Assembly (NCBI GenBank): GCA_964492935.1
Contig: CAZBLF010000003.1
Span: 1 to 62,993, forward strand
Reading direction: 5' to 3'
Origin: an uncultured Methanosarcinales archaeon
Lineage (GTDB): Archaea; Nanobdellota; Nanobdellia; Woesearchaeales; JACPBV01
Length of the DNA stretch: 62,993 nt
Shown: piece by piece, positions 1 to 62,993 of the stretch
Layout: each line of letters starts with the position of its first letter
How positions within the stretch are numbered: position 1 is the stretch's first letter
Made by a program: the position numbers and the translations under genes
Notes under the pieces: model-generated
Seen by the model: only the letters and a program-made list of their open reading frames with translations
What the model was told of the DNA's origin: nothing
Database searches by the model: none

Positions 1-99
1 AAACGAGGAGTAAGAGACATACAGAAATTAGTATTGGCACCCTTAATTGTGACATCTTTCTTTTTTAGCGGAACCGGTATTTAAACATGCTCATTTCGT

Positions 100-933
100 T
101 TATAGTTGTTGGAGCACTTCATTTACGCTCTCTTCTGCCCACCTTTGTGCGAGGAGTTCTTGTTTTACTTGTTGTTGTGACATCCCCGTGGCCATTTTTG
201 ATTGGATATAGGTACGTAATTGTTCTTGATGGGGGTCAAGTGGAGTTAATTTTTTGTGTTTGATGGTGATAAGAGTGGTTATCAGACCTAGGACGAGAAA
301 CGCATTAATGATTAGTGAAACTATCAACAGAACATTTCGATCTTCGGGAGCAGATAGTGCTTGCTCCGAGGGAGGTGATTGTTGAGAAGAGGGAGTAGAT
401 TGGTCCGGAGTTGATTGCTGGGTGTTGACTGTTTGCTGGTTAGATGTTGCCTCACTTTGCTGACAGGGTAGGCATACTCCTCCGCAGTCAACTCCCGCCT
501 CATCTCCATTTTTCACCCTATCGGTGCAACTGGGAAGCGTGCATTTGTTTGCTAGGCAATACTTCGTTAGACAGTCGTTTCTAGAGGTGCATGTTTTCTC
601 TCTTTCACAACCACTACAGCTTCCTCCACAATCAACATCAGTCTCATCTCCATTGAGGATTCCGTTGGTGCAGGTGTTGGTAGTAGTAGGTCCTTGATTG
701 GAGTTGGTAGTGGTAGTGGTTGTTTGATTTGTAGATGTAGTTGCTGATTGATTTGTATTTGTGCTAGTCGTGGCATCATTATCATCAGCTTGGCTTGTAG
801 GCGACGAGGTATCGGCTGGCGGAGTGTTACTGCCACTCATGGAAGGAGGAGCTGGAGGGGGAGCGGGTGGGGGTGCGATTACTGCAGGTAGTAAAACGAG
901 TATACAGAGTAGTACAACCATAACGATACGCAT
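100..933 (-). CDS. Surface/membrane protein with Pro/Thr-rich linker and two Cys-rich modules
   Basis: 277-aa ORF. Hydrophobic N-terminus (MRIVMVVLLCILVLLPAVIA), PPPAPPPAPP and a T/N/Q-rich low-complexity stretch. Two copies of an NGD-E-x-VDCGG-x-C-x2-C module. C-terminal TM helix plus short tail. Confidence 0.6.
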   Translation of the reverse strand: MRIVMVVLLCILVLLPAVIAPPPAPPPAPPSMSGSNTPPADTSSPTSQADDNDATTSTNTNQSATTSTNQTTTTTTNSNQGPTTTNTCTNGILNGDETDVDCGGSCSGCEREKTCTSRNDCLTKYCLANKCTLPSCTDRVKNGDEAGVDCGGVCLPCQQSEATSNQQTVNTQQSTPDQSTPSSQQSPPSEQALSAPEDRNVLLIVSLIINAFLVLGLITTLITIKHKKLTPLDPHQEQLRTYIQSKMATGMSQQQVKQELLAQRWAEESVNEVLQQL

Positions 934-977
934 GATGCTTATTTGTTATCCTGCATTATAAACTTTATCTTTTATTC

Positions 978-3900
978 TCAGAAATCCTTCAGGCTGATCT
1001 GGCCCTTTCTTTTATTTTCTTTTATTTTGAGTTTGTCGAAGTCTTGGCCTACTTGTTTTTTTACGGAAATTGCGGTGGCTTTGCCTAGGATTTGGACGAG
1101 ATTCATGATTTCGATCTTTTTGATGTCTCCTAGGGTGCGGATGCTGTTCTTGTGGAGTTTTCTCCCGCGTGCACGACCTATGCCTTTTAATTTTAGGAGA
1201 GGTATTAGTTCTTCTTTAACGCCATTCGTGATTCTTATTCTCAATTTTTGCATGTGAGAGGATAATTTAGGGAGACTCATGAGCTTGGTTAATTCGATGC
1301 AACAGTAGCAGAGCCAATCGGCGATGTCGATCTTGGTGCGTACTTCACCGGGACGGATGTTGTACTTTTCTAGGAGATTTTCCTCGGTGTTTTCATCTAT
1401 CCAGTCGAGGAAAAAGAGTGCTGTTTTCATCGCATTGAGGAAATCATCATATTCTGCATCATAGAGCGAGGGTTCTTTTTCTAAGAGGGCATGTTCTACT
1501 TTATTGACTGCTTCGTTGACGTCGTCATGATCTTTTGCCGTTACTCTGAGTTGTGGACGAATTTCTAGGGTTGATGAAAGGAGATGGAGGAAGCTGATGG
1601 TGGGGACTTTCATTCTTGTTGCGCGTTGCATGCCGAGAATTAATTGATGTGCGGTGTAGGGATCTAGATAGAGCTCGGCTACACGCTTGCCTACTCGTGT
1701 AGCTTCGTATTTTTCGTCCTTAAGGTTGTCGGCTGATTCGAAGTCGTTGTGGTTAGTGTTGGATTTGAGAAACTCCCACTCTTCTAGAAGTTCAAGCATG
1801 GATTCTATTTTGCCCTGAAGGACATGCATGTCTTCAAATTGGTGGGCCCAGAAGGTTTTTCCAAAGAAATCGAAGATTTGTTGTTTTGTTGAGACGAAAT
1901 CGGCTGCAATGAGGCTGAGTAAGTAGGTTCTTAATACTGGTTCAACGGCTAATTTGCTCTGGATGTCTTCGGGGTCGGCTAGCAAGTACTTTTCTGTTAG
2001 TTTTTCTTTTTCTAGTTCGGATGCTGCTATGACGATGGCTTGGCCTTCTGTATCGTATCCGGGACGTCCTGCTCGACCGGCCATCTGGAGATATTCTAGA
2101 ACTGGAATATAGGTTAATCCACGAAAGCCGAATCTTCTGAGGTCTTTGATGATGGTTCTGAAGGCTGGCAAATCTAGGCCCATTGAATTATGAACAATGA
2201 ACCCCTCGGCAACGAACATATGGTTATTTTTTGGAGTGGAAGGCAGCATAATATCATACACGGTTTCTTTTTTTCTTACTACTTTGATGCTTCTCAACCG
2301 GTCCCAGAAGATATCTCCTTCGAAATCTTGATCTCTCCAACCCTTTTTGATGAACCAATCCAGTTCATTTTCACACAGTGGACAATTTCTCAATCTGAAG
2401 AATTCGACAATACTCTTTTCCCTTTGGAGTATGTTGTTGTAGAAATACGTTCCTATCTTATTGAGACTCCATAACCACTCCGTCTTGCTTCTACTTCCTA
2501 TTCTTCTTTTATCAATCAATTCATAGTGATGATTCAAGCGAGCATCTTTCTTTTTTGGTTCTGTCCCGAATAGTTTCTTGAGCTCTCTTGATCTGAGTTC
2601 ACCTTTTCCCCCAAGAAGCATTAGCACTCTCCTTTTGATCCCGCCCCATTCTTTCATTTCTTTTGTTCTACCATTGAACAGGTCTTTGTAAATCTTGTAC
2701 TGGCATTTTTTACATTCTACAAAGTTAACATTCGCACAGATTTTGCCTACAAGGTCTATGAGCACATCCTGTTTTCTTTTTACTCTGAAACCTATGTGCT
2801 TATAGAAATCAAGAATGCATATCTTTTGGTGTATTTCTAGCTGAAAGCAGGGCAACGTTTTGTACTCTTTGCGATCTATCTTCATTGAACCAGCTTTCTT
2901 TGTACGGATTCTGCTGACGATTCCAAATCTCAGTAGCAGCTTTTGAGTCTGTCGTATCAATTTTTCCGAGGTATTACAGAAGCCAGGCCCCATTCCACGA
3001 TCTACAAAACCGTCTGTGTCAAAAAGACCTTGCAGAAGTCCGATGGTGTTCGCCCTATTTAGATTCAAGAGTTTGTTATTGATGTGTTTCTCTTTACCTT
3101 TTTCAACGCCACATCGCACTAAGAATTCTCTAAACCATTTATTTTTACCCAACACTAGGGAGGGGGTGCCACTCGCCATGATAGTTTCTCTTTTGCTGAT
3201 TCCGAGTATTTCACAAACAACTCTAGCTACCTGAAAGATTTCTATGTCAATTCCGACAAGCGAGGGTGATCCTTTGTAGATTATTTTATTGCCAACTGTT
3301 TCTGCTCCAGAATAACCATCGCCTAGCATTGCCCCTATAAAGTATGAAATCGATGCATCTATAATTATTGGGGAGCTGTCTGTCTGATTATCATTTACAA
3401 AGTCACCCATTTTGAAGCTTTGGCTCTTATTAATCTTCAGCCGACCAATAGTTGCGATTTTGTTCTTCCTTTTGACATGCTTTGCTTGGACTAGTTTTTT
3501 CTGTTGGCCACTTTTAATTAGCATTTCATGTTCGGGAGTTACGAGAATCTTGTATCCAGAAACTGAGGTAATTTCTATAAGTTCTGATACCTCTCCAATT
3601 CTTGCAACTTTTTTTGGTTTCATGGCTATTACATCGCTATTGGAAAGCGCAAAAAGTTTATTGGAAGATCTGAACTCATGTATCTCGGTTTCTTTAGTTC
3701 CGTGCCAGATTTTAGTGTTCTTGGCAAGGCAGAGGGTAGGGGTACAACAAATTATTTTTACGTTTCCTGCCTTGAAATTATCTTCGATGAGGGTGCGTTG
3801 TTTAGTTGTTAACCCCGCATGATGGAAGGCAACTCCTTTTTTGAGACATCTTCCAAGCCGTTTGCATTGTTTGGTCGGCGAGGGTAGCGCCTTAAGGGCT

Positions 3901-4085
3901 GCAGTTTCTAAATCGTCTAAGGGTTGCCGGGTTGTAATCTTTGCTGCGATGTCTTCGGCTGCTTTTTCTGCTGAACGTTTTGTGTTTGCGAAAATGAGTG
4001 CTTGTTTCTTTAATTTGATGGTATCAAGTGCTAGATTGATGTCTGCTCTTTCAGAAATGGTCTCAATTTTCAGTGCCCTACTCAT
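978..4085 (-). CDS. Hel308/Ski2-type helicase, RecA2 + winged-helix + ratchet + HhH part only, interrupted by an intein (no RecA1 domain)
   Basis: 1035-aa ORF. Motif IV-like ALIFANTKRSAEKAA at residues 29-43, then HHAGL and motif V TPTL followed by the intein. The extein resumes at SMGLDLPA, then motif VI QMAGRAGRPGYD and a C-terminal HhH (LKLKGIGRARGRKL). An in-frame TAG (4086-4088) lies directly upstream of the ATG. No Walker A or DExH segment is present. Confidence 0.85.
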   Translation of the reverse strand: MSRALKIETISERADINLALDTIKLKKQALIFANTKRSAEKAAEDIAAKITTRQPLDDLETAALKALPSPTKQCKRLGRCLKKGVAFHHAGLTTKQRTLIEDNFKAGNVKIICCTPTLCLAKNTKIWHGTKETEIHEFRSSNKLFALSNSDVIAMKPKKVARIGEVSELIEITSVSGYKILVTPEHEMLIKSGQQKKLVQAKHVKRKNKIATIGRLKINKSQSFKMGDFVNDNQTDSSPIIIDASISYFIGAMLGDGYSGAETVGNKIIYKGSPSLVGIDIEIFQVARVVCEILGISKRETIMASGTPSLVLGKNKWFREFLVRCGVEKGKEKHINNKLLNLNRANTIGLLQGLFDTDGFVDRGMGPGFCNTSEKLIRQTQKLLLRFGIVSRIRTKKAGSMKIDRKEYKTLPCFQLEIHQKICILDFYKHIGFRVKRKQDVLIDLVGKICANVNFVECKKCQYKIYKDLFNGRTKEMKEWGGIKRRVLMLLGGKGELRSRELKKLFGTEPKKKDARLNHHYELIDKRRIGSRSKTEWLWSLNKIGTYFYNNILQREKSIVEFFRLRNCPLCENELDWFIKKGWRDQDFEGDIFWDRLRSIKVVRKKETVYDIMLPSTPKNNHMFVAEGFIVHNSMGLDLPAFRTIIKDLRRFGFRGLTYIPVLEYLQMAGRAGRPGYDTEGQAIVIAASELEKEKLTEKYLLADPEDIQSKLAVEPVLRTYLLSLIAADFVSTKQQIFDFFGKTFWAHQFEDMHVLQGKIESMLELLEEWEFLKSNTNHNDFESADNLKDEKYEATRVGKRVAELYLDPYTAHQLILGMQRATRMKVPTISFLHLLSSTLEIRPQLRVTAKDHDDVNEAVNKVEHALLEKEPSLYDAEYDDFLNAMKTALFFLDWIDENTEENLLEKYNIRPGEVRTKIDIADWLCYCCIELTKLMSLPKLSSHMQKLRIRITNGVKEELIPLLKLKGIGRARGRKLHKNSIRTLGDIKKIEIMNLVQILGKATAISVKKQVGQDFDKLKIKENKRKGQISLKDF
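2187..3731 (-). mobile_element. Intein (515 aa) with LAGLIDADG homing-endonuclease domain, inserted in helicase motif V
   Basis: Begins with Cys (TPTL|CLAKNTKIW) and ends FIVHN|S. Block B is VTPEHEML. LAGLIDADG motifs are FIGAMLGDGYSG and LLQGLFDTDGFV. There is an extra CKKC...CPLC pair. Codons checked: 3729-3731 gca = Cys, 2187-2189 att = Asn (residues 119-633). Confidence 0.85.
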
Positions 4086-4107
4086 CTATTGAGAGTAGCG
4101 CACTTAC

Positions 4108-4116
4108 TTTTATATC
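4108..4116 (-). promoter_or_regulatory. TATA-like box for the helicase fragment
   Basis: Minus strand reads GATATAAAA, 23-31 nt upstream of the ATG at 4085. It lies over the 3' end of the neighbouring gene. Confidence 0.5.
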
Positions 4117-5279
4117 TTTTCTAGTGCTTGTTTGATATCTTCTACTAGGTCATCTGTATCTTCTATTCCTACTGAAAGTCTTACAAGGTTATCTGTGATT
4201 CCGATCTTTAGCCTTTTTTCTTCCTGTATCGATGCATGGGTCATGCGTGCTGGATGGTTTACTAATGATTCTACTCCTCCCAGGCTTTCTGCAAGGGAGA
4301 ATAGATCAAGATTTTCCATGAATCTTTTTGCATGTTTGTATTCTCCGTTGATTATTAGTGTAATCATACCACCAAAACCCTTCATTTGCGTTTTTGCTAG
4401 CTCATGCTGAGAGTGTGATTCAAGCCCAGGATAGTAAACCTTCTCTATCTTGGGATGGTTTTCTAGAACTTTTGCTATTGCTATCGCATTTTTCTCGTGT
4501 TGCTGCATTCTTGCATGTAGTGTCTTGAGGCCGCGAGCAACGAGGTAACTATCAAATGGACTTAGCATGAGTCCTGCTGCGTTTTGGGTGTACTGTAGCT
4601 TTTTGTAAATCTCTTTATTGTTGAGCATTAGTGCTCCCCCTATACTATCGCTATGCCCGTTGATGTATTTAGAGGTGCTATGGAGGACGATATCTGCTCC
4701 TTGTTCTAAGGGATTCTGGAATACGGGAGACATGAATGTGTTGTCCACAATCACTAGAATATCTTTTACAGCCTTCTTTATATCCTTGATATCGCTTAGC
4801 TTCATCATGGGATTTGTTGGACTTTCAAGCCAGATGAGTTTTGTGTTTTCTTTTACAGCATGTTTGATGTTTTCTGGATTTGTTGCGTCAACATATTCTA
4901 CCGCTACGTTGAAGTTATTGCTGAAGACTTTGTCGAAGAGTCTCATGGTTCCCCCATATAAGTCATCGGATGCGATTACATGGTCTCCTGATTGCAGAAT
5001 GGATAATGCTATGAGCGTTTGCGCAGTTAGTCCTGATGTTGTTGCTAGAGCGTGTGTGGCATGTTCGATGGCTGCGAGTTTTTTTTCAAGAGTGAACCTA
5101 GTGGGGTTGCCAGATCTTGAATATTCATAGCCATTAGTGGGTATGTCAACTTCTTTTCTTGCGAAGGTTGATGATAGGTGAATGGGAATGACTACATCAC
5201 CCGAACCTCCTTCTTTTAGATTTGGTTTCTCTCCTGCGTGGATTGCTTCTGTTCTAATATTTCCATTCATTGAAATCAC
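4110..5279 (-). CDS. Cystathionine gamma-lyase/gamma-synthase family PLP enzyme (Cys/Met metabolism)
   Basis: 389 aa. The family pattern YSRSGNPT, DNTFMSP and STSKYINGHSD (PLP lysine) is present. The length fits the family. Confidence 0.85.
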   Translation of the reverse strand: MISMNGNIRTEAIHAGEKPNLKEGGSGDVVIPIHLSSTFARKEVDIPTNGYEYSRSGNPTRFTLEKKLAAIEHATHALATTSGLTAQTLIALSILQSGDHVIASDDLYGGTMRLFDKVFSNNFNVAVEYVDATNPENIKHAVKENTKLIWLESPTNPMMKLSDIKDIKKAVKDILVIVDNTFMSPVFQNPLEQGADIVLHSTSKYINGHSDSIGGALMLNNKEIYKKLQYTQNAAGLMLSPFDSYLVARGLKTLHARMQQHEKNAIAIAKVLENHPKIEKVYYPGLESHSQHELAKTQMKGFGGMITLIINGEYKHAKRFMENLDLFSLAESLGGVESLVNHPARMTHASIQEEKRLKIGITDNLVRLSVGIEDTDDLVEDIKQALEKI

Positions 5280-6180
5280 CGTAGATGTTTTTTGTTAGAT
5301 ATCTCTCTCCAGCGTCTGGAAAGATGGTTACTATGTTCTTTTCGGGATGTTCGGAAGCGATCTTTTTCGCAGCCCAGAATGCTGCACCTGAAGAGCTTCC
5401 TACTAACATTCCATGTTTACTTGCAAGCTCAAGGACTGCTGCATGCGCATCTTCATCCTGGACTACAATCGATCTTTCTATTATCGAACTATCAATGAAG
5501 TTCGAGAGATTTTCTTTTTCAACACCAATACCTTCAATCTTGTGGGATTCTTTCTTATCGCTTGTGAATGCGGATCCCTTGGGTTCTACAGCAATAATCT
5601 TGATTTCCGGATTTTTTTCTTTGAGATACTTTCCTGCACCTATGATCGTTCCAGCAGTTCCCATTCCGGCAATAAGGAAATCTATCTTTCCCAACTCTTT
5701 TCGAATTTCAGGTCCCGTTGTTTCATAATGTGCCTTCGGATTTGCTGGATTTGAGAATTGTTCTGGGATGTATGCGTTAGGGATTGTGTTTTGTAGCTCT
5801 TTTGCCTTGGCTATTGCTCCCATCATCCCTCCTTCAGTCGGAGTATGGACAATTTTTGCTCCCAACGCTTTCATAATGATTTGTTTTTCCTCGCTGAATC
5901 GCTCAGGCACTACTGCGATGAACTTATATCCTTTCTGAGTTGCGATTAACGCTAATCCAATCCCTGTGTTGCCTGCAGTAGGCTCAATAATGGTGGTGCT
6001 ACGATCGATCCTACCTTCTTTTTCTGCTTCTTCTATGAGATAGAGGGCAGTCCTATCTTTAATGCTCCCTCCTGGGTTGAATTGTTCAAGTTTTGCGTAA
6101 ATTTTGGTGTTTTTTATTCTTATTAGCGGCGTATTACCAATCAATTGAGTAATATCTGAAATCATAATGATGACCTCCAT
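5254..6180 (-). CDS. Cysteine synthase / cystathionine beta-synthase family (fold-type II PLP enzyme)
   Basis: 308 aa. Motifs NPGGSIKDR (PLP Lys), EPTAGNTG, GMGTAGTIIG and SSGAA. The 3' end overlaps the next gene by 26 nt. Confidence 0.85.
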   Translation of the reverse strand: MEVIIMISDITQLIGNTPLIRIKNTKIYAKLEQFNPGGSIKDRTALYLIEEAEKEGRIDRSTTIIEPTAGNTGIGLALIATQKGYKFIAVVPERFSEEKQIIMKALGAKIVHTPTEGGMMGAIAKAKELQNTIPNAYIPEQFSNPANPKAHYETTGPEIRKELGKIDFLIAGMGTAGTIIGAGKYLKEKNPEIKIIAVEPKGSAFTSDKKESHKIEGIGVEKENLSNFIDSSIIERSIVVQDEDAHAAVLELASKHGMLVGSSSGAAFWAAKKIASEHPEKNIVTIFPDAGERYLTKNIYGDFNEWKY

Positions 6181-6284
6181 TGAATTTTAATCTAAAACGA
6201 TGTAGAAAGAACTAACAACAACAAAATTTTACTGTGTAATGAATTGCCATACTTTGAGAATTACTTGGTTTTATATAAAACTAA

Positions 6285-8276
6285 CTACCCTGTGACCGCG
6301 TACTGATAGAAGATGTCTGGATCTTGTGTTGATTGAGTGGGTGTTGTTTGTTGTACTGTGGTTGCTGGTTGTTGCTGGACAATTCTGACCATATTGATGT
6401 TCCATTCTTCCTTTACTTTTTCTTTGCCGTCACTTACTGTGACTTTTACTTTTTTCTTTCCTGGAGAGGTGAAAGTGCGGCGCATGGCGGAGGTTCCATT
6501 GTATTTTTCTAATAACCCAAAGTCCCAGGTGTAGGTTAATGTATCTCCATCCGGATCGACTGCATCGATGATGAACGTTACGGGTCGACCGGCAATGCCT
6601 TTGCTCCCTGATTTGGGTTGTGCCGTTTTGATGATCGGTGCTCGATTGACGTGTTCCACAAGAATAGGTATTTCGATATCAGTAGTATCGGCGCCATCGC
6701 TTACGGTGGCTTGAAGAGTGATGTTGTTTACTCCTGAAAGTGATGTGTCGTAATCAGGTGTCCAGGTGATGGTGGTATCTTGAATGTTCATGCCGCGAGG
6801 TGGATCTCTAAGTTGCAGAGTGGTAGGATCCCTGTCTGGATCAGTAATTTCTACATTGAATTCAATCTCTTGATTTTCCTTTACTTCAAGGCTGGCAGGT
6901 ACGGTTGCAGTTGGTGGGCGATTAGTGTTTGTAACCTCAACGATGAGATCTCGTGTTTCTTTGAGGAATCCATCTGAAGCGGTGACTTTTACAATATGCT
7001 TTCCTTCGTCATCGAAGTTTGTGAGGTAGGTATCGGAGGCCATCCATCCTGCGTAGGTGAATTTGATGGCGTCGTTATCTGCATCGAAGGCTTCTGGAGT
7101 TATGGTGATGGATTCTCCTTCGGCTACGGTGATGGTAGATAGTTCAACGAGCTGTGGTGGTCTATTGATGTGCTTGACCCAGATATAGATGGTGTCGGTT
7201 GTGGTGAGATCGTTACTTTCTGCAACGAATTCTAATTTGAAGGGGTAGTAGAGCAGGTGAAATTTGTCTGCAATCTTTTCTATAAGCGTATCTTTGTTTA
7301 CCGTTTCGAAATCCGTTTGCCAGGTGAATGTGTTGCCATCGAATGAGGCGCCATTGGGTAGGTTTGTGAGTGCAATTTGTACTCGATCTCCATCAGGATC
7401 TTCGGAGTTAACGTCGAATGAAACTTCATCATTTTCATTTATGAAAATTGCTCCGATGCGGTCAAAAATAGGATTTCGATCGTTATCGAGTACGGTTACT
7501 ACAATGGTTTTTTCGACTTCAAAGTCTCGATCGGTAAGGGTGATGGTGACGTCATATTCTCCGGCATCATCAAAAGTAGTTTTCCAGGTTCCTGTTTCTA
7601 ATGGCGCGGAAATTTGATATTGCAGATTGAGTGCCGCGAAGTCTGGCAGTGTAAGGGAGACGGTTTCGGTTTCGGTAACGGTGATGTCCTCAAAGGCATC
7701 TAGGAGTGCTTCACGATCGACTTCTTGTACTTCTATTTCCCAGGTGAATGAGGCTTCCTTATCGCCATCTCCGATATTGACGGAAAGTTCGAGATTGCCG
7801 GCATCACCGTAATCTGCAAGAAATTCGAGGGTGTTGGTTGTTGTTTCAAGTTCTCTTTCATTGAGCACCCAGTTATACTCTAGGTTATCGCCATTGATGT
7901 CGGAGGCGTCGATAGAAAAGGTAGCAACTTGGCCTTCTTTCATGACTACTTGCTGTGGAGGGCTCGTTGTGAGTATTTCTGGAGCTTCGTTTTTCTTCTC
8001 AACGACAAGAAGTACCTCTTTAGCTGTTGTTAACTCCCCGTCAGAAACTCGGATGCTAATGTTGTAGGTGCCGGCATCGCCATACGTGGTTTGCCACTGT
8101 CCTTCCTCATTAAGAGGAGGGGTATAGTAGATATTGAGTTGGTCGTTGTCTGGATCGTTAACGGTTACTTTGAGATTGACGAAATCGGTTTCTTGGACTT
8201 CAACGGTTTCAATGGCAAAAGCTAGGGTTAGTGAACTTATTAAAATAATCACGAATACTGCTAGCTTTGCCTTCAT
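6285..8276 (-). CDS. Secreted protein with about 7 tandem PKD/cadherin-like Ig repeats
   Basis: 663 aa. Signal-like N-terminus MKAKLAVFVIILISSLTLAFA. Repeated units of about 90 aa each carry a DPDxD/DxNGD motif (DPDNDQL, DINGDNL, DPDGDRV, DADNDAI, DPDRDPT, DPDGDTL). Confidence 0.7.
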   Translation of the reverse strand: MKAKLAVFVIILISSLTLAFAIETVEVQETDFVNLKVTVNDPDNDQLNIYYTPPLNEEGQWQTTYGDAGTYNISIRVSDGELTTAKEVLLVVEKKNEAPEILTTSPPQQVVMKEGQVATFSIDASDINGDNLEYNWVLNERELETTTNTLEFLADYGDAGNLELSVNIGDGDKEASFTWEIEVQEVDREALLDAFEDITVTETETVSLTLPDFAALNLQYQISAPLETGTWKTTFDDAGEYDVTITLTDRDFEVEKTIVVTVLDNDRNPIFDRIGAIFINENDEVSFDVNSEDPDGDRVQIALTNLPNGASFDGNTFTWQTDFETVNKDTLIEKIADKFHLLYYPFKLEFVAESNDLTTTDTIYIWVKHINRPPQLVELSTITVAEGESITITPEAFDADNDAIKFTYAGWMASDTYLTNFDDEGKHIVKVTASDGFLKETRDLIVEVTNTNRPPTATVPASLEVKENQEIEFNVEITDPDRDPTTLQLRDPPRGMNIQDTTITWTPDYDTSLSGVNNITLQATVSDGADTTDIEIPILVEHVNRAPIIKTAQPKSGSKGIAGRPVTFIIDAVDPDGDTLTYTWDFGLLEKYNGTSAMRRTFTSPGKKKVKVTVSDGKEKVKEEWNINMVRIVQQQPATTVQQTTPTQSTQDPDIFYQYAVTG

Positions 8277-8293
8277 TGATACCCCCTACAGGC

Positions 8294-9400
8294 TTACCCA
8301 AGGGTAATGTCTTCGATGACTGGAGGTCTGTTGACGTTTCCTACAACAATACTCACTTCCTGACTTACTTCATCTGTTCCATCAGATGCAGTTATGGTCA
8401 CGGAGTACGACCCTGAGTCATCGTGGTTTGTTTCCCACACAAAATTCTCTCCGTCCTGGCTGAATCTCTCATCATCGATTGTAAATTGAATTTCATCTCC
8501 ATCGGGATCTGAAGCTACCGGCGTGAGTGTAACTAGTTCAGTCTCTGATAGTGCAATGTCTTGAATGGTTTCAAGTGTTGGTTCTCGGTTGAGATTTGCT
8601 ACCGTTATTTCCCAGCTGTGTCTAACTTCAGAGACGCTGTCTGAGATAATAACCTCTAGTGAGTGTTCGCCTGCCGAACTAAAGTCTAATGGTAGGGAGA
8701 AGCTTTCTGCATCGGTAGAAAGTTCTTCACCGTTGAGGCGCCAGCTGTATGCTAATGCATCGTTGTTCAGATCATTGGCTTCGGCTGTGAATTCTATTGA
8801 TGAATCCTCGACTGCGGTAACTGCTGATTGTGTTGGGATGGTGCTTCCAATGACTGGAGACTCTTCTTTCTTGTTCACAATAACTAGTACATCTTTTGCT
8901 GCGGTTAACTCTCCGTCAGATGCGGTGATGGTGATGGTATATTCGCCTTCGTCGCCATACGTGGTTTGCCAGACGCCGCCCTGATTGATAGGGGAGGTGT
9001 AGCTTAATGAGATGCTATCCTGGTCGGGGTCGTCTACCTGCGGTTTAAGCGATACGAGATCGGTTTCTTGTACGATAAGGATTTTAGCGTTGGAGGGAGG
9101 TGTTGCTTCAACAGGTTCTGGGATGACTTCTTCTACTGTTTCTTCAACAGGCTCTTCAGTGGGTGTTTCTTCTACTGTTTCTTCTGGAAGTGCTGGAGGC
9201 TGTTCGATGATGTCTTCTTCGCCTGCGTCAACGGGTAGCGGAGGAGGTAGGTCATCTGATTCTTCTACTTTGATATCTTCTAGCGAAATAAATTCTGTAT
9301 CTGAAGCTGGCTCTAGGCCATAGAGTTGATTAATGGTTTCGCAACCTGTTGCTAAGAATAGTGTAAGGATGATGCTTATTATCAGTACTTTTTTTATCAT
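8294..9400 (-). CDS. Putative lipoprotein with acidic linker and the same Ig-like repeats
   Basis: 368 aa. Lipobox-like LFLATGC follows a hydrophobic N-terminus. An E/P/V-rich linker is followed by three repeats with DPDQD/DLNND/DPDGD motifs, homologous to the downstream gene. Confidence 0.7.
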   Translation of the reverse strand: MIKKVLIISIILTLFLATGCETINQLYGLEPASDTEFISLEDIKVEESDDLPPPLPVDAGEEDIIEQPPALPEETVEETPTEEPVEETVEEVIPEPVEATPPSNAKILIVQETDLVSLKPQVDDPDQDSISLSYTSPINQGGVWQTTYGDEGEYTITITASDGELTAAKDVLVIVNKKEESPVIGSTIPTQSAVTAVEDSSIEFTAEANDLNNDALAYSWRLNGEELSTDAESFSLPLDFSSAGEHSLEVIISDSVSEVRHSWEITVANLNREPTLETIQDIALSETELVTLTPVASDPDGDEIQFTIDDERFSQDGENFVWETNHDDSGSYSVTITASDGTDEVSQEVSIVVGNVNRPPVIEDITLG

Positions 9401-9561
9401 GAAATCCCCTCCGATTGGTAAAGTGTTGTTATTCTTTAATACACAACTTCTATATAAACTTTTGGGTAGTTAAAATTCTTTTGTTGTCACTGCTATCGAC
9501 GAATTTTTGGTTTTGTGGGTAATGGGAGAGGTAAGGAAATGGTGTCAGAAGTTGAGAAAAA

Positions 9562-9727
9562 TGGGCCCGCGGAGATTTGAACTCCGGACCATAACCGGGA
9601 TGTTTCCATCCTCTCGATGTCTGCCAGCTGGTTTGCGGAAATTTACATTTCCGGATTCCCATTGGGATATCAGTGTTGCTTTCCTTTTTGGGGAATCGAG
9701 CACTCCACCAGACTAAGCTACGGGCCC
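9562..9727 (-). tRNA. tRNA gene with two insertions (about 71 nt at the anticodon loop, about 21 nt in the variable region); isotype unresolved
   Basis: Minus strand: acceptor GGGCCCG/CGGGCCC with A73, D-arm GCTT-AGTCTGGTG-GAGT, anticodon stem CTCGA...TCGAG, T-arm CGGAG-TTCAAAT-CTCCG. 166 - 71 - 21 = 74 nt. The loop 5' side reads TTCCCC. A TTTTTAAA box lies 26-33 nt upstream (9753-9760). Confidence 0.8.
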
Positions 9728-9902
9728 ATAGTTGTTTAGAATCCAGAATTGGTTTAAAAACGTTGCGTTAATGGGTAACAGAGTTTTTCAATGCACTTGC
9801 CATCTGACCTTGTCTAGTCTGTGAGTGCTGAATTCTTCTTTATTAGGTGTTCTAGAGCTAAAATAGGGTTGCACTTGCCACTTGCCAGGTGCAGACGTAG
9901 AC

Positions 9903-9910
9903 TATTTAAA
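9903..9910 (+). promoter_or_regulatory. TATA-like box upstream of the hairpin leader and LAGLIDADG ORF
   Basis: TATTTAAA. It would place transcription start near 9935, about 120 nt before the ORF start. Confidence 0.35.
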
Positions 9911-9926
9911 TGAAGTTGATTTGATG

Positions 9927-10008
9927 AAAGAGGACGCGCAAAACTCCTAAATAATGATTTTCCGCTTTGTAGAAAATCAATTATGGAGTTTCGCTTATTG
10001 TCCTCTTT
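9927..10008 (+). other. 82-nt three-tier hairpin (possible 5' leader or small RNA)
   Basis: Nested complementary pairs: AAAGAGGAC (9927-35)/GTCCTCTTT (10000-08), AAACTCC (9941-47)/GGAGTTT (9985-91), GATTTTC (9956-62)/GAAAATC (9972-78). Confidence 0.6.
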
Positions 10009-10054
10009 ATTCCTTGGAAGAATTTCTTTTTTATGAAGAAAATCTTGAAAAGAG

Positions 10055-11137
10055 GTGATGTTGATGAGAAAATTTAGTAAGTCTTGGCGGAAGTCGAATC
10101 TTGAGAAGAAGACAAAGATTCTACAAGAAAGTTATGATCTTGATATTTTTGAGATAGAACGAATTAGAAAAATCACTGATCCAAAGAAGAAATTAGTTCA
10201 AGCTGCGACACTCCAATTTGAGTCTTTTGGTAATATTCACTCAGATATTACTTCCTGGATTGCAGGGTATCGGAGTGATAGTGTTGTAAGAGATTACTTT
10301 ACATCAACCTTGGCTTTGCGCAAATTAGTGATGCCTCCTCAAGAGAATTTTTCCGATATTGGCGTTAGTTGGAGAGATATTAGAAACAGGTTTAAGGTTC
10401 CCCGAAATATCAATGAAGATCTATCGGAAGAAATTGGGATCCATATCGGCGATGGAAATTTATCGGTGACTACTCATCGAGGATGGGATAGTTATGTTTA
10501 TCGGGTTGATGGTTGCCTTAGGGATGAATTCATTTACCACGACGATTTCATAAGAAAACTCATGAAAAGATTGTATAATTGTTCACCTTATTTGAGGCAG
10601 GTTGCTTATAGGAACTCTATCCAATCTTGTTACAGTTCCAAACTTATTGTTAAGTATAAGCATCAGGTACTTGGGCTCCCTTTTGGTTGTAAAAAGAAAA
10701 TTGAAATTCCGAAAGTAGTTTTCGATGACGATTCCTTTGCAATACGATGCCTCGTTGGGATTATGGACACTGATTTTACTTATTCTTCAAATCAATCCAT
10801 ACAAGGTGCATTAACTAGTTTAAGGGTAATCAAGCAAATGGGAAGCATTCTTGAAAGATTGAATGTGAGTTTCTCATCAAGAATATCTGATACTGTTGGT
10901 ACTATTAATATACATAAAAAAGATTCACTTGAAATTATTGAGGACTGGGATTTTCACAACCAGAAGCATGTTTCTAAACATTTTCTCTACATGGAAACGG
11001 GTAAGTCCTTTCCTTATACTTACACTGAAGAAAGAGTATGTGTTCTTGGGGGTACTATTGCAGTTGACGCATTGGAAAAAGTTAGTAATTATAGGAAGAA
11101 AGTGGCGTTGGAAAAAAGGAGCCAAGCCGTTACTTGA
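10055..11137 (+). CDS. Free-standing LAGLIDADG-type homing endonuclease-like protein
   Basis: 360 aa. Two LAGLIDADG-like motifs (EEIGIHIGDGNLS and RCLVGIMDTDFTY) are spaced about 100 aa apart. The gene lies between two intron-bearing tRNA genes on the opposite strand. Confidence 0.6.
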   Translation: MMLMRKFSKSWRKSNLEKKTKILQESYDLDIFEIERIRKITDPKKKLVQAATLQFESFGNIHSDITSWIAGYRSDSVVRDYFTSTLALRKLVMPPQENFSDIGVSWRDIRNRFKVPRNINEDLSEEIGIHIGDGNLSVTTHRGWDSYVYRVDGCLRDEFIYHDDFIRKLMKRLYNCSPYLRQVAYRNSIQSCYSSKLIVKYKHQVLGLPFGCKKKIEIPKVVFDDDSFAIRCLVGIMDTDFTYSSNQSIQGALTSLRVIKQMGSILERLNVSFSSRISDTVGTINIHKKDSLEIIEDWDFHNQKHVSKHFLYMETGKSFPYTYTEERVCVLGGTIAVDALEKVSNYRKKVALEKRSQAVT

Positions 11138-11150
11138 CTACCTGGCAAAA

Positions 11151-11239
11151 CGCCCTCGACCAGACTCGAACTGGCGACACCGAGATTTCTTCCCTATGAG
11201 GATAACAGTCTCGTGCTCTACCTGCTGAGCTACGAGGGC
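11151..11239 (-). tRNA. tRNA-Asn(GUU) with 16-nt canonical (37/38) intron
   Basis: Minus strand: GCCCTCG-TA-GCTC-AGCAGGTA-GAGC-A-CGAGA-CT GTT A-[TCCTCATAGGGAAGAA]-A-TCTCG-GTGTC-GCCAG-TTCGAGT-CTGGT-CGAGGGC-G73. A TTTTAAA box lies 25-33 nt upstream. Confidence 0.9.
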
Positions 11240-11264
11240 CTAGGTTCTGAGACTAAGATGTTGT

Positions 11265-11798
11265 TTAAAAGGTTTTCGTAAGAGCATCCTTGCGTTTTTT
11301 CTTATATCTGTAATAGGTGAAGCCGGCTATGGCTGCAAGAAGGAGGAGCCACCACCAGGACATTCTGTTTTCTGCAAATCGTTCCTCTACTAATGGTATT
11401 TCTAGGATTTTAAACTTTCTTGGATTGTAGATGACTACATGGGTAGCTTCATCGTAATAGGGAAAGACTAAGGCGAATTGTGTTTCATTCAGAATGACGC
11501 GACCTCCGGAGATTGTTTTGAAGGCAGGATCTGAAATTTCACGATATTCTTTGTCGGGGATTTCGAAGGTAAAGGTTGTTAACACGTCTCCGTCAATCGT
11601 TTGCAATTCTGCTACATATCCTGAATCGGGAGCAAGAACGTAATCTGGAGAGTGGCCGCACTTGATGATGCGGTCTTGATAGGTGAGTAATCCATTATTC
11701 CAATCGAGATCTACGATTAGTACTGAGCCTGTGTCGGCCACTGCAGATAGAGGGGTAGCTAGTAGGATTGCCATTAGGAGATAGTTTATTGTTTTCAT
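11265..11798 (-). CDS. Secreted protein with C-terminal membrane anchor, unknown function
   Basis: 177 aa. Signal-like N-terminus and a C-terminal TM (WWWLLLLAAIAGFTYY) followed by KKKRK. There is a 4-nt overlap with the upstream gene. Confidence 0.5.
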   Translation of the reverse strand: MKTINYLLMAILLATPLSAVADTGSVLIVDLDWNNGLLTYQDRIIKCGHSPDYVLAPDSGYVAELQTIDGDVLTTFTFEIPDKEYREISDPAFKTISGGRVILNETQFALVFPYYDEATHVVIYNPRKFKILEIPLVEERFAENRMSWWWLLLLAAIAGFTYYRYKKKRKDALTKTF

Positions 11799-12964
11799 GT
11801 GGATGCACCGTATTTTGATAGTCGTTGGCCGATGATCTGTTCGTTGAACGGTCCGAAGGAATCTTCATTTAAGGATCGCATCAGTGAATCTCGGGTTGGT
11901 CGATAAAAGGTGGAGAGCGAGCAGCCTTTGAAACAGCCAAGGTCTGAATCGGCTACCCATTTAGGGCAGGTATTCTTATCGCAATTGGGAAATGATACTG
12001 CGTTGAGACCGATGCTGGAATAGTATTTGTCGTCTACGTATTCATCTGCTAATCCACCTATAGAATGGCCGAGTTCGTGGAGTAGCACTTGGATATTGTC
12101 GGCGGTATTGAGTTTGATGACATTTCCGATGGAGCTAGAACGGACCGGTTTTAATGCATCTCTAATTTTGCTTCTGCTTACTAGCACGATGATTTGATCG
12201 TTAGGGCAGAAGGTTGCTAGCTTTTTTACCTCGAAATCATTGCAGGTGATGAAATTGTCGACTTCGCATTTCAGTTCATCCAGGCGATCGATGCGGTAGA
12301 TGTTTACTTTATCTTGATGTTGGTTGAAGGGTTCTGTTTCGAAAAGAGAATCTGATTGTCGTGCTACCTCTTTTGCAAATTCATTGAGATTGGTGTAGCC
12401 GGATGGCACAAAGACAATGTCTAGCTTGTCTTCGGTGCTTCCCGTGTATTTTACGGTGGTGCAATCGCTGCTTTTTTGGTTGACTTTGAAGGTGCTGATG
12501 CGTGATGTTTTTCCAGCATTGGTGAGGCTGAATCGGAGTCTGCCGGATTGGGTTACTAGACAGAGTGGATTTTCATTTTCTTCGATCTCGATGTTTTCTA
12601 AGCCTAGTGGTTCAAACTCTGAGTAGGGTGAAAAGAACAAATTTCTATCGGGATATTTTTCTAATTCGTCGTTGAGGAGGCAGGAGGTGTAGGGTGAGAG
12701 CGGTTTAGATTTATCCACGAAGCAGACGTGTTCGATTGTGGGGAAGAGCGCGACCACATGTTCTTCGATACTTCCAAATGATCTTGCGACTGAATTTTTG
12801 ACTAGCAGATTGAAATTAGATGCTATTTTTATTGTTTCGATGGTTTCGGTTGATTCGGTGACGTCTTGGATTGCGCTGAAACCGAAAATGAGAACTCCTA
12901 GTGCTATGATACTGATGAGTGCGTAGGTGAGTGGTTTCGCTTGAACCTGTCCGGTATTCGTCAT
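11795..12964 (-). CDS. Zinc metallopeptidase, M64 (IgA-peptidase-like) type
   Basis: 389 aa with an N-terminal TM. LLHELGHSIGGLADEY provides HExxH in the M64-like context. Confidence 0.65.
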   Translation of the reverse strand: MTNTGQVQAKPLTYALISIIALGVLIFGFSAIQDVTESTETIETIKIASNFNLLVKNSVARSFGSIEEHVVALFPTIEHVCFVDKSKPLSPYTSCLLNDELEKYPDRNLFFSPYSEFEPLGLENIEIEENENPLCLVTQSGRLRFSLTNAGKTSRISTFKVNQKSSDCTTVKYTGSTEDKLDIVFVPSGYTNLNEFAKEVARQSDSLFETEPFNQHQDKVNIYRIDRLDELKCEVDNFITCNDFEVKKLATFCPNDQIIVLVSRSKIRDALKPVRSSSIGNVIKLNTADNIQVLLHELGHSIGGLADEYVDDKYYSSIGLNAVSFPNCDKNTCPKWVADSDLGCFKGCSLSTFYRPTRDSLMRSLNEDSFGPFNEQIIGQRLSKYGAST

Positions 12965-13013
12965 TAGGTAGAATTTGGTTTCTGAAATATATAAATGTTA
13001 GTGGTTTGCTTGG

Positions 13014-14501
13014 TTATTTGGTGTTCTCAATTTGTTCTCCCACCAAACTTCTGAGCATATGTCCGGTTATTTTGATGTTATAGAATTTCTTTAGGGGTAG
13101 ACGTTCTTTGACGCCTACGATTAGAGGATAGGTTCCGAATTGTCTTAGGAAGGTGGTTTTGCCGTCATAGATTTCTGCATAGCAGTTGTTCATGACGGTT
13201 CCTTCTGGTGCGATACGCTTGAGCATGGGGTTGTCGATGTTTTGTCGGATGTCGTTGCGCCATTTCCAATAGTATTTTTTATTTTTCCTTATAAATTTCT
13301 CTTTGGTTTCAAACATTTTAGTTCCTTCGAAGATTGCGGCTTGGCGAATGTTGATTCTTCTTAATAATAATCCTTCGTCGTAAATCTTTTTGAGCCACTT
13401 CATATTTTCTTTGTGGGTGTTTTTGGATTCGTCTTTCAATCCGAATATAATGTTGATACCGGGGATGAATTTTGGTAATCCGTCTTCACCGCGTTCTGCC
13501 CCGTATTTGTTGATTATTTTTATGGCTTCAAATCCTATGTTGGGGATGGTGTTTAAGGTGTTAGATCGAACAACCTTGAGATCGAAGCTTTCTATTCCGA
13601 ATGCAGCTATATTGCCGGAGGTGCAGTATTTTACTATGGCTTTTGTTATTCTATCGTCATTCTTTCTGTGGTCTTGCATTACTTTCACGGGATTCACGTT
13701 ATCGATATGGAGTACCTTGAGGCCTTTACAGGATGCTCTTATCTCTTTTAGTAGCTCTGGTGCTTTTGGGAGGGTATAGAAGCAGGTTTGTTTGCCTAGA
13801 CGGAAGTAGCGTGCTCCGAGTTTGTAGAGCGTCTTGATTTCGTCTAGAATATCTTTGTTGTCGCGGAATTCTACTTTGTTTTTGAGGGGTTCTGTGCAAA
13901 AACTGCACCTTCCGATGTCGCACCCCTTTCCTGTTTCTATCTCGATCATTCTGATGTCGGGAATTTGTTTTAGGATACTTGCTCCAGAGATTGCGTAGGT
14001 TGCTGTTTTATCATAGGGAAATGAGTATAATGTGGAGTCTACTTTTTGGAAGACTTCTGGATCTACTTTTTCTGTGAGTTTGCCGCCGTGCAGTTGCGTT
14101 CCGAAAATGGCTGGGCCGGTGAGGATTTTCTCTGCGTTAATGTCTTTGATTAATTTGGTAACTTCGTTGAGGGTGCCTGGCATCGCACTCAGGTATTTTC
14201 CGGGGACGTGGACGCCTAAGATTACGATGAGGGTTGTTGTTTCTTCTAGAATTTCTTTGATGTTTTTAGCGTTCTTTGTGAGATTGTAGGTGAAGATGTC
14301 TGACTTTTGTTTTACTGTAGGGATTTTTACTTTGCTATCGTAATTTTTGTAGAATCTGAGGTCATCGATGGTGAGGTAGGTTGCCGTTTCGTTTTTTTCT
14401 TCTTTGAGATAGCCGGCAACATATCTAGGATAGGTTCCAAGATAGGGAGGGACGCCTAATCCAGCTGCCTCATCGGTGTAGCAATCGAGGATGGTGTACA
14501 T
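13014..14501 (-). CDS. Radical-SAM-like Fe-S protein
   Basis: 495 aa. The cysteine cluster GKGCDIGRCSFC is Cx4Cx2C, which is not the canonical Cx3Cx2C. The surrounding layout resembles a TIM barrel. Function is unknown. Confidence 0.55.
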   Translation of the reverse strand: MYTILDCYTDEAAGLGVPPYLGTYPRYVAGYLKEEKNETATYLTIDDLRFYKNYDSKVKIPTVKQKSDIFTYNLTKNAKNIKEILEETTTLIVILGVHVPGKYLSAMPGTLNEVTKLIKDINAEKILTGPAIFGTQLHGGKLTEKVDPEVFQKVDSTLYSFPYDKTATYAISGASILKQIPDIRMIEIETGKGCDIGRCSFCTEPLKNKVEFRDNKDILDEIKTLYKLGARYFRLGKQTCFYTLPKAPELLKEIRASCKGLKVLHIDNVNPVKVMQDHRKNDDRITKAIVKYCTSGNIAAFGIESFDLKVVRSNTLNTIPNIGFEAIKIINKYGAERGEDGLPKFIPGINIIFGLKDESKNTHKENMKWLKKIYDEGLLLRRINIRQAAIFEGTKMFETKEKFIRKNKKYYWKWRNDIRQNIDNPMLKRIAPEGTVMNNCYAEIYDGKTTFLRQFGTYPLIVGVKERLPLKKFYNIKITGHMLRSLVGEQIENTK

Positions 14502-14539
14502 GGATTAGCTAGATGGGATGTTGTTTAAAAAGATACTTG

Positions 14540-14710
14540 TCAGGCTATGTCCCAAGTCTCGCTTCGCTCGGATTAGCAGCTTCGAAATCTTGTTTCTGAT
14601 TTTTGAAGGCTGACATTTCCCGTAGGGACCACCCCTTTGTCAGCCCACTTCTGGATTTAACGGGATTTCGACTATAGGCTGCTAACCTTCACTTGAGGCA
14701 TAGCCTTTCT
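14540..14710. repeat. Family-A structured repeat, long variant (A1)
   Basis: Long imperfect hairpin. Pairs: AGGCTATG/CATAGCCT, TTAGCAGC/GCTGCTAA, TTCGAAATC/GATTTCGA, TGAAGGCTGACA/TGTCAGCC. Centre is CCCGTAGGGACCACCCC. It shares core motifs with A2-A4 and sits between the two divergent TATA boxes (14523-30 and 14722-29). Confidence 0.8.
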
Positions 14711-14750
14711 GTCAGGAACTTTTTTAAACCGTTACTCGCTAGCTTGCATT

Positions 14751-15293
14751 ATGAATGTGCTTTTGGTGGTGGGATCAGTCATTTACTTCATGTTGCCGGC
14801 TTATTTTGCTAATATGGCCCCCATTATCGTGAAGAATAGGTTTAGTTTTCTAGCAGTTCCGATTGATGGGGGGAAGAAGATTGGAGGTAAACCGATATTG
14901 GGTCCTCATAAGACATGGAGAGGCTTTATTTTTGCTGTTTTGTTTGGTGTTATTGTGGCATACCTTCAACACCTGCTTTCTGATGGAGTTTTTTCTTCGC
15001 TGGCTATTGTGAGTTATGATTCATGGTTGACGTTAGGGATTTTACTTGGATCAGGTGCTATTATCGGAGATCTGGTGGAGAGTTTCTTCAAGCGACGAAG
15101 TAATGTAGGTTCGGGAAAGCCCTGGATTCCTTGGGATCAACTTGATTTTGTTATCGGTGGATTGGTGTTTGCGGCATTGGTGGTTGACTTTTCGTGGGTG
15201 TTCGTTGTTTCTGTTATCGTCGTGAGTTTTGTTTTGGATATTGTTGTTAATCACGTTGCGTACTTCTTTAAGATTCGAGGTGAGCGATGGTAG
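14751..15293 (+). CDS. carS: CDP-archaeol synthase
   Basis: 180 aa polytopic membrane protein. LPAYFANMAPI and GPHKTWRGF motifs are typical of the CarS (DUF46) family. It is first in a three-gene overlapping lipid head-group cluster. Confidence 0.75.
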   Translation: MNVLLVVGSVIYFMLPAYFANMAPIIVKNRFSFLAVPIDGGKKIGGKPILGPHKTWRGFIFAVLFGVIVAYLQHLLSDGVFSSLAIVSYDSWLTLGILLGSGAIIGDLVESFFKRRSNVGSGKPWIPWDQLDFVIGGLVFAALVVDFSWVFVVSVIVVSFVLDIVVNHVAYFFKIRGERW

Positions 15294-15907
15294 GCGTCGT
15301 AGTAAGTGGCATTCGTATTGCGGTTTCGCTTATTTTGGCGTGGATTGTGTTTTATCGTTTTGTTTTTTTGAGGAATCCACATAGGGTTATTCCTTCTGGA
15401 AAATCGGTTGTGAGTCCAGCTGATGGGAGAGTTATTCGAGTTGTGCGGTTAACGGGCAAAAGTGGATTCATTCGTAAGGGGAAATTTGGCAAGGTTCCTA
15501 TCGATACAAAGGCTTTTCTAGGCGGTACGCTTGTTTCTGTGTTTATGTCTCCGTTTAATGTGCATTACTATAGGGCTCCGCTTGCCGGTACGGTTAAGGA
15601 GGTTGTTCATCGGAATGGTACTTTTTTTAATGCAAGTGACTTGCAAAAGAGTTTACGCAATGAACATACACAGATTAGCTTGAATAGTAAACAGGGTACT
15701 ATTATTGTTATTCCCATTGCAGGTTTTCTTGCTCGTAGAATTAATTGTTTTGTGAAGAAAAAGCAGAGTGTTGAAAAAGGAGAGCGTCTTGGTTTAATCT
15801 CGATGGGGAGTCAGACTACGGTGTTATTTCCTAAATCAGTTTCTGTAACGGTTGCGGTTGGAGATCGCGTTAACGCAGGGAGTAGCGTTATCGGAAGTGT
15901 GCAATGA
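15287..15907 (+). CDS. psd: Phosphatidyl(archaetidyl)serine decarboxylase proenzyme
   Basis: 206 aa. FMSPFNVHYYRAPLAGTV and a C-terminal GS self-cleavage-type site (ISMGSQTTV). Overlaps carS by 7 nt. Confidence 0.75.
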   Translation: MVGVVVSGIRIAVSLILAWIVFYRFVFLRNPHRVIPSGKSVVSPADGRVIRVVRLTGKSGFIRKGKFGKVPIDTKAFLGGTLVSVFMSPFNVHYYRAPLAGTVKEVVHRNGTFFNASDLQKSLRNEHTQISLNSKQGTIIVIPIAGFLARRINCFVKKKQSVEKGERLGLISMGSQTTVLFPKSVSVTVAVGDRVNAGSSVIGSVQ

Positions 15908-16932
15908 AGCGTCAGGTCTCTTTGTTAATTTTGTTGAGAATTTTCTTAGCTTTTGTTATTTTAATTCCGCTTATTACGAAGCAATGGGATATCGCTTTCT
16001 TTATGTTTTTGTTTACTATCGCTATTGCTTTTCTAGATGGGTTTCTTGCGAAGCGTATGAAAAAGGTTTCACAGTTTCGCTCTATCTTTGATCCATTTGC
16101 CGATAAGATGTTGATTCTGGTAGTTGCAGGGATGTTTTGGTACCAGGGTGCATTTCCGTTGATTGCTTTTTCGATCTATCTTGGAAAGGAGTTGATTTTT
16201 TTACTTGCTGGAGCAATTATCTTGATTCGTAAACCCAAAGTTATTTTTCGATCCAATATCTTCGATAAGACGTGTAGTTTTGTTCAGTTTTTAGTACTCG
16301 TTATGATCTTTTTGGGATTGCCGGATGTTCGTTTATTTGTTATCTCTTTGTTTTTTATTTTGGTGTCTCTCGTGGTTGCTGCTTTTCGTTCAGGTATCAA
16401 GGTTGTAGAGAGAGATGCTGATTTTGATGACATTAAGTTTAGAAATATCTTGAAGCTTCCTGATTATATTACCTTATTGAATATCCTTATGGGATTAATT
16501 TCTATCCTCTTTGCGTCGAGTGATGAGTTCTTTTTGGCGAGTGTTTTTTTGGTGTTGGCGGTGGTGTTTGACTACTTAGATGGTAAGGTTGCTCGATGGC
16601 AGGGTTTGGAAAGAGATTTTGGGAAGCAGCTGGATTCGCTAGCAGATACGATTAGCTTTGGGGTTGCACCGGCGATCTTTGGCTATTCGTTGATACAGAC
16701 GCCTTTGGCGAAAATTATCTTTGCTCTGTTTATTTTTGCTGGTGTGTTGAGACTTGCTAGATATAACATTATGGAGTTTACAGGCGAATTTGCAGGGATG
16801 CCGATCACGTTGAATGGTGTTGTGGTTCCTCTGTTATTTTTTATGGGAGTTCCGGTTCTGTATTATCCGTACGTGTTTTTGTTTTTGGCCCTTGCTATGA
16901 TTTCTCCTCTTAAAATTAAAAAGATGTTTTGA
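15904..16932 (+). CDS. Fusion of two CDP-alcohol phosphatidyltransferase domains (archaetidylserine synthase-like plus a second transferase)
   Basis: 342 aa. Two copies of the DGx2A[RK]x8[GR]x3Dx3D signature: DGFLAKRMKKVSQFRSIFDPFAD and DGKVARWQGLERDFGKQLDSLAD. Overlaps psd by 4 nt. Confidence 0.75.
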   Translation: MKRQVSLLILLRIFLAFVILIPLITKQWDIAFFMFLFTIAIAFLDGFLAKRMKKVSQFRSIFDPFADKMLILVVAGMFWYQGAFPLIAFSIYLGKELIFLLAGAIILIRKPKVIFRSNIFDKTCSFVQFLVLVMIFLGLPDVRLFVISLFFILVSLVVAAFRSGIKVVERDADFDDIKFRNILKLPDYITLLNILMGLISILFASSDEFFLASVFLVLAVVFDYLDGKVARWQGLERDFGKQLDSLADTISFGVAPAIFGYSLIQTPLAKIIFALFIFAGVLRLARYNIMEFTGEFAGMPITLNGVVVPLLFFMGVPVLYYPYVFLFLALAMISPLKIKKMF

Positions 16933-16972
16933 TGTTTGCTCAAGGGCTAGTCCGTTTGTTGATTTCTCTTCC

Positions 16973-17434
16973 TTATTGTGGGAATAGTGTTGTTGTATAG
17001 AAAATAATGAGAGTCACTCCAAGAAATAACGATCCTAGGGTGCTGTAATTTATTCTTGATTTCTTTTTCATCATGCTTCCTGTAGGCAATCCGTAGAGGA
17101 AGATGAGGGATGCGGTTATTGCTAGGGTGTTGATGTTTTGTGCTGCGATTCCCAGAGCTAGTCCGAAGAGAGCGTATTGGTAGTTGAGTGTTTCTTTCTT
17201 GGTTTTGTGGAGGATTGTCCAGATTGTTAGATAGACGATTGTTGTTATGGCTGCAAGGGTGGTTGCTTGTAAGAGTAATGAGAGAGGTACTGCTATGGCT
17301 AGGAGGAGTTGCATCTTTTGGAAGTATGGTTTTCCAGGCGTCATTTCCTCTTTTGCGATTTTGGCTAGAAGGGTTCCTAGAAAGAGTGCGGAATAGGAAA
17401 TTGTGGCAATGAGGATTATTTGGAGAAGATTCAT
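16973..17434 (-). CDS. Polytopic membrane protein, unknown function
   Basis: 153 aa with 4-5 hydrophobic helices. 4-nt overlap with rpiB. Confidence 0.5.
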   Translation of the reverse strand: MNLLQIILIATISYSALFLGTLLAKIAKEEMTPGKPYFQKMQLLLAIAVPLSLLLQATTLAAITTIVYLTIWTILHKTKKETLNYQYALFGLALGIAAQNINTLAITASLIFLYGLPTGSMMKKKSRINYSTLGSLFLGVTLIIFYTTTLFPQ

Positions 17435-17898
17435 TTGTCTAGTTTAGCTATTCTTCTTTTGTGGCGCTCTTCGTTGCTGAATGAGGTGGAGAGCCAGAGT
17501 TTTACTGCCTTTTTTGCTTCTTTCTCATCGATGAAGCGAGCGCCTAGAGAGAGGATGTTGGCATTGTTGTGTTTTTTGGAGAGTAGGATGATGTCGTTGG
17601 AGCCGCCATAGTAGGCTGTGGCGCGTGCACCTTTGATGCGATTTGCAGTCATTGCCTCGCCTTCGCCACTACCCCCGAGGATGATTCCTTTTAGAGTGTG
17701 GTCGCGAGCTACTTTTTTCGCTACCGGAAAGATGAAATCGGGGTAGTCACAGGCTTTTGAAGAATGAGTGCCGAGATCTTCAGTTTCGTGGCCAAGTGAT
17801 TCGACGAAGATTTTGAGTGCTTCCTTAAGCTTAAATCCTGCATGATCGGTACCGAAGATGATTTTTGGCTTGGGCATAGCTTTTTTCTTAAGATACAT
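17431..17898 (-). CDS. rpiB: Ribose-5-phosphate isomerase B
   Basis: 155 aa. IIFGTDHAGFKLKE and GIILGGSGEGEAMTANR are RpiB/LacAB motifs. The internal Met at 17877 (MPKPKIIFG) is an alternative start. Confidence 0.85.
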   Translation of the reverse strand: MYLKKKAMPKPKIIFGTDHAGFKLKEALKIFVESLGHETEDLGTHSSKACDYPDFIFPVAKKVARDHTLKGIILGGSGEGEAMTANRIKGARATAYYGGSNDIILLSKKHNNANILSLGARFIDEKEAKKAVKLWLSTSFSNEERHKRRIAKLDK

Positions 17899-17968
17899 TT
17901 ATAAATAACTTGCGTTTTCTCATAGTTAACCGATAGCACTACTGCAAGCGATGTGGTAGGAGGGAAAT

Positions 17969-18757
17969 ATGAATAAAAAGATTATACAAGAAACATTAGC
18001 AAAACTCAAGAAGGAGTCTTCTAAGCGTAAATTTTCTCAGACTGTTGAATTAGTTGTAAATCTAAAAGGTCTTGATCTTAAGAAACCTGAGCATCAGGTG
18101 CATGCGTATGTGCAGTTGCATCACTCACGGGGTAAACCGGTTAAAGTGTGTGCGTTAGTGGGTCCTGAGTTGTTAGAACAGGCAAAAACTGATGTTGATG
18201 GGTATGTTGGCGTAGATGACTTTGGAAAGCACCAGGACAAGATGCTTGCAAAGAAACTTGCAAACAGCTATGATTATTTTGTTGCGCAGGCAACGATCAT
18301 GCCGAAGCTTGCTACTGCTTTTGGTAGAGTTTTCGGTCCTAAGGGAAAGATGCCTAATCCTAAGGCTGGCTGTGTAGTGCCGCCTAATGCTAATTTGAAG
18401 CAATTACATGAGAAATTACAGAAGACAGTGAAATTGCTTGCACTTACTGATCCTATCATCCACGTTGCTATTGGAACTGAGGAAATGGCGGATGACGCGG
18501 TTGTAGATAACATTCAGGTTGTTTATGATTGGTTGGTTCATCACCTGCCGCAGGGTAAAGATAACATTCGAAATGCTTTCATTAAGATGTCCATGACTAA
18601 GTCGTATTCCTTGGGTGGAAAGGATGAAGAGACATCTAAAAAAGATAAGAAATCTAAGAAGGTTGAAGTTAAAGAGGAAGCTCCTGAAGAGTCTGCTCCT
18701 GAAGAATCAAAGGAATCTACTGATGTTGTAGATGAAGTCGCGGAGGAAGAGGCTTAG
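17969..18757 (+). CDS. rpl1: Ribosomal protein uL1 with acidic/Lys-rich C-terminal extension
   Basis: 262 aa. The L1 core is followed by a 45-aa K/E/S-rich tail. First gene of an L1-P0-P1 cluster. Confidence 0.9.
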   Translation: MNKKIIQETLAKLKKESSKRKFSQTVELVVNLKGLDLKKPEHQVHAYVQLHHSRGKPVKVCALVGPELLEQAKTDVDGYVGVDDFGKHQDKMLAKKLANSYDYFVAQATIMPKLATAFGRVFGPKGKMPNPKAGCVVPPNANLKQLHEKLQKTVKLLALTDPIIHVAIGTEEMADDAVVDNIQVVYDWLVHHLPQGKDNIRNAFIKMSMTKSYSLGGKDEETSKKDKKSKKVEVKEEAPEESAPEESKESTDVVDEVAEEEA

Positions 18758-18761
18758 TACA

Positions 18762-20501
18762 ATGGGAGAAAAAACTCAGCACGTTGCCGATTATAAGAAG
18801 AAAGAGGTAGCTGAGCTTGTAAAGTTAATGGTTGAATCTCCGGTAATCGCAGCTGTTAACATGGATGGTTTGCCGGCTCCACCGTTACAGAAGATGCGAA
18901 GTCAGCTTCGTGATAAGATGACGCTTATTATGAACAAGCGTAGAATTTTTAATATTGCTATTGGTCAGGCAAAAGATAAAAGAAAGGGCATTGAGGAATT
19001 GAGTGCGTACCTCAAAGGAATGCCTGCTTTGATTTTCACTCAGGATAATCCATTTTCATTGTTTAAGGTCTTAAAGAAAAGTAAGAGTCCTGCTCCTGCA
19101 AAAGCTGGACAGGAGGCTCCCTTCGATATTGTTGTTCCGAAAGGACCTACTCCGTTTGCTCCTGGACCGGTTATCGGCGAATTAGGAGCTGCTGGTATCT
19201 CGGCAACGGTTGAGGACGGTAAGGTTGTTATTAAGGAAGATTCGGTTGCAGTTAAAGAAGGTGAAACTGTTGATCAGGCTACTGCTGAAATTCTTTCTCG
19301 TCTATCGGTTCATCCGATGGAGGTTGGGTTGAATATTACTGCTGTCTTAGAGGATGGACAGATTTTCACTCCTAAAGTTCTTGATATTGATGAGGATAAG
19401 TTCCTTGCCGATCTTAGCGGTGCAGCTGCAATGGCTTTCAATCTTGCTTGCGAGGCTGCGTACCCGGTTAAGGAAAACATTGAGCTGCTTATTGGAAAAG
19501 CATTCAAGGGTGCTAAGGCTGTTGCGATTGAGGGCGATATTTTGAGTCCTGATGTAATGGATGAACTGCTTGGCAAGGCTGAACGTGGCGCTCAGGGTGT
19601 AAAATCTGCTGGTAAGATTGAAGTTGGTGCAAAGGTTGCTGAAGAAAAGAAAGAAGAAGCTTCTGAAGAGCCTAAGGAAGAACCTAAGGAAGAGGAAAAG
19701 AAAGAAGATGCTTCTGAAGAGAAAAAGGAAGAGCCTAAGGTAGAAGAAAAGAAAGAAGAGCCTAAGGAAGAACCTGCTCCTGCTGAAGAAAAGAAAGAAG
19801 AAGCTCCTGCTGAAGAAAAGAAAGAGGAACCAAAGGTAGAAGAAGCAAAAGAGGAACCTGCTCCTGAACCGGAAGAACCCAACGAAGAGGAGAAGAAAGA
19901 GGAACCTGCTCCTGAACCTGAAGCTCCTAAAGAAGAAGAAAAGGTAGAAGAAGCAAAAGAAGAACCAACTCCTGAACCTGAAGCTCCTGCTGAACCCGAG
20001 GAACCTAAAGAGGAACCTAAGGTAGAAGAGAAAGTTGAAGAAGAAGTAAAAGAAGAACCTGAAGCTCCTAAAGAAGAGAAACCTGCCGCACAGAAAATCG
20101 AAGATTTTCCTACTTCAGAATCCAAAGATTCAGAAGCAACTGAAGATAAGGTTGCTGACATGGTGGAAAAGACTCAGAATTTTAACAAAGGTGACCGTCC
20201 TAGTGCCGACGATTTGCTCGGTGATGTTGATTCGGCTGAACCGGAAGAACCCAAAGAACCTGAAGCTCCTAAAGAAGAAGAAAAGGTAGAAGAACCTGCT
20301 CCTGCTGAACCTACAGAACCTGAAGCTCCTAAAGAGGAACCGGTAGAGGAAGTAAAAGAAGCAAGCGAACCTTCACCTACTGAGGAATTGGAAGCGAAGA
20401 AGGCTGAAAAGGAAAAGGAACTTGCAAAGGAAAAGGAAAAACATGATGAGGCTGAGCGATTGGCGGCTGATCTTGTTAAGAAGGGGACCTTACGAAAATG
20501 A
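18762..20501 (+). CDS. rplP0: Ribosomal stalk protein uL10 (P0) with a large E/K/P-rich C-terminal expansion
   Basis: N-terminal 300 aa are P0-like (MGEKTQHVADYKKKEVAEL..., PALIFT, GPVIGELGAAGI). About 280 aa of KEEP-type low complexity follow. Start is taken at ATG 18762, just after the L1 stop; the track ORF begins at 18732. Confidence 0.85.
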   Translation: MGEKTQHVADYKKKEVAELVKLMVESPVIAAVNMDGLPAPPLQKMRSQLRDKMTLIMNKRRIFNIAIGQAKDKRKGIEELSAYLKGMPALIFTQDNPFSLFKVLKKSKSPAPAKAGQEAPFDIVVPKGPTPFAPGPVIGELGAAGISATVEDGKVVIKEDSVAVKEGETVDQATAEILSRLSVHPMEVGLNITAVLEDGQIFTPKVLDIDEDKFLADLSGAAAMAFNLACEAAYPVKENIELLIGKAFKGAKAVAIEGDILSPDVMDELLGKAERGAQGVKSAGKIEVGAKVAEEKKEEASEEPKEEPKEEEKKEDASEEKKEEPKVEEKKEEPKEEPAPAEEKKEEAPAEEKKEEPKVEEAKEEPAPEPEEPNEEEKKEEPAPEPEAPKEEEKVEEAKEEPTPEPEAPAEPEEPKEEPKVEEKVEEEVKEEPEAPKEEKPAAQKIEDFPTSESKDSEATEDKVADMVEKTQNFNKGDRPSADDLLGDVDSAEPEEPKEPEAPKEEEKVEEPAPAEPTEPEAPKEEPVEEVKEASEPSPTEELEAKKAEKEKELAKEKEKHDEAERLAADLVKKGTLRK

Positions 20502-20544
20502 CACTCATACAATTTATTGTAAATAAGAATGAGGAGGTGTGAAC

Positions 20545-20865
20545 ATGGAATATATCTATGCAGCTATGTTGCTCCACAAGGCAGGAAAAGAAGTAACCGA
20601 AGACAGTGTTAAGAAAGTGTTAACAGGTGCAGGTGTCGAAGTCGACGAATCACGTGTTAAGGCATTACTAGCGTCACTAGAAGGCGTGAACATTGACGAG
20701 GCTATTGAAAAATCTGCTCAGGTAGCAACCGCGGCTCCCGCAGCGTCAACCGATGCACCAGCAGAAGCTGGAGAAGGCGACAAGAAGGACAGCGCAAAAG
20801 CTAAGGAAGAAGATAAGAAGAGTGAGGAACAAGCAGCAGCTGGACTTGGAGCCTTATTCGGCTAA
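20545..20865 (+). CDS. rpl12: Ribosomal stalk protein P1 (aL12)
   Basis: [17 protein letters not shown]... with an acidic linker and the conserved GLGALFG C-terminus. Confidence 0.9.
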
Positions 20866-20889
20866 TTTTTTTCTTTTTTTTCTTTTTTT
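20866..20889 (+). terminator. Oligo-T tract after the L1-P0-P1 cluster
   Basis: TTTTTTTCTTTTTTTTCTTTTTTT lies immediately after the P1 stop codon. Archaeal terminators are oligo-T runs. Confidence 0.6.
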
Positions 20890-20909
20890 GTCCAGCATGA
20901 ACTTTTTGT

Positions 20910-21791
20910 ATGAAAGAAACATCGCCCAAGCCTAAAACGGATACGCATACGGTAGGTGGTGGTGTGGAAGGATTACTCGCACAATTAAAAACGGCATTCC
21001 AGGAGAAAGAGGAATGGTTTTCTAAGAAAGAAGAATTGAAGAAGCAAATTCATGAGAAAGCAGCTGGTTTGAAGACGTTACGGTCGGAAAGAGACTCATA
21101 TAACAGTTCTATTAAGGATGCTAAGATTAAGCGCAAAGAGGCGCATAAGGTCGTTAAAGAGGATACTTCTACGGTAGAGCAGTTGAAACAGGAACAGGAG
21201 CACTATACTGCTAAACAGCGGGTTACGGGTTCTCCTGTAGTGCTACGGAAACGCATCGATCAGCTCGAAATCAAGGTAGAAACTGAGGCTATGTCCTTTG
21301 ATAAGGAAAAGGGGCTGATGAAGGAGATTAATCGACTGCGCAAGCAGTTACATGCAGCGGCTTCGGTGAGAGCGTTGACGGGGCATACTCGACATGCAAC
21401 GAAAGAGATGCACAGTAGCAAGAGAAAGGCTGATTCGCTCCACAAGAAGATTCAATCCTCTGCTCGAAAGAGTCAGGCGAGACACGTTAAATTGATTGCC
21501 TCGTTTAAGGAGATTCGGAAGTTAGAGAAAGAGCAGGAGGCTGCTTTTAACAAATTTGTAGCTGGCAAGCGGAAATGTCAGGAATTGCAAAAGGAAATTT
21601 CTAAGGCTCAGGCGGTACGGAGAAAGGTTCGGAAGGGTGAGCAAGACAAGAAGCGACAGGGTCAGGATCGTAAGCAGAGTCGTGATCAGTCGTTGCTGGC
21701 AGAGAAGGCTAAAGTTATTGAGCAGAAAATTAAATCTAAGGGCAAATTGACTACGGAAGATTTGTTGGTATTACAAGGTCTTAAGAAATAA
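20910..21791 (+). CDS. K/E/Q-rich predicted coiled-coil protein
   Basis: 293 aa. Heptad-like charged sequence throughout, with no catalytic motif. Confidence 0.5.
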   Translation: MKETSPKPKTDTHTVGGGVEGLLAQLKTAFQEKEEWFSKKEELKKQIHEKAAGLKTLRSERDSYNSSIKDAKIKRKEAHKVVKEDTSTVEQLKQEQEHYTAKQRVTGSPVVLRKRIDQLEIKVETEAMSFDKEKGLMKEINRLRKQLHAAASVRALTGHTRHATKEMHSSKRKADSLHKKIQSSARKSQARHVKLIASFKEIRKLEKEQEAAFNKFVAGKRKCQELQKEISKAQAVRRKVRKGEQDKKRQGQDRKQSRDQSLLAEKAKVIEQKIKSKGKLTTEDLLVLQGLKK

Positions 21792-21792
21792 G

Positions 21793-22236
21793 TTATTCTT
21801 TCTTTTCTTCTTCTTTAGTAGGTTCTTCTTTCTTCTCTTCCTTAGGAGCTTCTTTCTTGGATTCTTCTTTTGCTTCTTCAGCAGGTGCTTCCTTTGGAGT
21901 GTCGGCAGGTTTTTCTTCTGCTTTAGCATCTGCTTTTGGAGCTTCCTTAGCGGCTTCTCCTTCTTTTGGAGCTTCCTTCTTAGGCTGCGGTTCTACGCGG
22001 TCAAGATCTGCTTTAGATTTGTAGATAGTTGCATGAGCTGCTGCGGAACCTTCACCGAATGCATTGTAGATGCTGTTGATAATGATGGTGTCTTCAGAGG
22101 CTTTTTCGCTTTTGGCGATTTCTTTTTTGAGGTCCTCTTTACTGGGAGTGGTATCGCCAATAAATGAGAGCTTAAGATCGATTTCGGTTCTCGAAAGCGT
22201 TGGATTTTCCTTTTTTTCTGTAATTGTGATGTCCAT
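21793..22236 (-). CDS. rps24e: Ribosomal protein eS24 with E/K/A/P-rich C-terminal extension
   Basis: MDITITEKKENPTLSRTEIDLKL...IYNAFGEGSAAAHATIYKS core, then a 55-aa low-complexity tail. Confidence 0.85.
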   Translation of the reverse strand: MDITITEKKENPTLSRTEIDLKLSFIGDTTPSKEDLKKEIAKSEKASEDTIIINSIYNAFGEGSAAAHATIYKSKADLDRVEPQPKKEAPKEGEAAKEAPKADAKAEEKPADTPKEAPAEEAKEESKKEAPKEEKKEEPTKEEEKKE

Positions 22237-22237
22237 G

Positions 22238-22786
22238 TTATTTCTTCTCTTCTTCCTTTATTTCATTTGCCCACTCAAGCTTCCCTAGGCCATTTTGGCG
22301 CATGGTTAATCCTAGCTTGGGGTTGGTGATGTCTTTGAATGAAACAGCGATAATGCGTGCTTTGCAGTTGTCTCCGATTTTTAGACTGCGGTTTGATTCT
22401 TTCCCCGTAAGTACTTTTTCCTTACTGAAACTTACGAAATCGTCCATGGTCTGAGAAACGTGAATCATTCCGTCAATCGGTCCGATATTGATGAATGCAC
22501 CGAAATCAGCAATGTCTTTGATACGTCCGAATACGATTTCTTGCATTTCGGGTTTAAATGTAATTAATTCAAATTCACTATTGTAGTAGGATGCTCCGTC
22601 TCCGGGAATGATGATGCCTTCGCCAACATCTTTTACATCGGTTACATCGATTACGATGCCCATTTCCTTTGAAATAAACCCTTCGTACTTGTGTTTGATA
22701 CGTTTTACGATAGCTTCATTCAGGTTCAGATTGAAGAGATCTGGTGGGATGCGGATGTGGTCTTTTACTTTTACTTTGTAGAACAT
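22238..22786 (-). CDS. rpoE: RNA polymerase subunit Rpo7 (E')
   Basis: 182 aa. MFYKVKVKDHIRIPPDLF N-domain plus a C-terminal S1 fold (GRIKDIADFGAFINIGPIDGMIHVSQ). Confidence 0.85.
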   Translation of the reverse strand: MFYKVKVKDHIRIPPDLFNLNLNEAIVKRIKHKYEGFISKEMGIVIDVTDVKDVGEGIIIPGDGASYYNSEFELITFKPEMQEIVFGRIKDIADFGAFINIGPIDGMIHVSQTMDDFVSFSKEKVLTGKESNRSLKIGDNCKARIIAVSFKDITNPKLGLTMRQNGLGKLEWANEIKEEEKK

Positions 22787-22845
22787 TTATATTTCCTCAG
22801 TACTGATTAATACCTAAAGAATTGTTAATCGTTTTTTAAACCTTT

Positions 22846-23550
22846 CTATTGTGGGACGAGGTGTTCAGGCGGAACGACGTCTTCGTCCTTTACTCTGTTA
22901 AATCTTACTTCACTGAAGCTGTGAATGGTTTTATCGTCTACTTTTACATTGTAAATAAAACCGTAGTTTTGGTCCATAATAACCTCGCCGATGTCGGTGT
23001 AGAGTAAGACGCTTTCTTTTCCCTTGTAATCAGATTCACTCTTTAACGTTGCTGTGCTGATTTTTGCCTCCCAGTCGAAGGGAGTTTCGATGTAGACGCT
23101 ATCATAGATGAGATCTTCCATTTTACCCGTTTCTCTTCCACATCGGGAGTAGGTGACGCAGTATTTTTCAGCTGTTTTGAGCTCGGTGTCTAGATATATT
23201 GTTGTTATCTCGGAAACGGGTTCGATTTTTATTTTATTTTCGATTACGTAGATTTTGTAAAAATTGTTCGTGGCAGGATCTTTGTAGGTGTATTCATAGT
23301 TTCTTACTTTTTCGGACTTGTCGAAGATTGCTTGTACACCAGCAGGAAAAGTTGAGGTTTCTTCAACGGTCTCTTCTATAGGTTCTTCAACGATGGGCTC
23401 TTCAATAATCGGTTCCTCGATCTCTACAGGTTCTTCAATGATAATCTCCTCAGTAGTTTCTTCTGAGATTTCTAAGACCGGATCTTCGATAATTACGGAT
23501 TGGCATCCGATTAGGAGGAGTACCGATAGAATTACGAGAATGTTTTTCAT
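22846..23550 (-). CDS. Putative lipoprotein, unknown function
   Basis: 234 aa. LLLIGCQS lipobox-like site and an EEPI/EEPV repeat linker. Confidence 0.5.
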   Translation of the reverse strand: MKNILVILSVLLLIGCQSVIIEDPVLEISEETTEEIIIEEPVEIEEPIIEEPIVEEPIEETVEETSTFPAGVQAIFDKSEKVRNYEYTYKDPATNNFYKIYVIENKIKIEPVSEITTIYLDTELKTAEKYCVTYSRCGRETGKMEDLIYDSVYIETPFDWEAKISTATLKSESDYKGKESVLLYTDIGEVIMDQNYGFIYNVKVDDKTIHSFSEVRFNRVKDEDVVPPEHLVPQ

Positions 23551-23594
23551 GTCTTTTTTTTGATGGGTGAGTATTTAAATGTTTGGATGAGATG

Positions 23595-23727
23595 TATGTG
23601 CATAGCATCACCAGGTCGAAATTCATTGATACCTCAGAATTAAGTGCGTTGCGCGGGGTTGCCCCATCCGGGGACGCAGCACCTTCAGAAGTCAAGAGCA
23701 AGAATTTCGAAGGTGCTATGCACATAC
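23595..23727. mobile_element. Family-A element A2: MITE-like 133-nt palindromic insert with terminal inverted repeats and target-site duplication
   Basis: 14-bp perfect terminal inverted repeat GTATGTGCATAGCA (23594-23607 versus reverse complement of 23714-23727). It is flanked by the direct repeat GATGAGATG (23586-23594 and 23728-23736). The interior is homologous to A1, A3 and A4. Confidence 0.8.
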
Positions 23728-23782
23728 GATGAGATGGAAGGGGCTGAGAAACTATATAAAGGAGGAACTCTCCGTAGGTGAT

Positions 23783-24313
23783 ATGATTATCACTATTAGT
23801 GGGATTGCCGGAAGCGGAAAATCTTCAGTGGCGAAGAAGCTAGCTCAGAAATTAACGTATGCCCATTATTCTGTTGGTGATTTAATGCGAGCGATGGCGA
23901 AGGAGCGAGGTGTCAGTTTGTTGGAACTCGGAAAGTTAGCTGAGAAGGATAAAGCAATCGACCTTGAGCTTGACGAGCGGCAGAAGGCTCTCGGTAAAAA
24001 AGATGATTTTGTTATTGATTCTCGTCTCGGATTTCATTTTTTGAAACAGTCCTTTAAGGTGTTTTTGCAGGTCGAGTTAGAGGTTGCGGCGGATCGTATT
24101 TTGAAGGAAAAACGAGCGCACGAATCGTATGCTGATTTGGCGGATTCGGTTGCGAGTATTAAGAAACGAATAGCATCCGAGGATAAGCGGTATTCTTCTT
24201 ATTACAAGATTGATTATCAAGATAAAACGCACTATGATTTGGTGGTGGATACTACTGATTTGACGGTGGCACAGGTTGTTGGGAAGATTGTAGATGCGGT
24301 AGAGAAGCGTTAA
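23783..24313 (+). CDS. cmk: Cytidylate kinase (archaeal type)
   Basis: MIITISGIAGSGKSSVAKKLA P-loop, length about 176 aa. Start is taken at 23783, which has a TATA box (CTATATAAAG) 23-32 nt upstream. The track start at 23729 lies in the duplicated target of element A2. Confidence 0.75.
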   Translation: MIITISGIAGSGKSSVAKKLAQKLTYAHYSVGDLMRAMAKERGVSLLELGKLAEKDKAIDLELDERQKALGKKDDFVIDSRLGFHFLKQSFKVFLQVELEVAADRILKEKRAHESYADLADSVASIKKRIASEDKRYSSYYKIDYQDKTHYDLVVDTTDLTVAQVVGKIVDAVEKR

Positions 24314-24344
24314 TTTTAAATAGGTGTGCAGATGATTTTTTCTT

Positions 24345-25031
24345 ATGAAATTGCATGTACTTGTGTTGCTCGTTGGCATTTTGGTGTTAGCAGGATGTCA
24401 GGATAGTCATCCGTGTAATGATGAGGTTGATCGTGGCAACAGAGACGATTGTTTTTTCGAAGCGGCACAGGAGGGATTGAATACTACTCTCTGTGGAAAG
24501 ATTAAGAATGATGAATGGGAGCAGTCGTGTTTAGCAGATATTGCTGTGGCTAACAATGATTTGGCTGCATGTACTCTGATTAAGGGACCGGCTCAGGATT
24601 ATTGTGTGGCTAAGGTTGCTATTGCTTCGGATGATTTCACGATATGTAATGATATCGAGCAGGTGTATTGGTCAGATATTTGTAATAAGGATATCGCGTT
24701 GCAGAGTAACGATAGTACGAGCTGTGTAAAGATTTCGACGATGGAGGCGCAGGACAGCTGTTACCGAACGGTGGCTCAATCGGTCAACGATGGGCGGTTG
24801 TGTGATTTTGTTACCGATGATTTCCAAGGCGATTATTGTAAGAGAACGATTGCCATTGCAACAGGCAATACTAGTTTATGTGAGGATACGGTAGATATTT
24901 TGGTTGGAGATGTGTGTTTGTTGAAAATTGCTATCGAAAAGCAGGATTTTGATATTTGTGGAGATATTTCTTATCTCACGGTACGACGTGATTGTGCAAG
25001 AAGAGTTAATGAATCTATTTTTAAGAGTTAA
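24345..25031 (+). CDS. Putative lipoprotein with repeated Cys-containing motifs
   Basis: 228 aa. VLAGCQDS lipobox-like site. There are about 8 repeats of a C-x-D/N...C pattern, about 25 aa each. Confidence 0.5.
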   Translation: MKLHVLVLLVGILVLAGCQDSHPCNDEVDRGNRDDCFFEAAQEGLNTTLCGKIKNDEWEQSCLADIAVANNDLAACTLIKGPAQDYCVAKVAIASDDFTICNDIEQVYWSDICNKDIALQSNDSTSCVKISTMEAQDSCYRTVAQSVNDGRLCDFVTDDFQGDYCKRTIAIATGNTSLCEDTVDILVGDVCLLKIAIEKQDFDICGDISYLTVRRDCARRVNESIFKS

Positions 25032-25044
25032 TTTTTTAAGAATT

Positions 25045-25145
25045 AAGCACCTTCGAAATCCTGCTTCAGTTTCCGAGGGCTCTTTGGCCCGGATGGCGCT
25101 ACCCCCACGACGAGCCTGGATTAAGTAATGAATTATTTCGACTTG
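25045..25145. repeat. Family-A repeat, truncated copy (A3)
   Basis: AGCACCTTCGAAATCCTGCTTCAG...CCCGGATGGCGCTACCCCCACGACG...AATTATTTCGAC aligns with A2 and A4. It lacks the outer inverted repeats. Confidence 0.7.
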
Positions 25146-25186
25146 ATTTAGAATGAATTATTTCTGATTTAGAATGAATTATTTCT
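25145..25186. repeat. Two tandem 21-nt units derived from the right arm of A3
   Basis: GATTTAGAATGAATTATTTCT occurs twice (25145-25165, 25166-25186). A third AATGAATTATTTC lies at 25127-25139. The last copy contains the rpl37e stop codon. Confidence 0.75.
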
Positions 25187-25343
25187 TTTTGTTCCAATTG
25201 TAGGAGCGTAGTTTTGCAGACTTGCCGTAGGCGCATGAAGCACAAGCGTCTTTTCTGAGGCTATAGGTTCTTTTTCCGCATCTTCTGCAGGCTATCATGT
25301 TCTTCTTGCCTGATTTTTTCCCGATAGATGCTGATCCTTTCAT
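25179..25343 (-). CDS. rpl37e: Ribosomal protein eL37 (not in the ORF track, 54 aa)
   Basis: Hand translation: MKGSASIGKKSGKKNMIACRRCGKRTYSLRKDACASCAYGKSAKLRSYNWNKKK. It has the CxxC...CxxC zinc ribbon typical of L37e. The gene lies directly downstream of the Sm gene, as in many archaea. Confidence 0.85.
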   Translation of the reverse strand: MKGSASIGKKSGKKNMIACRRCGKRTYSLRKDACASCAYGKSAKLRSYNWNKKK

Positions 25344-25353
25344 GAGAATTCAC

Positions 25354-25578
25354 TTATTCCGGAGAGATAATGATGATGGTATCTCCTCTAATGAATACGA
25401 CTCCTAATTTTCTTTTTACGTTGCCGCCTTCTAACTCTTCAGCGTTTTCTAGGACAACATTGATATGAATATCAAATGATTTTAAATTTCCGGTGAATTG
25501 TTTCCCATCTTTAAGGTCAACAATTACTCTCTTGTCACGTGCTTTGTTTAATGCGTCTAGTGGTCTTGAAACTTCCAT
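25354..25578 (-). CDS. Sm-like archaeal protein (SmAP/LSm)
   Basis: 74 aa. Sm1/Sm2 pattern: VIVDLKDGKQFTGNLKSFDIHINVVLENAEE...VVFIRGDTIIIIS. Confidence 0.85.
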   Translation of the reverse strand: MEVSRPLDALNKARDKRVIVDLKDGKQFTGNLKSFDIHINVVLENAEELEGGNVKRKLGVVFIRGDTIIIISPE

Positions 25579-25696
25579 ATTCTTACACCCCCGGTGTTAC
25601 TTTTAGAGGTGGCGGGTTCATTTATAAATGTTTCCATGGCTTTTAGGTATGGGGTTTTTGTGGGGGAAATGAGTGTAAATGCGTGTATAGGAAACC

Positions 25697-25704
25697 TTTA
25701 TAAA
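25697..25704 (+). promoter_or_regulatory. TATA box for rps8e
   Basis: TTTATAAA, ending 23 nt before ATG 25727 (leaderless spacing). Confidence 0.55.
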
Positions 25705-25726
25705 TCGATGATTACTCCTGGAGCGT

Positions 25727-26104
25727 ATGGTTATTTTTCAAGGTAAACCTAAGAGAAGTGCTCGTGGTTCTCGTTATAAGAAATCACGTGGTAAGAGACA
25801 GTTTGAATTAGGTAGGGCTCCCGCTTTGACTACTATTGCTAAGAAGCGTGTTAAGAACATCAGAATGATGGGCAACCACACCAAGATTCGGTTGCTTTCT
25901 TTAGATACTGCAAATGTTGTTGATCCTAAAACGAAGAAATTTACCTCAACTCCCATTAAAAGTACTTCAGCTAACGCTGCTAGTCGTCATTTCGCTCGAA
26001 GAAGTATTTTGACCAAAGGTTCTATCATTGAAACTGATTTGGGAAAGGCGAAAATTACCTCACGTCCGGGTCAGGATGGCGTTATTAATGCTGTTTTAGT
26101 TTAG
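25727..26104 (+). CDS. rps8e: Ribosomal protein eS8
   Basis: 125 aa. The GKPKRSARGSRYKKSRGKR N-terminus and the length are typical of archaeal S8e. Confidence 0.85.
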   Translation: MVIFQGKPKRSARGSRYKKSRGKRQFELGRAPALTTIAKKRVKNIRMMGNHTKIRLLSLDTANVVDPKTKKFTSTPIKSTSANAASRHFARRSILTKGSIIETDLGKAKITSRPGQDGVINAVLV

Positions 26105-26153
26105 AAGTTCTTCAATCGAAATAATTATATATCCATAGGTTCTTGATAGAGTT

Positions 26154-27044
26154 ATGTCTACAGTTGAGAAAGCTTATACGTTTATCCAAGATCTTTATGG
26201 GGAGTTGGGATCCTTGCGGACTCTCTTGCAAGCAATTCTTAAGCGTGAGGCAATCATAAAGGACCATGCGCTGACAGAGAGCGGTTTTGTTATTCATAAG
26301 TATCGTTTAAAGACGTTGGCTCTGAATAAGGAATCGCTTAAGTCGCTTAGAATTGCATTGGATCGTGTGGGCATATTGGAGCGGGATGTCCTGTATAAAT
26401 TCAAAAAAGTTGCGGAGAATTTGAAAGCACTAGATCATGATTTCCGTATCTACCATGGCGGAACATTAAAAATGGGTCAAATTTTGAAACACCACTTGAG
26501 GGATTCCTTTGAGCTTTCACGTAGGGCTAAAGGTATTGTGATTTTGTTGGAGGCGTGTTTAGCTGAGGGGGTTAAGCTTTCTAAGCCTTATCTAGTGGGA
26601 AGGGCTCCTCGATTGTTAGGCAATCTCGAGCGAATGTCAAATAGGATATATACTTTGATAGAGATTTTGAGACAATTGAGTGTGGTGGTTATCCAATTCA
26701 AGAAGGAGCATTATCTCTCGTCAGCTCGTTCGTATGGACGTATCATGAATAGGTCGGAAGCAAAATTTCTTTTGAGTAAGAAAACGCTTTCGAGATCGAC
26801 AGATAGATCTTCTGGAGCCCTGGTAGGAGTTTTTGATTCACCTCCTTCTCTTAGAAGAAAGCTCGTTGTAATGCCTGAGGATGAGAGAAAGAATTATTTT
26901 GGAGAAATTGGGGCTAGGGGAACAAGCATTGTTTTTTTTGAAACTACCTTGAAACCGAGTGTTGGACCGATTCCCCAGTCAAACGGACTTAAAGAATACA
27001 AATTTCCACGTGGAATTAGAATTTCGAATCTGGAAGCAGCTTAG
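26154..27044 (+). CDS. Hypothetical protein
   Basis: 296-aa ORF, Arg/Leu-rich, with no recognisable motif. It converges on the next gene with a 4-nt overlap. Confidence 0.4.
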   Translation: MSTVEKAYTFIQDLYGELGSLRTLLQAILKREAIIKDHALTESGFVIHKYRLKTLALNKESLKSLRIALDRVGILERDVLYKFKKVAENLKALDHDFRIYHGGTLKMGQILKHHLRDSFELSRRAKGIVILLEACLAEGVKLSKPYLVGRAPRLLGNLERMSNRIYTLIEILRQLSVVVIQFKKEHYLSSARSYGRIMNRSEAKFLLSKKTLSRSTDRSSGALVGVFDSPPSLRRKLVVMPEDERKNYFGEIGARGTSIVFFETTLKPSVGPIPQSNGLKEYKFPRGIRISNLEAA

Positions 27045-27610
27045 CTGTCTTTTTGCGCGTATCCTATTAAGTGAATGCTTTTTTGTTTACCGCTATGGAA
27101 GCCTACGATACGATAGTTTCCATCGTTATGCCAGACTGCCTTGACTGATTTGAGTGGATCATTTGGTGGACTGCCCAGTTCAGATCGAATAGTGTCTTCA
27201 TGCTTTCTTAATCCTTTTTGAGCTGCGCTTTCTAGCTGTTCTTCATTATCTCGAACATAGAATATTCCGTTTCTGCCACCAGAGCAGTAGTGACCAAAAC
27301 CATATTTCATCATGACCTCGAGTGGTTTTTTGATCTGTCTCTCGTCTCTGGAAAATTCCTGCAATAATTCATCAGAAAAAGTTACACCTACGTCTTCATT
27401 AGTTCGACTGTCTCTTACATTCATCATTGGAACGGGGGCATCTCCTCGAACATATTGCCTTAGATGATTTATAAATAAATCGGATCCTACGGCCCCGTAC
27501 TGTTCACGGGAGTGTACTCTCAAAGCACCTTGCTCGGTGAAGAGATTTTCGTATTCTGGTTGTGATTTTTTCTTTGCCATATTGTTCTTTGATTTGGGAG
27601 TTATGTTCAT
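27041..27610 (-). CDS. Hypothetical protein
   Basis: 189-aa ORF with no recognisable motif. Confidence 0.4.
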   Translation of the reverse strand: MNITPKSKNNMAKKKSQPEYENLFTEQGALRVHSREQYGAVGSDLFINHLRQYVRGDAPVPMMNVRDSRTNEDVGVTFSDELLQEFSRDERQIKKPLEVMMKYGFGHYCSGGRNGIFYVRDNEEQLESAAQKGLRKHEDTIRSELGSPPNDPLKSVKAVWHNDGNYRIVGFHSGKQKSIHLIGYAQKDS

Positions 27611-27631
27611 TTATAAACCTTCCCCTTTGTA

Positions 27632-28213
27632 CTACTTAATAGTGATTAACTCTCCAATACTGATAATTTTTAAGTTGTGTTGTTGTGCGAATAGTTTTAA
27701 GTCTTGATCTCGTGCCATGGTGCCATCTTCGTTCATGATTTCTATGAAGACTGCTGCCTGTTGTAGATTAGCTTGTTTGCATAATTCTAGAGAGGCTTCG
27801 GTGTGGCCTTTTCTTTCTTGTAAGAGGTTAGTTGCTGCTTTAAGTGGGAAGACGTGGCCGGGTCGTGTGAGGTCTTCTGGTTTTGTTTCTGGGTTTATTA
27901 GTGCTTTAATGGTGGCTAGTCGGTCTTTTGTTGAAACACCTGTCGTGGTTGATTTAGCATCTACGCTCACGGTGAATTGAGTTTGGTGGGTGTCGGTGTT
28001 TTCTTGCACCATTAATGGAATGTTTAGTTGATTAAGTCTGGTTTCTGTTAATGGGATGCATAAAATGCCTCTGCCTTCTTTGAGCATGAAGTTAATCTGT
28101 TGTTCGGTAATTAGTTCTGCAGCACCTACTAGGTCACCTTCGTTTTCTCGGTCTTCGTGGTCGGTTACGATGATTAACTTTCCTTGTTTGAAGTCTTCTA
28201 TTGCTGGATGCAT
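27632..28213 (-). CDS. ribB: 3,4-dihydroxy-2-butanone-4-phosphate synthase
   Basis: MHPAIEDFKQGKLIIVTDHEDRENEGDLV... is the canonical RibB N-terminus. The track ORF extends to a TTG at 28276, which lies inside repeat C3, so ATG 28213 is preferred. Confidence 0.85.
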   Translation of the reverse strand: MHPAIEDFKQGKLIIVTDHEDRENEGDLVGAAELITEQQINFMLKEGRGILCIPLTETRLNQLNIPLMVQENTDTHQTQFTVSVDAKSTTTGVSTKDRLATIKALINPETKPEDLTRPGHVFPLKAATNLLQERKGHTEASLELCKQANLQQAAVFIEIMNEDGTMARDQDLKLFAQQHNLKIISIGELITIK

Positions 28214-28273
28214 GGTTCTGAGAATTGGTTGTTGTTTTAAAAAGGTTGCTGCGATGGGCGTCGGTATGTCTTG

Positions 28274-28341
28274 CAATACCGAGGCACGGCGGGATTATGA
28301 GCCACTATGTGTCTCATCCACCTCAGAGGGCGTCGGTATTG
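28274..28341. repeat. Family-C structured repeat, short form (C3)
   Basis: Closed by CAATACCGA/TCGGTATTG. It shares GAGGCACGGCGGGATTATGAGC and CCTCAGAGGGCGT with C1 and C2. It is preceded by a 17-18-nt duplicate of its right end (28256-28273 versus 28328-28344). Confidence 0.75.
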
Positions 28342-28345
28342 TTGT

Positions 28346-29419
28346 TTACAAATACCCTTCTACTAGAATATCTTTTCCGATCTTCTTGAAATCGATGTTT
28401 TTGAGTTTAAGGGCTTTGTCGACTTGGGTGATGCCGAGATCTCCTACGGCGGCTGGGCCTTGTCCAATCATTTTTGGGGAGATGAAAAAGAGCATCTTGT
28501 CTACAATGCCTGCTCGTATGGCTTCTGCGTTTAGGACAGCGCCGCCTTCGATCATGATGCTGGTGATGTCATGCTTTCCGAGTTCTTTCATTGCTTCTTT
28601 GAGATCAATCTTTCCACGATTGAGATTGGTATGGATGAATCTTACGCCCTTTAGCTGGAGTGCTTTTACTTTTTTCTTGTTCGCTGTTTTAGAGGTGATG
28701 ATGATTAGTTTGCCAGGTTCTTTTTTGACTATTTTTGCTTTTTCGCTGATTTTTAGTTTTGAATCTATGACAATTTTGATTGGATTCTCGCCGCGAGTTA
28801 ATCGAACGGTAAGCTCAGGATTGTCCTTCTTTACGGTGTTGCTGCCGACCATCACTGCATCGAGGTCTGATCTTAGTTCATGAACAATTTTTCTTGCTTC
28901 TTTTCCGGAGATGTACTTTGAGTCGCCGGATTTTGTTGCAATTTTTCCATCAAGGGACATTGCTGCTTTGACGATGACGAATGGTTTCTTGGTTTTCATC
29001 CACTTGAGGTAGACTTCGTTGAGTTTTGCGCATTCCTCGTCTAGAATTCCTATTCTTGATTTGATGCCGCGACCTTTGAGTTCTTCAAAGCCGTTGACCA
29101 TGGGATTGGGATCTTTATTTCCGATGACTATTTCTCTGACTCCTGATTGGACGATTTGTTCGGTACAGGGAGGTGTTTTCCCCCAATGGGAGCATGGTTC
29201 GAGAGTGCAGTAGAGAATAGAATCTTTTGCCTTCTTTCCGGCTTCTTTTAGTGCGTTGACTTCTGCGTGATGGTCGCCTGCTTTCTTGTGATAGCCGCGT
29301 CCTACGATTCTGCCGCGTTTAATGATTAAGCATCCTACTAAGGGATTAGGGGAGACTTTACCGCGGCCTTTCTCAGCTAGCTTGATGGCCATTTCTAGGT
29401 ATTTCTTGTGTGGAATCAT
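28346..29419 (-). CDS. ribD: Bifunctional riboflavin biosynthesis deaminase/reductase
   Basis: 357 aa. Deaminase zinc site HAEVNAL...PCSHWGKTPPC, then a C-terminal reductase domain. Confidence 0.85.
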   Translation of the reverse strand: MIPHKKYLEMAIKLAEKGRGKVSPNPLVGCLIIKRGRIVGRGYHKKAGDHHAEVNALKEAGKKAKDSILYCTLEPCSHWGKTPPCTEQIVQSGVREIVIGNKDPNPMVNGFEELKGRGIKSRIGILDEECAKLNEVYLKWMKTKKPFVIVKAAMSLDGKIATKSGDSKYISGKEARKIVHELRSDLDAVMVGSNTVKKDNPELTVRLTRGENPIKIVIDSKLKISEKAKIVKKEPGKLIIITSKTANKKKVKALQLKGVRFIHTNLNRGKIDLKEAMKELGKHDITSIMIEGGAVLNAEAIRAGIVDKMLFFISPKMIGQGPAAVGDLGITQVDKALKLKNIDFKKIGKDILVEGYL

Positions 29420-29471
29420 CTTTTAACCACCCCTTGCTAATACAATCTTTGCATTATATATAAAAGTATAG

Positions 29472-30779
<1,308 letters not shown>

Positions 30780-30791
30780 TACTATTTTATA

Positions 30792-31826
30792 GTGGTGAAA
30801 ATAGGAAGGTTTGAAAGTGGCTTTTGTTTCATGGTTTTTATGGGCACCAAGCGTTATCCCTCTGCATTCACATTTGCAGTAGTTCCGATTCCCTCTCCAG
30901 TGATTGATTTTTCTAGATCTCGTAATGTTTTTGTTGATTTACCTGAAGATGATTCGAATGACATTCCCGTTAGTTATGAAACTGTTATAGGGATAGATGC
31001 CATAAAGCCACCTCTTGCCTTGGCTAAACCTGAGATAAATTCCCCTTTACACGAAGAATATATTCTTCGAAATAAGGGAGAGGAAAATCAAAAGCTAGCT
31101 GAACGGGCATCTCAGAGAGCCCTAGAGGTGTTGATGGGCAAAAAAAGCTATATCATTGACGATCGATATTGGATGTTGGGAACTGGAACATCACCCATCA
31201 AGATCGGTTATAGATCAGGATTTAGTGGCAAGCGGAAAGAGGTCTATTCTAAGAAACCTGATGCCAACAGAATCGTTGGTTGGTTTTTTAATAATATCAT
31301 AAGTGGATTTCCTCCTGTTAGATATGTTTTTAATGAGTCGATATTTTTGGAGCAGGCTGTTGAAGGAAACTCACTGTCTCAAATTGTAGAGCCTCTTTAT
31401 CTTACTCAGAAATCATATTGTGAGGGCTTGGTTCGAGCCGCAGCACATGCGGATTTTCTTGGGTTAGACGCCGATATTAAGAATCCAAGAAACAGGATTG
31501 TTAATTCTGAAGATAAAACCCAGCTTTTTGATTTTAATTTGATTTTCGGTCCTAGGTCTCCTGGGAGTGAAAATTTTCTTCTTTCTCAATATCTTCCTAA
31601 ATTTCCTTCAAGTGAGGGCATGTTGGAGGCCTACAAGGATGAGCAGAAGCAGATTGTTAAGAGAGTAAAAAAACAAGAGAAGAGCTTTTGGAAAATGGCG
31701 GGTATCGCCGGAGAGTTGGAAGATGGCTCATATCAATCTCTTGATCGGCGTATTAATTCATGGCACGAAAGCAGTAACTTGAAGGAATATTTTGAGCGAA
31801 AATTACGTGCATATGAGAGAAGTTAA
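30792..31826 (+). CDS. Hypothetical protein with weak protein-kinase-like catalytic-loop motifs
   Basis: 344 aa from a GTG start; ATG 30831 or 30840 is more likely. HADFLGLDADIKNPRN and LFDFNLIF resemble HRD-x-K-x2-N and DFG. The similarity is weak. Confidence 0.4.
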   Translation: MVKIGRFESGFCFMVFMGTKRYPSAFTFAVVPIPSPVIDFSRSRNVFVDLPEDDSNDIPVSYETVIGIDAIKPPLALAKPEINSPLHEEYILRNKGEENQKLAERASQRALEVLMGKKSYIIDDRYWMLGTGTSPIKIGYRSGFSGKRKEVYSKKPDANRIVGWFFNNIISGFPPVRYVFNESIFLEQAVEGNSLSQIVEPLYLTQKSYCEGLVRAAAHADFLGLDADIKNPRNRIVNSEDKTQLFDFNLIFGPRSPGSENFLLSQYLPKFPSSEGMLEAYKDEQKQIVKRVKKQEKSFWKMAGIAGELEDGSYQSLDRRINSWHESSNLKEYFERKLRAYERS

Positions 31827-32707
31827 TTAGTGGTTATAATAGGATCTTCTAATACGAGAATGGTATGTTCGGATTGAGCTACTAGGCCTTGCTGTTTTTC
31901 TACTAGCGGCGGATGTTCTTTTAGGATGCCTAGTTTTCTCATTTCGTTGAGTGCGTATTGTACTTGGTTCGCGGAGAATTTTTTGGTTAGCCATCTGATG
32001 GTGAAAGGAAGGTTGTTGTAGGTTTCGATTTCTTTTATGATGTTTCTTACGAATCCTATTCTCGTTGATTTCTTTCCTACTAATTCGAAGACTGATGCAT
32101 CGCCTTTCTGTTCTATCATGCCTACTCCTGTTGTTGCGAACGGTTCTATTGCGATTGCTTGATTTTCCTCTAGCGTTGCATTTTCTTTGGTATCGAAATT
32201 GGGGATTGTTGGTTTAGAATGGACATTAAATTCTCCTAGGCCGTGGCCGGAAAGGTTGCGTACGGGCTGGAATCCAGCGTCGGTTATTGTTGTTTCAATG
32301 GCTTTGCCGATGTTAGCTAGCTTGGCTCCTGGTTTAACTACTTCTAGAGCTGCGTTTAATGCCTCTCTTGAGGCTTTTACGAGGTCTTTGTGGTCATTGC
32401 TTAGATCTACAGTCAATGCGTTATCACCGATGAAACCGTTGACGTGAACGCCTACATCGAGGCATACTACTTGGTCGTCAAAAGTGGTTTCGTCGTCTTC
32501 TTCAGAACAGTAATGTGCGGCAACTTCGTTTAGTGAGATTTGTGCTGGAAATGCTGGGAGTGCTCCTAGTTCTTTTATTTTCTCTTCAACTTTATCGAGA
32601 ACGTCAACTACTCTTGTGCCGCGTTTAATCAGGTCTTTTCCGTGGTTAAGTGCATCTCTTGCAATCTTGCCAGCTTGTTTGTAATTGTTAATGGTTTGTT
32701 CGTCCAT
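31823..32707 (-). CDS. map: Methionine aminopeptidase, type 2
   Basis: 294 aa. FPAQISLNEVAAHY, DVGVHVNGFIGD, SGHGLG and AIEPFAT motifs, plus a C-terminal winged-helix insert. Confidence 0.85.
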   Translation of the reverse strand: MDEQTINNYKQAGKIARDALNHGKDLIKRGTRVVDVLDKVEEKIKELGALPAFPAQISLNEVAAHYCSEEDDETTFDDQVVCLDVGVHVNGFIGDNALTVDLSNDHKDLVKASREALNAALEVVKPGAKLANIGKAIETTITDAGFQPVRNLSGHGLGEFNVHSKPTIPNFDTKENATLEENQAIAIEPFATTGVGMIEQKGDASVFELVGKKSTRIGFVRNIIKEIETYNNLPFTIRWLTKKFSANQVQYALNEMRKLGILKEHPPLVEKQQGLVAQSEHTILVLEDPIITTN

Positions 32708-32753
32708 AGGGTTAGGAGAAATGTTCGGTATTTAAATCTAGTTGTTGGGTTTC

Positions 32754-33062
32754 TTATCTCTTCACTTCGATTACGCCTCTTTTGACGGGCTCCTTTTTCT
32801 TCGGGTCTTCGCCTTTAGCGATCGCTTCGAGAACTGGAAGAGTGTGCTTGATATGAGTCATTCTTTTTTTGAGGCGTTCGGTACGGATGTCGAAGGTGTC
32901 TTTGGTGATTTTCTTGTCTACAAAGTAATCGTGCTGTGCTTTTCTTAATAGGAAGGTAATCGTTCTTTCTTCCATTTTCAACATTTTTGCTTTATGCTCT
33001 GCTCGCTTTTTTTGGTAGAGTTCCCAGGCCGGCTTTGCAGCAAATCCTGCTGCTATCGGCAA
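32754..33062 (-). CDS. Small membrane-anchored coiled-coil protein; true N-terminus probably upstream (frame open to 33263)
   Basis: The track start is a TTG in the middle of a hydrophobic helix (..YWITILIL|PIAAGFAA..). The same frame stays open for 67 more codons of coding-like sequence with no ATG, GTG or TTG. Confidence 0.5.
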   Translation of the reverse strand: MPIAAGFAAKPAWELYQKKRAEHKAKMLKMEERTITFLLRKAQHDYFVDKKITKDTFDIRTERLKKRMTHIKHTLPVLEAIAKGEDPKKKEPVKRGVIEVKR

Positions 33063-33258
33063 AATGAGGATGGTAATCCAGTAGCGCTGGATGAAATTCT
33101 TGCTTAATTCGGTGATGCCGCGCAGGCGATGGAATTCATTTCTCTCAACTTCAAGCGATTGTTCTGCTTGATTTAGAAGATCAAGTGCATCTGTAAACCT
33201 CTTTTTAATAGGGTTCTTATCAAAAGGTATCTTTATAAATCTTCTGTAGAAAACTGTG

Positions 33259-35151
33259 TTACTTTATTCGAACTGCTTCTAGATTTCTTGGGGCGCCGGT
33301 TTCGATGCGGTTTTGTTTGTGGATGGATGATGCTAGATCGAGACATCTCGAAGACTCTCCGTGATTTACTAGGACTCGTTTTGGTTTCGGTTCGATGCGT
33401 TTCATGAAATCCATTAACTCTTTACGACCGGCGTGTCCGGAAAAGCCTTCAATGGTATGGACGCCCATCTTAATGGGGCAGACTTCTGGTTTGCCGGAGG
33501 TTTGGAACATGATTTCTCGCTCTCCTCGCTGGATTCTTTTTCCTAGGGATCCTTCACCTTGATAGGAAACAAACATTAAACTGTTTTTTGGATTGTCAGA
33601 TAGGTTTCTTAAGTATTCTACGGATGGACCGCCGACAAGCATACCTGATGTTGCAAGAATGATGCAGGAGCCGGTTTCTTCTATGACTACTTTTCGTTCT
33701 TTTACTGAGGCAACTTCACGGAATTTGTCGTTAAGGAAAGGATTTTCGTCTTTATGGAAGATTTGCTTGCGAATGGTATTGTTGAGGAATTCAGGGTATG
33801 CGGTATGGATTGCGGTGACGTCCCAAACCATACCGTCTACGAAAATAGGGACATCGGGAATTTTCTTGGTGCGCACCATATGATCGATGACGACCATGAC
33901 TTCTTGTGCTCGTCCTACTCCTAGTACCGGAATGAGTACTTTTCCGTCTTGTTTGATGGTTTCTGTAATAACGTCTTGGATGTGTTTTTCTTGATCGGCT
34001 CTAGGGGGTAAGGCACAATCCTTTCCACCATAGGTAGACTCACACATGAATGTCTCGCAGCGCGGGAAGGTTGAGATGGCAGGTTCTAGTAATCGAGTAG
34101 GGGCACACTTCATGTCTGCACCGTAGACGAGGTTATGTAGGCCGTTGCCAATGTGCAAATGCACCATGGAGCTTCCGATGATGTGGCCGGAATTGTAAAG
34201 TGTGATACGGATGTCTGGGGTGATGTCTGTGACTTCGCCATATTCTAGAGTGATGGTGTGCTTGACCATTTCTCTAATGTCGTCGGCGTTGTAGATGGGG
34301 TCTCGTCCTTCGCCACGGGCAATTTTAACGTAATCGAGTGTTAACAGTGACATAACATCGCGCGTGGGTTCGGTACAATAGATAGGTCCGCGGTAACCGT
34401 ATTTGAATAGGTACGGGACAAATCCGCAATGATCGAGATGGGCGTGGGAGATAATGACTGCATCGAGTTGCTTGATATCGAATTCGGGTGCTTCTAGAAT
34501 CGGATACGGATCGCGATCATCGGCAACGTTGACTCCGACATCCATTAATACTCTGGATTCGGGTGTTTGTAATAAGATAGAAGAACGTCCGACTTGGCGT
34601 CCGCCGCCGAGATAGCTTAGGCGAATCCACTCGTGCTTTTTCTCTCGAATCCAGCCGTCATAGATACGGTGGCCTACCTTGTCAAGGAACTTTCTTCGAT
34701 AATCTGAATTTTGATACAGAACACCGCGAATGTTCTCGATTAATTTTGATCTGATTGCGGGTTTACGTCTGATTAACGGTACCCAGGTTGTTTTTGCTCT
34801 AATTTCATGGAGAAAGAATCCTTGTTTGCCGATTGCTAGTCCTGGTTTTTCTGCTTCGATAACGACCATACTTCTTTCGGGATCGAAAATGATTTGGTCA
34901 ATTGCGGCTTCGGAGGGAATAATTTTTCGAATTTCTTTTTCTGCTTCCTCTTGGGCCATGCACATAGAAGGATCGGGACGCAATTCTACACGCTTCTTTA
35001 CGTTATTGACTGCGTTACGGATTGCTCCTTTATTATCTAGAAAAAAGTCCTTGTCCTTAGTATAGAGGACAATGTTTGCTCCTTCGAACGCAGCTTCGCT
35101 AACGCTTTTTGCTGGAAGGTCCTTTAAGATTTCTTTAATGATATCGGTCAT
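33259..35151 (-). CDS. fttA: aCPSF1/FttA beta-CASP ribonuclease with N-terminal KH domains
   Basis: 630 aa. Two KH-like segments, metallo-beta-lactamase HAHLDHCG, a beta-CASP region and C-terminal SGHAG. Confidence 0.9.
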   Translation of the reverse strand: MTDIIKEILKDLPAKSVSEAAFEGANIVLYTKDKDFFLDNKGAIRNAVNNVKKRVELRPDPSMCMAQEEAEKEIRKIIPSEAAIDQIIFDPERSMVVIEAEKPGLAIGKQGFFLHEIRAKTTWVPLIRRKPAIRSKLIENIRGVLYQNSDYRRKFLDKVGHRIYDGWIREKKHEWIRLSYLGGGRQVGRSSILLQTPESRVLMDVGVNVADDRDPYPILEAPEFDIKQLDAVIISHAHLDHCGFVPYLFKYGYRGPIYCTEPTRDVMSLLTLDYVKIARGEGRDPIYNADDIREMVKHTITLEYGEVTDITPDIRITLYNSGHIIGSSMVHLHIGNGLHNLVYGADMKCAPTRLLEPAISTFPRCETFMCESTYGGKDCALPPRADQEKHIQDVITETIKQDGKVLIPVLGVGRAQEVMVVIDHMVRTKKIPDVPIFVDGMVWDVTAIHTAYPEFLNNTIRKQIFHKDENPFLNDKFREVASVKERKVVIEETGSCIILATSGMLVGGPSVEYLRNLSDNPKNSLMFVSYQGEGSLGKRIQRGEREIMFQTSGKPEVCPIKMGVHTIEGFSGHAGRKELMDFMKRIEPKPKRVLVNHGESSRCLDLASSIHKQNRIETGAPRNLEAVRIK

Positions 35152-35268
35152 TGTTTCACGTCAATGGTAGAATGTATTCTTCAATATGTTATATGGCAGA
35201 AATGGTGTCATTTGCTCCCCATTTCCTGGCGTAGTAACCCTGTACCTTTTTTTTATTTAGCATGGTTA

Positions 35269-35913
35269 CTACACTTCGATTTTCATATCTATTAATTTGG
35301 TTAGTACTTTTTTGATTCCTTCATTGGTGATGGTGATGATGTCGATTCCGTTTCCAGATGCGATGTCTCGTTGTACGGCTGCATTAATTGCTTTACCGCC
35401 TAGCTTTACCGCTTCTTCAACCGTGATTTCGGGTTTGTAGAGTGTTTCTAAAACTCCGTATGCCATTACACTTCCGGATCCTGAACTGGTATATTCGTCG
35501 ATCTTGGTTGTGGATCCATCTGCGCCTACATCATAGACGTGGACTCCCTCGCTGTCCATTCCCCCTGCAACGAAATGTGAAATTCCGGGGATGGTTGAGA
35601 ATTTTCGAATGTTATTGTAGACCATGTTTGCTAACAGATTAACTGCTTCTTTTACACTTGAGCGGCGTCCTGAACGTAGGTCTTTGAGTTTGAGTTCTGA
35701 TCTTAGTAATTTAATCATTAATTGTACATCGGATACGGTGCCTGCAACCGTTACGGCAACGTTGTCGGTTATCTGCACAATCTTTTCGTAGGTTTTGTAG
35801 GATACTAAGTAGCCAGAGGTTACTCTTTTATCTGCACATAACACAGCGCCATCTTTACAAACCATAGCTACCGTGGTTGTACCTGTTTTCATAACGTTCT
35901 TATCTTCTACCAT
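35269..35913 (-). CDS. psmB: Proteasome subunit beta
   Basis: 214 aa. Propeptide MVEDKNVMKTG followed by the TTTVAMV catalytic Thr. Confidence 0.9.
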   Translation of the reverse strand: MVEDKNVMKTGTTTVAMVCKDGAVLCADKRVTSGYLVSYKTYEKIVQITDNVAVTVAGTVSDVQLMIKLLRSELKLKDLRSGRRSSVKEAVNLLANMVYNNIRKFSTIPGISHFVAGGMDSEGVHVYDVGADGSTTKIDEYTSSGSGSVMAYGVLETLYKPEITVEEAVKLGGKAINAAVQRDIASGNGIDIITITNEGIKKVLTKLIDMKIEV

Positions 35914-35976
35914 TCTTAAGGAGAATTACTTATGTTGAGTTGATTGGTGTTCATATATAAATGTTGTGTATCTGTG

Positions 35977-36792
35977 TTAGTTTGAGGGGAAAAGTAGTTG
36001 TTTGATTGCTTTGGTACAGGAGGGTGATTTCATCCAGACACCACAATCATTGTGCTTGTCGGTTTTTCCTTCATGGAGCATGAACATCATTTCTTTGTCA
36101 TCAATGAAGACTGCTCTAGTATTAGGATCTTGATTAATTACGGTCACTTTGGTTTTAAGTTTCTTCTGTAGTTTCTCGGCAGCTGGTGCGATGATGGTGA
36201 TAGCAAGCTTGTTTTTGTTTTTCTTCAATGCTTTATTGAGGACATTAATTTTTCTAGCGAATCCTTCTTCAGTTGTTGCAATGAGAATGCTTTTCTCTGC
36301 TTTTTCGAAAAGGGTTCGCATGTATGCATTAAGATTGTCTCTTCCGGTAACTGCGGTTGAGATATCCTGGCTGTCATGTTTTTCGATTCCGGTTTTGTAA
36401 AGTAATTCTAGATCTCCAAAGATGTCGGTGGTTCGAATGTCTTCAAACATTTGAAGACTTAAGGAGGTATCTTCTTGGATTTCTTTTTGAACACGATCGA
36501 TGATTTCTTCGGGTGGAATTGAAATGTATTTGATGGGTTTACCGATTTTCATGATGATGAAGCCTTTCTTTTCAAGACTTTCAAGAACGTCGTAGCATCT
36601 TGATCTCGGTACACCTGAAACATCTGCTAGTTCGCCTGCAGTTGCGACTCCTTTCTCAAGAAGAACGGTCCAAATTTTAACTTCGTAAATATTCAGGCTA
36701 AAATCTTCTTTTAATCGCAATAACATTTCTTGTTTGAGTGCCATACAAGGTGGAAGCACTTTTTGCTTTATAAAGGTTTCTGTTGTATTCAC
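35977..36792 (-). CDS. TrmB-family transcriptional regulator
   Basis: 271 aa. N-terminal winged HTH (YEVKIWTVLLEKGVATAGELADVSGVPRSRCYDVLESLEKKGF) plus a C-terminal effector-like domain. Confidence 0.75.
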   Translation of the reverse strand: MNTTETFIKQKVLPPCMALKQEMLLRLKEDFSLNIYEVKIWTVLLEKGVATAGELADVSGVPRSRCYDVLESLEKKGFIIMKIGKPIKYISIPPEEIIDRVQKEIQEDTSLSLQMFEDIRTTDIFGDLELLYKTGIEKHDSQDISTAVTGRDNLNAYMRTLFEKAEKSILIATTEEGFARKINVLNKALKKNKNKLAITIIAPAAEKLQKKLKTKVTVINQDPNTRAVFIDDKEMMFMLHEGKTDKHNDCGVWMKSPSCTKAIKQLLFPSN

Positions 36793-36826
36793 TTTGTAGT
36801 GATACTAATATGCCTTGTTTTATCTC

Positions 36827-36961
36827 GGTATGTGGATAGCGTCTTCGAAATTCTTGCTTCTGACCTTGAAGGTGCTGCGTCCCCGTAGGGGGCAACCCCC
36901 CACGACGCACTTGCTTCTGCGGTATCAAGGAATTTCGACTTTAGGACGCTACGCACATACC
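36827..36961. repeat. Family-A structured repeat (A4)
   Basis: 135 nt. Terminal inverted repeat GGTATGTGGATAGCGTC / GACGCTACGCACATACC. Interior pairs TTCGAAATT...AATTTCGA and GAAGGTGCTGCG...CGACGCACTT. Centre CCCCGTAGGGGGCAACCCCCC. It is about 80% alignable with the reverse complement of A2. No target duplication was seen. Confidence 0.8.
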
Positions 36962-37004
36962 TATTATGCAAAGCCTTAAATAATATTCTTCCTGGAATCA
37001 GTCT

Positions 37005-37877
37005 ATGATTATTATTGGATGCAGTAAGGGCGTGCATGTTGCTGCGAACATTGCTAAGTTTGCTAAGAAGAAGTATTCTGAATTGCAGGTAAACAAGTTT
37101 CCTGATGGCGAAACTGATTTACGTTTTAAGTGCGACGTTCGAAAGAAGGTTGTTGTGTTGGTACAGAGTTTTTATGGCGATATTAATGATGCGTTGATGG
37201 AGGTTTTTTTGGCTGCGCATACGGCGAAGGATTTGGGAGCTAAACGTGTTGTGTTGATGGCGCCGTACTTTCCGTATTTTAGACAGGATACGCGCTTTCA
37301 TCCAGGTGAATGTGTGAGTTTGCCGATACTGGGAAAGTTTGTGGATGCTTGTTTATCGGAAATATATGTGATGGATCCGCACCTGCATCGTGAAAAGAAT
37401 TTGAAGCACGTGTTTCGGATTCGTGGACATAAATTGACTGCTAATGGGTTGGTTCGAGATTATATTAAGAAGCATATCAAGAACCCGATTATTATTGGGC
37501 CGGACTGGGAGAGTTATAAGTGGGCTCGCGCAACGGCGGAGATGATTGGGTGTGAATCTGCTATTTTGAAGAAGACTCGCTATAGTAGCAGGCATGTTGA
37601 GGTTGCTTTGGATCATGATGTGGATTTAAGTAAACACAATGTGGTGATTGTGGATGACATTATTAGTACAGGTCATACGTTGTTGGAAACGATTAAATTG
37701 TTGCGCAAGGATTTAGGTGCTAAAAAGATTACGTGCATTGGCATTCATGGTGTTTTTGCTGAGCATGCACTTTCGAAATTGAAAAAGGCGAAGGTTTCGG
37801 TTGTTACTACCAATACGATTCCGAATGCTGCTGCGATGATTGATGTTGCGAGGGAGTTTGCTGAGAGGATTAGATGA
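37005..37877 (+). CDS. prs: Ribose-phosphate pyrophosphokinase
   Basis: 290 aa. FPDGE and VVIVDDIISTGHTL (PRPP loop). Confidence 0.85.
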   Translation: MIIIGCSKGVHVAANIAKFAKKKYSELQVNKFPDGETDLRFKCDVRKKVVVLVQSFYGDINDALMEVFLAAHTAKDLGAKRVVLMAPYFPYFRQDTRFHPGECVSLPILGKFVDACLSEIYVMDPHLHREKNLKHVFRIRGHKLTANGLVRDYIKKHIKNPIIIGPDWESYKWARATAEMIGCESAILKKTRYSSRHVEVALDHDVDLSKHNVVIVDDIISTGHTLLETIKLLRKDLGAKKITCIGIHGVFAEHALSKLKKAKVSVVTTNTIPNAAAMIDVAREFAERIR

Positions 37878-39289
37878 GGCGTTTAGGTTTTTTGATTACT
37901 GGAATATTTCTTTTTTCCTTGCTCACCGTAATAGTATGGGGAGATGATGATTTTTCTCTTGATTTCCCTACCTCACTCACCTGCCATAATGGAAAGATTG
38001 CTACACCGGTTTCTGGTCTTGGAGGTGGGGCGTTTGGTTGGGAGTGTGAACAACCTAAATGTATGTCGGTACAGGAGATTTACAACATCTTAGCCAGATT
38101 TTTTCGAGGTGGTTTAACTGGTTCTTCAGCAAGAAGAGGGTGTTATCTTATAGGCGATTCAAATTTTTTAGAGGCTGGTAGAGAATATGCTGGAAATTTG
38201 TGGGGAAATCTAGCTAACAACATTGATTTCTCAGTTGAACGTGTTGGCGATGAACGATTCCTCATTATTGGATTCCGTCCTATTAACTATTTTAGGAATC
38301 TCAGGGGTTTGCATGACCCTCCGGGAGACCCTAACCAGAATAATTCTTGGTTTTTGGAGATAGAACATTTTCAAGATATTCCTTCGAACTTTTCATTAGC
38401 TAGAAATGGTTCCTTTTATGATGAGGCCATAGATCACTACCTTCAGCTTTGTTTAGATAACGTGCACGCTACCTATAATGGTACTAACCCTACTCTTACT
38501 TTTATGACTAGTGGGGAGCCAGATACTGAAGAATTCGAAATGTATTTTAGTTGCGAGGCTTTAGAGAATATTGGTTTGGGGAAGAATGATCCTGTTACTG
38601 CAGATCACCTTCTTATTGCAGGAACTGCTTTTCTTTTGGGAGAAACTGATTCAAGTCTTTTTTTCTCTCTTCTCGATGAAGTTACTGTATCAAATAGGTT
38701 GTTGGATGATGGTTCTTTGCTTGATTCGTTGAGTTTTGACTCTGTATCTGGTGACGGAGTTATTGCGTTGCCTGGAAAGGTAGGCGATGCTGCTTTTTTT
38801 GATGGGGTTGGCAGTTTAACTATTCCTCATGATTTTATCTATCACTTTCCGCAGCAGGAGGTTACGTTTATGGCGTGGGTTAAGGTTGACGAAGGATTTA
38901 CGGGGCCTGCACAGATTGTTGGAAAGCGAGGGTTTGATCAGAGCAAGGGATATGTACGTATTATTCTTACAGATGAGGGCAAATTTGCGTTTGAGGTGAA
39001 GAATCTGCAGTATCCTACTACTTATTCTTACAATGATGGTGAGTGGTATCACTTGGCGTATGTGTTGAATGGTCATGATAGCAGGGCGAGAATTTATTTG
39101 AATGGAGAGGGATTCACTATTCCTATGCACTGGCCGTTTGATGTGGAAAATGATGCAGATATTATGATTGGTAATTCTTTGATTGAACCTGGATTCCAGG
39201 GGGGTATTGATGAGGTTAAGATCTTTCATCGGATGTTGACGGATGAAGAGGTGCTGGGAGTGTACAATGCTGAGAATAGTAAAAGTTAA
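37874..39289 (+). CDS. Secreted protein with C-terminal LamG/concanavalin-A-like lectin domain
   Basis: 471 aa with an N-terminal TM/signal. LamG_3-like pattern: FFDGVGSLTIP..VTFMAWVK..EWYHLAYVLNG..RIYLNGEG..GGIDEVKIFHRMLTDEEV. 4-nt overlap with prs. Confidence 0.7.
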   Translation: MRRLGFLITGIFLFSLLTVIVWGDDDFSLDFPTSLTCHNGKIATPVSGLGGGAFGWECEQPKCMSVQEIYNILARFFRGGLTGSSARRGCYLIGDSNFLEAGREYAGNLWGNLANNIDFSVERVGDERFLIIGFRPINYFRNLRGLHDPPGDPNQNNSWFLEIEHFQDIPSNFSLARNGSFYDEAIDHYLQLCLDNVHATYNGTNPTLTFMTSGEPDTEEFEMYFSCEALENIGLGKNDPVTADHLLIAGTAFLLGETDSSLFFSLLDEVTVSNRLLDDGSLLDSLSFDSVSGDGVIALPGKVGDAAFFDGVGSLTIPHDFIYHFPQQEVTFMAWVKVDEGFTGPAQIVGKRGFDQSKGYVRIILTDEGKFAFEVKNLQYPTTYSYNDGEWYHLAYVLNGHDSRARIYLNGEGFTIPMHWPFDVENDADIMIGNSLIEPGFQGGIDEVKIFHRMLTDEEVLGVYNAENSKS

Positions 39290-39402
39290 CTGTTTTACGT
39301 ATTGTTAGCCTTTTACAATCTAGAGGGCGAATCTACACCTCTTATTCATGTCGCCCTCCAGAAATAGAGAATCTTTTTATATCGGTGATTGGTACTTAGG
39401 TT

Positions 39403-39741
39403 ATGATTGAACTTATCTTGGTTGCATTGGCTGCGTTCTTGATTGTTGCACTCTTTGTTACGGCGGTTAAAAAAACGTTTAAGATTGCTATTTTTATTGT
39501 GTTGTTTTTTGCTGTGTTTTCTTTTATTGGTGCAAAGTTTCTGCCGGAATCTGACTTCTTAGATAGGGGAAAAGGTTATATAGTAGGAAAGGCAGGAGAG
39601 GTAGTAGATGATGCTAAGGAAAGCGTCGCTGAAAAAGTGCAGGAAGAGATTGATGACGCGAAGGAAGCGTTGAAAGATCAGATTAACGATACGCTGGCTG
39701 AAGTTCGAGAGGCTGCCGATATCAAGATGGAATTTGAGTAA
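39403..39741 (+). CDS. Small membrane protein with acidic C-terminal helix
   Basis: 112 aa. Two TM helices, then an E/D/K-rich tail. Confidence 0.5.
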   Translation: MIELILVALAAFLIVALFVTAVKKTFKIAIFIVLFFAVFSFIGAKFLPESDFLDRGKGYIVGKAGEVVDDAKESVAEKVQEEIDDAKEALKDQINDTLAEVREAADIKMEFE

Positions 39742-39760
39742 GTTAGTGCAAAAAAAGAGG

Positions 39761-39854
39761 CAGCGGAAATCAGAGAGCTTCGAAATTTGTTTCGAACCCC
39801 TCAAACAGAGTTTGAGATTTCCTGGTCTCCTTGTTGCATATCAATAGGAAAAAA
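39761..39854. repeat. Family-B element (B1) flanked by a 19-bp direct duplication
   Basis: CAGCGGAAATCAGAGAGCTTCGAAATTTGTTTCGAACCCCTCAAACAGAGTTTGAGATTTCCTGG... is about 90% identical over 66 nt to B2 and B3. Flanks: GTTAGTGCAAAAAAAGAGG (39742-60) and GTTTAGTGCAAAAAAGAGG (39855-73). Confidence 0.8.
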
Positions 39855-39879
39855 GTTTAGTGCAAAAAAGAGGTGAATC

Positions 39880-40422
39880 ATGGGAGTGCTTGATAAGTTA
39901 GCTTTCTGGAAAAAGAAGGATGACTTTAATTTTGATCAGGGTGCAGATCCGTTTGGAGGAAGTCCTGGTGCAGATCCTTTAGGTGGAGATTCGTTAGCTG
40001 GAGGACAGGATCCATTAGCAGGTGGAAAAGATCCATTAGCTGGAGGACAGGATCCTTTCGCGAGTCCCGATTCTTTGGGAGGCGCTCCTGATGCAGTAGC
40101 AGGCAGTCAAGATCCATTAGCAAATCCGTTGCCGGGAGGAGATCCGTTGGCAAAAGCTGCCGATCCGTTTGCTGGTTCAGGAAATCCGGCCGATCCGTTT
40201 GCAAGGGATGCGAGTCCGCCTGGAGCGCCTTCATCGATGCAGCAACCGTTTACGGCGGCTCCACAACAGGAGACTCATCATGCCGAACTCTATGGAAAGG
40301 ATTTAGAGGTGGTTTCGGCAAAATTAGATTCGATTAGATATACGCTGGAGAGTATCAATCAGCGATTACAAAGTTTAGAGCGAATAGCACATGGCGAACA
40401 CCCTATTAACAAGGATTGGTAA
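39880..40422 (+). CDS. Low-complexity protein with DP[LF]AGG repeats and a C-terminal coiled coil
   Basis: 180 aa. About 10 degenerate G-x-DP-[LF]-[AG]-G repeats, then LEVVSAKLDSIRYTLESINQRLQSLERI. Confidence 0.5.
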   Translation: MGVLDKLAFWKKKDDFNFDQGADPFGGSPGADPLGGDSLAGGQDPLAGGKDPLAGGQDPFASPDSLGGAPDAVAGSQDPLANPLPGGDPLAKAADPFAGSGNPADPFARDASPPGAPSSMQQPFTAAPQQETHHAELYGKDLEVVSAKLDSIRYTLESINQRLQSLERIAHGEHPINKDW

Positions 40423-40867
40423 ATTTTGTCAGTCGGGCAGACATTTCTTTCTTATTGCGTTAATTGTTCTTTTTGTTGATCGTCTTACTAAGGTGTTGGT
40501 TGAGCGATTCATGTTTGTTTCGCAGACTATTCCTTTGATTCCGGGTGCAGTACATCTAACCTCGATTCAAAATACGGGAGCAGGGTTTGGATTGTTGCGC
40601 GGGCAGCAGAGCCTGTTGATTTTGATTAGTTTAGTGGTAGTAGGAGTTATCTTGTATCACTTGCCGGTTATCATGAAGGAGCGGAAAACGGTTCTTCCGT
40701 ATGCGTTGTTGTGGGGCGGGGCTTTAGGAAACTTGATTGATCGGGTGTATTTTGGATATGTTGTTGATTTCTTGGATTTTCGGGTTTGGCCGGTGTTTAA
40801 TATCGCGGACAGTGCTATTACAATCGGGGCAGTTTGGTTAATAATTCTCTATTGGAATGAGAAGTAA
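40391..40867 (+). CDS. lspA: Lipoprotein signal peptidase (signal peptidase II)
   Basis: 158 aa with 4 TM. IQNTGAGFGLL, GGALGNLIDRVYFGYVVDFLDF and VFNIADSAI match the LspA catalytic Asp boxes. 32-nt overlap with the upstream gene. Confidence 0.8.
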   Translation: MANTLLTRIGKFCQSGRHFFLIALIVLFVDRLTKVLVERFMFVSQTIPLIPGAVHLTSIQNTGAGFGLLRGQQSLLILISLVVVGVILYHLPVIMKERKTVLPYALLWGGALGNLIDRVYFGYVVDFLDFRVWPVFNIADSAITIGAVWLIILYWNEK

Positions 40868-40996
40868 TGGAAGACATAAGTAATGCATATGATTGTTATG
40901 CCTTCCAAACAGTAGTTGCTGATATTTTTTATGTAAAACTAATGTAAGCAACTAAAGTAGCGAAACGTTTTAATAGGGAGTAATTAAGAAGAGACT

Positions 40997-41125
40997 ATGA
41001 TTGGAAAAGAACGTCATCGGTACGAAGGAATACTGCACAAACCGCGCCTGGATTATATGTTGATGGTTACTTTTGTAGTGTTGATGCTATGGTTTATTGT
41101 TATTGCTACGTTGTTATTAGAATAA
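40997..41125 (+). CDS. Possible 42-aa membrane peptide (not in track)
   Basis: MIGKERHRYEGILHKPRLDYMLMVTFVVLMLWFIVIATLLLE. A TTTTAATA box lies 22-29 nt upstream. There is no other support. Confidence 0.3.
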   Translation: MIGKERHRYEGILHKPRLDYMLMVTFVVLMLWFIVIATLLLE

Positions 41126-41641
41126 TTACTTTAAACAAGAATGAGGTTTGTAGTCTTTCTTTGCTTCTTCTTCTGAGCCGAACCAGACCTGGCGTTCTTC
41201 TTTGATTTTCTTTGCCCAGATGCAGGTGGGTTTATGGAATGTTGTTCCGGAGGAACTTGCTACATACTTGCCAGGGTCGAAGGTGGTTGATACTTCGGCA
41301 ACTTCTTCATTAGTGGTTTCTTCTTTCATTGGTGGGGCTACTTTTAGCTTTGCCATCCCTATGAAGAATCCTAGGGCTGCGAAAAACGCGGTGATGAGCA
41401 TGGTTTTGTTTACCATCCCTGTTTTTCGGTGGATGAGCATCAAGCTGAAGAGTGCTCCAAAGTAGACTGCGCCTAGAAATCCCCAACCTGCATTTTTGTC
41501 GTTGTAGACTGGGATAAGTGCAATTAGTCCCACCACGATTAGTGCACACAGGAAGAGTAGACCGAGAATGAATTTTATTCCGGTGAGTTGGAAGATGGTG
41601 AGCGTGGTACCGAGAAGGACAATTAATAGAATGATCTCCAT
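41126..41641 (-). CDS. Membrane protein with C-terminal Ada-like putative zinc-binding module
   Basis: Start is taken at Met 49 of the track ORF (MEIILLIV...), because the longer form overlaps the divergent gene. 4 TM, then TFHKPTCIWAKKIKEERQVWFGSEEEAKKDYKPHSC. Confidence 0.55.
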   Translation of the reverse strand: MEIILLIVLLGTTLTIFQLTGIKFILGLLFLCALIVVGLIALIPVYNDKNAGWGFLGAVYFGALFSLMLIHRKTGMVNKTMLITAFFAALGFFIGMAKLKVAPPMKEETTNEEVAEVSTTFDPGKYVASSSGTTFHKPTCIWAKKIKEERQVWFGSEEEAKKDYKPHSCLK

Positions 41642-41772
41642 AAGAAAAAAGCTGATTTTGAGTTTTCCGATAGGTTTTATGAGTTGGCGAAATATATAAG
41701 TATTTCTATGCTCGAGTAGTGATATTCTAGTTATAGCCAAAGGTTTATAATCAGTTTGGGATTGTCGAGTGT

Positions 41773-42684
41773 ATGGCGACGGCAATTGGCGGACAGGCAG
41801 TTATCGAGGGAGTGATGATACGTGGCAAAAAGGTTGCTTATACTGCAGTACGTAAAGGTAAGCAGATTGTGTATCGTAAAGATCTTGTTAAAAAGCGTCC
41901 GAAATGGTTTACCTGGTTCTTTATTCGCGGCATTGTTAATTTAGTTGATATGTTGGTATTAGGTATTAAAACGTTGAATTGGAGTGCTGCTCAATCGGAG
42001 GATGAGGAAGATCAGCTTTCGGAAGGCGCGGTTATCGGAACGTTATTCATCTCTTTTGCATTTTCCATTGGTTTATTTTTGTTGTTGCCGTATGCGTTGA
42101 CGTATCTTCTTGGATTGCGCGAGCAGAGTGCTCCGGTGTTGTTTAATATTGTTGATGGGATTATCAAGATTGGTATCTTTGTGTTGTATGTGTATTTGAT
42201 ATCGCGGATGGAGGATATTAAGACTTTATTTCGTTATCATGGGGCTGAGCATAAGGCGATTCACTGTTATGAGGCTAAGAAGGTGTTAGTAGCGAAGGAG
42301 GCTCAGCAGTTTTCTCGATTGCATCCTCGGTGCGGTACCAGTTTTATGTTATTCGTGATGGTGGTTGCTATCTTTTTGTTTTCCTTTATTCCTTCTTTAG
42401 TTCAATCATTGTTTCCAGGCATTATCTTCTTGCACTGGTTCTGGCAGCGTTTAGTGTTGTTTGGATTTAGGATTTTGTTGTTGCCGGTTGTTGCAGGGTT
42501 TTCGTATGAGTTATTGAGATATAGTGCGTATCATCAGGATAATGTTCTTTTTAGAATGTTGGCTCGACCTGGGATGTGGATTCAGAAGATTACAACTGCG
42601 GAACCTACTTTGAAACAGTTAACGGTTTCTCTTGCTGCAGTTAAGAAAGTGCTTGATGCTGAAAAGATTCGCTATAGTGTTTGA
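41773..42684 (+). CDS. DUF1385-family membrane protein
   Basis: 303 aa. GGQAVIEGVMIRG and YHGAEHKAIHCYE are hallmark motifs. Confidence 0.75.
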   Translation: MATAIGGQAVIEGVMIRGKKVAYTAVRKGKQIVYRKDLVKKRPKWFTWFFIRGIVNLVDMLVLGIKTLNWSAAQSEDEEDQLSEGAVIGTLFISFAFSIGLFLLLPYALTYLLGLREQSAPVLFNIVDGIIKIGIFVLYVYLISRMEDIKTLFRYHGAEHKAIHCYEAKKVLVAKEAQQFSRLHPRCGTSFMLFVMVVAIFLFSFIPSLVQSLFPGIIFLHWFWQRLVLFGFRILLLPVVAGFSYELLRYSAYHQDNVLFRMLARPGMWIQKITTAEPTLKQLTVSLAAVKKVLDAEKIRYSV

Positions 42685-42728
42685 TTTATCGTGTATTTTA
42701 AGAAGAGATTTCTAGATTTGTCTTTTTT

Positions 42729-43904
42729 ATGGCTGATGTAGCGAGTAACATCTGGAAATTGAAATTGTACCGGTTTTTCGCTAGTTTGATGATTATCGGC
42801 GGATTTTGGGTTCCGTATTACACTCAGGTGGGTAACGTTACTCTTTTCCAGGTTATGTTGCTGGAGTCTATTTTTGTTATTGCACTTTTCCTCTTTGAAA
42901 TCCCTACGGGTGCGATCGCGGACAGGTACGGGAGGAAGTTATCTTTGATCTTATCGAGTTTTTTCGTCTGTATGGCTGTATTTTTGTATTCCCTGTATCC
43001 CATGTTCTGGGTTTTTTTCTTGGGGAGTATGATCTGGGGTCTTGCGATTGCATTGTACTCCGGAGCTGCCGAGGCATTGTTGTATGATACATTGAAGCAG
43101 CTGAAGAGAGAGTCTACTTTCAAGATGATGTTCGGAAGATTTTCGAGCTATGAGCATGTTGCTTATTTGGTGGCTGGTCCGATTGGAGGGTATCTTGCTA
43201 GTAGTTATGGATTACGCGTTCCGATGTGGGCGACGGTTGTGCCAGTAGTTATTGCATTTGGAATTTGTTTTAGTTTGACTGAGCCGCGCGTGCATAAAAA
43301 GGTGGAGCGCTCCTATTTTTCTACGATGTTAGATGGCATCAAGTATTTTCGGAAGCACAAGGTCCTACAGGTTCTTGCATTTGATAGAATTTCTATTAAT
43401 TTATTTACCTGGATTGTTTTTTGGATGTATCAGCCGTTGCTTACTGAAAGGGGAGTTTCTTTGTTTTACTTCGGAATTTTTTATTCAGCAATCTTTGGAG
43501 TTCCCATTTTATTTTACAGGAACCTTGAACGACTTGAACGACTTTTTGGTTCTAAGAAGAAATTTCTTTTCTTCAGTGCGTTGATTTCCTCACTTTCGTT
43601 GATACTTTTAGGTACTTTTGATTCTCTTGTTTTGATGAGTATTCTCTTGATTATGTATTTCAGCCTCAATGGTTCGCGGTTCCTCTTACTTATCAATTAT
43701 ATGAATAAATATATCCCTTCCAAGATTAGGGCTACCGTCATGTCTACCATGTCGATGATTGAGTCATTCTTGTATGCATTCGTGTTTTTGTTAACTGGCG
43801 TATTGATTGAGTGGAATTTATTGATGACGTTTGTCTTATTTGGATCCTTCACCTTAATCGCTACCTTTTTCTCCGGGGTTAAGGAAGAGCACTTACTTGA
43901 TTGA
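42729..43904 (+). CDS. MFS transporter
   Basis: 391 aa with about 12 TM. GAIADRYGRKLSL is the loop 2-3 signature. Confidence 0.8.
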   Translation: MADVASNIWKLKLYRFFASLMIIGGFWVPYYTQVGNVTLFQVMLLESIFVIALFLFEIPTGAIADRYGRKLSLILSSFFVCMAVFLYSLYPMFWVFFLGSMIWGLAIALYSGAAEALLYDTLKQLKRESTFKMMFGRFSSYEHVAYLVAGPIGGYLASSYGLRVPMWATVVPVVIAFGICFSLTEPRVHKKVERSYFSTMLDGIKYFRKHKVLQVLAFDRISINLFTWIVFWMYQPLLTERGVSLFYFGIFYSAIFGVPILFYRNLERLERLFGSKKKFLFFSALISSLSLILLGTFDSLVLMSILLIMYFSLNGSRFLLLINYMNKYIPSKIRATVMSTMSMIESFLYAFVFLLTGVLIEWNLLMTFVLFGSFTLIATFFSGVKEEHLLD

Positions 43905-43938
43905 GAAGGTTTAAATAGTATTTTTTTCTAATTGTGTT

Positions 43939-44373
43939 ATGGCAGATAGAAGTAATGTGTACGCTCTGATTGGAGTTATCGTTATTATTGGGGTGTTGAC
44001 GTTTGTGTTTACTCGCGATCTTAGCACGTCGGGACAGGCGGTTGCTTCTGATGTGGAGGTTACTGTTGGAAACTTTAATTCGGTTTTTTTGAAGACGAGT
44101 CTTGGTGAAAGTTTGCCCGCGACTACTGCAATAAAGATGACGGTGTATTTGCGGGATGAGCAGGATAAAAAAGAATTCTTTATTGAACAGGGCGGCGTGA
44201 GTGAGTATTCGGGTGAGGAATATGAACTTGGCTTGGAGATTTGGAGAGGGACGTTTTCTTCGCTGTATAGATCGAATGATTTGTGCGCGTTTAAAGAAAA
44301 TATTTTTCGGATAGAGCAGAAGGGTGCGTTTAAATTGATTAAATATGTGGCTGTTCGGAATTTGTGTGGTTAG
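43939..44373 (+). CDS. Hypothetical protein with N-terminal TM anchor
   Basis: 144-aa ORF. Single TM (VYALIGVIVIIGVLTFVF). Confidence 0.45.
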   Translation: MADRSNVYALIGVIVIIGVLTFVFTRDLSTSGQAVASDVEVTVGNFNSVFLKTSLGESLPATTAIKMTVYLRDEQDKKEFFIEQGGVSEYSGEEYELGLEIWRGTFSSLYRSNDLCAFKENIFRIEQKGAFKLIKYVAVRNLCG

Positions 44374-44403
44374 TTTTTTATAGGGAGTTCACTTTTTGGA
44401 GTT

Positions 44404-44982
44404 ATGGATATCTACGAGCCGCGAGAGGATTCTTTTTTACTTCAGAAGTTTGTTAAGAAATTGGCTAAGGGTACCGTATTAGATATGGGCACTGGTTCTG
44501 GGATTCAGGCAGCTACTGCGGCTGCATCTAAGAAAGTGGTGAAGGTGTATGGGTTGGATATTAATGAGGATGCGATTGTGCATTGTGTTCGGACGCACAG
44601 AAGTAAGAAGCTGAAGTTTGTGCAGAGTGATTTATTCTCTGTTTTTAGAAGATACAAGGTCTATGATCGGATTCAATTTGATATGATTACATTTAATGCT
44701 CCTTATTTGCCTACCGATAGCTCGTATCCGGACGTTGCGTTGGATGGTGGTAAATTAGGACATGAATTGGTCTGCAAGTTTTTAAAGGGTGTTGGAGCGT
44801 ATCTGAAGCCGCGCGGAACGATTTTGTTATTGTTTTCTTCTCTTACTGGTCGCGAGAGGGTGGATGCGTGTTTATTCAAGTACGGTTGGCGATTTAAGGA
44901 GATTGGTACTGAGCATGTTGGTTTTGAGGATCTGATTGTGTATTCGATAACGAGTACAGGGGAACGTCATGGTTCGGCTTAG
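44404..44982 (+). CDS. HemK/Mtq2-like SAM-dependent (glutamine-N5) methyltransferase
   Basis: 192 aa. Motif I VLDMGTGSGIQA and an NPPY-like ITFNAPYLP. Confidence 0.7.
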   Translation: MDIYEPREDSFLLQKFVKKLAKGTVLDMGTGSGIQAATAAASKKVVKVYGLDINEDAIVHCVRTHRSKKLKFVQSDLFSVFRRYKVYDRIQFDMITFNAPYLPTDSSYPDVALDGGKLGHELVCKFLKGVGAYLKPRGTILLLFSSLTGRERVDACLFKYGWRFKEIGTEHVGFEDLIVYSITSTGERHGSA

Positions 44983-45580
44983 TGATGTTAAACACTTGGA
45001 GCAATTTGATCACGGTAAGCGTGGGTTGTTGTTTGTTGGTTCGTATGGTAAGCGAAAAGTAGTTGTTAAGAAGGAACGTGCAGATAGTCCGGCTGCAGGG
45101 AGTATTGCGAATGAGATTCGTTTCTTGAAGGTGTTGAATAGTAAAAGGGTTGGGCCGCAGGTGTTATTTTCTTCTCAGAAATATTTTGGGTATTATTATG
45201 TTCCTGGAAAATTCTTTCCTGATTTTCTGGAGAGGTGCAAGAGTAAGTCTAAGATTTTGTTGGTGATTGGTCGTGTGTTTCGTCAGTGTTATGTCATGGA
45301 TAGTCTTGGAATTAAGAAAGAGGAGATGCATCATCCCCACAAGCATATTTTGGTTGATCGTTATCGCGTTGTGATGTTGGACTTTGAACGGTGTAGATAT
45401 ACGGACGATCCTTCGAACGTTACGCAGTTTTCCTCGTACTTGCTTTCTTCTTTTATTAGTGAGTTGTTGAAGGAGAAGAAGATTAGGTTTTCTCGTAATG
45501 TAGTGATTGATGCTGCTAAAGCGTATAAGAGGGATTTTAGTAGAAAGGGTTTTGAGCAATTGGTTGGATGTTTTAGGTGA
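44969..45580 (+). CDS. Small atypical protein kinase (Bud32/RIO-like)
   Basis: 203 aa. GKRGLLF, VVVKKER, HHPHKHILV and VMLDFERC resemble the G-loop, VAIK, catalytic-loop and DFG motifs. Overlaps the methyltransferase by 14 nt. Confidence 0.45.
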   Translation: MVRLSDVKHLEQFDHGKRGLLFVGSYGKRKVVVKKERADSPAAGSIANEIRFLKVLNSKRVGPQVLFSSQKYFGYYYVPGKFFPDFLERCKSKSKILLVIGRVFRQCYVMDSLGIKKEEMHHPHKHILVDRYRVVMLDFERCRYTDDPSNVTQFSSYLLSSFISELLKEKKIRFSRNVVIDAAKAYKRDFSRKGFEQLVGCFR

Positions 45581-46408
45581 TTATTTCCCCATCTCAATTC
45601 TGTGGGCTAGATATCCTGCGAAATCTAATTTGGAAATGAAGGGATCCTTTGTTTCCGATTCATGAACTTTTTCTACCCATTTTTCTTGACCCTGGAGCCA
45701 TTCATTTATTGTTGAGTTATTGAGAGCATCAATATGTCTTTGAACGTTATACTCTACTTTGCGATATTCTACTTTATTGGCATCGTGTAATATCACATAA
45801 CATGCGCGTGAATCTCCGCCTTCTCGTGGTTGTCCTACAGAACCCACATTGATCATATATTTATGTTCGGGCTTTAGGTCTTCTGTTGAGGGGCTGAGAC
45901 AGTGTGTGGGAATACCTTCCTCCTCTTCCCAAAACAAGGGTTTGTGGCTGTGACCTACGAAAGCGAGACGCTCAATATCATCGAAGTTTTTCTTTAATGT
46001 ATCGTCGTCAGTATCTTTATCAATATATACCATCATACTATCTATGGGTGAGGCATGGACGTAAAGAATCTCTCCCTCTTCCAGCGCATCTGGCAATTTA
46101 TTAAGATATTGTAGTGTTCGTTCTCCCTCTTCAGACTGATTAATCTCCTGTTTTGTCCATTCAGCAACTACTGCGGCTACCTCGTTAAATCCGAATGGAA
46201 AATTAATGACGGCACAATCGTGATTTCCCATTACTGCTTTAGGAGCATGTTCTGCAAGCATCTGAGTAACTTCCAGCCAGTTTGGACCGTAGCCGACTGC
46301 GTCTCCTAAGAAAATTATTTCATCTGCTCCTTGTGTAGCAATATCTTCAAGAGCAGCTTCTAGGGCAGGAAGATTTGCATGTACATCAGATATAATTGCT
46401 CGTTTCAT
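45581..46408 (-). CDS. Calcineurin-like metallophosphoesterase
   Basis: 275 aa. ISDVHAN, GDAVGYGPN, MGNHD and VGHSH motifs. Confidence 0.8.
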   Translation of the reverse strand: MKRAIISDVHANLPALEAALEDIATQGADEIIFLGDAVGYGPNWLEVTQMLAEHAPKAVMGNHDCAVINFPFGFNEVAAVVAEWTKQEINQSEEGERTLQYLNKLPDALEEGEILYVHASPIDSMMVYIDKDTDDDTLKKNFDDIERLAFVGHSHKPLFWEEEEGIPTHCLSPSTEDLKPEHKYMINVGSVGQPREGGDSRACYVILHDANKVEYRKVEYNVQRHIDALNNSTINEWLQGQEKWVEKVHESETKDPFISKLDFAGYLAHRIEMGK

Positions 46409-46522
46409 GTTGGGATGATCTCGCTTATAAGTAAAGCAGCTATTCTTCGGTTTTCCTGCTTTACTTAATAATCAACGACAATTGAATTACCGTCGATATA
46501 TCCCCTTTTTTTGATGAAAATT

Positions 46523-47452
46523 CTACTTCTTGCGCTTCTTGGTTTTTTTGATGTCTTTTTCAAGATTTAATTGTTCAAGAAGTTCTTTGTAACGGTTTCT
46601 GATGGTGACTTCGGTTACGCCTGCAACGTCTGCTACTTCTCTTTGCGTGCGTTTTTCGCCATGCATTAAGGCTGCAACATAGAGAGCTGCTGCTGCGATT
46701 CCGGTTGGGCCTCGACCTGATGTTAATTCAGCTTTCTGAGCCTTTTCTAGGATCTCAACTGAGTTTGATTGGGTTTCGGCCGATAGTTTGAGTGCGGATG
46801 CGAATCTTGCGATGTAATCTGCAGGATTGCTGGGTAGGATTTTGATTCCTAGTTCCCTAGTTACGAATCTGTAGGTTCTTCCGATCTCTTTCTTTTCGAT
46901 TCCTGAAGCTTCTGATAATTCATCTAAGGTGCGAGGAACGTCGTGTCTTCGGCAGGCTGCATATAAGGCGCCTGCAACAACGGATTCCATGGATCGTCCA
47001 CGTACTAGTCCTCTTTGTACAGCTAATGTGTAAATACGAGCAGCTTCCTCTTCAACGGATCTTGGAAGTTTTAGGTAGGATGAAACTCTCTTTAATTCTG
47101 CTAGTGCTAATTTAAGATTTCTTTCGATAGCGGTTGAGATTCTGTACTGCCATTTTCTTAATCTGAAGAATTTGTTACGGTCTTTTCCACCTAATTTGAA
47201 AAGATCTCCTTTTTGTCCTACTTCGGTACCTAAACCTTGGTCGAACTGAGTATAGGTCATAGGTGCTCCGGTTCGTCTTCGTGATTCTCCGGTATCTGAA
47301 TCGAATTCTCTCCATTCTTGGGAGAAGTCAACCATTTTATCTTCTAGAACAAAACCACACTCGTTACAGATAATTTCTCCACGGTTTTTATTAAAAGTAA
47401 GGTTAGTAGCGGTACACTCAGGACACTTTTTGATTGCGTTTCGTCTTGACAT
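46523..47452 (-). CDS. tfb: Transcription initiation factor B
   Basis: 309 aa. N-terminal zinc ribbon CPEC..CNECG and two cyclin-fold repeats, followed by a K-rich tail. Confidence 0.9.
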   Translation of the reverse strand: MSRRNAIKKCPECTATNLTFNKNRGEIICNECGFVLEDKMVDFSQEWREFDSDTGESRRRTGAPMTYTQFDQGLGTEVGQKGDLFKLGGKDRNKFFRLRKWQYRISTAIERNLKLALAELKRVSSYLKLPRSVEEEAARIYTLAVQRGLVRGRSMESVVAGALYAACRRHDVPRTLDELSEASGIEKKEIGRTYRFVTRELGIKILPSNPADYIARFASALKLSAETQSNSVEILEKAQKAELTSGRGPTGIAAAALYVAALMHGEKRTQREVADVAGVTEVTIRNRYKELLEQLNLEKDIKKTKKRKK

Positions 47453-47607
47453 TTTTCACCTGGTTACAGTCGTAAAACTCAAAAACATTTAAAAAGGGTA
47501 ACTTTGGACCATATATAAACCTTTCGGTTAGGGCAAAGTTTTTTAAATGTTTGGTGTGGAAATCGGAACAAATACTCTGCATTCTTTCGACGGAGATTGA
47601 ATATACT

Positions 47608-47973
47608 CTACTTAATGCATTTACAAGGTTTGAATCCTTTGTTCAATGCAGAATTTTTGGTTTTGAACGTAAGTTTGGATTTTGGCTTGATATTCTGAGC
47701 AAAAGGACAGTTTTTGAGGTGGAATTTGGTTGCTGATTTGGATGCTAGGAATGTTTTTTCGTTGGTTTTCTTTGCGACTGGAGCATTTACGGTAGCGGTT
47801 TTGGGAGTGTTTAGTTTCTCCACGAGCATTGCGTTTTGTTCCTGAAGTACGGAAATGGTTGCGACAAGGGTAGATTGCTGATGTTGCAGGGCATAGATTT
47901 CTTCCTGCATCTTCATGATGTCGGCTCTAGCTCTTTGGAACGAGAGCATGGTGTTGTGTTCTTGCTGATTCAT
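47608..47973 (-). CDS. Coiled-coil protein with C-terminal Ada-like putative zinc-binding module
   Basis: 121 aa. Q/L-rich helix, then KFHLKNCPFAQNIKPKSKLTFKTKNSALNKGFKPCKC. Confidence 0.5.
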   Translation of the reverse strand: MNQQEHNTMLSFQRARADIMKMQEEIYALQHQQSTLVATISVLQEQNAMLVEKLNTPKTATVNAPVAKKTNEKTFLASKSATKFHLKNCPFAQNIKPKSKLTFKTKNSALNKGFKPCKCIK

Positions 47974-48048
47974 AGTGTAGAAGAAGCAATCTTTTTTTAT
48001 AAAGGTGAGTTATTTTTGAGAAAGAAAAAACGCCACCGCCCGGATTTG

Positions 48049-48136
48049 CAGCGGGAATTAAGAGCTTCGAAACAAGTTTCGAACCCCTCAAACAAAGTTT
48101 GAGATTTCCTGGCCATACAAACCTGCGGTTTGTAGG
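48049..48136. repeat. Family-B element (B2) inside tRNA-Ser fragment copy 1
   Basis: CAGCGGGAATTAAGAGCTTCGAAACAAGTTTCGAACCCCTCAAACAAAGTTTGAGATTTCCTGGCCATACAAACCTGCGGTTTGTAGG. Three internal hairpins: TTCGAAAC/GTTTCGAA, CTCAAAC/GTTTGAG and TACAAACC/GGTTTGTA. Confidence 0.85.
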
Positions 48137-48189
48137 AACCAGGATATCCTTGCGGAAAGTAAAAGAAAAAACGCCACCGCCCGGATTTG

Positions 48190-48277
48190 CAGCGGGAATT
48201 AAGAGCTTCGAAACAAGTTTCGAACCCCTCAAACAAAGTTTGAGATTTCCTGGCCATACAAACCTGCGGTTTGTAGG
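48190..48277. repeat. Family-B element (B3) inside tRNA-Ser fragment copy 2
   Basis: Identical to B2, offset by 141 nt. Confidence 0.85.
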
Positions 48278-48312
48278 AACCAGGATATCCTTGCGGAAAG
48301 TAAAAGAAAAAA

Positions 48313-48432
48313 CGCCACCGCCCGGATTTGAACCAGGATATCCTTGCGGAAAGTGGCTGCCTAGATGCCATACATTTCATTAGAAATTTGGCAATTCAAG
48401 GCCACCGCAATACCGGATTATGCGACAGTGGC
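48313..48432 (-). tRNA. tRNA-Ser(UGA) with 36-nt canonical intron
   Basis: Minus strand: GCCACTG..GTGGC-CT TGA A-[36 nt]-A-GCCAC, long variable arm TTTCCGCAAGGATAT, T-arm CCTGG-TTCAAAT-CCGGG, CGGTGGC, G73. A TTTAAATAA box lies 26-34 nt upstream. Confidence 0.9.
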
Positions 48433-48514
48433 AATAATAGTTTTGGAAAGAGAATGCTTATTTAAAGGTAACTAGTGTTGACACTAGGACCGAGAGTATT
48501 AGTCTGGTATTCTC

Positions 48515-48664
48515 TTACAGAAGGCGCGTTACTACAAAATATCCTACGACAAGAACAATTACTACTCCAATGAGCATTTTCATCATTCCGCCTTTCTTTG
48601 GTGCTTCGCCTACTGGTGCTGCAGCCGCCGGATCTTGTGGGGCCATTTGAGGTTGTTCTGCCAT
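48515..48664 (-). CDS. 49-aa tail-anchored membrane peptide (not in track)
   Basis: MAEQPQMAPQDPAAAAPVGEAPKKGGMMKMLIGVVIVLVVGYFVVTRLL. It has its own TATA box at the leaderless distance. Confidence 0.45.
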   Translation of the reverse strand: MAEQPQMAPQDPAAAAPVGEAPKKGGMMKMLIGVVIVLVVGYFVVTRLL

Positions 48665-48686
48665 GTCGATTTTCGGGAGAAGGAAG

Positions 48687-48695
48687 TATATAATA
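48687..48695 (-). promoter_or_regulatory. TATA box for the 49-aa ORF
   Basis: Minus strand reads TATTATATA, 23-31 nt upstream of ATG 48664. Confidence 0.45.
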
Positions 48696-48709
48696 CTTTT
48701 GTTATCGGT

Positions 48710-50194
48710 TTATCGGATGGTGATGCCATGCTGTGCTTTTGCGATTTCTTTTGCGAATTTCAGACGATGCTTGCTCTCAGCGTAGATAGTGTAGATGATG
48801 TCGTTTCTTTTGACTTTGTCGTTCTTATGATGGTAGAGATAGACGCCTGCTGCGATGTCACGGGGTGCTCCTGCGATACGTGCTATTTTTGAGATGGCAT
48901 CGTTGCTAATGGAGGCAATCTTTCCTGATTTCGTTGCTCGCTGGTCGAATGAGAATTGTGCTAGTTTGATCTTTTCGGGATCGGTGATGCGAGTGCCTTG
49001 CGCTTTGATGATTTCGATCATTTTTTTGTGGGCTTTTCCGGAAGTTAAGAGTTCGCGTGCCATTTTTTGTCCGTTTTTCGTTACCTTGGCCATTTCCAGC
49101 ATCTTTCCTGCTAACTTGATGGATTTTCTTTTGAGATCGTTGGGTGCTTTTTCGTGGTTGGTCAGTACATAGAGCACGTCCTTCGCTTCTAATGCCGGAC
49201 CAATGCCATGACCTATCGGTTGGGTTCCATCGGTGAGCATGACATGGGTTTTCATTCCTAAGGTGCGTGTTATTTCCATGAAATCTTTCTTGAGGATGTT
49301 TGCTTTTCTCGCGGTAGGGATTTTGGAGCCGGGGCCAAAGGGAATGTCGATAAGTAAGTGTGTGGCGGAGACGGATGCTTTTTTTGCGATGACTGATGCG
49401 AGAAGTTGGGATTTTGCGTCAATGGAGAGTGGTTTTTCTACGTGGATAATCTTGTCGTCTGCAGGTGCAAGATTTAAGGCACCTCCCCAGATGATGACTC
49501 CTTTTGTCTTTTTGATGGTTTTGGTTACTTTCTTTAGATTGATACAGACATTTGCGAGGACTTCCATGGTATCGGCGGTTCCAGCGGGAGAGGTGATGGA
49601 TCTGCTGGAGGTTTTAGGTATAGTTAATCCGGCTGCAGCGATGATGGGGACGACGATCATGGTTGTTCGATTGCCGGCGACGCCACCGACACAGTGCTTA
49701 TCCATGACAGGATAGGCATTGGGCTTGAGGATGTCTCCATGTGCAGTCATTTCTTGTGTTAACCAAATGGTTTCCTGACGATCTAGTGAGCGTGAATAGG
49801 CTGCAGCGACGAAAAATGCTAGTTCGGTGGTGTCGAGTTTGTTATGTACGATATCCCAGACGATCTGGTGGATTTCTTCTCGGGTAAGGCGATGCCCTTC
49901 GAGTTTTTTCTTGATGAATTCAATTGACAAGGGTTTGCGTGCAGGTGTTATGGTCACTTTTACTCGCGGATCGAATTTCATTGCTTTGAAGACTTCTTCA
50001 AATAATCCGATCGTGTTTTTAGGGATAAGCTTGCTGGAGGTGATGTTGAGGAGAACGGTTTCCAGTTTTCTTCCTTGTCTGATTTTGATTCGGTCGCTTG
50101 AGTGTAAGTCGAATTGAAGGGCATCCTTTTCGTTGAGCATGGCGACGAGGGGTCCCCCCGTTTCCATATTGAGTTTTTTAATTTTTAGTTTCAT
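48710..50194 (-). CDS. deoA: AMP phosphorylase / thymidine phosphorylase family (archaeal long form)
   Basis: 494 aa. N-terminal extra domain, then DKHCVGGVAGNRTT, SSRSITSPAGTADT and the glycosyltransferase family 3 layout. Confidence 0.8.
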   Translation of the reverse strand: MKLKIKKLNMETGGPLVAMLNEKDALQFDLHSSDRIKIRQGRKLETVLLNITSSKLIPKNTIGLFEEVFKAMKFDPRVKVTITPARKPLSIEFIKKKLEGHRLTREEIHQIVWDIVHNKLDTTELAFFVAAAYSRSLDRQETIWLTQEMTAHGDILKPNAYPVMDKHCVGGVAGNRTTMIVVPIIAAAGLTIPKTSSRSITSPAGTADTMEVLANVCINLKKVTKTIKKTKGVIIWGGALNLAPADDKIIHVEKPLSIDAKSQLLASVIAKKASVSATHLLIDIPFGPGSKIPTARKANILKKDFMEITRTLGMKTHVMLTDGTQPIGHGIGPALEAKDVLYVLTNHEKAPNDLKRKSIKLAGKMLEMAKVTKNGQKMARELLTSGKAHKKMIEIIKAQGTRITDPEKIKLAQFSFDQRATKSGKIASISNDAISKIARIAGAPRDIAAGVYLYHHKNDKVKRNDIIYTIYAESKHRLKFAKEIAKAQHGITIR

Positions 50195-51270
50195 TTTTTA
50201 GTGAGTTTGCCCTCGGCATATAATTCGCTGAGGATGACGAAGGTGGTAAGGATGAGGGGTCCGATGATTAATCCAATGAAGCCGAACATGAGTAATCCTC
50301 CTAGAACGCCCATCAGGATGATCCAGGGATGGACCTTGGCGTGGTTTCCGATGATTTTGGGACGGAGGATGTTGTCGATGCTGCTGACTATGAATATCCC
50401 ATACAGGAGAAGTCCAATGGCAGCTGCGATGGTGCCTGCTTCATTGTTGATGACTCCATCCATGAGTTTGATGAGTGCTGCAGGGACCCAGACGAGTGGT
50501 GTTCCGATGATCGGAAAGAGTGCGAGAAATCCCATGACGATTCCCCAAGATAGCGGTGAGGGAATCCCAAACATGATGAATCCTAGCGCTCCGAGCGCTC
50601 CTTGGATGATCGCTACGATAATATAGCCGTAGACGACTGCGAACGTCGTTTTGGTTATTTTTTTGTAGAGTTTGTCTTTGACACCCTTTTTTAGAGGGAT
50701 TAGTTTTTGTCCTAATTGTGTCACGAGGTGGCCTTCTTTTAAGGCGTAATACATGGTGAAGAGCATGAAGAAGATGCTTAATAGGAACTTAGGTATGGAG
50801 AGGACTATATTGGAAATATTGTCAAGGATGTAGCTGGTGAACTTTTCGATGGAGGATTGAATTTGATATTGGATCTGAGGGTCTTGCATGAAATTGTTTA
50901 ATGGCTGTACCAGTTTACACGCCGTATTGGTGATGTCGCAATCGCCTAATATGGCTTCGGTTGCAGCCACTTTTTGTTTGGACATGAGATATCCGACGTA
51001 GGCTTCTTTGGTGAGTGTGTTGAGGATGAAGATTGTAGGTACTAATAAAATTATTACTAGGAGCAGGCAGGTAATTAATGCAGCAGGCGTTTTTCGTTTT
51101 ATCTTGTTGCGCAGCCATTTATAGATGGGATAGCAGACATAGGCAAGAATGACTCCTCCGAGAATAGCTCCGACAAACGGACGGATGATGAGGAAGGCGA
51201 TGACGGTAAGTACTAATGCTATCGCTAAAAATGCATACTTTTCAAATTCATCTTGGCGTACTGCTGCCAT
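50191..51270 (-). CDS. AI-2E/PerM-family (UPF0118) transporter
   Basis: 359 aa with about 8 TM and a typical C-terminal half (PLVWVPAALI..., SIDNILRPKIIG). 4-nt overlap with deoA. Confidence 0.7.
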   Translation of the reverse strand: MAAVRQDEFEKYAFLAIALVLTVIAFLIIRPFVGAILGGVILAYVCYPIYKWLRNKIKRKTPAALITCLLLVIILLVPTIFILNTLTKEAYVGYLMSKQKVAATEAILGDCDITNTACKLVQPLNNFMQDPQIQYQIQSSIEKFTSYILDNISNIVLSIPKFLLSIFFMLFTMYYALKEGHLVTQLGQKLIPLKKGVKDKLYKKITKTTFAVVYGYIIVAIIQGALGALGFIMFGIPSPLSWGIVMGFLALFPIIGTPLVWVPAALIKLMDGVINNEAGTIAAAIGLLLYGIFIVSSIDNILRPKIIGNHAKVHPWIILMGVLGGLLMFGFIGLIIGPLILTTFVILSELYAEGKLTKK

Positions 51271-51310
51271 AGCTCTTTTTTGACTTGAGGATATATAAAT
51301 TGTTTGGTTT

Positions 51311-51350
51311 CCACGGAGAAGAAATTTCTCCTGGACTTCAGTCCTAAAAT
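51311..51350 (+). repeat. Family-D repeat, copy D1
   Basis: CCACGGAGAAGAAATTTCTCCTGGACTTCAGTCCTAAAAT matches the reverse complement of 52396-52436 at 34 of 39 positions. Confidence 0.8.
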
Positions 51351-51372
51351 AGGTCTGAAGTTTAGAGAAAGG

Positions 51373-51380
51373 TTTAAATA
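51373..51380 (+). promoter_or_regulatory. TATA box for tRNA-Leu
   Basis: TTTAAATA, ending 25 nt before tRNA position 1. Confidence 0.55.
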
Positions 51381-51404
51381 ACGATTTCAGGTCTCAAAGG
51401 ATAC

Positions 51405-51530
51405 GCGAGGGTAGCAAAGCGGTCAAATGCGTGGGACTTAAGCGGAGAGGAGGCCTTGGGATTCTGAGGATTTTCTCCGAAGACATCCCATGGCTTAGTG
51501 CCTTCGGGGGTTCGATTCCCTTCCCTCGCA
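51405..51530 (+). tRNA. tRNA-Leu(UAA) with 42-nt canonical intron
   Basis: GCGAGGG..TGGGA-CT TAA G-[42 nt]-A-TCCCA, 15-nt variable arm TGGCTTAGTGCCTTC, T-arm GGGGG-TTCGATT-CCCTT, CCCTCGC, A73. Confidence 0.9.
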
Positions 51531-51534
51531 TCTT

Positions 51535-52095
51535 TTATTTCTTAAGATGCTTATTAATTGAACCCCTCTCTGGCCCGTTTGAATTCTTAGCGTATTTCGG
51601 GTCTTCTTCGTCCCTAATATAGAAGTTCTCTGGATCGAAATCTTTGAAAAAAATGTAATACTCCCATTGGTCTAGAAACAAAACTTCTGCGTATTTTACT
51701 ATGAATCCTAATTGCATTGCTTGAGAGTATACTCGAAGGGCATTGGCAGTCATTTGTGGTTTTTTTAAATTTCCTTTGTAGGAGGGATCATACCAGTTTC
51801 TTGCTTTAACTTCGTAGAGTTCCAATTGTCGCACTTGATTATTTTTTATTACAAATGAAAAAAGATCAACTGTGTACCAGTTTTCTTTCAGAAACTCTTT
51901 CATTTTATCAGGAACGGTGAAATTTCGTATTTCATCAAGAAATGTTGGTGAGATTTCTCTTGGCCTATGTCCAAAATTAATCTTGTGTTTCACTATGACT
52001 TCGGCGACGTCTCCCTTGAGCGTGCTCCCTTGTTTTTTAAAATTGTATATTCTTTTTGGGTCGAGCCAAGAAGGGTATCTTTTCTCTTTAAACAT
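51535..52095 (-). CDS. PD-(D/E)xK (Hjc/restriction-endonuclease-like) nuclease-fold protein
   Basis: 186 aa. G-x3-E (GDVAEVIV), D (TVDLFSF) and E-x-K (ELYEVKARN) in the order and spacing of the fold. Assignment is by motif only. Confidence 0.45.
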   Translation of the reverse strand: MFKEKRYPSWLDPKRIYNFKKQGSTLKGDVAEVIVKHKINFGHRPREISPTFLDEIRNFTVPDKMKEFLKENWYTVDLFSFVIKNNQVRQLELYEVKARNWYDPSYKGNLKKPQMTANALRVYSQAMQLGFIVKYAEVLFLDQWEYYIFFKDFDPENFYIRDEEDPKYAKNSNGPERGSINKHLKK

Positions 52096-52150
52096 TGATT
52101 TCTTAACGGTTTGTGGCTATATAATTCTTTCCTACTTCTACCTCGAAATC

Positions 52151-52158
52151 TTTATAAA
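52151..52158 (+). promoter_or_regulatory. TATA box for the tRNA-like gene
   Basis: TTTATAAA, ending 25 nt before 52183. Confidence 0.5.
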
Positions 52159-52182
52159 CACTTTGCGAATTCGATGATGTAT

Positions 52183-52315
52183 GCCTCCGTAGCATAGTAG
52201 CTATTGCGTTAGATGAAAGCGATTGTTTTTATCCGCAAAACCTTGGTACTATGCTGAGTATAACTTCAGCCTGGCAAACAGGTAAAGGTCACGAGTGCAA
52301 CTCTCGTCGGAGGCT
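52183..52315 (+). tRNA. 133-nt tRNA-like gene (acceptor stem and T-arm clear, interior unresolved; about 50-60 nt of extra sequence)
   Basis: GCCTCCG...CGGAGGC acceptor with U73. T-arm ACGAG-TGCAACT-CTCGT is preceded by AGGTC. GCATAGTA (10-17) pairs with TACTATGC (65-72) around a 47-nt hairpin. A TATA box lies at -25 and TTTT follows the 3' end. Confidence 0.5.
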
Positions 52316-52323
52316 TTTAGTAT

Positions 52324-52396
52324 GGGCCTGTGGTCTAGCGGCTATGACGCCACCTCGACATGGTGGATATCATGGGTTCAATTCCCTTCAGGCCCA
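52324..52396 (+). tRNA. tRNA-Val(GAC), intronless, with C33 and a U50:U64 mismatch
   Basis: 73 nt in canonical register: GGGCCTG/CAGGCCC, A73, anticodon arm CCACC-TC GAC AT-GGTGG, T-arm ATGGG-TTCAATT-CCCTT. Confidence 0.8.
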
Positions 52397-52399
52397 TTT

Positions 52400-52435
52400 C
52401 AGGACTGAAGGCCAGGAGGAGTTTCTTCTCCGCGT
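52400..52435 (-). repeat. Family-D repeat, copy D2, bracketed by a 14-bp duplication of the tRNA-Val 3' end
   Basis: CTTCAGGCCCATTT occurs at 52386-52399 (tRNA 3' end plus trailer) and again at 52436-52449. The 36 nt between them are the inverted copy of D1. Confidence 0.8.
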
Positions 52436-52447
52436 CTTCAGGCCCAT

Positions 52448-52957
52448 TTATTCTTCTTGAAGTTTGTAGGTACGGAAGAAGTCTTTTAGGAGTGCATAGA
52501 GTTCGTTTACGCGATGTTCTACTAAATCATCATCTCTCCGATCATAGTGTTTTAAGAGGAAATAATCGATGAAGGTTCTCATTGCGTAATACCAGGGGTT
52601 GTTTTCCCAGGAGGTGTGGTGTTCGGATTCTAGGAAGCCGTCAAAGATAACTAACAAATTTCCGAAGTCTACCGTTCTGCTGGTTTTTCCTTTTTTTACT
52701 TTCGCTTTCTTTAAGTCTTGGATGAGGATTCTGATTTTGACGATTGCTTTTGATTTATCGTGGAGGTTGTCATAGATTTCTAAGGCATATTCGATATCTT
52801 TGCCATGTTCGTGGACATGTTCGCGCTTCATTTTGATTTCGCGATACTTTCCTGTTTTTACTATCCAGCTTTCGATGATTTCATAGAGTTCTTTAAGATT
52901 GAATGGACCGTTATAGGAGAGTTTCTTTCCCGATACGATCATCTTTTTTTCGGTCAT
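52448..52957 (-). CDS. Unknown-function protein, paralog 1 of a tandem triplet
   Basis: 169 aa. IVSGKKLSYNGPFNLKELYEIIESW aligns with IVDHLKIDYDGIVDLKGLFRVLSQW of paralog 2. They share G-x-[LI]-x-[IV]-F-[LD]-G...W and a C-terminal helix. Confidence 0.6.
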   Translation of the reverse strand: MTEKKMIVSGKKLSYNGPFNLKELYEIIESWIVKTGKYREIKMKREHVHEHGKDIEYALEIYDNLHDKSKAIVKIRILIQDLKKAKVKKGKTSRTVDFGNLLVIFDGFLESEHHTSWENNPWYYAMRTFIDYFLLKHYDRRDDDLVEHRVNELYALLKDFFRTYKLQEE

Positions 52958-53484
52958 TGTGAAGGCGTAGTACTTTCGATTCTTTCTGTACTGGCGATGT
53001 TGAGATATTTAGTAAGATGATTGTAGAGGTCGTGCGTGTACGTCGCACATAATCTGTCGAAGCGTTCGGTATAGGCGTGATAGAAGTATTTCTCATACAT
53101 TTTTCTGATGAAGAGTAATATGGGGTGGTCGTCCCACTTGTTTTCTGAGTCGTGCATTAATTGTCCATCGAGAAAGATTCTGATTTTGCCTTTGAGTCTT
53201 TTTACTTTTTTCTTTCCTTCAGTAACGGTTACCGTTTGGAGATGCGATCCTGATATTCTGACTTTGAAATAGAAAATGGTGTAGTCGGTAAATCTTTTTG
53301 AATAATTTTGTAGATATTCGAGATGTTTTCCCGTTTCGGTTTCGTCTTCGCGGTTGGTGAGTTCGTTTTGCTCGCAGTCCCGATCGAGCGCCCACTGGGA
53401 CAGGACTCTAAACAGTCCTTTCAGATCAACGATGCCGTCGTAGTCGATCTTCAAATGATCTACAATGAATCTTGTGTCTGCCAT
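52954..53484 (-). CDS. Unknown-function protein, paralog 2
   Basis: 176 aa. 4-nt overlap with paralog 1 and 1-nt overlap with paralog 3. Confidence 0.6.
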   Translation of the reverse strand: MADTRFIVDHLKIDYDGIVDLKGLFRVLSQWALDRDCEQNELTNREDETETGKHLEYLQNYSKRFTDYTIFYFKVRISGSHLQTVTVTEGKKKVKRLKGKIRIFLDGQLMHDSENKWDDHPILLFIRKMYEKYFYHAYTERFDRLCATYTHDLYNHLTKYLNIASTERIESTTPSQ

Positions 53485-54044
53485 TAAAATTTCCTGTGCA
53501 TGCCTGAAAAGTGTTGGAATTCAAATTCATCGGATTCCATCTGTAATCGGTTTTTGATCATTGCATGCAATTCATACATTTCGTATTTGAGTTTTGTTTC
53601 ATAGCCTTGAACGATATTGTCTTTGATGACGTATTTGAAGAGGAATTTTTTGAGTTCTTCGTATAATGATGAGCCAGAGAATCTTTTTTCCCAATCGGAT
53701 TCGATGCCTGCTTTTAATTGGATCCAGATACGGCCTTTGGTGAATGTTTTTTTCTTGTTGTCTTTGTCTACGACGTCAACGTCATGCGCGTCATAGGTGT
53801 GGATATAGATTTCATAGGAGAATTTAAGGAAATCGGTCTCTTCTTTTTCTGCTTCCCAGGTATACTGGCGTTCTGCACCGAAGGGACTGGGCCTTTTATG
53901 TTTGTAAATGCGTTCGTGTAATCGGTATTTTCTCTGTCTAAAGAAGTCTGCCATCGCCTCATAGAGGTCCTGCATGTCCCAGACGCCCTTCTTTCGAATG
54001 TAGATAGGGCCTTCTCCATATTCTCCTTGCACAGACTCTGGCAT
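53484..54044 (-). CDS. Unknown-function protein, paralog 3 (most divergent)
   Basis: 186 aa with the same predicted order of elements (IYIRKKGVWDMQDLYEAMADFF ... GRIWIQLKAGIESDW ... C-terminal helix). It has its own TATA box upstream. Confidence 0.55.
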   Translation of the reverse strand: MPESVQGEYGEGPIYIRKKGVWDMQDLYEAMADFFRQRKYRLHERIYKHKRPSPFGAERQYTWEAEKEETDFLKFSYEIYIHTYDAHDVDVVDKDNKKKTFTKGRIWIQLKAGIESDWEKRFSGSSLYEELKKFLFKYVIKDNIVQGYETKLKYEMYELHAMIKNRLQMESDEFEFQHFSGMHRKF

Positions 54045-54066
54045 AGGTGTAAAATCGGGATGAAGG

Positions 54067-54075
54067 TATATAAAC
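54067..54075 (-). promoter_or_regulatory. TATA box for the paralog triplet
   Basis: Plus strand TATATAAAC (minus strand GTTTATATA), 23-31 nt upstream of ATG 54044. Confidence 0.5.
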
Positions 54076-54083
54076 GTTGTGTT

Positions 54084-54425
54084 CTAGTCGAATCCCGATG
54101 GACCTATTGTTTGAAGAATATGCTTTATTTTATTGATAGTTCCTTGTTGACTTTTTTTGTCCGACATTTTTACAAATCGAATTAACAGATCGACTAGTTC
54201 ATTCACATTGAGACATTTGAGCTTGAATCCGTCTGTTATGAAGTAGAAACGAAAGCTTTTGTATTTGAGCTCTTTTATTACGATTCCGCCTACTGTTCCA
54301 AGCTCTTTACCTTTCCTTGGATGGTCTTGCAGAGATTTCATGAGATCCAGGATGTTATGGGATTCGCCCTTGAATCGTTTTTGAATTTCTGAGAAAAGGG
54401 AGCGTGCTATCTCGATTTTGGCCAT
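54084..54425 (-). CDS. Possible RelE/HigB (Gp49-like) toxin
   Basis: 113 aa. IVIKELKYKSFRFYFITDG...FVKMSDKKSQQGTINKIKHIL resembles the x-L-[KR]...[FY]R-x-[FIY]-[YF] core and the K-K-x-Q-K-x-P..EI tail of Gp49/HigB proteins. The 5' end is overlapped by 19 nt by the RHH gene. The match is weak. Confidence 0.35.
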   Translation of the reverse strand: MAKIEIARSLFSEIQKRFKGESHNILDLMKSLQDHPRKGKELGTVGGIVIKELKYKSFRFYFITDGFKLKCLNVNELVDLLIRFVKMSDKKSQQGTINKIKHILQTIGPSGFD

Positions 54426-54616
54426 TTTTTATCGAGTTCTGCCTGCGCTTCTTCAAGTGTTATTGTGTTCTCGTCTGAGAGCAAGAATTCTCTTAATTGT
54501 TGTTTGTGGGCGATGTCGTAGAGCTTTTTTATAATCTCTTCGTAGGTTTCTCCTTTCACTCCAAAAGATCTCAGTTTTTCCTTTGTTGGGTGCGTTAGTT
54601 GTATTGTTGTAGGCAT
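54407..54616 (-). CDS. Ribbon-helix-helix (CopG-like) antitoxin-type protein
   Basis: 69 aa. MPTTIQLTHPTKEKLRSFGVKGETYEEIIKKLYDIA matches the beta-strand plus two-helix RHH pattern common in archaeal antitoxins. Confidence 0.55.
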   Translation of the reverse strand: MPTTIQLTHPTKEKLRSFGVKGETYEEIIKKLYDIAHKQQLREFLLSDENTITLEEAQAELDKKWPKSR

Positions 54617-54641
54617 TCTATGGTTGCTATAGCGGCTATAG

Positions 54642-54650
54642 TATATAAAT
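54642..54650 (-). promoter_or_regulatory. TATA box for the RHH/toxin-like pair
   Basis: Plus strand TATATAAAT, 26-34 nt upstream of ATG 54616. Confidence 0.5.
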
Positions 54651-54688
54651 GTTTTGGTATATTTATATGGGAGTTGATAGAAATAATC

Positions 54689-56557
54689 TTAGAAATTAAC
54701 GAGGACTTCTACATCTTTACCGAAGATTTCTTTGAGGCTTTCAAAGACTCGTTCTTTGATGAAGACTTTTGGTGGAATGTTTGCTTGTGCGAGGTGTTTC
54801 TCGAACTCTTCGATAGTTGTTCGTTTGGTTTTGGTGATGCCACCATCTTCGTCTAGCGTTGCTTTGGAGATTTCTTTATCTTCTTTATCGATATCGTGAA
54901 TGATGAAGGCGGTGTCGCCTAGTAAAAGAACTTCACCGTAGCGTTCTCCGTGTTTTACTCGGATTTTTGCTCTGTCTAGCTCACGTCCTCGTTTTCTCTG
55001 CATGTATTCAACTAGGAATTTGATGAAGCTGCCGGCTTCTTTCTTTAAGACGGATGCTTCTTGTTTTGTTAGTTTCTTCTCATCGTAGTCTTTCTTTGCT
55101 TTGAGTAGATCGTTGAGTGTTCTTAGATATTTAGCAGGGATCTTTCCTTGTGCGATTAATTCGTCTTCGAACAGTTTGACGATTTCTACGTCTGCTGCTC
55201 GTTCGATGCCTTCTAACTTAAGTACATCTCGGATGATGGTTACGACGTTGTCCCAGATGGCGATGACGTCTTTGCCTTCTTTGATTTTTTCGATTTGGGT
55301 GAAGAGTCTGTTTACTCGTTTGAGGTATTTTTGTGCTAGGTCTAGTAATTCATCTACTTCCTTACCGGTTAATCCTTTTTTAGTACCGTGTTCGATATCT
55401 TTTCGGATATTGATGACGCGTTCTAGGGTGTGGATGTATTTATCCTCTAGGAGCTTTTCTTTCTTTACGAAAATGTCTTTCATTAATTCAGCTGTTTCGC
55501 GTGGTGATGGGGGTGGTACGCCGTGCAGCATTAATGCAGCTTGCGATGGAGTGAGAACTGCATAGTAGATGTCTTCCATTCCGATGTTTTTCAATTCGTT
55601 CTGGACACGTTTGATCATCTGCTCGCCAGAGGCCATGAACATGTCGATGGCTTCGGTGGAGGGTTTAATCTTTCCCATTTTTAGCAGTTGTTTCCAGGGC
55701 ATGAAGATGCCTCGGTCGTAGAACGGTACGCCATCTCTCAAGAGTGTGAAGATAATGGGGTTTGCTTCTTTCAATGAATCCCAGAAGTCGGTTAAGATAT
55801 AGACCTGGATGTTTAATTTGTTCTTGACTCCAGTCATCTCTCCGGCTTCGATACCCATGCCGATGATGATTGCTCTGAGTTTGTCCTTTAATTCTGCTCT
55901 CGTCATTCGTTTGACGTCGGTATCATCGATAACTATCCAGACGTCGATGTCTGAAGATTTAGTTGCACGGCCTTGGATTAGGGATCCTGCTAAAACGTAA
56001 CTTACAATGTATTTCTCGAACTTCTTGATAACCATGTTCTTGTGCAGTTCTGCAATCTTTACTGCTTGGAGCATCCCTTTATCGAAGACGGGTGCGGACA
56101 TGGCTACTAATTGTAGAATTTCATATTTTTGGTCATAGCAGTTTTGCCATAATTCAGATAGAATGATGATTTCTGGGAAGAGGTTCTTGTCGATGTCTTG
56201 TGCTTGCTTGTCGATGATGGTGAAGAGCTTCTTTTTTAGCTCTTGTTTGGCCATCTTCTTAGAATCGGAATCGTCTACTAGGACTAGAACATTGATTTTG
56301 TTAGGATCTACTTTTTCGCCTTCTTTTGGTTTTGGAGGGGGCATTAAGGCAATACCCATGACATAGTCATCGAATTTTGCTAGGACTTGCTTTTGAAACT
56401 TTTCTAGTTTCTTTTTGATATCCTTTAATTTTTGTTCTTGTTCTTTAGAAAGTTTAGGTGGCTGTTGTGGCATGTTGGGTGCCTGGCCTCGTGGAATTGT
56501 TGATAGTTCAGTTGATTCAGGTTTCTTAGAAGGCTTTGCTTTTTTGGACTTTGCCAT
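54689..56557 (-). CDS. 622-aa protein: K-rich N-terminus, degenerate plus intact minimal nucleotidyltransferase folds, helical region with an Rx4H (HEPN-like) motif
   Basis: AGSLIQGRATKSSDIDVWIVIDD matches the G-S-x10-D-x-D pol-beta NTase signature. An earlier MGIALMPP...INVLVLVDDSD segment looks like a degenerate copy. NIRKDIEHG is a possible HEPN Rx4H motif. Confidence 0.6.
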   Translation of the reverse strand: MAKSKKAKPSKKPESTELSTIPRGQAPNMPQQPPKLSKEQEQKLKDIKKKLEKFQKQVLAKFDDYVMGIALMPPPKPKEGEKVDPNKINVLVLVDDSDSKKMAKQELKKKLFTIIDKQAQDIDKNLFPEIIILSELWQNCYDQKYEILQLVAMSAPVFDKGMLQAVKIAELHKNMVIKKFEKYIVSYVLAGSLIQGRATKSSDIDVWIVIDDTDVKRMTRAELKDKLRAIIIGMGIEAGEMTGVKNKLNIQVYILTDFWDSLKEANPIIFTLLRDGVPFYDRGIFMPWKQLLKMGKIKPSTEAIDMFMASGEQMIKRVQNELKNIGMEDIYYAVLTPSQAALMLHGVPPPSPRETAELMKDIFVKKEKLLEDKYIHTLERVINIRKDIEHGTKKGLTGKEVDELLDLAQKYLKRVNRLFTQIEKIKEGKDVIAIWDNVVTIIRDVLKLEGIERAADVEIVKLFEDELIAQGKIPAKYLRTLNDLLKAKKDYDEKKLTKQEASVLKKEAGSFIKFLVEYMQRKRGRELDRAKIRVKHGERYGEVLLLGDTAFIIHDIDKEDKEISKATLDEDGGITKTKRTTIEEFEKHLAQANIPPKVFIKERVFESLKEIFGKDVEVLVNF

Positions 56558-56579
56558 TGTTAGTGAGTTTAGAAGTTAG

Positions 56580-56588
56580 TTTATAAAT
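56580..56588 (-). promoter_or_regulatory. TATA box for the 622-aa gene
   Basis: TTTATAAAT, 23-31 nt upstream of ATG 56557. Confidence 0.5.
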
Positions 56589-56681
56589 GTTGCTTTTTGT
56601 TACTTGGGTAGATAACAGGTTGTAATCTTGAGTTGATAGTTACACTCAATGGCCAAAATCGAAAGGTTTATAATCAGATAA

Positions 56682-57407
56682 GTGATTAGTAATAGTACTA
56701 TTAATGTGACTAACCATACCATGAAAGAAAGATCTACTACTGCAGCGGACAGAAGGAGGGAGCTCATAGATGAGGCTTCAGCCCATGTAACAGATGTAGC
56801 TGGGAAATCAGAGGAGTATGGCGATAAGTTGGATGTGGTTCTTGGAAAGTATTCTGGGCATGAAGTTGGGGATGTAGATAAATTATTGGATGAGCTTTAC
56901 GGTAAGACTGATGAGGTGGGTGGAAAGCTCTCTGAACTTCTTGAGGAAAGGGTTCTTGAGGTAGGAAAAAAGCCTGAACAGCTAATAGGTCAGTATGGAA
57001 TTTCTAGAAGTCAATTGGATACTTTTCTTCGTGAAAGAGTTGTTAAGGGCAAAATTACGTCTCAAGCTGTACAGGAAGCTCGACAGGCATTACAAAGTCA
57101 ATATCTTTCGGAAGCATTACGACCTACTGAGTATACGGTCACCGGCGCAGAGGCTGGAGATAAGGTCGAATTAGCAGGAGGTATTGGCGAGATGGTTGAC
57201 CCCGCTTCTAAGGGGAAGGCAGTGCCTCAAATCCAGAATTTCACTAATGGGGTACCTGAGCGAGTAGATCAACATTTTAGGCAGACTTTACCACAGCTAG
57301 CTAATACGTATACTGCACGTCAGCGTGGAATTTATGGTGGTTTAGAATCTGATGCCGCTGTAAAGGAACCTGCACATTACCGTAAGGCGAAAGCTAAACA
57401 TAACTAG
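56682..57407 (+). CDS. Hypothetical protein
   Basis: 241 aa from a GTG start. ATG 56721 (MKERSTT) fits the TATA box at 56667-74 better. A/E/G/R-rich, no motif. Confidence 0.4.
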   Translation: MISNSTINVTNHTMKERSTTAADRRRELIDEASAHVTDVAGKSEEYGDKLDVVLGKYSGHEVGDVDKLLDELYGKTDEVGGKLSELLEERVLEVGKKPEQLIGQYGISRSQLDTFLRERVVKGKITSQAVQEARQALQSQYLSEALRPTEYTVTGAEAGDKVELAGGIGEMVDPASKGKAVPQIQNFTNGVPERVDQHFRQTLPQLANTYTARQRGIYGGLESDAAVKEPAHYRKAKAKHN

Positions 57408-57412
57408 GGGGA

Positions 57413-57745
57413 TTGTTCATGAAAAAATTTAGAGGAGTGCTGGATAAGGTTAGTTCTATCTTAGATAGTAAGGTATTGAAGCCTGCTGATAAGAAGTCTA
57501 AGGCTTTCGACATGCTCAACGCCCACTACGGGAAAAGTTATATGATTTTTCGTCAGCTTGAAGATTTGCAAACTCTACAAAAGAATTATCATCATGAGGT
57601 CTATATTGTATTAAGAGATGTTCTTGGCGATAAGCACCCCGTTACGAATGCTCAAATTAAGAGAAAACTTAAGCGCTTGAAGACGCTTCATCTGGAGAAC
57701 ATGCTTACCATTAAGGATGTCATGAAGCGAGAGAAATATCTCTGA
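57413..57745 (+). CDS. Hypothetical small helical protein
   Basis: 110 aa from a TTG start. ATG 57419 (MKKFRG) is likely and is preceded by AGGGGGA. Confidence 0.4.
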   Translation: MFMKKFRGVLDKVSSILDSKVLKPADKKSKAFDMLNAHYGKSYMIFRQLEDLQTLQKNYHHEVYIVLRDVLGDKHPVTNAQIKRKLKRLKTLHLENMLTIKDVMKREKYL

Positions 57746-57828
57746 TTTTTTGTTTTTACATTCTCTATTTACCCTTACTTAGTCTTTTTCCGATAGCTTT
57801 TTATATAGTTACTACTGTCTAGTGGTTT

Positions 57829-58893
57829 ATGGTAAGGATTGGAGCTTATTTTCATAACTCAGACGGTAGTACGATCATGCCGAAGGCCTATGGTCACGGC
57901 GAATTTGAGAAAGATAAGGCTGCAGGTGGTTTTGAGCAGTATGGCGAGATGCATCTGCGCGACCAGGGCAAGAAGGATATGGATGATTGGACGTCTCGTC
58001 ATGGTATTCATGATGTTGTTGCTCAACGGAAATCTGTTGGTATAAAAATTCCTGTTAAGGGTGTTTATGAGATTGCTGGTGCGCCGAAGGACGGTATTAG
58101 GGTAGCGAAAGGCGATCTTGATGTCAATATGCGAGATGTAGGGAAATATCTTTCTAAAATGCATCAATTACAGGAGGATGTTGTTTCGTATCTGCGTTCG
58201 GATGCTGGAGATGCTATGCGAGAGCATTTTGCTGAAAAAGGTATGTCGATTGAGGATATTGGTAATTTGGCAATTGGGTATATCGGTGAAAGTGCGTTTG
58301 CTGCTATTGGTCGAGGTAGGGATGGGAAGATTACTCTGTATGCTAATCCTAACTTCTTCAAGGATGCTGAAAGGCAAGCCAAGTATCTGGGATTAAGCGC
58401 TAAGGAGCAAAAGGAACTGGTGATTGCTGAAGAATTAGGTCATAATTTTAGGAAGTCATATGATCGGTTGTCCATGATTTTTGGTTTGTTAGGGGTGATT
58501 CCGGAAGAGGTTGCTACGAAAAAAGATGTTACTACTATCTATCATCGGTTGGCTGCTGAGGCTAGGGATCCTGTTGAAAAGGCCAAATATACTCGCATGG
58601 CACGGATGAGTCATATCGATATGTTGCTTGCTCCTGTTACGTATGCTCGCGCTGCTGCTCGAAAAAGTGCTAAAAAGTCATCTGAACTTGAGGCATTGGT
58701 TGCTGAGGCGGTTGCTGAAGCAGCTGAAGAGGGCATTACTTCTGAGGAAGGAGTTGCTTCGTATGTTGCTGGTAAGGTTGCAGAGTATGTTGATGATGCT
58801 GACTTAGAGGATGCCGTTGATTCTGATGAAGATGGTTCGGAAGCTTCAGATGAAGATTCTGGCGATTCTGATGGCGATTCTGGCGGAGAATAG
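57829..58893 (+). CDS. Hypothetical protein with strongly acidic C-terminal tail
   Basis: 354 aa. It contains AEELGHNF (not a true HExxH). The last 60 aa are D/E/S/G-rich. Confidence 0.4.
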   Translation: MVRIGAYFHNSDGSTIMPKAYGHGEFEKDKAAGGFEQYGEMHLRDQGKKDMDDWTSRHGIHDVVAQRKSVGIKIPVKGVYEIAGAPKDGIRVAKGDLDVNMRDVGKYLSKMHQLQEDVVSYLRSDAGDAMREHFAEKGMSIEDIGNLAIGYIGESAFAAIGRGRDGKITLYANPNFFKDAERQAKYLGLSAKEQKELVIAEELGHNFRKSYDRLSMIFGLLGVIPEEVATKKDVTTIYHRLAAEARDPVEKAKYTRMARMSHIDMLLAPVTYARAAARKSAKKSSELEALVAEAVAEAAEEGITSEEGVASYVAGKVAEYVDDADLEDAVDSDEDGSEASDEDSGDSDGDSGGE

Positions 58894-58918
58894 TTCTTTT
58901 TAGGTTTGATTTGTGTTC

Positions 58919-59033
58919 GCGCTGAGGCACGGCCGTATCATGAGCAAGCTCAATTTGAAGCGAGCGAGAGTAGCTGTGAGACTTCGTCAAATCGCCGCTT
59001 CTCGCAACAGCGGCCTCAATGGGCGTCAGCGCT
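58919..59033 (+). repeat. Family-C structured repeat, long form (C1)
   Basis: Closed by GCGCTGA/TCAGCGC. The core GAGGCACGGC..ATGAGC..TTGAAGCGAGCGAGAG.AGCTG.GAGACTTCGTCAA.TCGCCGCTTCTCGCAACAGC.GCCTCA..GGGCGT is about 85-90% identical to C2. Confidence 0.85.
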
Positions 59034-59035
59034 GC

Positions 59036-59803
59036 TTAGGATTCTATAGCGGTTAGCCAGAGGACTTTGGTATATGCTGTGATGGCTAGGGTTGTGAAGA
59101 TTGCTATTAGAGGAATTGCGAGATAGCCGTCGATGGTGGTCATGAAGAGGTACATTGGCAGGGCTACTAAGAGGATGTTGATGAGGAAGAAGAGTAGGAG
59201 AAGGTGGCCTTTGTTGATGATTAGGGAAAGGATTTTCTTAGGTATTTGTTTTATGGGATGATGTGTTGTTGCGAATGCTGTATAGCTGAGGAAGGAGATG
59301 ACTGCGATTACGGTTAATGCTACTCCCGTGGGTAAATACTGTTGTTCATTGATGCCGGTTAGGGCTGTTTTTAGGTAGCTTGTGATAAGTTGTTGTATTG
59401 CTATTGAGGTTATTAGACCGATGATTACTATGTTGACATAGGTTTTGGTGTTTATCTTTCTGATCATGGATTGCGCTAATAACCATGCTACTCCGTTGAT
59501 GAGGATGAAGGCTATTGCTATTGCTATTCCTCCTCGCTCGAAATAGGTGAGCATGTTTTGGAAGCTTCTGTAGATTTTGGCTGCGTCTTGTTGTTGGAGT
59601 TGCGGTTGTTCTTGGTTTTGTATTGCTAATTGGTCATAGATTTCCATTCCTTGCTTGCCTTCCTCTATTGCTGGGATGATGGTGAAGAATGCTGCTATGG
59701 AGATGGTGAAAAGGAAGAGTAGTTGTACCACTACGATGGTTGCGAATCTTGATTTGTTGTTCTTTATTTTTTGGAAGCTGTTTTTGAAGGGTTCTTTGAT
59801 CAT
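59036..59803 (-). CDS. Polytopic membrane protein, unknown function
   Basis: 255 aa with about 6 TM. A Q-rich loop (NQEQPQLQQQD). Flanked by direct copies C1 and C2. Confidence 0.5.
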   Translation of the reverse strand: MIKEPFKNSFQKIKNNKSRFATIVVVQLLFLFTISIAAFFTIIPAIEEGKQGMEIYDQLAIQNQEQPQLQQQDAAKIYRSFQNMLTYFERGGIAIAIAFILINGVAWLLAQSMIRKINTKTYVNIVIIGLITSIAIQQLITSYLKTALTGINEQQYLPTGVALTVIAVISFLSYTAFATTHHPIKQIPKKILSLIINKGHLLLLFFLINILLVALPMYLFMTTIDGYLAIPLIAIFTTLAITAYTKVLWLTAIES

Positions 59804-59853
59804 GGAGGATTTGTAGATAGTAACTTTATAAGGTTTTGGGGCAAACTTGGACT

Positions 59854-59976
59854 ATGCCAAGACACGGCGCACTTATGAGCTTTCTTCGAAATCTCACTTT
59901 GAAGCGAGCGAGAGGAGCTGCGAGACTTCGTCAATTCGCCGCTTCTCGCAACAGCAGCCTCATCGGGCGTTGGCAT
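59854..59976 (+). repeat. Family-C structured repeat, long form (C2)
   Basis: Closed by ATGCCAA/TTGGCAT. Same core as C1 plus an extra CTTCGAAATCTCAC segment. Confidence 0.85.
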
Positions 59977-60024
59977 GGTCTCTCGGAGCAAAAGTTTATT
60001 AAAGCCTGTTTTCAATTATAGAGT

Positions 60025-61071
60025 ATGCAGAAGCGAGGTGACTTTTCATCCAATTGGTTGTTTTATTTTGTGGCGGTAGTGGTGTTGATTTTGATGTTTT
60101 ATTTTGGGATGTCTTCGCTCTCCGATATTAAAAATACGGGTTGTCAGGCGGAGACTACGTTGTTGGTACAGCGTTTGCAGGCGGATGCTGAGGAGATTTC
60201 GTACGAGCAGGGTTCGGTGGTGGACAAAGAGTATTCGATTAGTTGTGGCGTGGATAAGGTGTATTTTGTTGATCAGAATATTGATGTGTTGAATCCTCAG
60301 CAGTTGCAGATAATTGAGCCATTTCCGGTTATTGTTGAAGAGATTAGTTCTGGAACAGGCAAGAATGTGTTCTTTTATTCTGATTCTTCGGTTGAGGATA
60401 GTGCTGAGGTGACGAACTTGGACTTGGGCTTTCCGTTTTATCGATGTTTGAAGGTGCGTTCTGGAAAGATTAAGGTTCGTTTTACTGGTAATGGGGCTGC
60501 GGTGAATGTGACGCCTTTGGATGAGAGTTATTCTTGTGATCCGGTGATTAAAGCGATTCCCGAGGTTCTGGATGAGGATATTTTGTCTGAGGCTCTTGGA
60601 GTGGGCAATGATCTCTTTATTGATGAGGCTTTAAAATTGAAGGGAGAGGGTGTTATTGATTCGGATGACGAGGTAAGTGAAAGTATTCTCGATGAGCGGA
60701 CGGTAGGGGAGACGATTGTTACGCAGACTCAAGATTTGACGATTACTAGGGTCATTGAGGAGGTTCCTGGAGAGTCTAAGACGGTTGTTAATCTTTTGGT
60801 GGAGCGTAGGGAGACGAATAAGAAGAAATTTATCTATATTGAGCGGATTCCTAAGCGATGTCTTGAGGATGGCTCCTTGGACGATGGGGTATTGTCGGAT
60901 ATTCAGAGTGAGGGCGCTAAAAAAGTAAAGGTGAGGAGTGATCCGTTGATTGTATGGGTGTTCCTCCCGGATAAGGATCCTACGATGGGATATACGTTAA
61001 ATACTCGGTTGGATGATTCTTGTAAGGAAGATATTGGTGGCTCGTCATTTCGGTTTAGGGGGAGTTCTTAG
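60025..61071 (+). CDS. Hypothetical secreted/anchored protein
   Basis: 348 aa. MQKRGDFSSNWLFYFVAVVVLILMFYF N-terminus (charged stretch plus one TM, possibly pilin-like class III signal). Confidence 0.4.
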   Translation: MQKRGDFSSNWLFYFVAVVVLILMFYFGMSSLSDIKNTGCQAETTLLVQRLQADAEEISYEQGSVVDKEYSISCGVDKVYFVDQNIDVLNPQQLQIIEPFPVIVEEISSGTGKNVFFYSDSSVEDSAEVTNLDLGFPFYRCLKVRSGKIKVRFTGNGAAVNVTPLDESYSCDPVIKAIPEVLDEDILSEALGVGNDLFIDEALKLKGEGVIDSDDEVSESILDERTVGETIVTQTQDLTITRVIEEVPGESKTVVNLLVERRETNKKKFIYIERIPKRCLEDGSLDDGVLSDIQSEGAKKVKVRSDPLIVWVFLPDKDPTMGYTLNTRLDDSCKEDIGGSSFRFRGSS

Positions 61072-61106
61072 TAAGGTTTTTATAGAAAAATGCATTATTT
61101 GTTACT

Positions 61107-61979
61107 ATGCAGTTACCTTCGAAGTTGAGTGAGTGGTTAGGTCTTGCTGATGAACGTATTGAATTTCCTTTAGATACTAGTGTTGATGATGTTGTTTCTA
61201 ATGAAGAATCTTCTTTTGTTGGTAAGGCTGCTACGTTTGGTGGTTTAGTATTGGCTCTTGCAGGTGCTCCTAATATGAATGTGGTGCAGGCCGAGGATGC
61301 TGATGAAGAGGACAAGTCCGAACTTACTTTTGATGTGCGTCGCCACGGCATGTTAATTAATCGAGAAAATGGGGTTGTGATTGGTGGTAGGGGTCGCGGG
61401 AAGGGAGTACATTTCGATAAAGGCGATTATGGATTTATTCATCTCAAGGGAGGTAGGACGGGAATTACCTACAAACTAGGCGAGAATGTTGTTACTGATA
61501 ACTTAGGCGATAAGGAGAAGGTTACTTCTGGCGATCCTCAGGTGTTTTATGACGCTTTTAAGAAACATTTAGCAAATCATGATTATCAACGAGGTGAAAA
61601 GGTTCTAGGCATTTTGCTTAAGGAGAATAGAGACGGTGCTTTGAAGTTTATTGATGGTTTGTATAAGGAGCATCCTGATGAGAAATCGGTTGTTCTTGCC
61701 AAAGGCATATCGATGTATTTGGGTGGGGAAGCAAAGGGTGCCGAGGACATATTATATTCAAAATATGCATCTGATCGTGATCCTCAGTGGGCTATCGGAT
61801 TGGTTAGATCTTATGAAGTGAATATGTCTTCAGAAAAGGACCCCAAGGAATTGTCCTCACTACATAAATGGGCGAGTAGGCGTTCCAAGTCCGCTCAATT
61901 GAGACTCAAGCGTTTTGGTCTGCATAATACTACGGCTGATTCTACTTATGTTGACAATTTATGTGAAAGAAATAAATAG
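61107..61979 (+). CDS. Hypothetical protein
   Basis: 290-aa ORF with a possible N-terminal hydrophobic segment (FGGLVLALAGAP). No motif. Confidence 0.4.
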   Translation: MQLPSKLSEWLGLADERIEFPLDTSVDDVVSNEESSFVGKAATFGGLVLALAGAPNMNVVQAEDADEEDKSELTFDVRRHGMLINRENGVVIGGRGRGKGVHFDKGDYGFIHLKGGRTGITYKLGENVVTDNLGDKEKVTSGDPQVFYDAFKKHLANHDYQRGEKVLGILLKENRDGALKFIDGLYKEHPDEKSVVLAKGISMYLGGEAKGAEDILYSKYASDRDPQWAIGLVRSYEVNMSSEKDPKELSSLHKWASRRSKSAQLRLKRFGLHNTTADSTYVDNLCERNK

Positions 61980-61998
61980 CACATTCTCCCGTCTGATT

Positions 61999-62934
61999 TT
62001 AGCTAAGCGCCTTTTCTACTGAATCCAGCGGCGTAATTCCTTCACTCACAAGGAAAGTAATAAGTTCGTCCTCTATGATTTCACTTGGAGCAGTATAATC
62101 AAACTCATATCTATAGATTCCGTTATCGAAAACTCTTGGCTCACTAAGAGTAACCTCAATGGCGTTATCCTTTCGACTACCTCCTTTTATGGGTTCCTCA
62201 ATAGTCAACACAATATCATTTGGTTTTTCAGTAGTAACCTGCAGTATCAGGGGGTGTTTCACACTACCCTTTAAAACTTTGAGTTCCGATTTACTTTCTG
62301 CTAAAAGGAGAATAAATTTTGATTTTTCTTCAGAACTACTGGCCGATTTTGCAGTTCCCTTTTTACTTGCCTCTTTCTCACACTTCCTCGTTATTCCATC
62401 TTCATTGCAGGACCAGCCTACTCTATTGTTATCGTATGTATCTTTTGGATTTTTTCCGTCTCCGCCACAATCGAATTCATCGGGTGCAGTACCAGCATTA
62501 CATACACATTCTCCTTTGCTTGCACTATCTGTGGGACATCCAGGGAATGCTCGACACTGGCTCTGATAGCAATTGAAGAAATATCCTTTAGGAGTATTTG
62601 TTGGGCAATTGAGTTTACTTCCTCCGCAAACGCATTGATTTGTAACTTTGACTGTGTTCTTGCCTACGGGGACGTCCGTATTAGTTACATCATCTAGGTA
62701 GGTAATCGGATTTTTGCAATTTCTTTGATCCTTAGGTCTTTCTCCGGGGTCGATGTTGATGGGTATTTGGATTTGTTGGAGTAATCCATTCGAAACGATG
62801 ATGTTTCCATCATGGGCTACATCAGTTACTAGGTTGCAATTTCCAGAGGATCGGTCAGGATGTCTGAGGTCCAGGTGAACGAACAGATCAGGGATATTAT
62901 CATTCGTGAATTTGGATTTTGCTGCTTCGACCAT
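61999..62934 (-). CDS. Cys-rich hypothetical protein
   Basis: 311 aa. About 20 Cys in the central region (CVCGGSKLNCPTN..CYQSQCRAFPGCPTD..CVCNAG..CGGDG). Confidence 0.45.
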   Translation of the reverse strand: MVEAAKSKFTNDNIPDLFVHLDLRHPDRSSGNCNLVTDVAHDGNIIVSNGLLQQIQIPINIDPGERPKDQRNCKNPITYLDDVTNTDVPVGKNTVKVTNQCVCGGSKLNCPTNTPKGYFFNCYQSQCRAFPGCPTDSASKGECVCNAGTAPDEFDCGGDGKNPKDTYDNNRVGWSCNEDGITRKCEKEASKKGTAKSASSSEEKSKFILLLAESKSELKVLKGSVKHPLILQVTTEKPNDIVLTIEEPIKGGSRKDNAIEVTLSEPRVFDNGIYRYEFDYTAPSEIIEDELITFLVSEGITPLDSVEKALS

Positions 62935-62940
62935 GGAAAT

Positions 62941-62993
62941 TCAGAACGAGACTTCTCCATCTTTATCCAACTTTGCAGTGACAGAAGTAATTT
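62941..62993 (-). CDS. 3' end of a gene that starts beyond the window edge
   Basis: The open frame to the edge ends ...ITSVTAKLDKDGEVSF then TGA (62941-62943). Only 17 codons are visible. Confidence 0.25.
   Translation of the reverse strand, partial: ITSVTAKLDKDGEVSF

Follow-up and report, generated by a model that had tools for sequence, protein, structure and literature searches.

A probable two-gene Hel308 helicase, with an intein in motif V of the larger half, in a Woesearchaeota-type archaeal order

Hel308/HELQ is a conserved genome-stability helicase, with its ATP site formed between the two RecA lobes of a single chain, and to our knowledge all characterised Hel308 enzymes are single chains. 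Within the window (the whole stretch of 62,993 nucleotides that was analysed), one gene encodes a 1035-aa product corresponding to the rear 70% of such an enzyme, which raises the question of where, if anywhere, the front lobe of the motor is encoded. We propose, with a probability of roughly 0.82, that this gene encodes the large (C-terminal) subunit of a Hel308 encoded as two unlinked genes. The coordinates of all features are collected in Table 1.

Table 1. Coordinates of the two genes and of the elements in and around the window gene.
Feature	Position	Strand	Details
Probable C-terminal subunit precursor of a two-gene Hel308	978..4085	-	Complete ORF, 1035 codons + stop; with intein
N-extein, residues 1-118	3732..4085	-	RecA2 motifs IV, IVa (FHHAGL), first half of motif V (TPTL)
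Predicted intein, residues 119-633, 515 aa	2187..3731	-	Pfam Intein_splicing 3e-16, LAGLIDADG_3 3e-14
C-extein, residues 634-1035	981..2186	-	Rest of motif V, motif VI (QMAGRAGRP), winged helix, ratchet domain 4, HhH domain 5
Spacer between PLP gene and helicase start	4086..4109	.	24 nt; suspected misassembly junction
TATA-box-like element	4108..4116	-	GATATAAAA at 4116-4108; about 23-31 nt upstream of ATG
Probable small (N-terminal) subunit	G000:C7:8272-8940	+	222 aa; 223-aa open frame by PF00270 scan of own genome

The window protein consists of RecA2 minus its first two strands, followed by the winged-helix domain 3, the ratchet domain 4 and the HhH domain 5, and it bears the Hel308 motifs IV, IVa (F/YHHAGL), V and VI (QMxGRAGR). 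Motif IV is the stretch ALIFANTKRSAEKAA at residues 29-43, already picked out as motif IV-like by an earlier sequence-only reading of this DNA. Pfam detected Helicase_C (interrupted), Intein_splicing, LAGLIDADG_3, HTH_61, Helicase_dom4_arc and HHH_5; the ratchet domain (Helicase_dom4_arc, PF21280) scored 8.7e-31, and HTH_61 (winged helix) and HHH_5 fell below the curated cut-off. Alignment with P. furiosus Hjm matched residues 229-336 and 331-713 of the structure (E-value = 6e-76). Archaeal Hel308/Hjm is a Ski2-like SF2 helicase of DNA repair, with ATP-dependent 3'-5' DNA unwinding as its activity, and its structures include PDB entries 2zj2 (P. furiosus), 2p6r (A. fulgidus) and 2va8 (S. solfataricus). 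Both analyses agree with the sequence-only reading, which had followed the frame through motifs V and VI, the winged helix, the ratchet and the HhH domain. Its estimate of a mature product of about 520 aa holds as well, because removal of the 515-aa intein from 1035 aa leaves 520 aa, and the RecA1 domain that it had reported missing was indeed not found, as a DEAD/RecA1 domain, by Pfam in the window protein. The start codon was also correctly placed (ATG at 4083-4085, immediately preceded by an in-frame TAG at 4088-4086), and so was the unrelated PLP enzyme that ends 24 nt upstream, a Cys/Met-metabolism gene at 4110..5279 on the minus strand (E-value = 3e-150). However, the claim that the ORF starts just before RecA2 needs correction: the first two strands of this domain are encoded by the partner gene, and the ORF therefore begins about 19 residues into it.

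That partner had been predicted to lie elsewhere in the genome, as a 200-230-aa ORF with GxGKT and DE[AIV]H, and a 222-aa ORF of this kind was found on contig C7, ending where the window protein begins. It bears motifs Q, I (GSGKT), Ia, II (DEIH) and III (SAT), the RecA1 set absent from the window, and carries RecA1, the inter-lobe linker and the first two RecA2 beta-strands. It matches residues 15-213 of Hjm 2zj2 (E-value = 1.7e-64) and residues 11-218 of A. fulgidus Hel308. Against 14 fused orthologues the two halves abut without overlap, with only a few loop residues lost. The five Hel308 domains are thus distributed over two genes on different contigs rather than one polypeptide; the genes have separate starts and stops, tile the fused orthologues and are conserved among relatives. 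A PF00270 scan found no full-length Hel308 among the genome's six DEAD-domain loci, a result that applies to a 57-contig, 84.8%-complete bin, so that a fused copy on unassembled DNA is unlikely rather than impossible. Besides the partner gene, three of these loci were characterised: one is Lhr-type, one XPD-type, and the third a Ski2/DSHCT helicase of 636 aa; the other two are frames of 485 and 500 aa. The 636-aa protein was weighed as a candidate full-length Hel308 but proved to be a separate paralogue.

The same arrangement is shared across the window's order, as emerged from the comparison of related genomes that the sequence-only reading had recommended. Among the own-order genomes searched, 61 of 65 carry the N-half in an open frame of 197-350 aa, the C-halves occupy frames of roughly 500-566 aa, and none, closed genomes included, has a fused Hel308 frame. 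The halves are unlinked, with distances of 37-333 kb in closed genomes and of 30-333 kb when near-closed ones are included. The order is rich in families, with genomes mostly of 0.6-2.2 Mb, and the Hel308 frames of its sister orders are fused (about 700-757 aa). Only one half was detected in four genomes (G023 and G037 without the C-half, G032 and G012 without the N-half), which are most likely incomplete bins, and one 96%-complete genome of the order (G019) has neither half. Outside the order, short N-half frames were met in several genomes. Those of G144 and G068 were rejected as splits, being traced to contig ends, and those of G047, G101, G117 and G086 apparently also lie at contig ends, judging by coordinates; others occur in G080, G141 and G073, and in G123 with one in-frame stop. 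The tree of the C-region places the fused gene of G136 within the own-order clade, though with weak support (SH-aLRT 83), and we read it as probably the nearest fused outgroup rather than a re-fusion.

The cut itself lies in a loop, about 19 residues past the start of RecA2, and the front half consequently carries two RecA2 strands. For the closest fused orthologue (G136), an AF2 model with pLDDT 91.3 places the cut in loop 211-217, which follows strands 198-205 and 208-210; domain 2 of Hjm starts at residue 198 (PMC2636818). Modelled alone, the small subunit adopts a confident predicted RecA1 fold with a tail (residues 201-222) of pLDDT 53-63, and the same strands reach 92-96 within the fused model. 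This low tail confidence is only suggestive, and the cut position suggests that the halves may assemble by strand complementation. A second cut site, after motif VI and before the last RecA2 strand, was found in three genomes of other families, the closed genome G204 among them. The first site follows the second strand of RecA2 and is fixed throughout the Woesearchaeota-type order. It is conceivable, if rather doubtful, that Hel308 fission is recurrent and tolerated only where an edge strand or hairpin of RecA2 stays on the partner chain. If so, donor-strand complementation would be a general rule making an SF2 motor divisible, and a detachable ATPase lobe could be a point of regulation, through stoichiometry, on-demand assembly or an intein-gated large subunit.

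The intein of the window gene begins with Cys at 119 and ends with His-Asn at 632-633, followed by Ser 634 as the +1 residue. Together with the Hint domain and two intact LAGLIDADG motifs (LGDGY and FDTDGF), these features indicate a probable class 1 intein with a LAGLIDADG homing endonuclease. Its insertion point is helicase motif V, which becomes whole only after predicted splicing. G004 and G013 (the latter an unpublished genome) have inteins at the same site, as does the fused gene of G130, and the occurrence among relatives is sporadic. The large subunit of G001, a genome of the same genus as G000, is naturally intein-free. LAGLIDADG inteins are known in RecA domains of archaeal SF2 helicases, for example RecA2 of aLhr2 (PMC8301817), in which Intein_splicing with a nested LAGLIDADG likewise interrupts RecA2 and is patchily distributed; in contrast, the host here is the large subunit of a probable split Hel308 and the insertion lies in motif V. 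The intein is unrelated to the gene fission, the fission point being 118 residues upstream of it.

Upstream of the window gene, the TATA-like box reported by the sequence-only reading at 4108-4116 was recovered as GATATAAAA, 23-31 nt before the ATG, where it overlaps the stop codon of the PLP-enzyme gene. It may be the promoter of a leaderless or near-leaderless transcript; a search for sequencing runs containing this stretch yielded no RNA run. A scan for TTTAWATA with at least 6/8 positions, which is a crude consensus count and not promoter proof, located such an element starting at -36..-26 before 14/18 C-half and 13/19 N-half genes of relatives, so that TATA-like elements stand at a fixed distance before both genes in most of them.

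Is the window gene then a truncated remnant, or a product of assembly or binning? The source genome is a fragmented and incomplete bin, as described above, and the 24-nt spacer was a suspected misassembly junction, yet contigs from four non-source runs of four independent metagenome studies cross 4086-4110 with 0 differences and have the same gene start. The population is present in marine and vent samples. The sequence-only reading had held that an intact 3.1-kb frame argues against decay, and purifying selection and order-wide conservation add to this. The only close pair, G000 and G001, gives dN/dS values of 0.069 (N-half) and 0.048 (C exteins), which are approximate because dS (1.06 and 1.35) is near saturation. 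Since the split is conserved across the order under purifying selection, with the same architecture in 61 genomes including single-contig ones, it is not decay, and a remnant or artefact is hardly credible. Only slightly less improbable is covalent joining of the halves after synthesis, by a trans-splicing split intein as in N. equitans PolB or at the RNA level. The lineage does carry inteins, one of them within the window gene, and trans-spliced tRNA halves are known in Nanoarchaeota (PMC3655853). However, the small subunit ends and the large one begins with helicase sequence that aligns to fused orthologues, without intein blocks at the break; the half lengths sum to that of the fused protein and leave no space for intein halves, and both genes possess a start, a stop and a TATA-like box of their own.

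More serious, though still improbable, is the view that the two products no longer cooperate, the large one serving in DNA binding or annealing without ATPase activity and the RecA1 protein having another role or partner. The genes are unlinked and separately promoted, a few genomes have one half only, and an ATP-independent strand-annealing activity of Hel308 has been reported (PMC10484726). Against it, the ATP-site residues are invariant across 28+ families on both sides of the break, motifs I and II lying in one gene and V and VI in the other. Of the N-halves compared, 13/13 have Q, I, II and III, and of the C-halves 13/13 have IV, IVa, V and VI. The two genes also show similar evolutionary rates and co-vary, the correlation of their pairwise distances (r = 0.83) being reached in 0/5000 Mantel permutations. 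Moreover, two RecA2 strands on the small subunit have no obvious role without RecA2, and the 96%-complete genome G019 lacks both halves together. A separate front-lobe gene across the order and an intact rear gene make it most likely that the motor is built from two proteins, and from these gene sequences we infer that the halves physically assemble in trans, so that the interpretation put forward by the sequence-only reading is supported.

Under this two-subunit Hel308, each gene would be transcribed from its own TATA box, probably as a leaderless message, and the large subunit would first excise its 515-aa motif-V intein by protein splicing, restoring motif V. The spliced 520-aa and the 222-aa polypeptides would then associate non-covalently, the C-terminal beta-hairpin of the small subunit probably slotting into the large subunit's RecA2 sheet, and this putative strand complementation would re-form the ATP site in the inter-lobe cleft. 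The fission itself was probably a single event at the root of the order, a clean stop-plus-start within a surface loop that has been retained ever since.

No report of a split Hel308 was found in a Ski2-family survey (PMC10946056), an archaeal fusion/fission survey (PMC11237513), DPANN reviews or a Nanobdellota complete-genome preprint, nor was Hel308 on the published Nanoarchaeota split-gene lists that we found. If the proposal is true, an SF2 motor can be put together from separate polypeptides, naturally, across an order and under strong purifying selection, offering a ready-made system for studying lobe coupling. For annotation, labels such as "partial" and "DEAD-box fragment" should give way to naming the products of about 220 and 520 aa as subunits of one enzyme, and absence of an intact Hel308 should not be recorded for Woesearchaeota. 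A helicase would also be added to the DPANN split-gene list and, with the second cut site, would represent recurrent fission of one protein.

Apart from the break, the pair resembles Hel308/Hjm closely, with all five domains and motifs Q, I, II, III, IV, IVa, V and VI present. In contrast to single-chain Hel308, two unlinked genes are used here, with the break about 19 residues into RecA2 (domain 2), so that the ATP site would have to form between two polypeptides. N. equitans PolB is likewise an archaeal replication/repair enzyme in two distant genes, whose halves carry intein halves and are ligated by the split intein. No intein sequence lies at the Hel308 break, and a non-covalent heterodimer is therefore expected. 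Among Nanoarchaeota (N. equitans and Nst1), Lhr (NEQ003/409, Nst172/239) and reverse gyrase are split (PMC3655853, Table 1), which similarly places information-processing enzymes, another SF2 helicase included, in two genes of reduced DPANN genomes. Lhr is even split at different sites in the two lineages (PMC3655853), a parallel to the two Hel308 cut sites. Unlike these cases, however, the Hel308 split is fixed across a whole order and not in one or two extremely reduced genomes.

The helicase frame of the window begins, as proposed from sequence alone, at an ATG (4085-4083) immediately preceded by an in-frame TAG, and the predicted 520-aa mature product is what is left once the intein is taken out. 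Pfam analysis of the protein detected an interrupted Helicase_C, Intein_splicing with a nested LAGLIDADG_3, a winged helix (HTH_61), the archaeal helicase ratchet domain (PF21280, 8.7e-31) and HhH; it found no DEAD/RecA1 domain, in line with the earlier claim that RecA1 is absent. Among solved structures, residues 18-124 align to residues 229-336 of P. furiosus Hjm and residues 634-1029 to residues 331-713 (E-value = 6e-76), the next-best matches being the S. solfataricus and A. fulgidus Hel308. The upstream PLP-enzyme gene does end 24 nt from the helicase ATG, as had been noted. It adjoins a second such gene (4110-6180 in all, minus strand; Cys_Met_Meta_PP, 389 aa, and PALP, 308 aa), and the two may be a transsulfuration or cysteine-synthesis pair, notable for a 1.15-Mb DPANN genome. 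Also on the minus strand are a likely surface or adhesion protein of 663 aa (6285-8276), in which Big_9, PKD, cadherin-like and He_PIG Ig-type domains occur, and a 277-aa ORF (100-933) that follows the helicase gene after 44 nt and has no Pfam family at E <= 0.001.

Scanning the 57 contigs of this genome (G000, 84.8% complete, with the window as contig C3) with PF00270 gave six matches. One is the RecA1 half that the sequence-only reading had expected elsewhere: a 222-aa product of contig C7 that carries GSGKT, DEIH and SAT and aligns with Hjm residues 15-213 (E-value = 1.7e-64) and A. fulgidus Hel308 residues 11-218. Among the other five are one Lhr-type and one XPD-type helicase as well as a complete 636-aa Ski2-like protein; the remaining two lie in 485- and 500-aa frames. 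No full-length Hel308, which the same reading had named as evidence that would count against it, is present among the six matches of this 84.8%-complete bin; the 636-aa protein was ruled out as one, being a DSHCT-bearing paralogue. A 355-aa LAGLIDADG_3 ORF (L003:411-1478, plus strand; contig C2, about 58612-59679) overlaps the start of an Lhr-type helicase gene by 80 nt; it may encode a DNA-binding protein or be a homing-endonuclease-like gene standing on its own.

Coordinates of the Hel308 genes, associated features and junction-spanning contigs (G, genome; C, contig; L, locus; X, sequencing run; front, RecA1 side)
Feature	Position	Strand	Remarks
Hel308 large-subunit ORF	window 978..4085	-	intact, 1035 codons
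Intein	window 2187-3731	-	residues 119-633; first residue Cys, last two His-Asn, then Ser
PLP enzyme of Cys/Met metabolism, upstream neighbour	window 4110..5279	-	E 3e-150
Hel308 small-subunit gene	G000:C7:8272-8940	+	PF00270 match, mid-contig, 223-aa open frame
G029 (closed), front; rear	1,150,953; 1,188,796	+; -	about 37 kb between halves
G038 (closed), front; rear	754,128; 420,632	+; -	about 333 kb between halves
G035, front; rear	C4: 323,310; C4: 47,096	-; +	276 kb between halves
G034, front; rear	C3: 11,681; C3: 41,575	-; +	30 kb between halves
G204 halves, second site	G204:C1:291630-292756; 295208-296224 (L076)		2.5 kb downstream, other genes between
G138 halves, second site	G138:C4:30953-32059; 56954-57940 (L064, L077)		25 kb apart, opposite strands
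G168 halves, second site	G168:C64:213-1373; C62:619-1554 (L075)		separate contigs
Run X7 contig	window 3817-4900 and beyond		within 16-kb contig
Run X8 contig	window 3598-4900
Run X9 contig	window 3757-4174
Run X10 contig	window 4054-4588

The front half occupies a 197-293-aa open frame in 37 of 40 relatives (28 families of the same order), and rear halves have open frames of roughly 500-566 aa; the two halves are unlinked. Sampling across the class brought in another 23 genomes of the order, whose front halves lie in frames of 215-350 aa. Altogether, 61 of the 65 own-order genomes searched hold a short front-half frame and none holds a fused Hel308 gene. Two unpublished genomes (G005 and G013) served only for presence and length counts, plus intein identities for G013. 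In other orders of the class Hel308 is usually fused, its frame measuring about 700-757 aa, or 1233-1246 aa where an intein is present. When the sequence beyond motif V is used to build a tree, members of the window's own order group together (SH-aLRT 96), and G136, the nearest fused sequence, joins weakly inside that group; the simplest reading is that the gene was split once, at the root of the order or close to it. Both halves are missing from G019 (own order, 96% complete), where a ~640-aa Ski2/DSHCT paralogue alone was found and joint loss of the two genes may have occurred.

Small subunits (218-233 aa) end in ...G-E-V-E-F-x and large subunits (502-529 aa without intein) start with M-x-x-K-I; against 14 fused orthologues, the halves meet end to end without overlapping, at the cost of just a few loop residues. 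In an AlphaFold2 model of the G136 orthologue (699 aa, mean pLDDT 91.3, pTM 0.85) the cut is loop 211-217, behind strands 198-205 and 208-210, which come after the last RecA1 strand (188-191). Domain 2 of Hjm starts at residue 198 (PMC2636818), and the small subunit therefore consists of RecA1, the linker and the first two RecA2 strands. Modelled alone, it has a confident RecA1 fold and its last 22 residues form a low-confidence hairpin (pLDDT 53-63, against 92-96 for these strands in the fused model), which fits a tail that would be ordered only once on its partner.

The intein interrupts motif V between TPTL and SMGLDLP, has both LAGLIDADG motifs intact and is unrelated to the fission, whose site is 118 residues upstream. 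Its occurrence is sporadic: G000, G004 and G013 carry it, and most of the order does not. G130, a genome of another order, has an intein of equal length at the identical position of its fused Hel308 (L068). Since the two inteins are 50.6% identical and the flanking exteins 37%, and the same-genus relative G001 lacks the intein, these sequences suggest horizontal movement between split and fused host genes by homing.

Comparison of G000 with G001 gave dN/dS values of 0.069 (small subunit) and 0.048 (large-subunit exteins), which are only approximate because dS is near saturation (1.06 and 1.35). All 13 of 13 small subunits keep motifs Q, I, II and III unchanged, and 13/13 large subunits do so for IV, IVa, V and VI. 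Across 15 genomes mean divergence is alike in both halves (0.35 and 0.39) and their pairwise distances correlate (r = 0.83; 0/5000 Mantel permutations as high). By these sequence measures both genes are maintained. Among marine, seawater and hydrothermal-vent metagenomes, 20 public runs belonging to 18 studies contain the stretch 3300-4900, and the misassembly suspected at 4086-4110 was dispelled by contigs of four runs unflagged as possible sources, each a different study, all of which span the junction with zero differences. Conservation and these independent contigs rule against a remnant gene or an assembly artefact, an explanation we regard as practically negligible. The TATA-like box described earlier was recovered as GATATAAAA at 4116-4108, and the small-subunit gene of G000 has TTATATAA from -31; with a criterion of >= 6 of 8 positions of TTTAWATA starting at -36..-26, matches precede 14/18 large-subunit and 13/19 small-subunit genes. 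Separate transcription of two near-leaderless mRNAs is a reasonable inference.

Covalent joining of the halves, either by way of a split intein or through joining of their RNAs, is very improbable, as intein blocks are absent at the break and each gene has complete signals of its own. That the halves act independently of each other is somewhat less remote, yet unlikely: neither side shows any variation in its ATP-site residues, and the two halves co-vary. We favor, with a probability of about 0.8, a two-subunit Hel308. The large subunit would be competent only once its intein is spliced out; the chains would then associate non-covalently and re-form the ATP site between them, assisted by strand complementation, a step we infer from single-chain models and published domain limits.

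A second fission site was detected in three other families of the class (G204, closed; G138; G168), where the Hel308 frame ends directly after motif VI (...GRAGRP*). The first gene comprises RecA1 and RecA2 up to motif VI, and the second (349-366 aa) the last RecA2 strand, winged helix, ratchet and HhH; in G126, which shares its genus code with G168, the gene is fused. The motif-VI split resembles the order-wide one in that the partner polypeptide keeps one edge strand of RecA2. In G123 (contig C7, L067), a fused-type frame of 569 aa is followed by one stop and 154 in-frame aa of the C-terminal region; this arrangement may reflect a sequencing error, recent pseudogene formation or a fission just beginning.

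Our literature search found no description of a split Hel308. The kind of event, one protein from two genes, is known: several nanoarchaeotal proteins, reverse gyrase among them, are encoded in this way, and the Lhr-type 'large helicase-related protein' of Nanoarchaeota has different split sites in two lineages (PMC3655853).

Follow-up and report, generated by a model that had tools for sequence, protein, structure and literature searches.

Among described mobile elements, the closest match to the partner element reported here is the ISBst12 group of the IS66 family. A member of this group, ISDge4, encodes a 449-aa transposase and has 14-nt inverted repeats starting with GTG/GTA and an 8-bp direct repeat (PMC12898284). 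The partner element resembles the ISBst12 group (ISBst12 and ISDge4) in having a transposase of about 440 aa as its only large ORF, inverted repeats of about 12-14 nt that start with GTA, and an 8-bp repeat (PMC12898284). It differs in having DPANN archaeal hosts, in carrying an overlapping 45-aa DUF2080 gene, and in inserting at a constant distance, 14 bp, upstream of a TATA box. When set against MITEs derived from IS66 elements, the small MITE that is our subject is not a simple internal deletion of the insertion sequence (IS), with which it has only the terminal 12-13 nt in common.

Insertion at a set distance from a promoter has been described for the TnGBS, ISLre2 and ISKra4 lineage of bacterial Mutator-like DDE elements, whose insertions lie upstream of sigma-A promoters, 15-17 bp from the -35 box (PMC3942029). 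The archaeal elements are similar in that they keep a fixed distance upstream of the core promoter, avoid genes and leave the promoter intact. However, the bacterial lineage is Mutator-like and acts at sigma-A promoters, whereas here the element is of the IS66 family and the promoter is an archaeal BRE/TATA. Moreover, insertion orientation is fixed in TnGBS-type elements, while here both orientations are equally common (11 versus 11). No Mutator-type family was present among the Pfam and NCBIfam matches of the IS66 transposase, and the partner does not belong with TnGBS/ISLre2, whose Mutator-like (p-MULT 3/4) transposases have a signature motif linked to promoter targeting.

In eukaryotes, the Ty3 retrotransposon (as well as Ty1 and the Dictyostelium TRE elements) integrates beside Pol III promoters by way of TFIIIB/TFIIIC, and TFIIIB contains TBP together with Brf1, a homologue of TFB/TFIIB. 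The likeness to Ty3 would be one of concept, namely nucleotide-precise integration at a site bound by TBP/TFB-like factors that may offer a 'safe haven' in a compact genome. Ty3 and its kind are eukaryotic retroelements with an integrase, however, and the likeness to the archaeal elements is offered as a lead.

MITEs themselves are common, and in a prokaryotic census one of the archaeal genomes that carry them most densely is from Woesearchaea, at about 105 MITEs per Mb (PMC11602168). The elements described here are like the census MITEs in that they are small and non-coding, have inverted repeats and target duplications, and are dense in DPANN genomes; they differ in that the passages of the census consulted name neither a partner transposase nor a target position (PMC11602168). 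We found no description of promoter-edge targeting by IS66 elements, or in archaea, in the literature searched. The element at the center of this study, copy A2, is of an ordinary kind; its habit of docking at an archaeal promoter edge is unusual and probably undescribed.

A2 lies in a 62,993-nt stretch of DNA (hereafter the window) that constitutes contig C3 of assembly G000, which comprises 57 contigs and 1.15 Mb at 42% G+C. A preliminary description of the window had presented A2 as a recently transposed, non-autonomous MITE-like element of 133 nt with 14-bp perfect terminal inverted repeats and a 9-bp target duplication. The features of the locus, and of a second copy in the window, are as follows.

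22846..23550, minus strand: gene for a 234-aa protein that has a hydrophobic N-terminus and matched nothing in Pfam; A2 adjoins the core promoter of this gene.
23572..23579, minus strand: TATA box (TTTAAATA on the minus strand) of the divergent 234-aa gene, exactly 6 nt past the left duplication and 29 nt upstream of the ATG at 23550, in line with the genome-wide peak at -30 +/- 1.
23586..23593, no strand: left copy of the target-site duplication, GATGAGAT, 8 bp; all nine identical copies have perfect, different 8-bp duplications.
23594..23727, plus strand: MITE copy A2, non-coding, 134 bp, 100% identical to eight further copies (on C1, C4, C13, C20, C21, C23, C30 and C39).
23594..23607, plus strand: left terminal inverted repeat, GTATGTGCATAGCA; its first 12-13 nt equal both ends of the IS66-family partner.
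23616..23624, plus strand: 5' arm of the inner helix, TCGAAATTC, pairing with 23702-23710 (GAATTTCGA); pairing is kept in relatives by compensatory changes.
23644..23682, plus strand: GC-rich core hairpin, GTGCGTTGCGCGGGGTTGCCCCATCCGGGGACGCAGCAC, the internal part with the best conservation across genera.
23714..23727, minus strand: right terminal inverted repeat (TGCTATGCACATAC on the plus strand).
23728..23735, no strand: right copy of the target-site duplication, GATGAGAT, with a spurious ATG (23729-23731) within it.
23753..23760, plus strand: TATA box of cmk, TATATAAA, 17 nt past the right duplication; the start at 23783 is 30 nt downstream.
23783..24313, plus strand: archaeal-type cytidylate kinase gene cmk (Pfam Cytidylate_kin2, E 3e-22), with start ATG 23783.
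36828..36960, minus strand: older MITE copy of the same family, 84% identical and inverted, with a decayed duplication (4/8), docked at a plus-strand gene that starts near 37003, 6 nt from its TATA box CTTAAATA.

The 9-nt string GATGAGATG is found twice, at 23586-23594 and at 23728-23736. Because the eight other identical copies all begin with G and are flanked by perfect 8-bp duplications, the footprint of A2 is the 8 bp GATGAGAT. The duplication itself thus stands, but the lengths first given for it and for the element change to 8 bp and 134 bp, with the ninth G being the first base of the element. The terminal inverted repeats are 14 nt long and perfect, as initially described. A2 has no coding capacity, as the ORFs that overlap it are chance only, and it folds into a long hairpin (z = -4.9). 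Identical copies with their own duplications, the lack of room for a gene and orthologous regions without the element all bear out its description as non-autonomous and MITE-like.

Searching the whole assembly for the terminal repeat, as had been recommended, returned multiple copies, each with a target duplication. Nine copies were 100% identical over 134 nt, with perfect 8-bp repeats of GAGGGAGG, TATATCTT, ATACTAGG, CAAAAATA, CCAAAACA, TATTCTGA, ATAGCAGA, GATGAGAT and AAATCGCC. Older, diverged copies with 73-84% identity were present on C3, C14, C28 and C32, and the duplications of these older copies were either intact (C32) or decayed (C14, C28 and the copy at 36828). The nine identical and at least four diverged copies are distributed over 12 contigs of G000. 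In several independent marine metagenomes, the 134-nt unit was assembled as a separate unitig at 7-11x the depth of its single-copy flanks, so the identity of the copies is not an artefact of the G000 assembly. A chance repeat was rejected on the strength of nine identical 134-nt copies, nine different perfect 8-bp duplications and a unitig of its own at this depth. We also rejected an IS200/IS605-type palindromic element (PATE or REP, which have no target duplication and have Y1 hairpin ends), as every young copy has a perfect 8-bp duplication.

The genes that neighbor A2 include those for an Rpb7/E'-type RNA polymerase subunit and the archaeal-type cytidylate kinase. Both core promoters around A2 are intact and have been moved 142 bp apart. 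On the left side, the six nucleotides between the duplication and the TATA box (23580-23585) read as a BRE-like caaaca on the minus strand, and the promoter at which A2 is docked is that of the divergent 234-aa gene. The preliminary description had not remarked on this set distance to a TATA box. On the right side, cmk orthologs from ten other genera begin with ATGAT.AT.AC at the equivalent of 23783, and their upstream regions are without the element. These ortholog starts, together with a TATA box at the genome-typical -30 from 23783, place the cmk start at 23783 and not at 23729. The ATG at 23729 is part of the right duplication, a spurious start created by the duplicated target, just as first proposed. 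When A2 and one repeat are removed, 31 nt remain between the divergent TATA boxes and 90 nt between the start codons; the 40-nt promoter spacer initially given was an approximation. The MITE call is in itself routine, and its value for annotation is this shift of the cmk start from 23729 to 23783.

A longer element with the same termini was found through the ends of contigs. Contigs C8, C12 and C56 (at their starts) and C20 (at its end) break 54 nt inside a repeat that has the termini of the MITE and a different interior. Neither tblastn nor blastn detected the IS interior in the G000 bin, which holds only these 54-nt ends. Likewise, tblastn with the IS66 transposase matched nothing in the bin, so the earlier statement that the window contains no transposase holds true for the IS66 type. 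A pattern search for the terminus among relatives located a complete homolog in G002, a genome of the same family, where the element occupies positions 58-1601 of a 1736-nt contig (L028) and contains ORFs of 45 and 442 aa. The 442-aa ORF matched Pfam PF03050 (DDE_Tnp_IS66) with E 1.5e-39 and NCBIfam NF033517 with 255.9 bits against a cutoff of 180; the PF03050 matches to the IS66 transposase had E values of 1.5e-39 and 4.6e-40. The 45-aa accessory ORF, which precedes and overlaps the transposase gene, matched NF033496 (the DUF2080 transposase-associated family; E 5e-12).

An exact DNA search of JGI metagenome contigs with the G000 right-end sequence recovered a contig (L104) that carries a complete 1544-bp IS with both G000 end sequences and with a right flank 100% identical to C8:55-260. 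The G002 and JGI elements together supply the longer, transposase-encoding element with the same ends for which the preliminary description had suggested a search. In L104, the sole fully assembled IS copy from the organism, the transposase frame is split by a 1-nt deletion near codon 84. We treated this frameshift as a mutation or an assembly error. A programmed frameshift was considered and rejected, as the site (GAG AAA GAA AAG) does not have the form of a canonical slippery heptamer. Over the stretch in question, no net indel was seen in the Logan unitigs of X4 and X10, which suggests that intact IS copies probably exist. Logan unitigs of X1, X4, X5 and X10 carried the IS interior, began and ended exactly at the IS ends and contained the end sequence of G000 itself. 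The depth of the IS was 3-5x that of single-copy sequence and, with IS and MITE depths each taken from four to six independent runs, these values suggest that each genome has about 4-5 copies of the IS and 8-11 of the MITE. The C-terminus of the organism's own transposase was not found among the 120 best protein-database homologs, and the nearest relatives of the transposase were from MAGs labelled Nanoarchaeota, Woesearchaeota and Aenigmatarchaeota.

Perfect 8-bp duplications flank the IS copies L101 and L100/L103. With its 8-bp direct repeats and inverted repeats starting with GTA, the partner has hallmarks of IS66 elements. The canonical three-gene IS66 layout (tnpA, tnpB and tnpC) is absent; there is instead one transposase ORF with the 45-aa DUF2080 ORF, an arrangement that groups the partner with the single-transposase (ISBst12-like) elements and sets it apart from canonical IS66. 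The partner is, in short, a 1544-bp IS66-family insertion sequence with a single, ISBst12-like transposase and a DUF2080 accessory gene, and it explains the four contig breaks in the bin.

To describe where the elements sit, we compared 53 MITE copies, namely the 13 of G000 and 40 taken from seven further genomes. For 47 copies the two ends were identified, and 31 insertions were cleanly bounded, with flanking repeats that agree at 6 or more of 8 positions. In 23 of these 31 cleanly bounded insertions, which come from six genomes of different genera, a TATA-like octamer was found 5-7 nt (mode 6) past the duplication. The chance rate, determined at random positions in the non-ORF tenth of G000, was 0.039, giving P = 3e-26. 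All nine young G000 copies obeyed the rule (P 2e-13); the copies in G004 were the exception, with only 1 of 5 doing so. Among the 23 obeying copies, the left and the right side carried the TATA box equally often (11 copies each), one copy had a TATA box on both sides, and both orientations were represented. On one side of nearly every copy, the duplication was followed outward by six bases, nAAAnn, and then by the TATA octamer (TTTATATA, TTTAAATA and TTTATAAA being examples). Full-length IS insertions behaved likewise, with 11-12 of about 14 obeying the rule, suggesting that the transposition machinery, not the MITE cargo, sets it.

The docked TATA boxes belong to outward-facing genes, whose start codons are about 30 nt away. 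The end of the element therefore falls at about -36, and the duplication, at -44 to -37, borders the BRE on its upstream side. About 40% of the 941 long ORFs of G000 have a TATA-like octamer whose first base is at -30 +/- 1 relative to the ATG; this peak marks the octamers as real promoters, and we infer from it that most G000 genes are leaderless and have a standard archaeal core promoter. We also considered whether the TATTTAA... similarity upstream of the two window copies could be a promoter that drives the element; it belongs to the neighbor gene pointing away, and this candidate was rejected.

The fixed position could in principle arise after insertion rather than during it. If the IS66-type transposase moved the MITE essentially at random, purifying selection in a compact genome might leave only those insertions that fell just upstream of a BRE. 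Coding density is high, with only about 10% of positions outside long ORFs, and at C13, C14 and C21 there is almost no free spacer; in addition, the insertions examined are all fixed and have thus already passed selection. Selection of this kind would nevertheless allow any position upstream of the BRE, yet the offsets form a sharp peak at 6 nt and are almost absent at 8-22 nt. The peak also holds where the reconstructed empty site has a free spacer of 30 to more than 100 nt (C30, C23, C4, C32 and 36828), as the element is still found at the promoter edge in these cases. Finally, this spacing, precise to one nucleotide, is seen again and again among the 31 insertions, which come from six genomes of different genera, and for the full-length IS. 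We consider selection acting on random insertion to be an unlikely explanation, and we think it probable that the fixed position stems from the transposition machinery and is more than the outcome of selection. Aimed insertion and very strong selection are separable only with unselected new insertions. The machinery may read the BRE/TATA sequence or the promoter as bent by TBP/TFB, possibly via the DUF2080 protein, and the promoter edge may provide a 'safe landing' where, as in this genome, intergenic regions are very short.

A more specific version of aimed insertion is tentative, and on balance we lean slightly against it. Here, the DPANN IS66 transposase, perhaps guided by the near-invariant 45-aa DUF2080 protein, would use the TBP/TFB-bound, bent BRE/TATA as its landmark and cut with an 8-bp stagger at -44 to -37 of leaderless genes. 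As MITE-like elements of G039, G013 and G006 that have the core but unrelated termini sit there too, the promoter edge may be a general integration hot spot in these archaea, and the core hairpin may have a role there. Read in this way, what Ty3 does at Pol III promoters and TnGBS at sigma-A promoters would have an archaeal counterpart in a DNA transposon.

For A2 itself, we propose that the DDE transposase of the 1544-bp IS66-family IS, from the same marine DPANN archaeon (of Nanoarchaeota/Woesearchaeota type), would act in trans. The transposase would recognize the terminal 12-13 nt common to MITE and IS, GTATGTGCATAG[C], and join the element to its target with an 8-bp stagger. Repair of the stagger would produce the 8-bp duplication GATGAGAT, which stops 6 nt short of the TATA box, where the BRE begins on its upstream side. 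The proposal fits the mobilization in trans put forward in the preliminary description, given an autonomous element that shares the termini and encodes a predicted IS66-family transposase. The termini and the duplication length, and these alone, point to the IS66 transposase as the enzyme that would mobilize the MITE.

A different transposase that also makes an 8-bp stagger could have moved the MITE, in which case the 12-13 nt shared with the IS would be coincidental or convergent. The similarity between MITE and IS is indeed confined to these termini, and the GC-rich core is absent from the IS, which means that the core is not a transposase-binding site copied from it. MITE-like elements with the same core and quite different termini in other genomes, and the frameshift in the assembled IS copy, would also suit this explanation. 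Against it, the termini GTATGTGCATAG are invariant in IS66-type copies of many DPANN genomes and in the MITEs of six genera, and MITE and IS co-occur in the organism with the same 8-bp duplication and the same TATA +6 target. In addition, the exact 13-nt terminus occurs in the 1.15-Mb genome only at MITE ends and at the four IS contig ends. A different transposase is thus very improbable, and we conclude with considerable confidence that A2 is a real MITE that was moved in trans by the IS66-type IS of the same organism and docked near a TATA box.

The MITE family is present in 15 of 61 related genomes, including members of other families of the order, often with 8 to 15 copies. The termini GTATGTGCATAGC are conserved and are accompanied by clean 8-bp duplications in G001, G004, G006, G008 and G009; the same termini also occur in G048, and the 14-nt inverted repeat is conserved in copies from six genera. 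The congener G001 has a subfamily whose members are 167-169 nt long and contain, close to the right end, an additional stretch of about 35 nt. Inside the element, the GC-rich hairpin (23644-23682) and the inner helix (23616-23624 with 23702-23710) are best conserved, while the stretches between them vary freely. Four stem positions hold their pairing via two-sided changes (alignment columns 25/158 and 29/154). The same core also occurs in the MITE-like elements with different termini, found in G039, G013 and G006, which have 8-9-bp duplications and, as judged by eye, a TATA box 6-7 nt past one duplication. A purely selfish, neutral MITE does not explain the conserved core and the stem compensation, and the core might serve a separate purpose as a hairpin in RNA or DNA. 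Rfam 15 gave no match at gathering scores over the whole window. The element was in no RNA run, but as the organism itself was undetected in four metatranscriptome runs, this result bears on transcription in neither direction.

That the repeats are structured ncRNA genes or parts of them, or a regulatory hairpin kept beside promoters for a host function with the inverted repeat as its closing stem, is scarcely credible: long stable hairpins (z -4.9 and -6.8), the compensatory stem changes, a core conserved across genera and across elements with different termini, and a TATA-like box 14-22 nt upstream of one end in both window copies would agree with it, but every young copy has a different perfect 8-bp duplication, nine identical copies occupy unrelated loci, a transposase-bearing element has the same termini, orthologous sites are without the element, no Rfam family matched 23560-23760 even at E <= 10, and the upstream TATA boxes serve genes pointing away from the element.

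The age of the MITE insertions was judged from their flanks. No empty-site joint was found for A2 in eight metagenome runs from several studies, sampled in 2014-2025 (X1, X9, X10, X11, X13, X14, X16 and X19), nor for the C30 copy in four deep runs (X4, X5, X8 and X16). As the flanks were joined in none of these runs, both insertions appear to be fixed in the sampled populations, and the 'recent' transposition of the preliminary description holds in a relative sense only. Relatives do have orthologous regions without the element, but their spacers have diverged and they are not exact empty sites. Joined queries of seven other insertion sites against G001 gave one usable orthologous region, that of the C39 copy, in which both flanking genes and both TATA boxes are kept and the MITE is absent, with the spacer diverged here as well. 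G001 (a bin that is 80% complete) is without cmk, so the A2 site cannot be compared within the genus. The MITE-free C39 site in G001 and the fixed insertions place the burst of nine copies after the split of the two species and before the spread of the present population. We infer that the burst was recent relative to the older copies with 73-84% identity, yet old enough for the A2 and C30 insertions to have become fixed in the sampled populations. No polymorphic insertion was observed at A2 (8 runs) or at the C30 copy (4 runs), and ongoing activity is not supported.

The wider interest of these elements lies in a DPANN family of DDE transposons that inserts with nucleotide precision at the upstream BRE/TATA edge. 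If the landmark is the TBP/TFB-DNA complex, the insertions would be a natural probe of promoter occupancy in uncultured organisms and a route to promoter annotation in their genomes, and the system may be a tool for promoter-adjacent insertion without disruption. Such a landmark would also show how transposons can persist in 1-Mb genomes that are nearly free of spare DNA.

Comparison of A2, the MITE in the window, with MITE-like elements of other genomes indicated that its GC-rich core hairpin and the GGTCAAAACTC/GAGTTTTGA helix are common to four further loci, which differ among themselves at the ends:

MITE-like elements sharing the A2-type core
L009, contig C13 of G039: terminus differing from that of A2, GGCTCTGTAGAAAGT
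L008, contig C24 of G013: terminus differing from that of A2, GGTCGCATTGAAAA
L011, contig C15 of G006: terminus differing from that of A2, GTATGAATTAAGCTCC
L013, contig C42 of G043: terminus a near-variant of that of A2, GTATGTAAATAGCA

All four elements have duplications of 8-9 bp, and by eye a TATA box lies 6-7 nt past one duplication in L009, L008, and L011. Judging from these sequences, elements with differing ends appear to share the core as a module. Within the window, reading of the sequence at 14540-14710 and 25045-25145, the hairpin copies A1 and A3 of the preliminary description, indicated that both are remoter relatives of the A2 hairpin family; the TTCGAAAT/ATTTCGA helix is present in these regions and the GTATGTGC termini are absent.

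G001, the congener of the source genome G000, carries a subfamily of the MITE of 167-169 nt (loci L031-L042) with an additional segment of about 35 nt (GGTTGCTTTAGCAGCCTACGAACGCTAGTGACTAT) ahead of the right terminus, and at L031 two copies are arranged head to tail. The copies in genome G004 (L043-L048) have perfect 8-bp duplications, yet a TATA box at +6 was found in only one of five. This departure from the TATA rule, by which the duplication ends about 6 nt from the TATA box of the neighboring gene, may mean either that promoters differ in appearance in that genus or that targeting is relaxed there.

Window positions 1-55 are identical to positions 1199-1253 of the JGI metagenome contig L104, beyond which L104 diverges from the window; 44 nt further on it contains a complete copy of the IS66-type partner element, and the beginning of contig C8 comes after that copy. 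The match is either a 55-nt repeat or the mark of a structural variant or IS insertion adjoining the window start. Besides this IS, two more repeat families were found at contig breaks in G000, and these are probably other insertion sequences left unbinned:

Repeat families at G000 contig ends
Family 1, ends of C2, C7, C15, C26, and C37: common sequence AAGTGATTACTTTGACGATTCCACTATGGCTTTAGCCTAGTGGTAGTTCAAAA
Family 2, ends of C19, C26, C27, C41, C44, C46, and C49: common sequence GTTATTTAGCGTTTATCACTCTGCTAAAGCAGAGTACGGAATTCTCCTTTAAA

Two Rfam tRNA matches in the window, neither reported by ARAGORN, probably represent tRNA genes that contain an intron or are interrupted:

Putative tRNA genes
48313-48432, reverse strand: tRNA match, 120 nt
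51405-51530, forward strand: tRNA match, 126 nt

The first adjoins a perfect 141-nt tandem duplication (48021-48302). The repeat search of the window is dominated by a long Lys/Glu/Pro-rich coding stretch of KEEPK-type repeats at 19620-20450.

Some loci hold just the final ~290 nt of the IS and are truncated remnants. In the JGI contigs L105 and L108, this tail (transposase residues 351-442) is fused to unrelated DNA, and a unitig break at position 1383 of L028, the G002 contig with a complete homologue, likewise marks loci with only the IS tail. At L108, a TATA-like box is still 6 nt away. In the complete copies, a gene for a 45-aa DUF2080 accessory protein overlaps the transposase start:

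DUF2080 protein gene
L104, 1403-1540
L028, 163-300

Between these two copies the transposases are 79% identical and the DUF2080 proteins differ at one of 45 residues. Conservation this strong suggests an important function for the small protein, perhaps the selection of targets.

Follow-up and report, generated by a model that had tools for sequence, protein, structure and literature searches.

A tandem array of interrupted tRNA 3' fragments beside a tRNA-Ser(UGA) gene of a Woesearchaeota-like archaeon, and its possible origin by insertion and duplication

Background

How does an archaeal tRNA gene come to be followed by two copies of its own 3' portion, each interrupted inside the T-loop by the same 88-nt insert, and is such an array of any use to the cell? 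The question is raised by a tRNA-Ser(UGA) gene of an uncultured DPANN, Woesearchaeota-like archaeon, whose locus captures the accumulation of small elements and duplications at the ends of tRNA genes. 'Snapshots' of tRNA genes gaining introns, fragments and splits have been called for in a review (PMC4033280). We studied the locus in a stretch of 62,993 nucleotides, called here the window, and compared it with fetched loci (contig labels L001-L088) that include independent metagenome contigs and sister lineages.

The tRNA-Ser(UGA) gene and its tandem units

The main features of the locus are the following:

48459-48466, minus strand: TATA-box-like TTTAAATA, read from the sequence
48313-48432, minus strand: intact tRNA-Ser(UGA) gene (Rfam RF00005, 38.2 bits; ARAGORN)
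48172-48312, minus strand: unit 1, 141 nt (Tandem Repeats Finder, exact pattern match)
48031-48171, minus strand: unit 2, 141 nt, identical to unit 1 (Tandem Repeats Finder, exact pattern match)

The gene consists of exon 1 (48395-48432), a canonical 36-nt intron at position 37/38 (48359-48394) and exon 2 (48313-48358). The intron has a relaxed bulge-helix-bulge (BHB) motif, with a central helix of 3/4 and outer helices of 6 and 5, and the identical sequence of L015 is called as tRNA-Ser(tga) with a 36-nt intron by ARAGORN when introns are allowed. The TATA-box-like motif lies about 27 nt upstream of the tRNA 5' end, is conserved as TTTAAATA in L008 and L025 and is the only promoter-like element of the locus, and a T-tract closes the gene ahead of the units. 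The neighbouring genes are housekeeping genes (TFB, AMP phosphorylase, AI-2E transporter and others). Loci of this kind are missed or mis-called by tRNA finders; default ARAGORN missed three of the five tRNAs here.

Tandem Repeats Finder places the array at 48021-48330 (period 141, 2.2 copies, 100% matches). Each unit contains, in this order, an 11-nt T-rich trailer (48302-48312 in unit 1, 48161-48171 in unit 2), an arm X of 24 nt, ACTTTCCGCAAGGATATCCTGGTT (48278-48301 and 48137-48160), an insert E of 88 nt (48190-48277 and 48049-48136) and an arm Y of 18 nt, CAAATCCGGGCGGTGGCG (48172-48189 and 48031-48048); the original tRNA-Ser trailer (48021-48030) comes directly after unit 2. X corresponds to tRNA positions ~42-55 and Y to positions 56-73, from T-loop position 56 to the discriminator. 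Joined, the two arms give the GGTT|CAAATCC of the real gene, with all 24 + 18 nt identical to it in the window, and E lies between T-loop nucleotides 55 and 56, a 1-nt 'C' ambiguity also permitting 56/57. The 88-nt insert occurs exactly twice in the window, both times on the minus strand, with 0 occurrences expected from shuffles. According to our reading of the sequence, the units have neither the tRNA 5' half (positions 1-41) nor a TATA box. Within this arrangement GATTTCCTGG is complementary to CCAGGATATC at 9/10 positions, each unit ends with a 7-bp GC-rich stem and a T-run, pairing in the acceptor-stem register, and the fold of the whole region has a z-score of -8.1. A sequence-only reading of the window had described the intact intron-containing gene, the two identical units with their trailer, 42-nt tRNA 3' copy and 88-nt insert, the absence of a 5' half and TATA box and the near-complementarity of the element to a tRNA segment, and all of this is borne out here.

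Composition of the insert

The following parts of E can be distinguished:

48254-48277 (second copy 48113-48136), minus strand: hairpin H3, CCTACAAACC gca GGTTTGTATGG, from RNA folding
48190-48253 (second copy 48049-48112), minus strand: hairpin H4 module, CCAGGAAATC (48244-48253) ... AATTCCCGCTG (48190-48200), from RNA folding
48203-48243, minus strand: nested 41-nt double hairpin in the H4 loop, TCAAAC..GTTTGA GGGG TTCGAAAC..GTTTCGAA GCTC

The nested insert is enclosed between the two arms of the H4 module, and further copies of the 41-nt double hairpin are found at 48062-48102 (unit 2) and at 39775-39815, in an insert designated E2 that is described below. It is absent from both E loci of the L008 lineage and from the tRNA-Ser copy of L025, which have a minimal H4 (GGAAAG/CTTTCC in L008, GGAAAT/ATTTCC in L025). 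H3 is 22/24 identical in L025, and in L008 three adjacent base pairs are changed with pairing retained; both E hairpins thus keep their pairing across lineages despite altered sequence. From this distribution, the 88-nt insert is best read as a composite of an older 47-nt two-hairpin insert, common to three lineages, and a 41-nt double hairpin presumably nested into it later.

At permissive thresholds E matched no Rfam family, giving noise-level matches only (E-values of at least 2.5), and inspection of E found no conserved box C/D motifs (C RUGAUGA, D CUGA) or H/ACA boxes; CUGA is present in E2 only, and UGAUAU stands where a C box would be. The unit ends (..CTCTTTTGATAT / ..TTTCCGCTG) show no terminal inverted repeats (TIRs) in their sequence. 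E is 93% conserved with L025 and 79% with the closer L008, which is not clearly above background.

Could E be an intron of the T-loop? When placed at 55/56 or 56/57, it gives a central helix of 1-3 of 4 and outer helices of 0/0 in the window, L008 and L025, whereas five control introns give central helices of 3-4 and outer helices of 5-6 and 3-5, and E as a T-loop intron is ruled out by this scoring against positive controls, in agreement with the sequence-only reading, which had failed to fold a BHB at the junctions. Nor does the whole [Y-trailer-X-E] block have a BHB that would make it a 141-nt intron. The units lie outside any complete tRNA gene, after the T-tract of the intact one. A split or permuted tRNA 3' half was likewise rejected: the units have no TATA box, they directly follow an intact gene that contains the same 3' half, and no partner is present in the 63-kb window.

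Single and double units in related genomes

At the orthologous locus, seven independent contigs (L001, L015, L019-L023) carry one unit, and L016 and L018 carry two, as does the window. The two units of L016 differ by one C/T SNP, both alleles of which are also seen in one-unit contigs, and over 11 contigs with one or two units the alleles appear as C, T, CC and CT. Such a copy-number polymorphism among near-identical genomes, with identical unit sequence, is what tandem expansion predicts. The sequence-only reading had asked whether the copy number might be an assembly artefact, and a mis-assembly of the tandem copy number or of the entire repeat could be suspected: the number of identical 141-nt copies is difficult to establish from short reads, and several contigs (L002-L005, L017, L024) end inside or beside the repeat. 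However, the unit is present in at least 11 independent assemblies, the two units of L016 are resolved by their SNP and the sister lineages have orthologous units, and we regard an artefact as extremely improbable.

In the sister lineages L008-L010/L031 (~88-91% nucleotide identity to the window) and L025 (~75-84%) the unit is present once, its E measuring 47 nt and its left arm 12 nt. This arm, X' (GATATCCAGGTT), matches the tRNA at 11/12 positions; removal of E restores the canonical tRNA sequence in the window, and in L008 and L025 it does so with this one mismatch. Y and the trailer form a direct repeat of 25-30 nt that is identical within each lineage, the Y copies being those of the lineage's own tRNA with lineage-specific trailers included. 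An 18-nt repeat flanks a hairpin insert at a tRNA 3' end nearby in L025. Because two sister lineages share this form, with its simpler insert and decayed left arm, the single-unit arrangement is presumably old, and on the same comparison the 41-nt double hairpin and the second unit would be recent additions. In more distant homologues of the neighbouring 121-aa gene, synteny with the tRNA is lost.

Related inserts elsewhere in the genome

Sequences that are firmly, probably or possibly related to E were found at three further places of the window:

39742-39873, plus strand (E core on the minus strand): E2, a 94-nt insert (39761-39854) with flanking 19-nt direct repeats
52386-52449, plus strand: tRNA-Val(GAC) 3' end with TTT (52386-52399), 36-nt insert (52400-52435) and 14-nt direct repeat (52436-52449)
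9635-9672, minus strand: E-like segment TGATATCC caatgggaat CCGGAAATgtaaATTTCCGC in the 71-nt intron of tRNA-Gly(CCC)

E2 lies in the spacer between two co-oriented genes, and the segment at 39761-39825 is a second copy of what the sequence-only reading called family B. Its direct repeats (39742-39760 and 39855-39873) read GTT(T)AGTGCAAAAAA(A)GAGG. In the window's lineage E2 is carried in 10/10 of the places shown (22 contigs read), L042/L043 have a 53-nt version with a perfect 19-nt repeat, and the site is empty in L046-L048. The 19-nt target duplication and the empty site in a sister lineage show that E2 is a true insertion. The left part of E2 is homologous to the trailer and GATATCCA of the Ser units of L008/L025 (p ~0.001), and E2 holds a T-rich trailer and a 'GATAT' left arm, GATATNCA. 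Since it does, the copied unit is best described as a trailer-like segment, a tRNA-like arm and hairpins within a duplicated target, not as a free 88-mer entering T-loops. The earlier proposal of a small element trapped in duplicated T-arm fragments beside a preserved intact gene comes closest to the comparative data, and the family is real, but the 88-mer is composite. Target-primed reverse transcription was considered for E2, which ends in an A-run, and rejected on inspection: the start of the downstream duplication is not A-rich and the tRNA-Gly copy is tail-less.

The tRNA-Val insert ends with ..GGCCAGGAGGAGtttcttCTCCGCGt and is followed by a 14-nt repeat that copies the tRNA end; the site is empty in the L008 lineage and holds a different palindromic insert in L006. 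Compared with the E of L008, this insert has a pairwise p=0.002 and is missed by a leave-one-out HMM (E=6.7), and it is possibly a relative of E. The tRNA-Gly(CCC) gene (9562-9727; Rfam 39.3 bits) has its intron at 9619-9689 (BHB scores 3/5/1), and the E-like segment within it (pairwise p<=0.001, also missed by the leave-one-out HMM) contains the motif GGAAAT N3-5 ATTTCCGC, which is unique in the window (0.02 expected) and makes this segment a probable relative of E. For both tRNA-Gly and tRNA-Val, membership of the family was assessed by pairwise and motif statistics.

The non-coding, palindromic core of the family comprises GATAT, hairpin A and CC(A)GGAAAT-loop-ATTTCCGC(TG), and two firm and two probable loci were counted in 73 kb, a total that takes in a further 10 kb past the window start (L088) in which there were no tRNAs and no E copies. 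Profile HMMs of the family gave no further members in ~350 kb of fetched loci, and the exact pattern of the double-hairpin core had no match in the GTDB genome set or in JGI metagenome contigs. The minimal H4-Y junction was found in metagenomes in the L008 lineage again and nowhere else, and searching IMG/VR with Y, with the double hairpin and with the H4 motif yielded chance or irrelevant matches only (e.g. a phage tRNA), with no viral or plasmid contig carrying Y in an attP-like context. Target duplications measure 14 nt (tRNA-Val), 18 nt (L025), 19 nt (E2) and 25-30 nt (tRNA-Ser). Thirty window ORFs searched against Pfam, about half of the larger ORFs and including the immediate neighbours, contained no transposase, integrase, Cas1 or PolB.

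Origin of the array

The reading that we prefer, at roughly even chances, is that the array is non-functional DNA, produced by insertion and duplication at the 3' end of the functioning tRNA-Ser(UGA) gene and expanded by unequal recombination. Before the three sampled Woesearchaeota-like lineages split, a ~60-nt unit (left arm and two hairpins) would have become established directly behind the tRNA trailer, between the two copies of a 25-30-nt direct duplication that begins within the T-loop and extends through the trailer; the resulting order would be tRNA body, duplicated segment, insert and duplicated segment. E2, with its 19-nt duplication and its empty site in a sister lineage, shows the same order. 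In the window's lineage, the 41-nt double hairpin would then have entered the hairpin B loop of both E copies, and the left arm, probably through gene conversion, would have come to match the tRNA exactly over 24 nt. The second unit may have been added by unequal recombination or replication slippage between the Y repeats, a change that would still be polymorphic, while the intact promoter-proximal copy would keep the locus viable. The insert is unspliceable and the units lie behind an oligo-T terminator; therefore the cell most likely neither needs nor uses them.

Several observations sit less well with this origin by insertion and duplication. A simple model of an insert with its target duplication leaves unexplained the X' left arm, the position of which makes X'-E-Y look like a T-arm with an interruption; the tRNA locus would be accounted for just as well if a 53-nt tandem duplication came first and the spare T-loop then received an insertion. 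Duplications of 14-30 nt match no known single enzyme, the unit has no terminal inverted repeats and the scanned window ORFs offer no transposase, integrase or Cas1. The hairpin pairing kept across lineages could mean selection for structure, the 7-bp stem and T-run at the unit end may serve termination or RNA processing, and two of the four family loci are probable ones, those at tRNA-Gly and tRNA-Val, that the leave-one-out HMM misses.

The Y repeats could instead be attL/attR-like or target-site-duplication remnants of a tRNA-targeting mobile element, either a tyrosine-recombinase element or a Cas1/casposase-type transposon, whose body was lost; E would be the remains of its ends and the second unit would come from re-integration or accretion. 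We consider this rather unlikely. The region from the T-loop to the 3' end is reportedly, in an account by Williams from 2002, the one used by T-loop-type integrases. A partial 3' copy behind an intact tRNA is a classic footprint of integration (PMC9897764; PMC3293823), the duplicated segment from the T-loop over the 3' end is the region that the A. boonei casposase requires (PMC5137440), and the order of tRNA body, duplication, insert and duplication at tRNA-Ser has its counterpart in the duplication, insert and duplication after the tRNA-Val gene (duplication of 14 nt) and in the bracketing of E2. However, just 66-113 nt lie between the repeats, neither terminal inverted repeats of the insert nor an integrase, Cas1 or PolB in the scanned window ORFs were seen, and Y was in an attP-like context on none of the viral or plasmid contigs. 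Moreover, the att site of a recombinase would leave X' and Y directly joined, yet E lies between them; E2 is away from any tRNA and has no sequence in common with Y, and duplications of 14-30 nt disagree with a single enzyme of fixed cut spacing. The earlier suggestion of repeated site-specific integration keeps its footprint-like direct repeats of the tRNA 3' end and loses the integrase and the element body. A further possibility, itself unlikely, is that the E family is an undescribed tiny non-autonomous hairpin element of DPANN archaea, placed beside or inside tRNA genes by an enzyme (Cas1/casposase-like or other) that uses the T-arm as 'leader' and duplicates a long target. Were this true, an E landing in an anticodon-loop intron, as in tRNA-Gly(CCC), would simply be carried and spliced out, and the window would offer a live snapshot of archaeal tRNA introns growing or being seeded at the DNA level.

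Foreign DNA would not be required if E and the duplications were born from the tRNA's own T-arm by fold-back template switching, as direct, inverted and direct copies, the 'compensatory' stem changes being single templated events. Hairpins are known to arise and persist through template switching (PMC8794818). Here CCAGGAAATC matches X in inverted orientation at 9/10 positions, the tRNA-Val insert holds a 9/10 inverted copy of the tRNA-Val 3' strand and the three altered base pairs of H3 in L008 are adjacent, as one templated event predicts. We nevertheless hold this origin to be quite unlikely: local alignments of E with the tRNA 3' region, direct or inverted, are not significant (p 0.03-0.3), and the CCAGGAAAT..ATTTCCGCTG core common to E2, with unrelated flanks, requires copying between loci. 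Quite as doubtful is the idea that the ancestral tRNA-Ser bore E as a T-loop intron and lost it by partial duplication or recombination, an intron-less 3' segment displacing the old one and X'-E-Y being left to decay. The syntenic locus of a more distant relative (L012) does have a real T-loop intron, 19 nt long and positioned at 59/60 with a perfect hBHBh', an E-like sequence lies within the real tRNA-Gly(CCC) intron, a perfect T-loop is regained on excision of E and the canonical intron of this tRNA-Ser turns over rapidly, being 36 nt long, absent or an unrelated 34 nt in the three lineages. Against this, the junctions of E are conserved among three lineages and have no BHB in any of them, and therefore the copy of the common ancestor would already have been without one; the T-stem cannot serve as an outer BHB helix at 55/56 (geometry by hand, with which the BHB scores agree), and E2 shows the family spreading as DNA outside tRNA genes.

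A function for the units, as a back-up terminator or processing signal, as an antisense or decoy of the tRNA-Ser 3' end or as a decoy attachment site protecting the tRNA gene, seems to us very unlikely. It would account for the presence of the unit in three lineages with its hairpin pairing kept, for Y copies that match the tRNA's own Y down to lineage-specific trailers, for the GC-rich stem and T-run closing each unit and for the strong fold of the region. Yet there is no promoter, the units stand behind the oligo-T terminator, their number varies from one to two, the left arm is decayed in two lineages, the conservation of E is not clearly above background and E has neither an Rfam match nor conserved C/D boxes. 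The decoy or functional tRNA-fragment RNA put forward by the sequence-only reading accordingly finds no support, given the missing promoter, the T-tract terminator upstream and the lack of an Rfam family.

With the preferred origin by insertion and duplication, the locus and its sister lineages form a dated series, from a tRNA 3' duplication with a two-hairpin insert through a nested hairpin to a still-polymorphic tandem amplification, and family copies are also found in a real tRNA intron (a probable relative) and at a site whose empty allele survives. Were an enzyme behind the insertions, DPANN archaea would seem to have an unrecognised integration activity with long target duplications. If replication errors alone were responsible, the locus would still warn that neither dead tRNA 3' fragments nor 'compensatory' hairpin changes need imply a function.

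Comparison with known systems

The sequence-only reading knew of no described equivalent, which overstates the case: integration of DNA is known to leave partial tRNA 3' copies beside intact tRNA genes (PMC9897764), with an archaeal population example of tRNA-gene integration (PMC3293823), and long casposon duplications at tRNA 3' ends are also known (PMC5137440). The locus resembles attR-type fragments in having an intact tRNA gene followed by a direct repeat of its T-loop-to-3'-end part (PMC9897764; PMC3293823). However, the known cases bracket elements of 9-23 kb or larger (~1.8 kb in Caldiarchaeum) with an integrase or recombinase gene, whereas here 66-113 gene-less nt lie between the repeats, the fragment is split in the T-loop and the unit is tandemly amplified.

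The casposase of A. boonei makes a 15-bp duplication overlapping the 3' end of tRNA-Pro (PMC5137440), and casposase duplications of 15 bp, with 16 and 22 bp at off-target sites, are described (PMC5137440, PMC6614799). The order of T-arm ('leader'), duplicated target, insert and duplicated target is the same here, the duplication likewise overlaps the tRNA 3' end, and the duplications are long by transposon standards, that of tRNA-Val being 14 nt. By contrast, the inserts described here measure tens of nucleotides instead of kilobases, have no TIRs and are flanked by duplications of 14-30 nt, no Cas1 or PolB was found among the scanned ORFs and E2 does not adjoin a tRNA. Insertions of the IS1634/IS1549 type, too, are flanked by long direct repeats, which vary in length (8-514 bp; PMC2266710), but these are insertion sequences of 1.5-2 kb with a DDE transposase, and neither such a gene nor a TIR was seen here.

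Transposition of tRNA introns in Thermoproteales (Fujishima et al. 2010, as summarised in PMC4033280) offers a further parallel, in that similar short sequences occur in different tRNA genes of one genome, here in the tRNA-Gly intron and the tRNA-Ser fragment. As far as that summary goes, the Thermoproteales introns carry a BHB at each new site and are spliced, whereas E has no BHB in the tRNA-Ser fragment, which is itself dead, and is also present outside tRNA genes.

Like MITEs and REP-like palindromes, E is short, non-coding, hairpin-forming, intergenic and multi-copy, and E2 shows the presence/absence pattern, with an intact empty site in a relative, that is expected of a MITE. Unlike them, E is not bounded by TIRs, the duplications around it are long and of varying length instead of short and fixed, it has a tRNA-like arm and its copy number is very low. 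The same window also hosts a classical MITE, family A, with TIRs and an 8-bp duplication.

tRNA-Ser locus and copy number

The window is archaeal: it encodes TFB, and the nearest named relatives of its AMP phosphorylase are 'Nanoarchaeota/Woesearchaeota' MAGs (86% amino acid identity to a Nanoarchaeota MAG). Using ARAGORN with introns allowed, on the identical sequence, we assigned the Rfam tRNA match to a tRNA-Ser(UGA) with a 36-nt intron; 3' of it, 48021-48330 has a period of 141 nt (2.2 copies, 100% identity, Tandem Repeats Finder).

Features of the tRNA-Ser locus
48459-48466 (-), box TTTAAATA, about 27 nt upstream of tRNA-Ser
48313-48432 (-), tRNA (Rfam)
48395-48432 (-), tRNA-Ser exon 1
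48359-48394 (-), tRNA-Ser intron, 36 nt, canonical position 37/38
48313-48358 (-), tRNA-Ser exon 2
48203-48243 and 48062-48102 (-), 41-nt double hairpin nested in the H4 hairpin loop of E

On the tRNA strand, the order is tRNA 5' part, X, Y and trailer, followed twice by X, E, Y and trailer, where X (ACTTTCCGCAAGGATATCCTGGTT; 24 nt) has T-loop U55 as its last base, Y (CAAATCCGGGCGGTGGCG; 18 nt) extends from C56 through the discriminator, the trailer is TTTTTTCTTT(T) and E is an 88-nt hairpin-rich insert with exactly two occurrences in the window. The sequence-only reading had described an intact tRNA-Ser followed by two identical 141-nt units, and its description of the locus is correct throughout; it placed E between T-loop nucleotides 55 and 56, the one point to qualify, as a 1-nt ambiguity also allows 56/57.

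With the flanking proteins as queries, we collected independent contigs from ENA, JGI and Logan assemblies. Seven carry the tRNA-Ser locus with one unit and two (L016, a TARA scaffold, and L018) have two units like the window; several others terminate within the repeat, as expected of short-read assemblies. E has two alleles (ending AATTCCCGCTG and AATTTCCGCTG): both are found among the one-unit contigs, the window and L018 are C+C, and L016 is C then T. Because of these allele combinations the two-unit haplotype must exist, and unit copy number varies among haplotypes or, at minimum, is no artefact of a single assembly.

E compared with real introns

Bulge-helix-bulge (BHB) geometry was scored at defined splice sites, with real introns as controls (Ser 37/38 of the window and of L025, Asn, and Ser 59/60 of L012).

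BHB helices (central, of 4 / exon-side / intron-side)
Real introns: 3-4 / 5-6 / 3-5
E, three lineages, both registers: 1-3 / 0 / 0
Whole Y-trailer-X-E block: 3 / 0 / 2

E as a T-loop intron is ruled out by the missing outer helices in all three lineages and both registers, and so is the whole block as an intron; to the sequence-only reading, too, E did not look like a T-loop intron. E has no Rfam match. A genuine T-loop intron is found in a groundwater relative (L012 7508-7615(-), neighbouring gene 63% identical in amino acids), whose syntenic tRNA-Ser(UGA) has a 19-nt intron at 59/60 with textbook hBHBh' structure (T-stem, UUCA:UGAA, UGGU:ACCA).

Sister lineages and E family

The marine contigs of the L008 lineage (L008-L010, L031; 86-91% nucleotide identity to the window) keep the order AMP phosphorylase, 49-aa gene, tRNA-Ser, 121-aa gene and TFB. 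Downstream of their intronless tRNA-Ser come trailer, CTCTTTTG, GATATCCAGGTT, a 47-nt E', Y and trailer, with a left arm of 12 nt (one mismatch to the tRNA) and two hairpins, H3 (CCTTGCAACC aac GGTTGTAAGG) and H4 (CCA GGAAAG ctctg CTTTCC GCTG). L025 (from GCA_027623355.1; 75-84% nucleotide identity) carries the same unit, with H3 identical to the window at 22 of 24 positions, H4 reading GGAAAT ttta ATTTCC, and an additional hairpin-rich insert between 18-nt copies of the tRNA end. Copies of Y plus trailer are identical within each lineage, and trailers differ between lineages. By this comparison, the unit is older than the divergence of the three lineages, and E (88 nt) is a 47-nt two-hairpin core whose H4 loop has taken up the 41-nt double hairpin; the perfect 24-nt X and the second unit are confined to the window lineage.

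The tRNA-Ser 37/38 intron (36 nt in the window, 48359-48394; none in the ~90%-identical L008, 10265-10350; an unrelated canonical 34 nt in L025, 550-669) suggests that introns turn over fast in close relatives. In L025 651-912, each of the two Y copies is followed by a hairpin element of ~45 nt, T1, which makes a perfect repeat of 70 nt; a longer insert containing T1 lies between 18-nt repeats of the tRNA end. Regions adjoining tRNA-Ser and tRNA-Leu share another element, of 127 nt at 96% identity (L025 256-381; L006 4150-4275).

39761-39854, E2, a second copy of E between two co-oriented genes

The E2 site is empty in the L025 lineage (..GTTAGTGCAAAAAAGAGGtggatt..ATG), holds a 53-nt insert between perfect 19-nt duplications of the site in the L008 lineage, and in the window lineage carries this insert enlarged by the 41-nt double hairpin within the H4 loop, at 10 of 10 window-lineage places listed (22 contigs read). 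E2 is thereby proven to be an insertion, and E is a small family. The double hairpin is at both E loci of the window lineage and at neither in the L008 lineage, hence gene conversion between copies or site-specific nested insertion. Left of its hairpins, E2 reads TTTTC-CTATTGATATGCA and aligns with the trailer plus GATATCCA of the L008 and L025 Ser units (p ~0.001-0.002 against shuffles), so that the copied unit comprises a T-rich stretch, the GATAT arm and the hairpins; it ends in TTTCCGCTG and is bracketed by duplicated target, which at tRNA-Ser is Y plus trailer.

Probable relatives at tRNA-Val and tRNA-Gly

52323-52397 (+), tRNA-Val(GAC)
52386-52449 (+), tRNA-Val 3' insert and repeat region
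9562-9727 (-), tRNA-Gly(CCC), fifth tRNA of the window, 166 nt (39.3 bits, permissive filters)
9619-9689 (-), tRNA-Gly intron at 37/38, 71 nt

The tRNA-Val is followed by TTT, a 36-nt hairpin insert (..GGCCAGGAGGAG tttctt CTCCGCGt) and a 14-nt repeat of its last 11 nt plus TTT. This site is empty in the L008 lineage (L008(-) near 9052); in L006 (L025-lineage MAG, (-) near 3212) it is occupied by another palindromic insert, 41 nt long and with a GGAAAT/ATTTCC stem. The tRNA-Gly appears under permissive settings only, being missed by default-mode ARAGORN and the Rfam gathering run; it has a further ~22-nt insertion in the variable region and would carry an unusual C at position 37. Its intron, with a relaxed BHB (3/5/1), includes TGATATCC..CCGGAAAT gtaa ATTTCCGC. 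In tests devised after the matches had been seen, the motif GGAAAT N3-5 ATTTCCGC occurs just once in the window (0.02 expected) and the segment aligns pairwise with E members at p <= 0.001; a leave-one-out profile HMM of the E family recovered neither the tRNA-Gly nor the tRNA-Val copy. Both are probably further relatives of E, a weaker assignment than the other memberships. Directly 3' of tRNA-Asn, 11100-11150(-) has a GCCAGG..CTTGGC stem with a 14-nt loop and then a T-run, sharing the 'CCAGG' start of E hairpins; no duplication of the tRNA end was found there.

Mechanism and function

Alongside the anatomy and age order of the units, their polymorphism, the lack of BHB and promoter and the inserted status of E2, we observed duplications of 14, 18, 19 and 25-30 nt. 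An insert between two copies of a duplicated segment, 3' of the tRNA body, is the order that staggered-cut integration yields. Casposons at the tRNA-Pro 3' end show this arrangement, with a 15-bp duplication and a required T-arm (PMC5137440, PMC6614799), but the insert here has neither terminal inverted repeats nor a single duplication length, and no Cas1, integrase or transposase is among the 30 window ORFs scanned. Long variable duplications, with no mechanistic model, are described for IS1634/IS1549 (PMC2266710). The second unit would most simply stem from unequal recombination or slippage between Y repeats.

At the tRNA locus, a model in which 53 nt were first duplicated in tandem and the spare T-loop then received the insertion fits as well as a copied unit with target duplication, but E2 tips the balance towards the latter. 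Hairpins and multi-base 'compensatory' changes can also arise in a single step through template switching during replication (PMC8794818), which would account for the adjacency of the three changed base pairs in L008 H3; however, direct comparison of E with the tRNA's own sequence was not significant. The tRNA-like left arm (X') is the least explained feature.

A structural role of the units is conceivable, since a 7-bp stem in the acceptor-stem register (CCGCUGC/GCGGUGG) and a T-run close each of them, and the hairpins persist. Against function, the units have no TATA box, sit 3' of an oligo-T tract and vary in copy number, and the identity of E is 93% to L025 and just 79% to L008, the closer of the two, hence no clear excess of conservation. 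Most likely the array is neutral debris that small-element insertion and duplication left at a tRNA 3' end; as such it is a variant of palindromic mini-elements and of known tRNA-fragment footprints. The interpretation in the sequence-only reading is partly supported; its option of a small element trapped in duplicated 3' fragments beside an intact gene comes closest. The long target duplications of the E family, and its tie with a tRNA intron, deserve follow-up.

Other features

A classical MITE family (~135-170 nt, TIR GTATGTGCATAGCAT) has one copy with an 8-bp target duplication (GATGAGAT), and probably breaks assemblies, because copies lie at contig ends in GCA_027623355.1.

MITE copies
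23594-23728 (+), window
~36832-36960 (-), window
1290-1457, L046
ends of L006
start of L025

Intergenic direct repeats of 81 nt with 90% identity (58946-59026 and 59890-59970) flank ORF 59036-59803(-); genes around 52-63 kb have almost no Pfam matches. Most tandem-repeat calls stem from ORF 18732-20501(+), packed with degenerate E/K/P-rich tandem repeats (periods 12-60 nt). At 978-4085(-) lies a helicase-like ORF of 1035 aa, whose identical L088 gene has precomputed Pfam hits including an intein with a LAGLIDADG domain.
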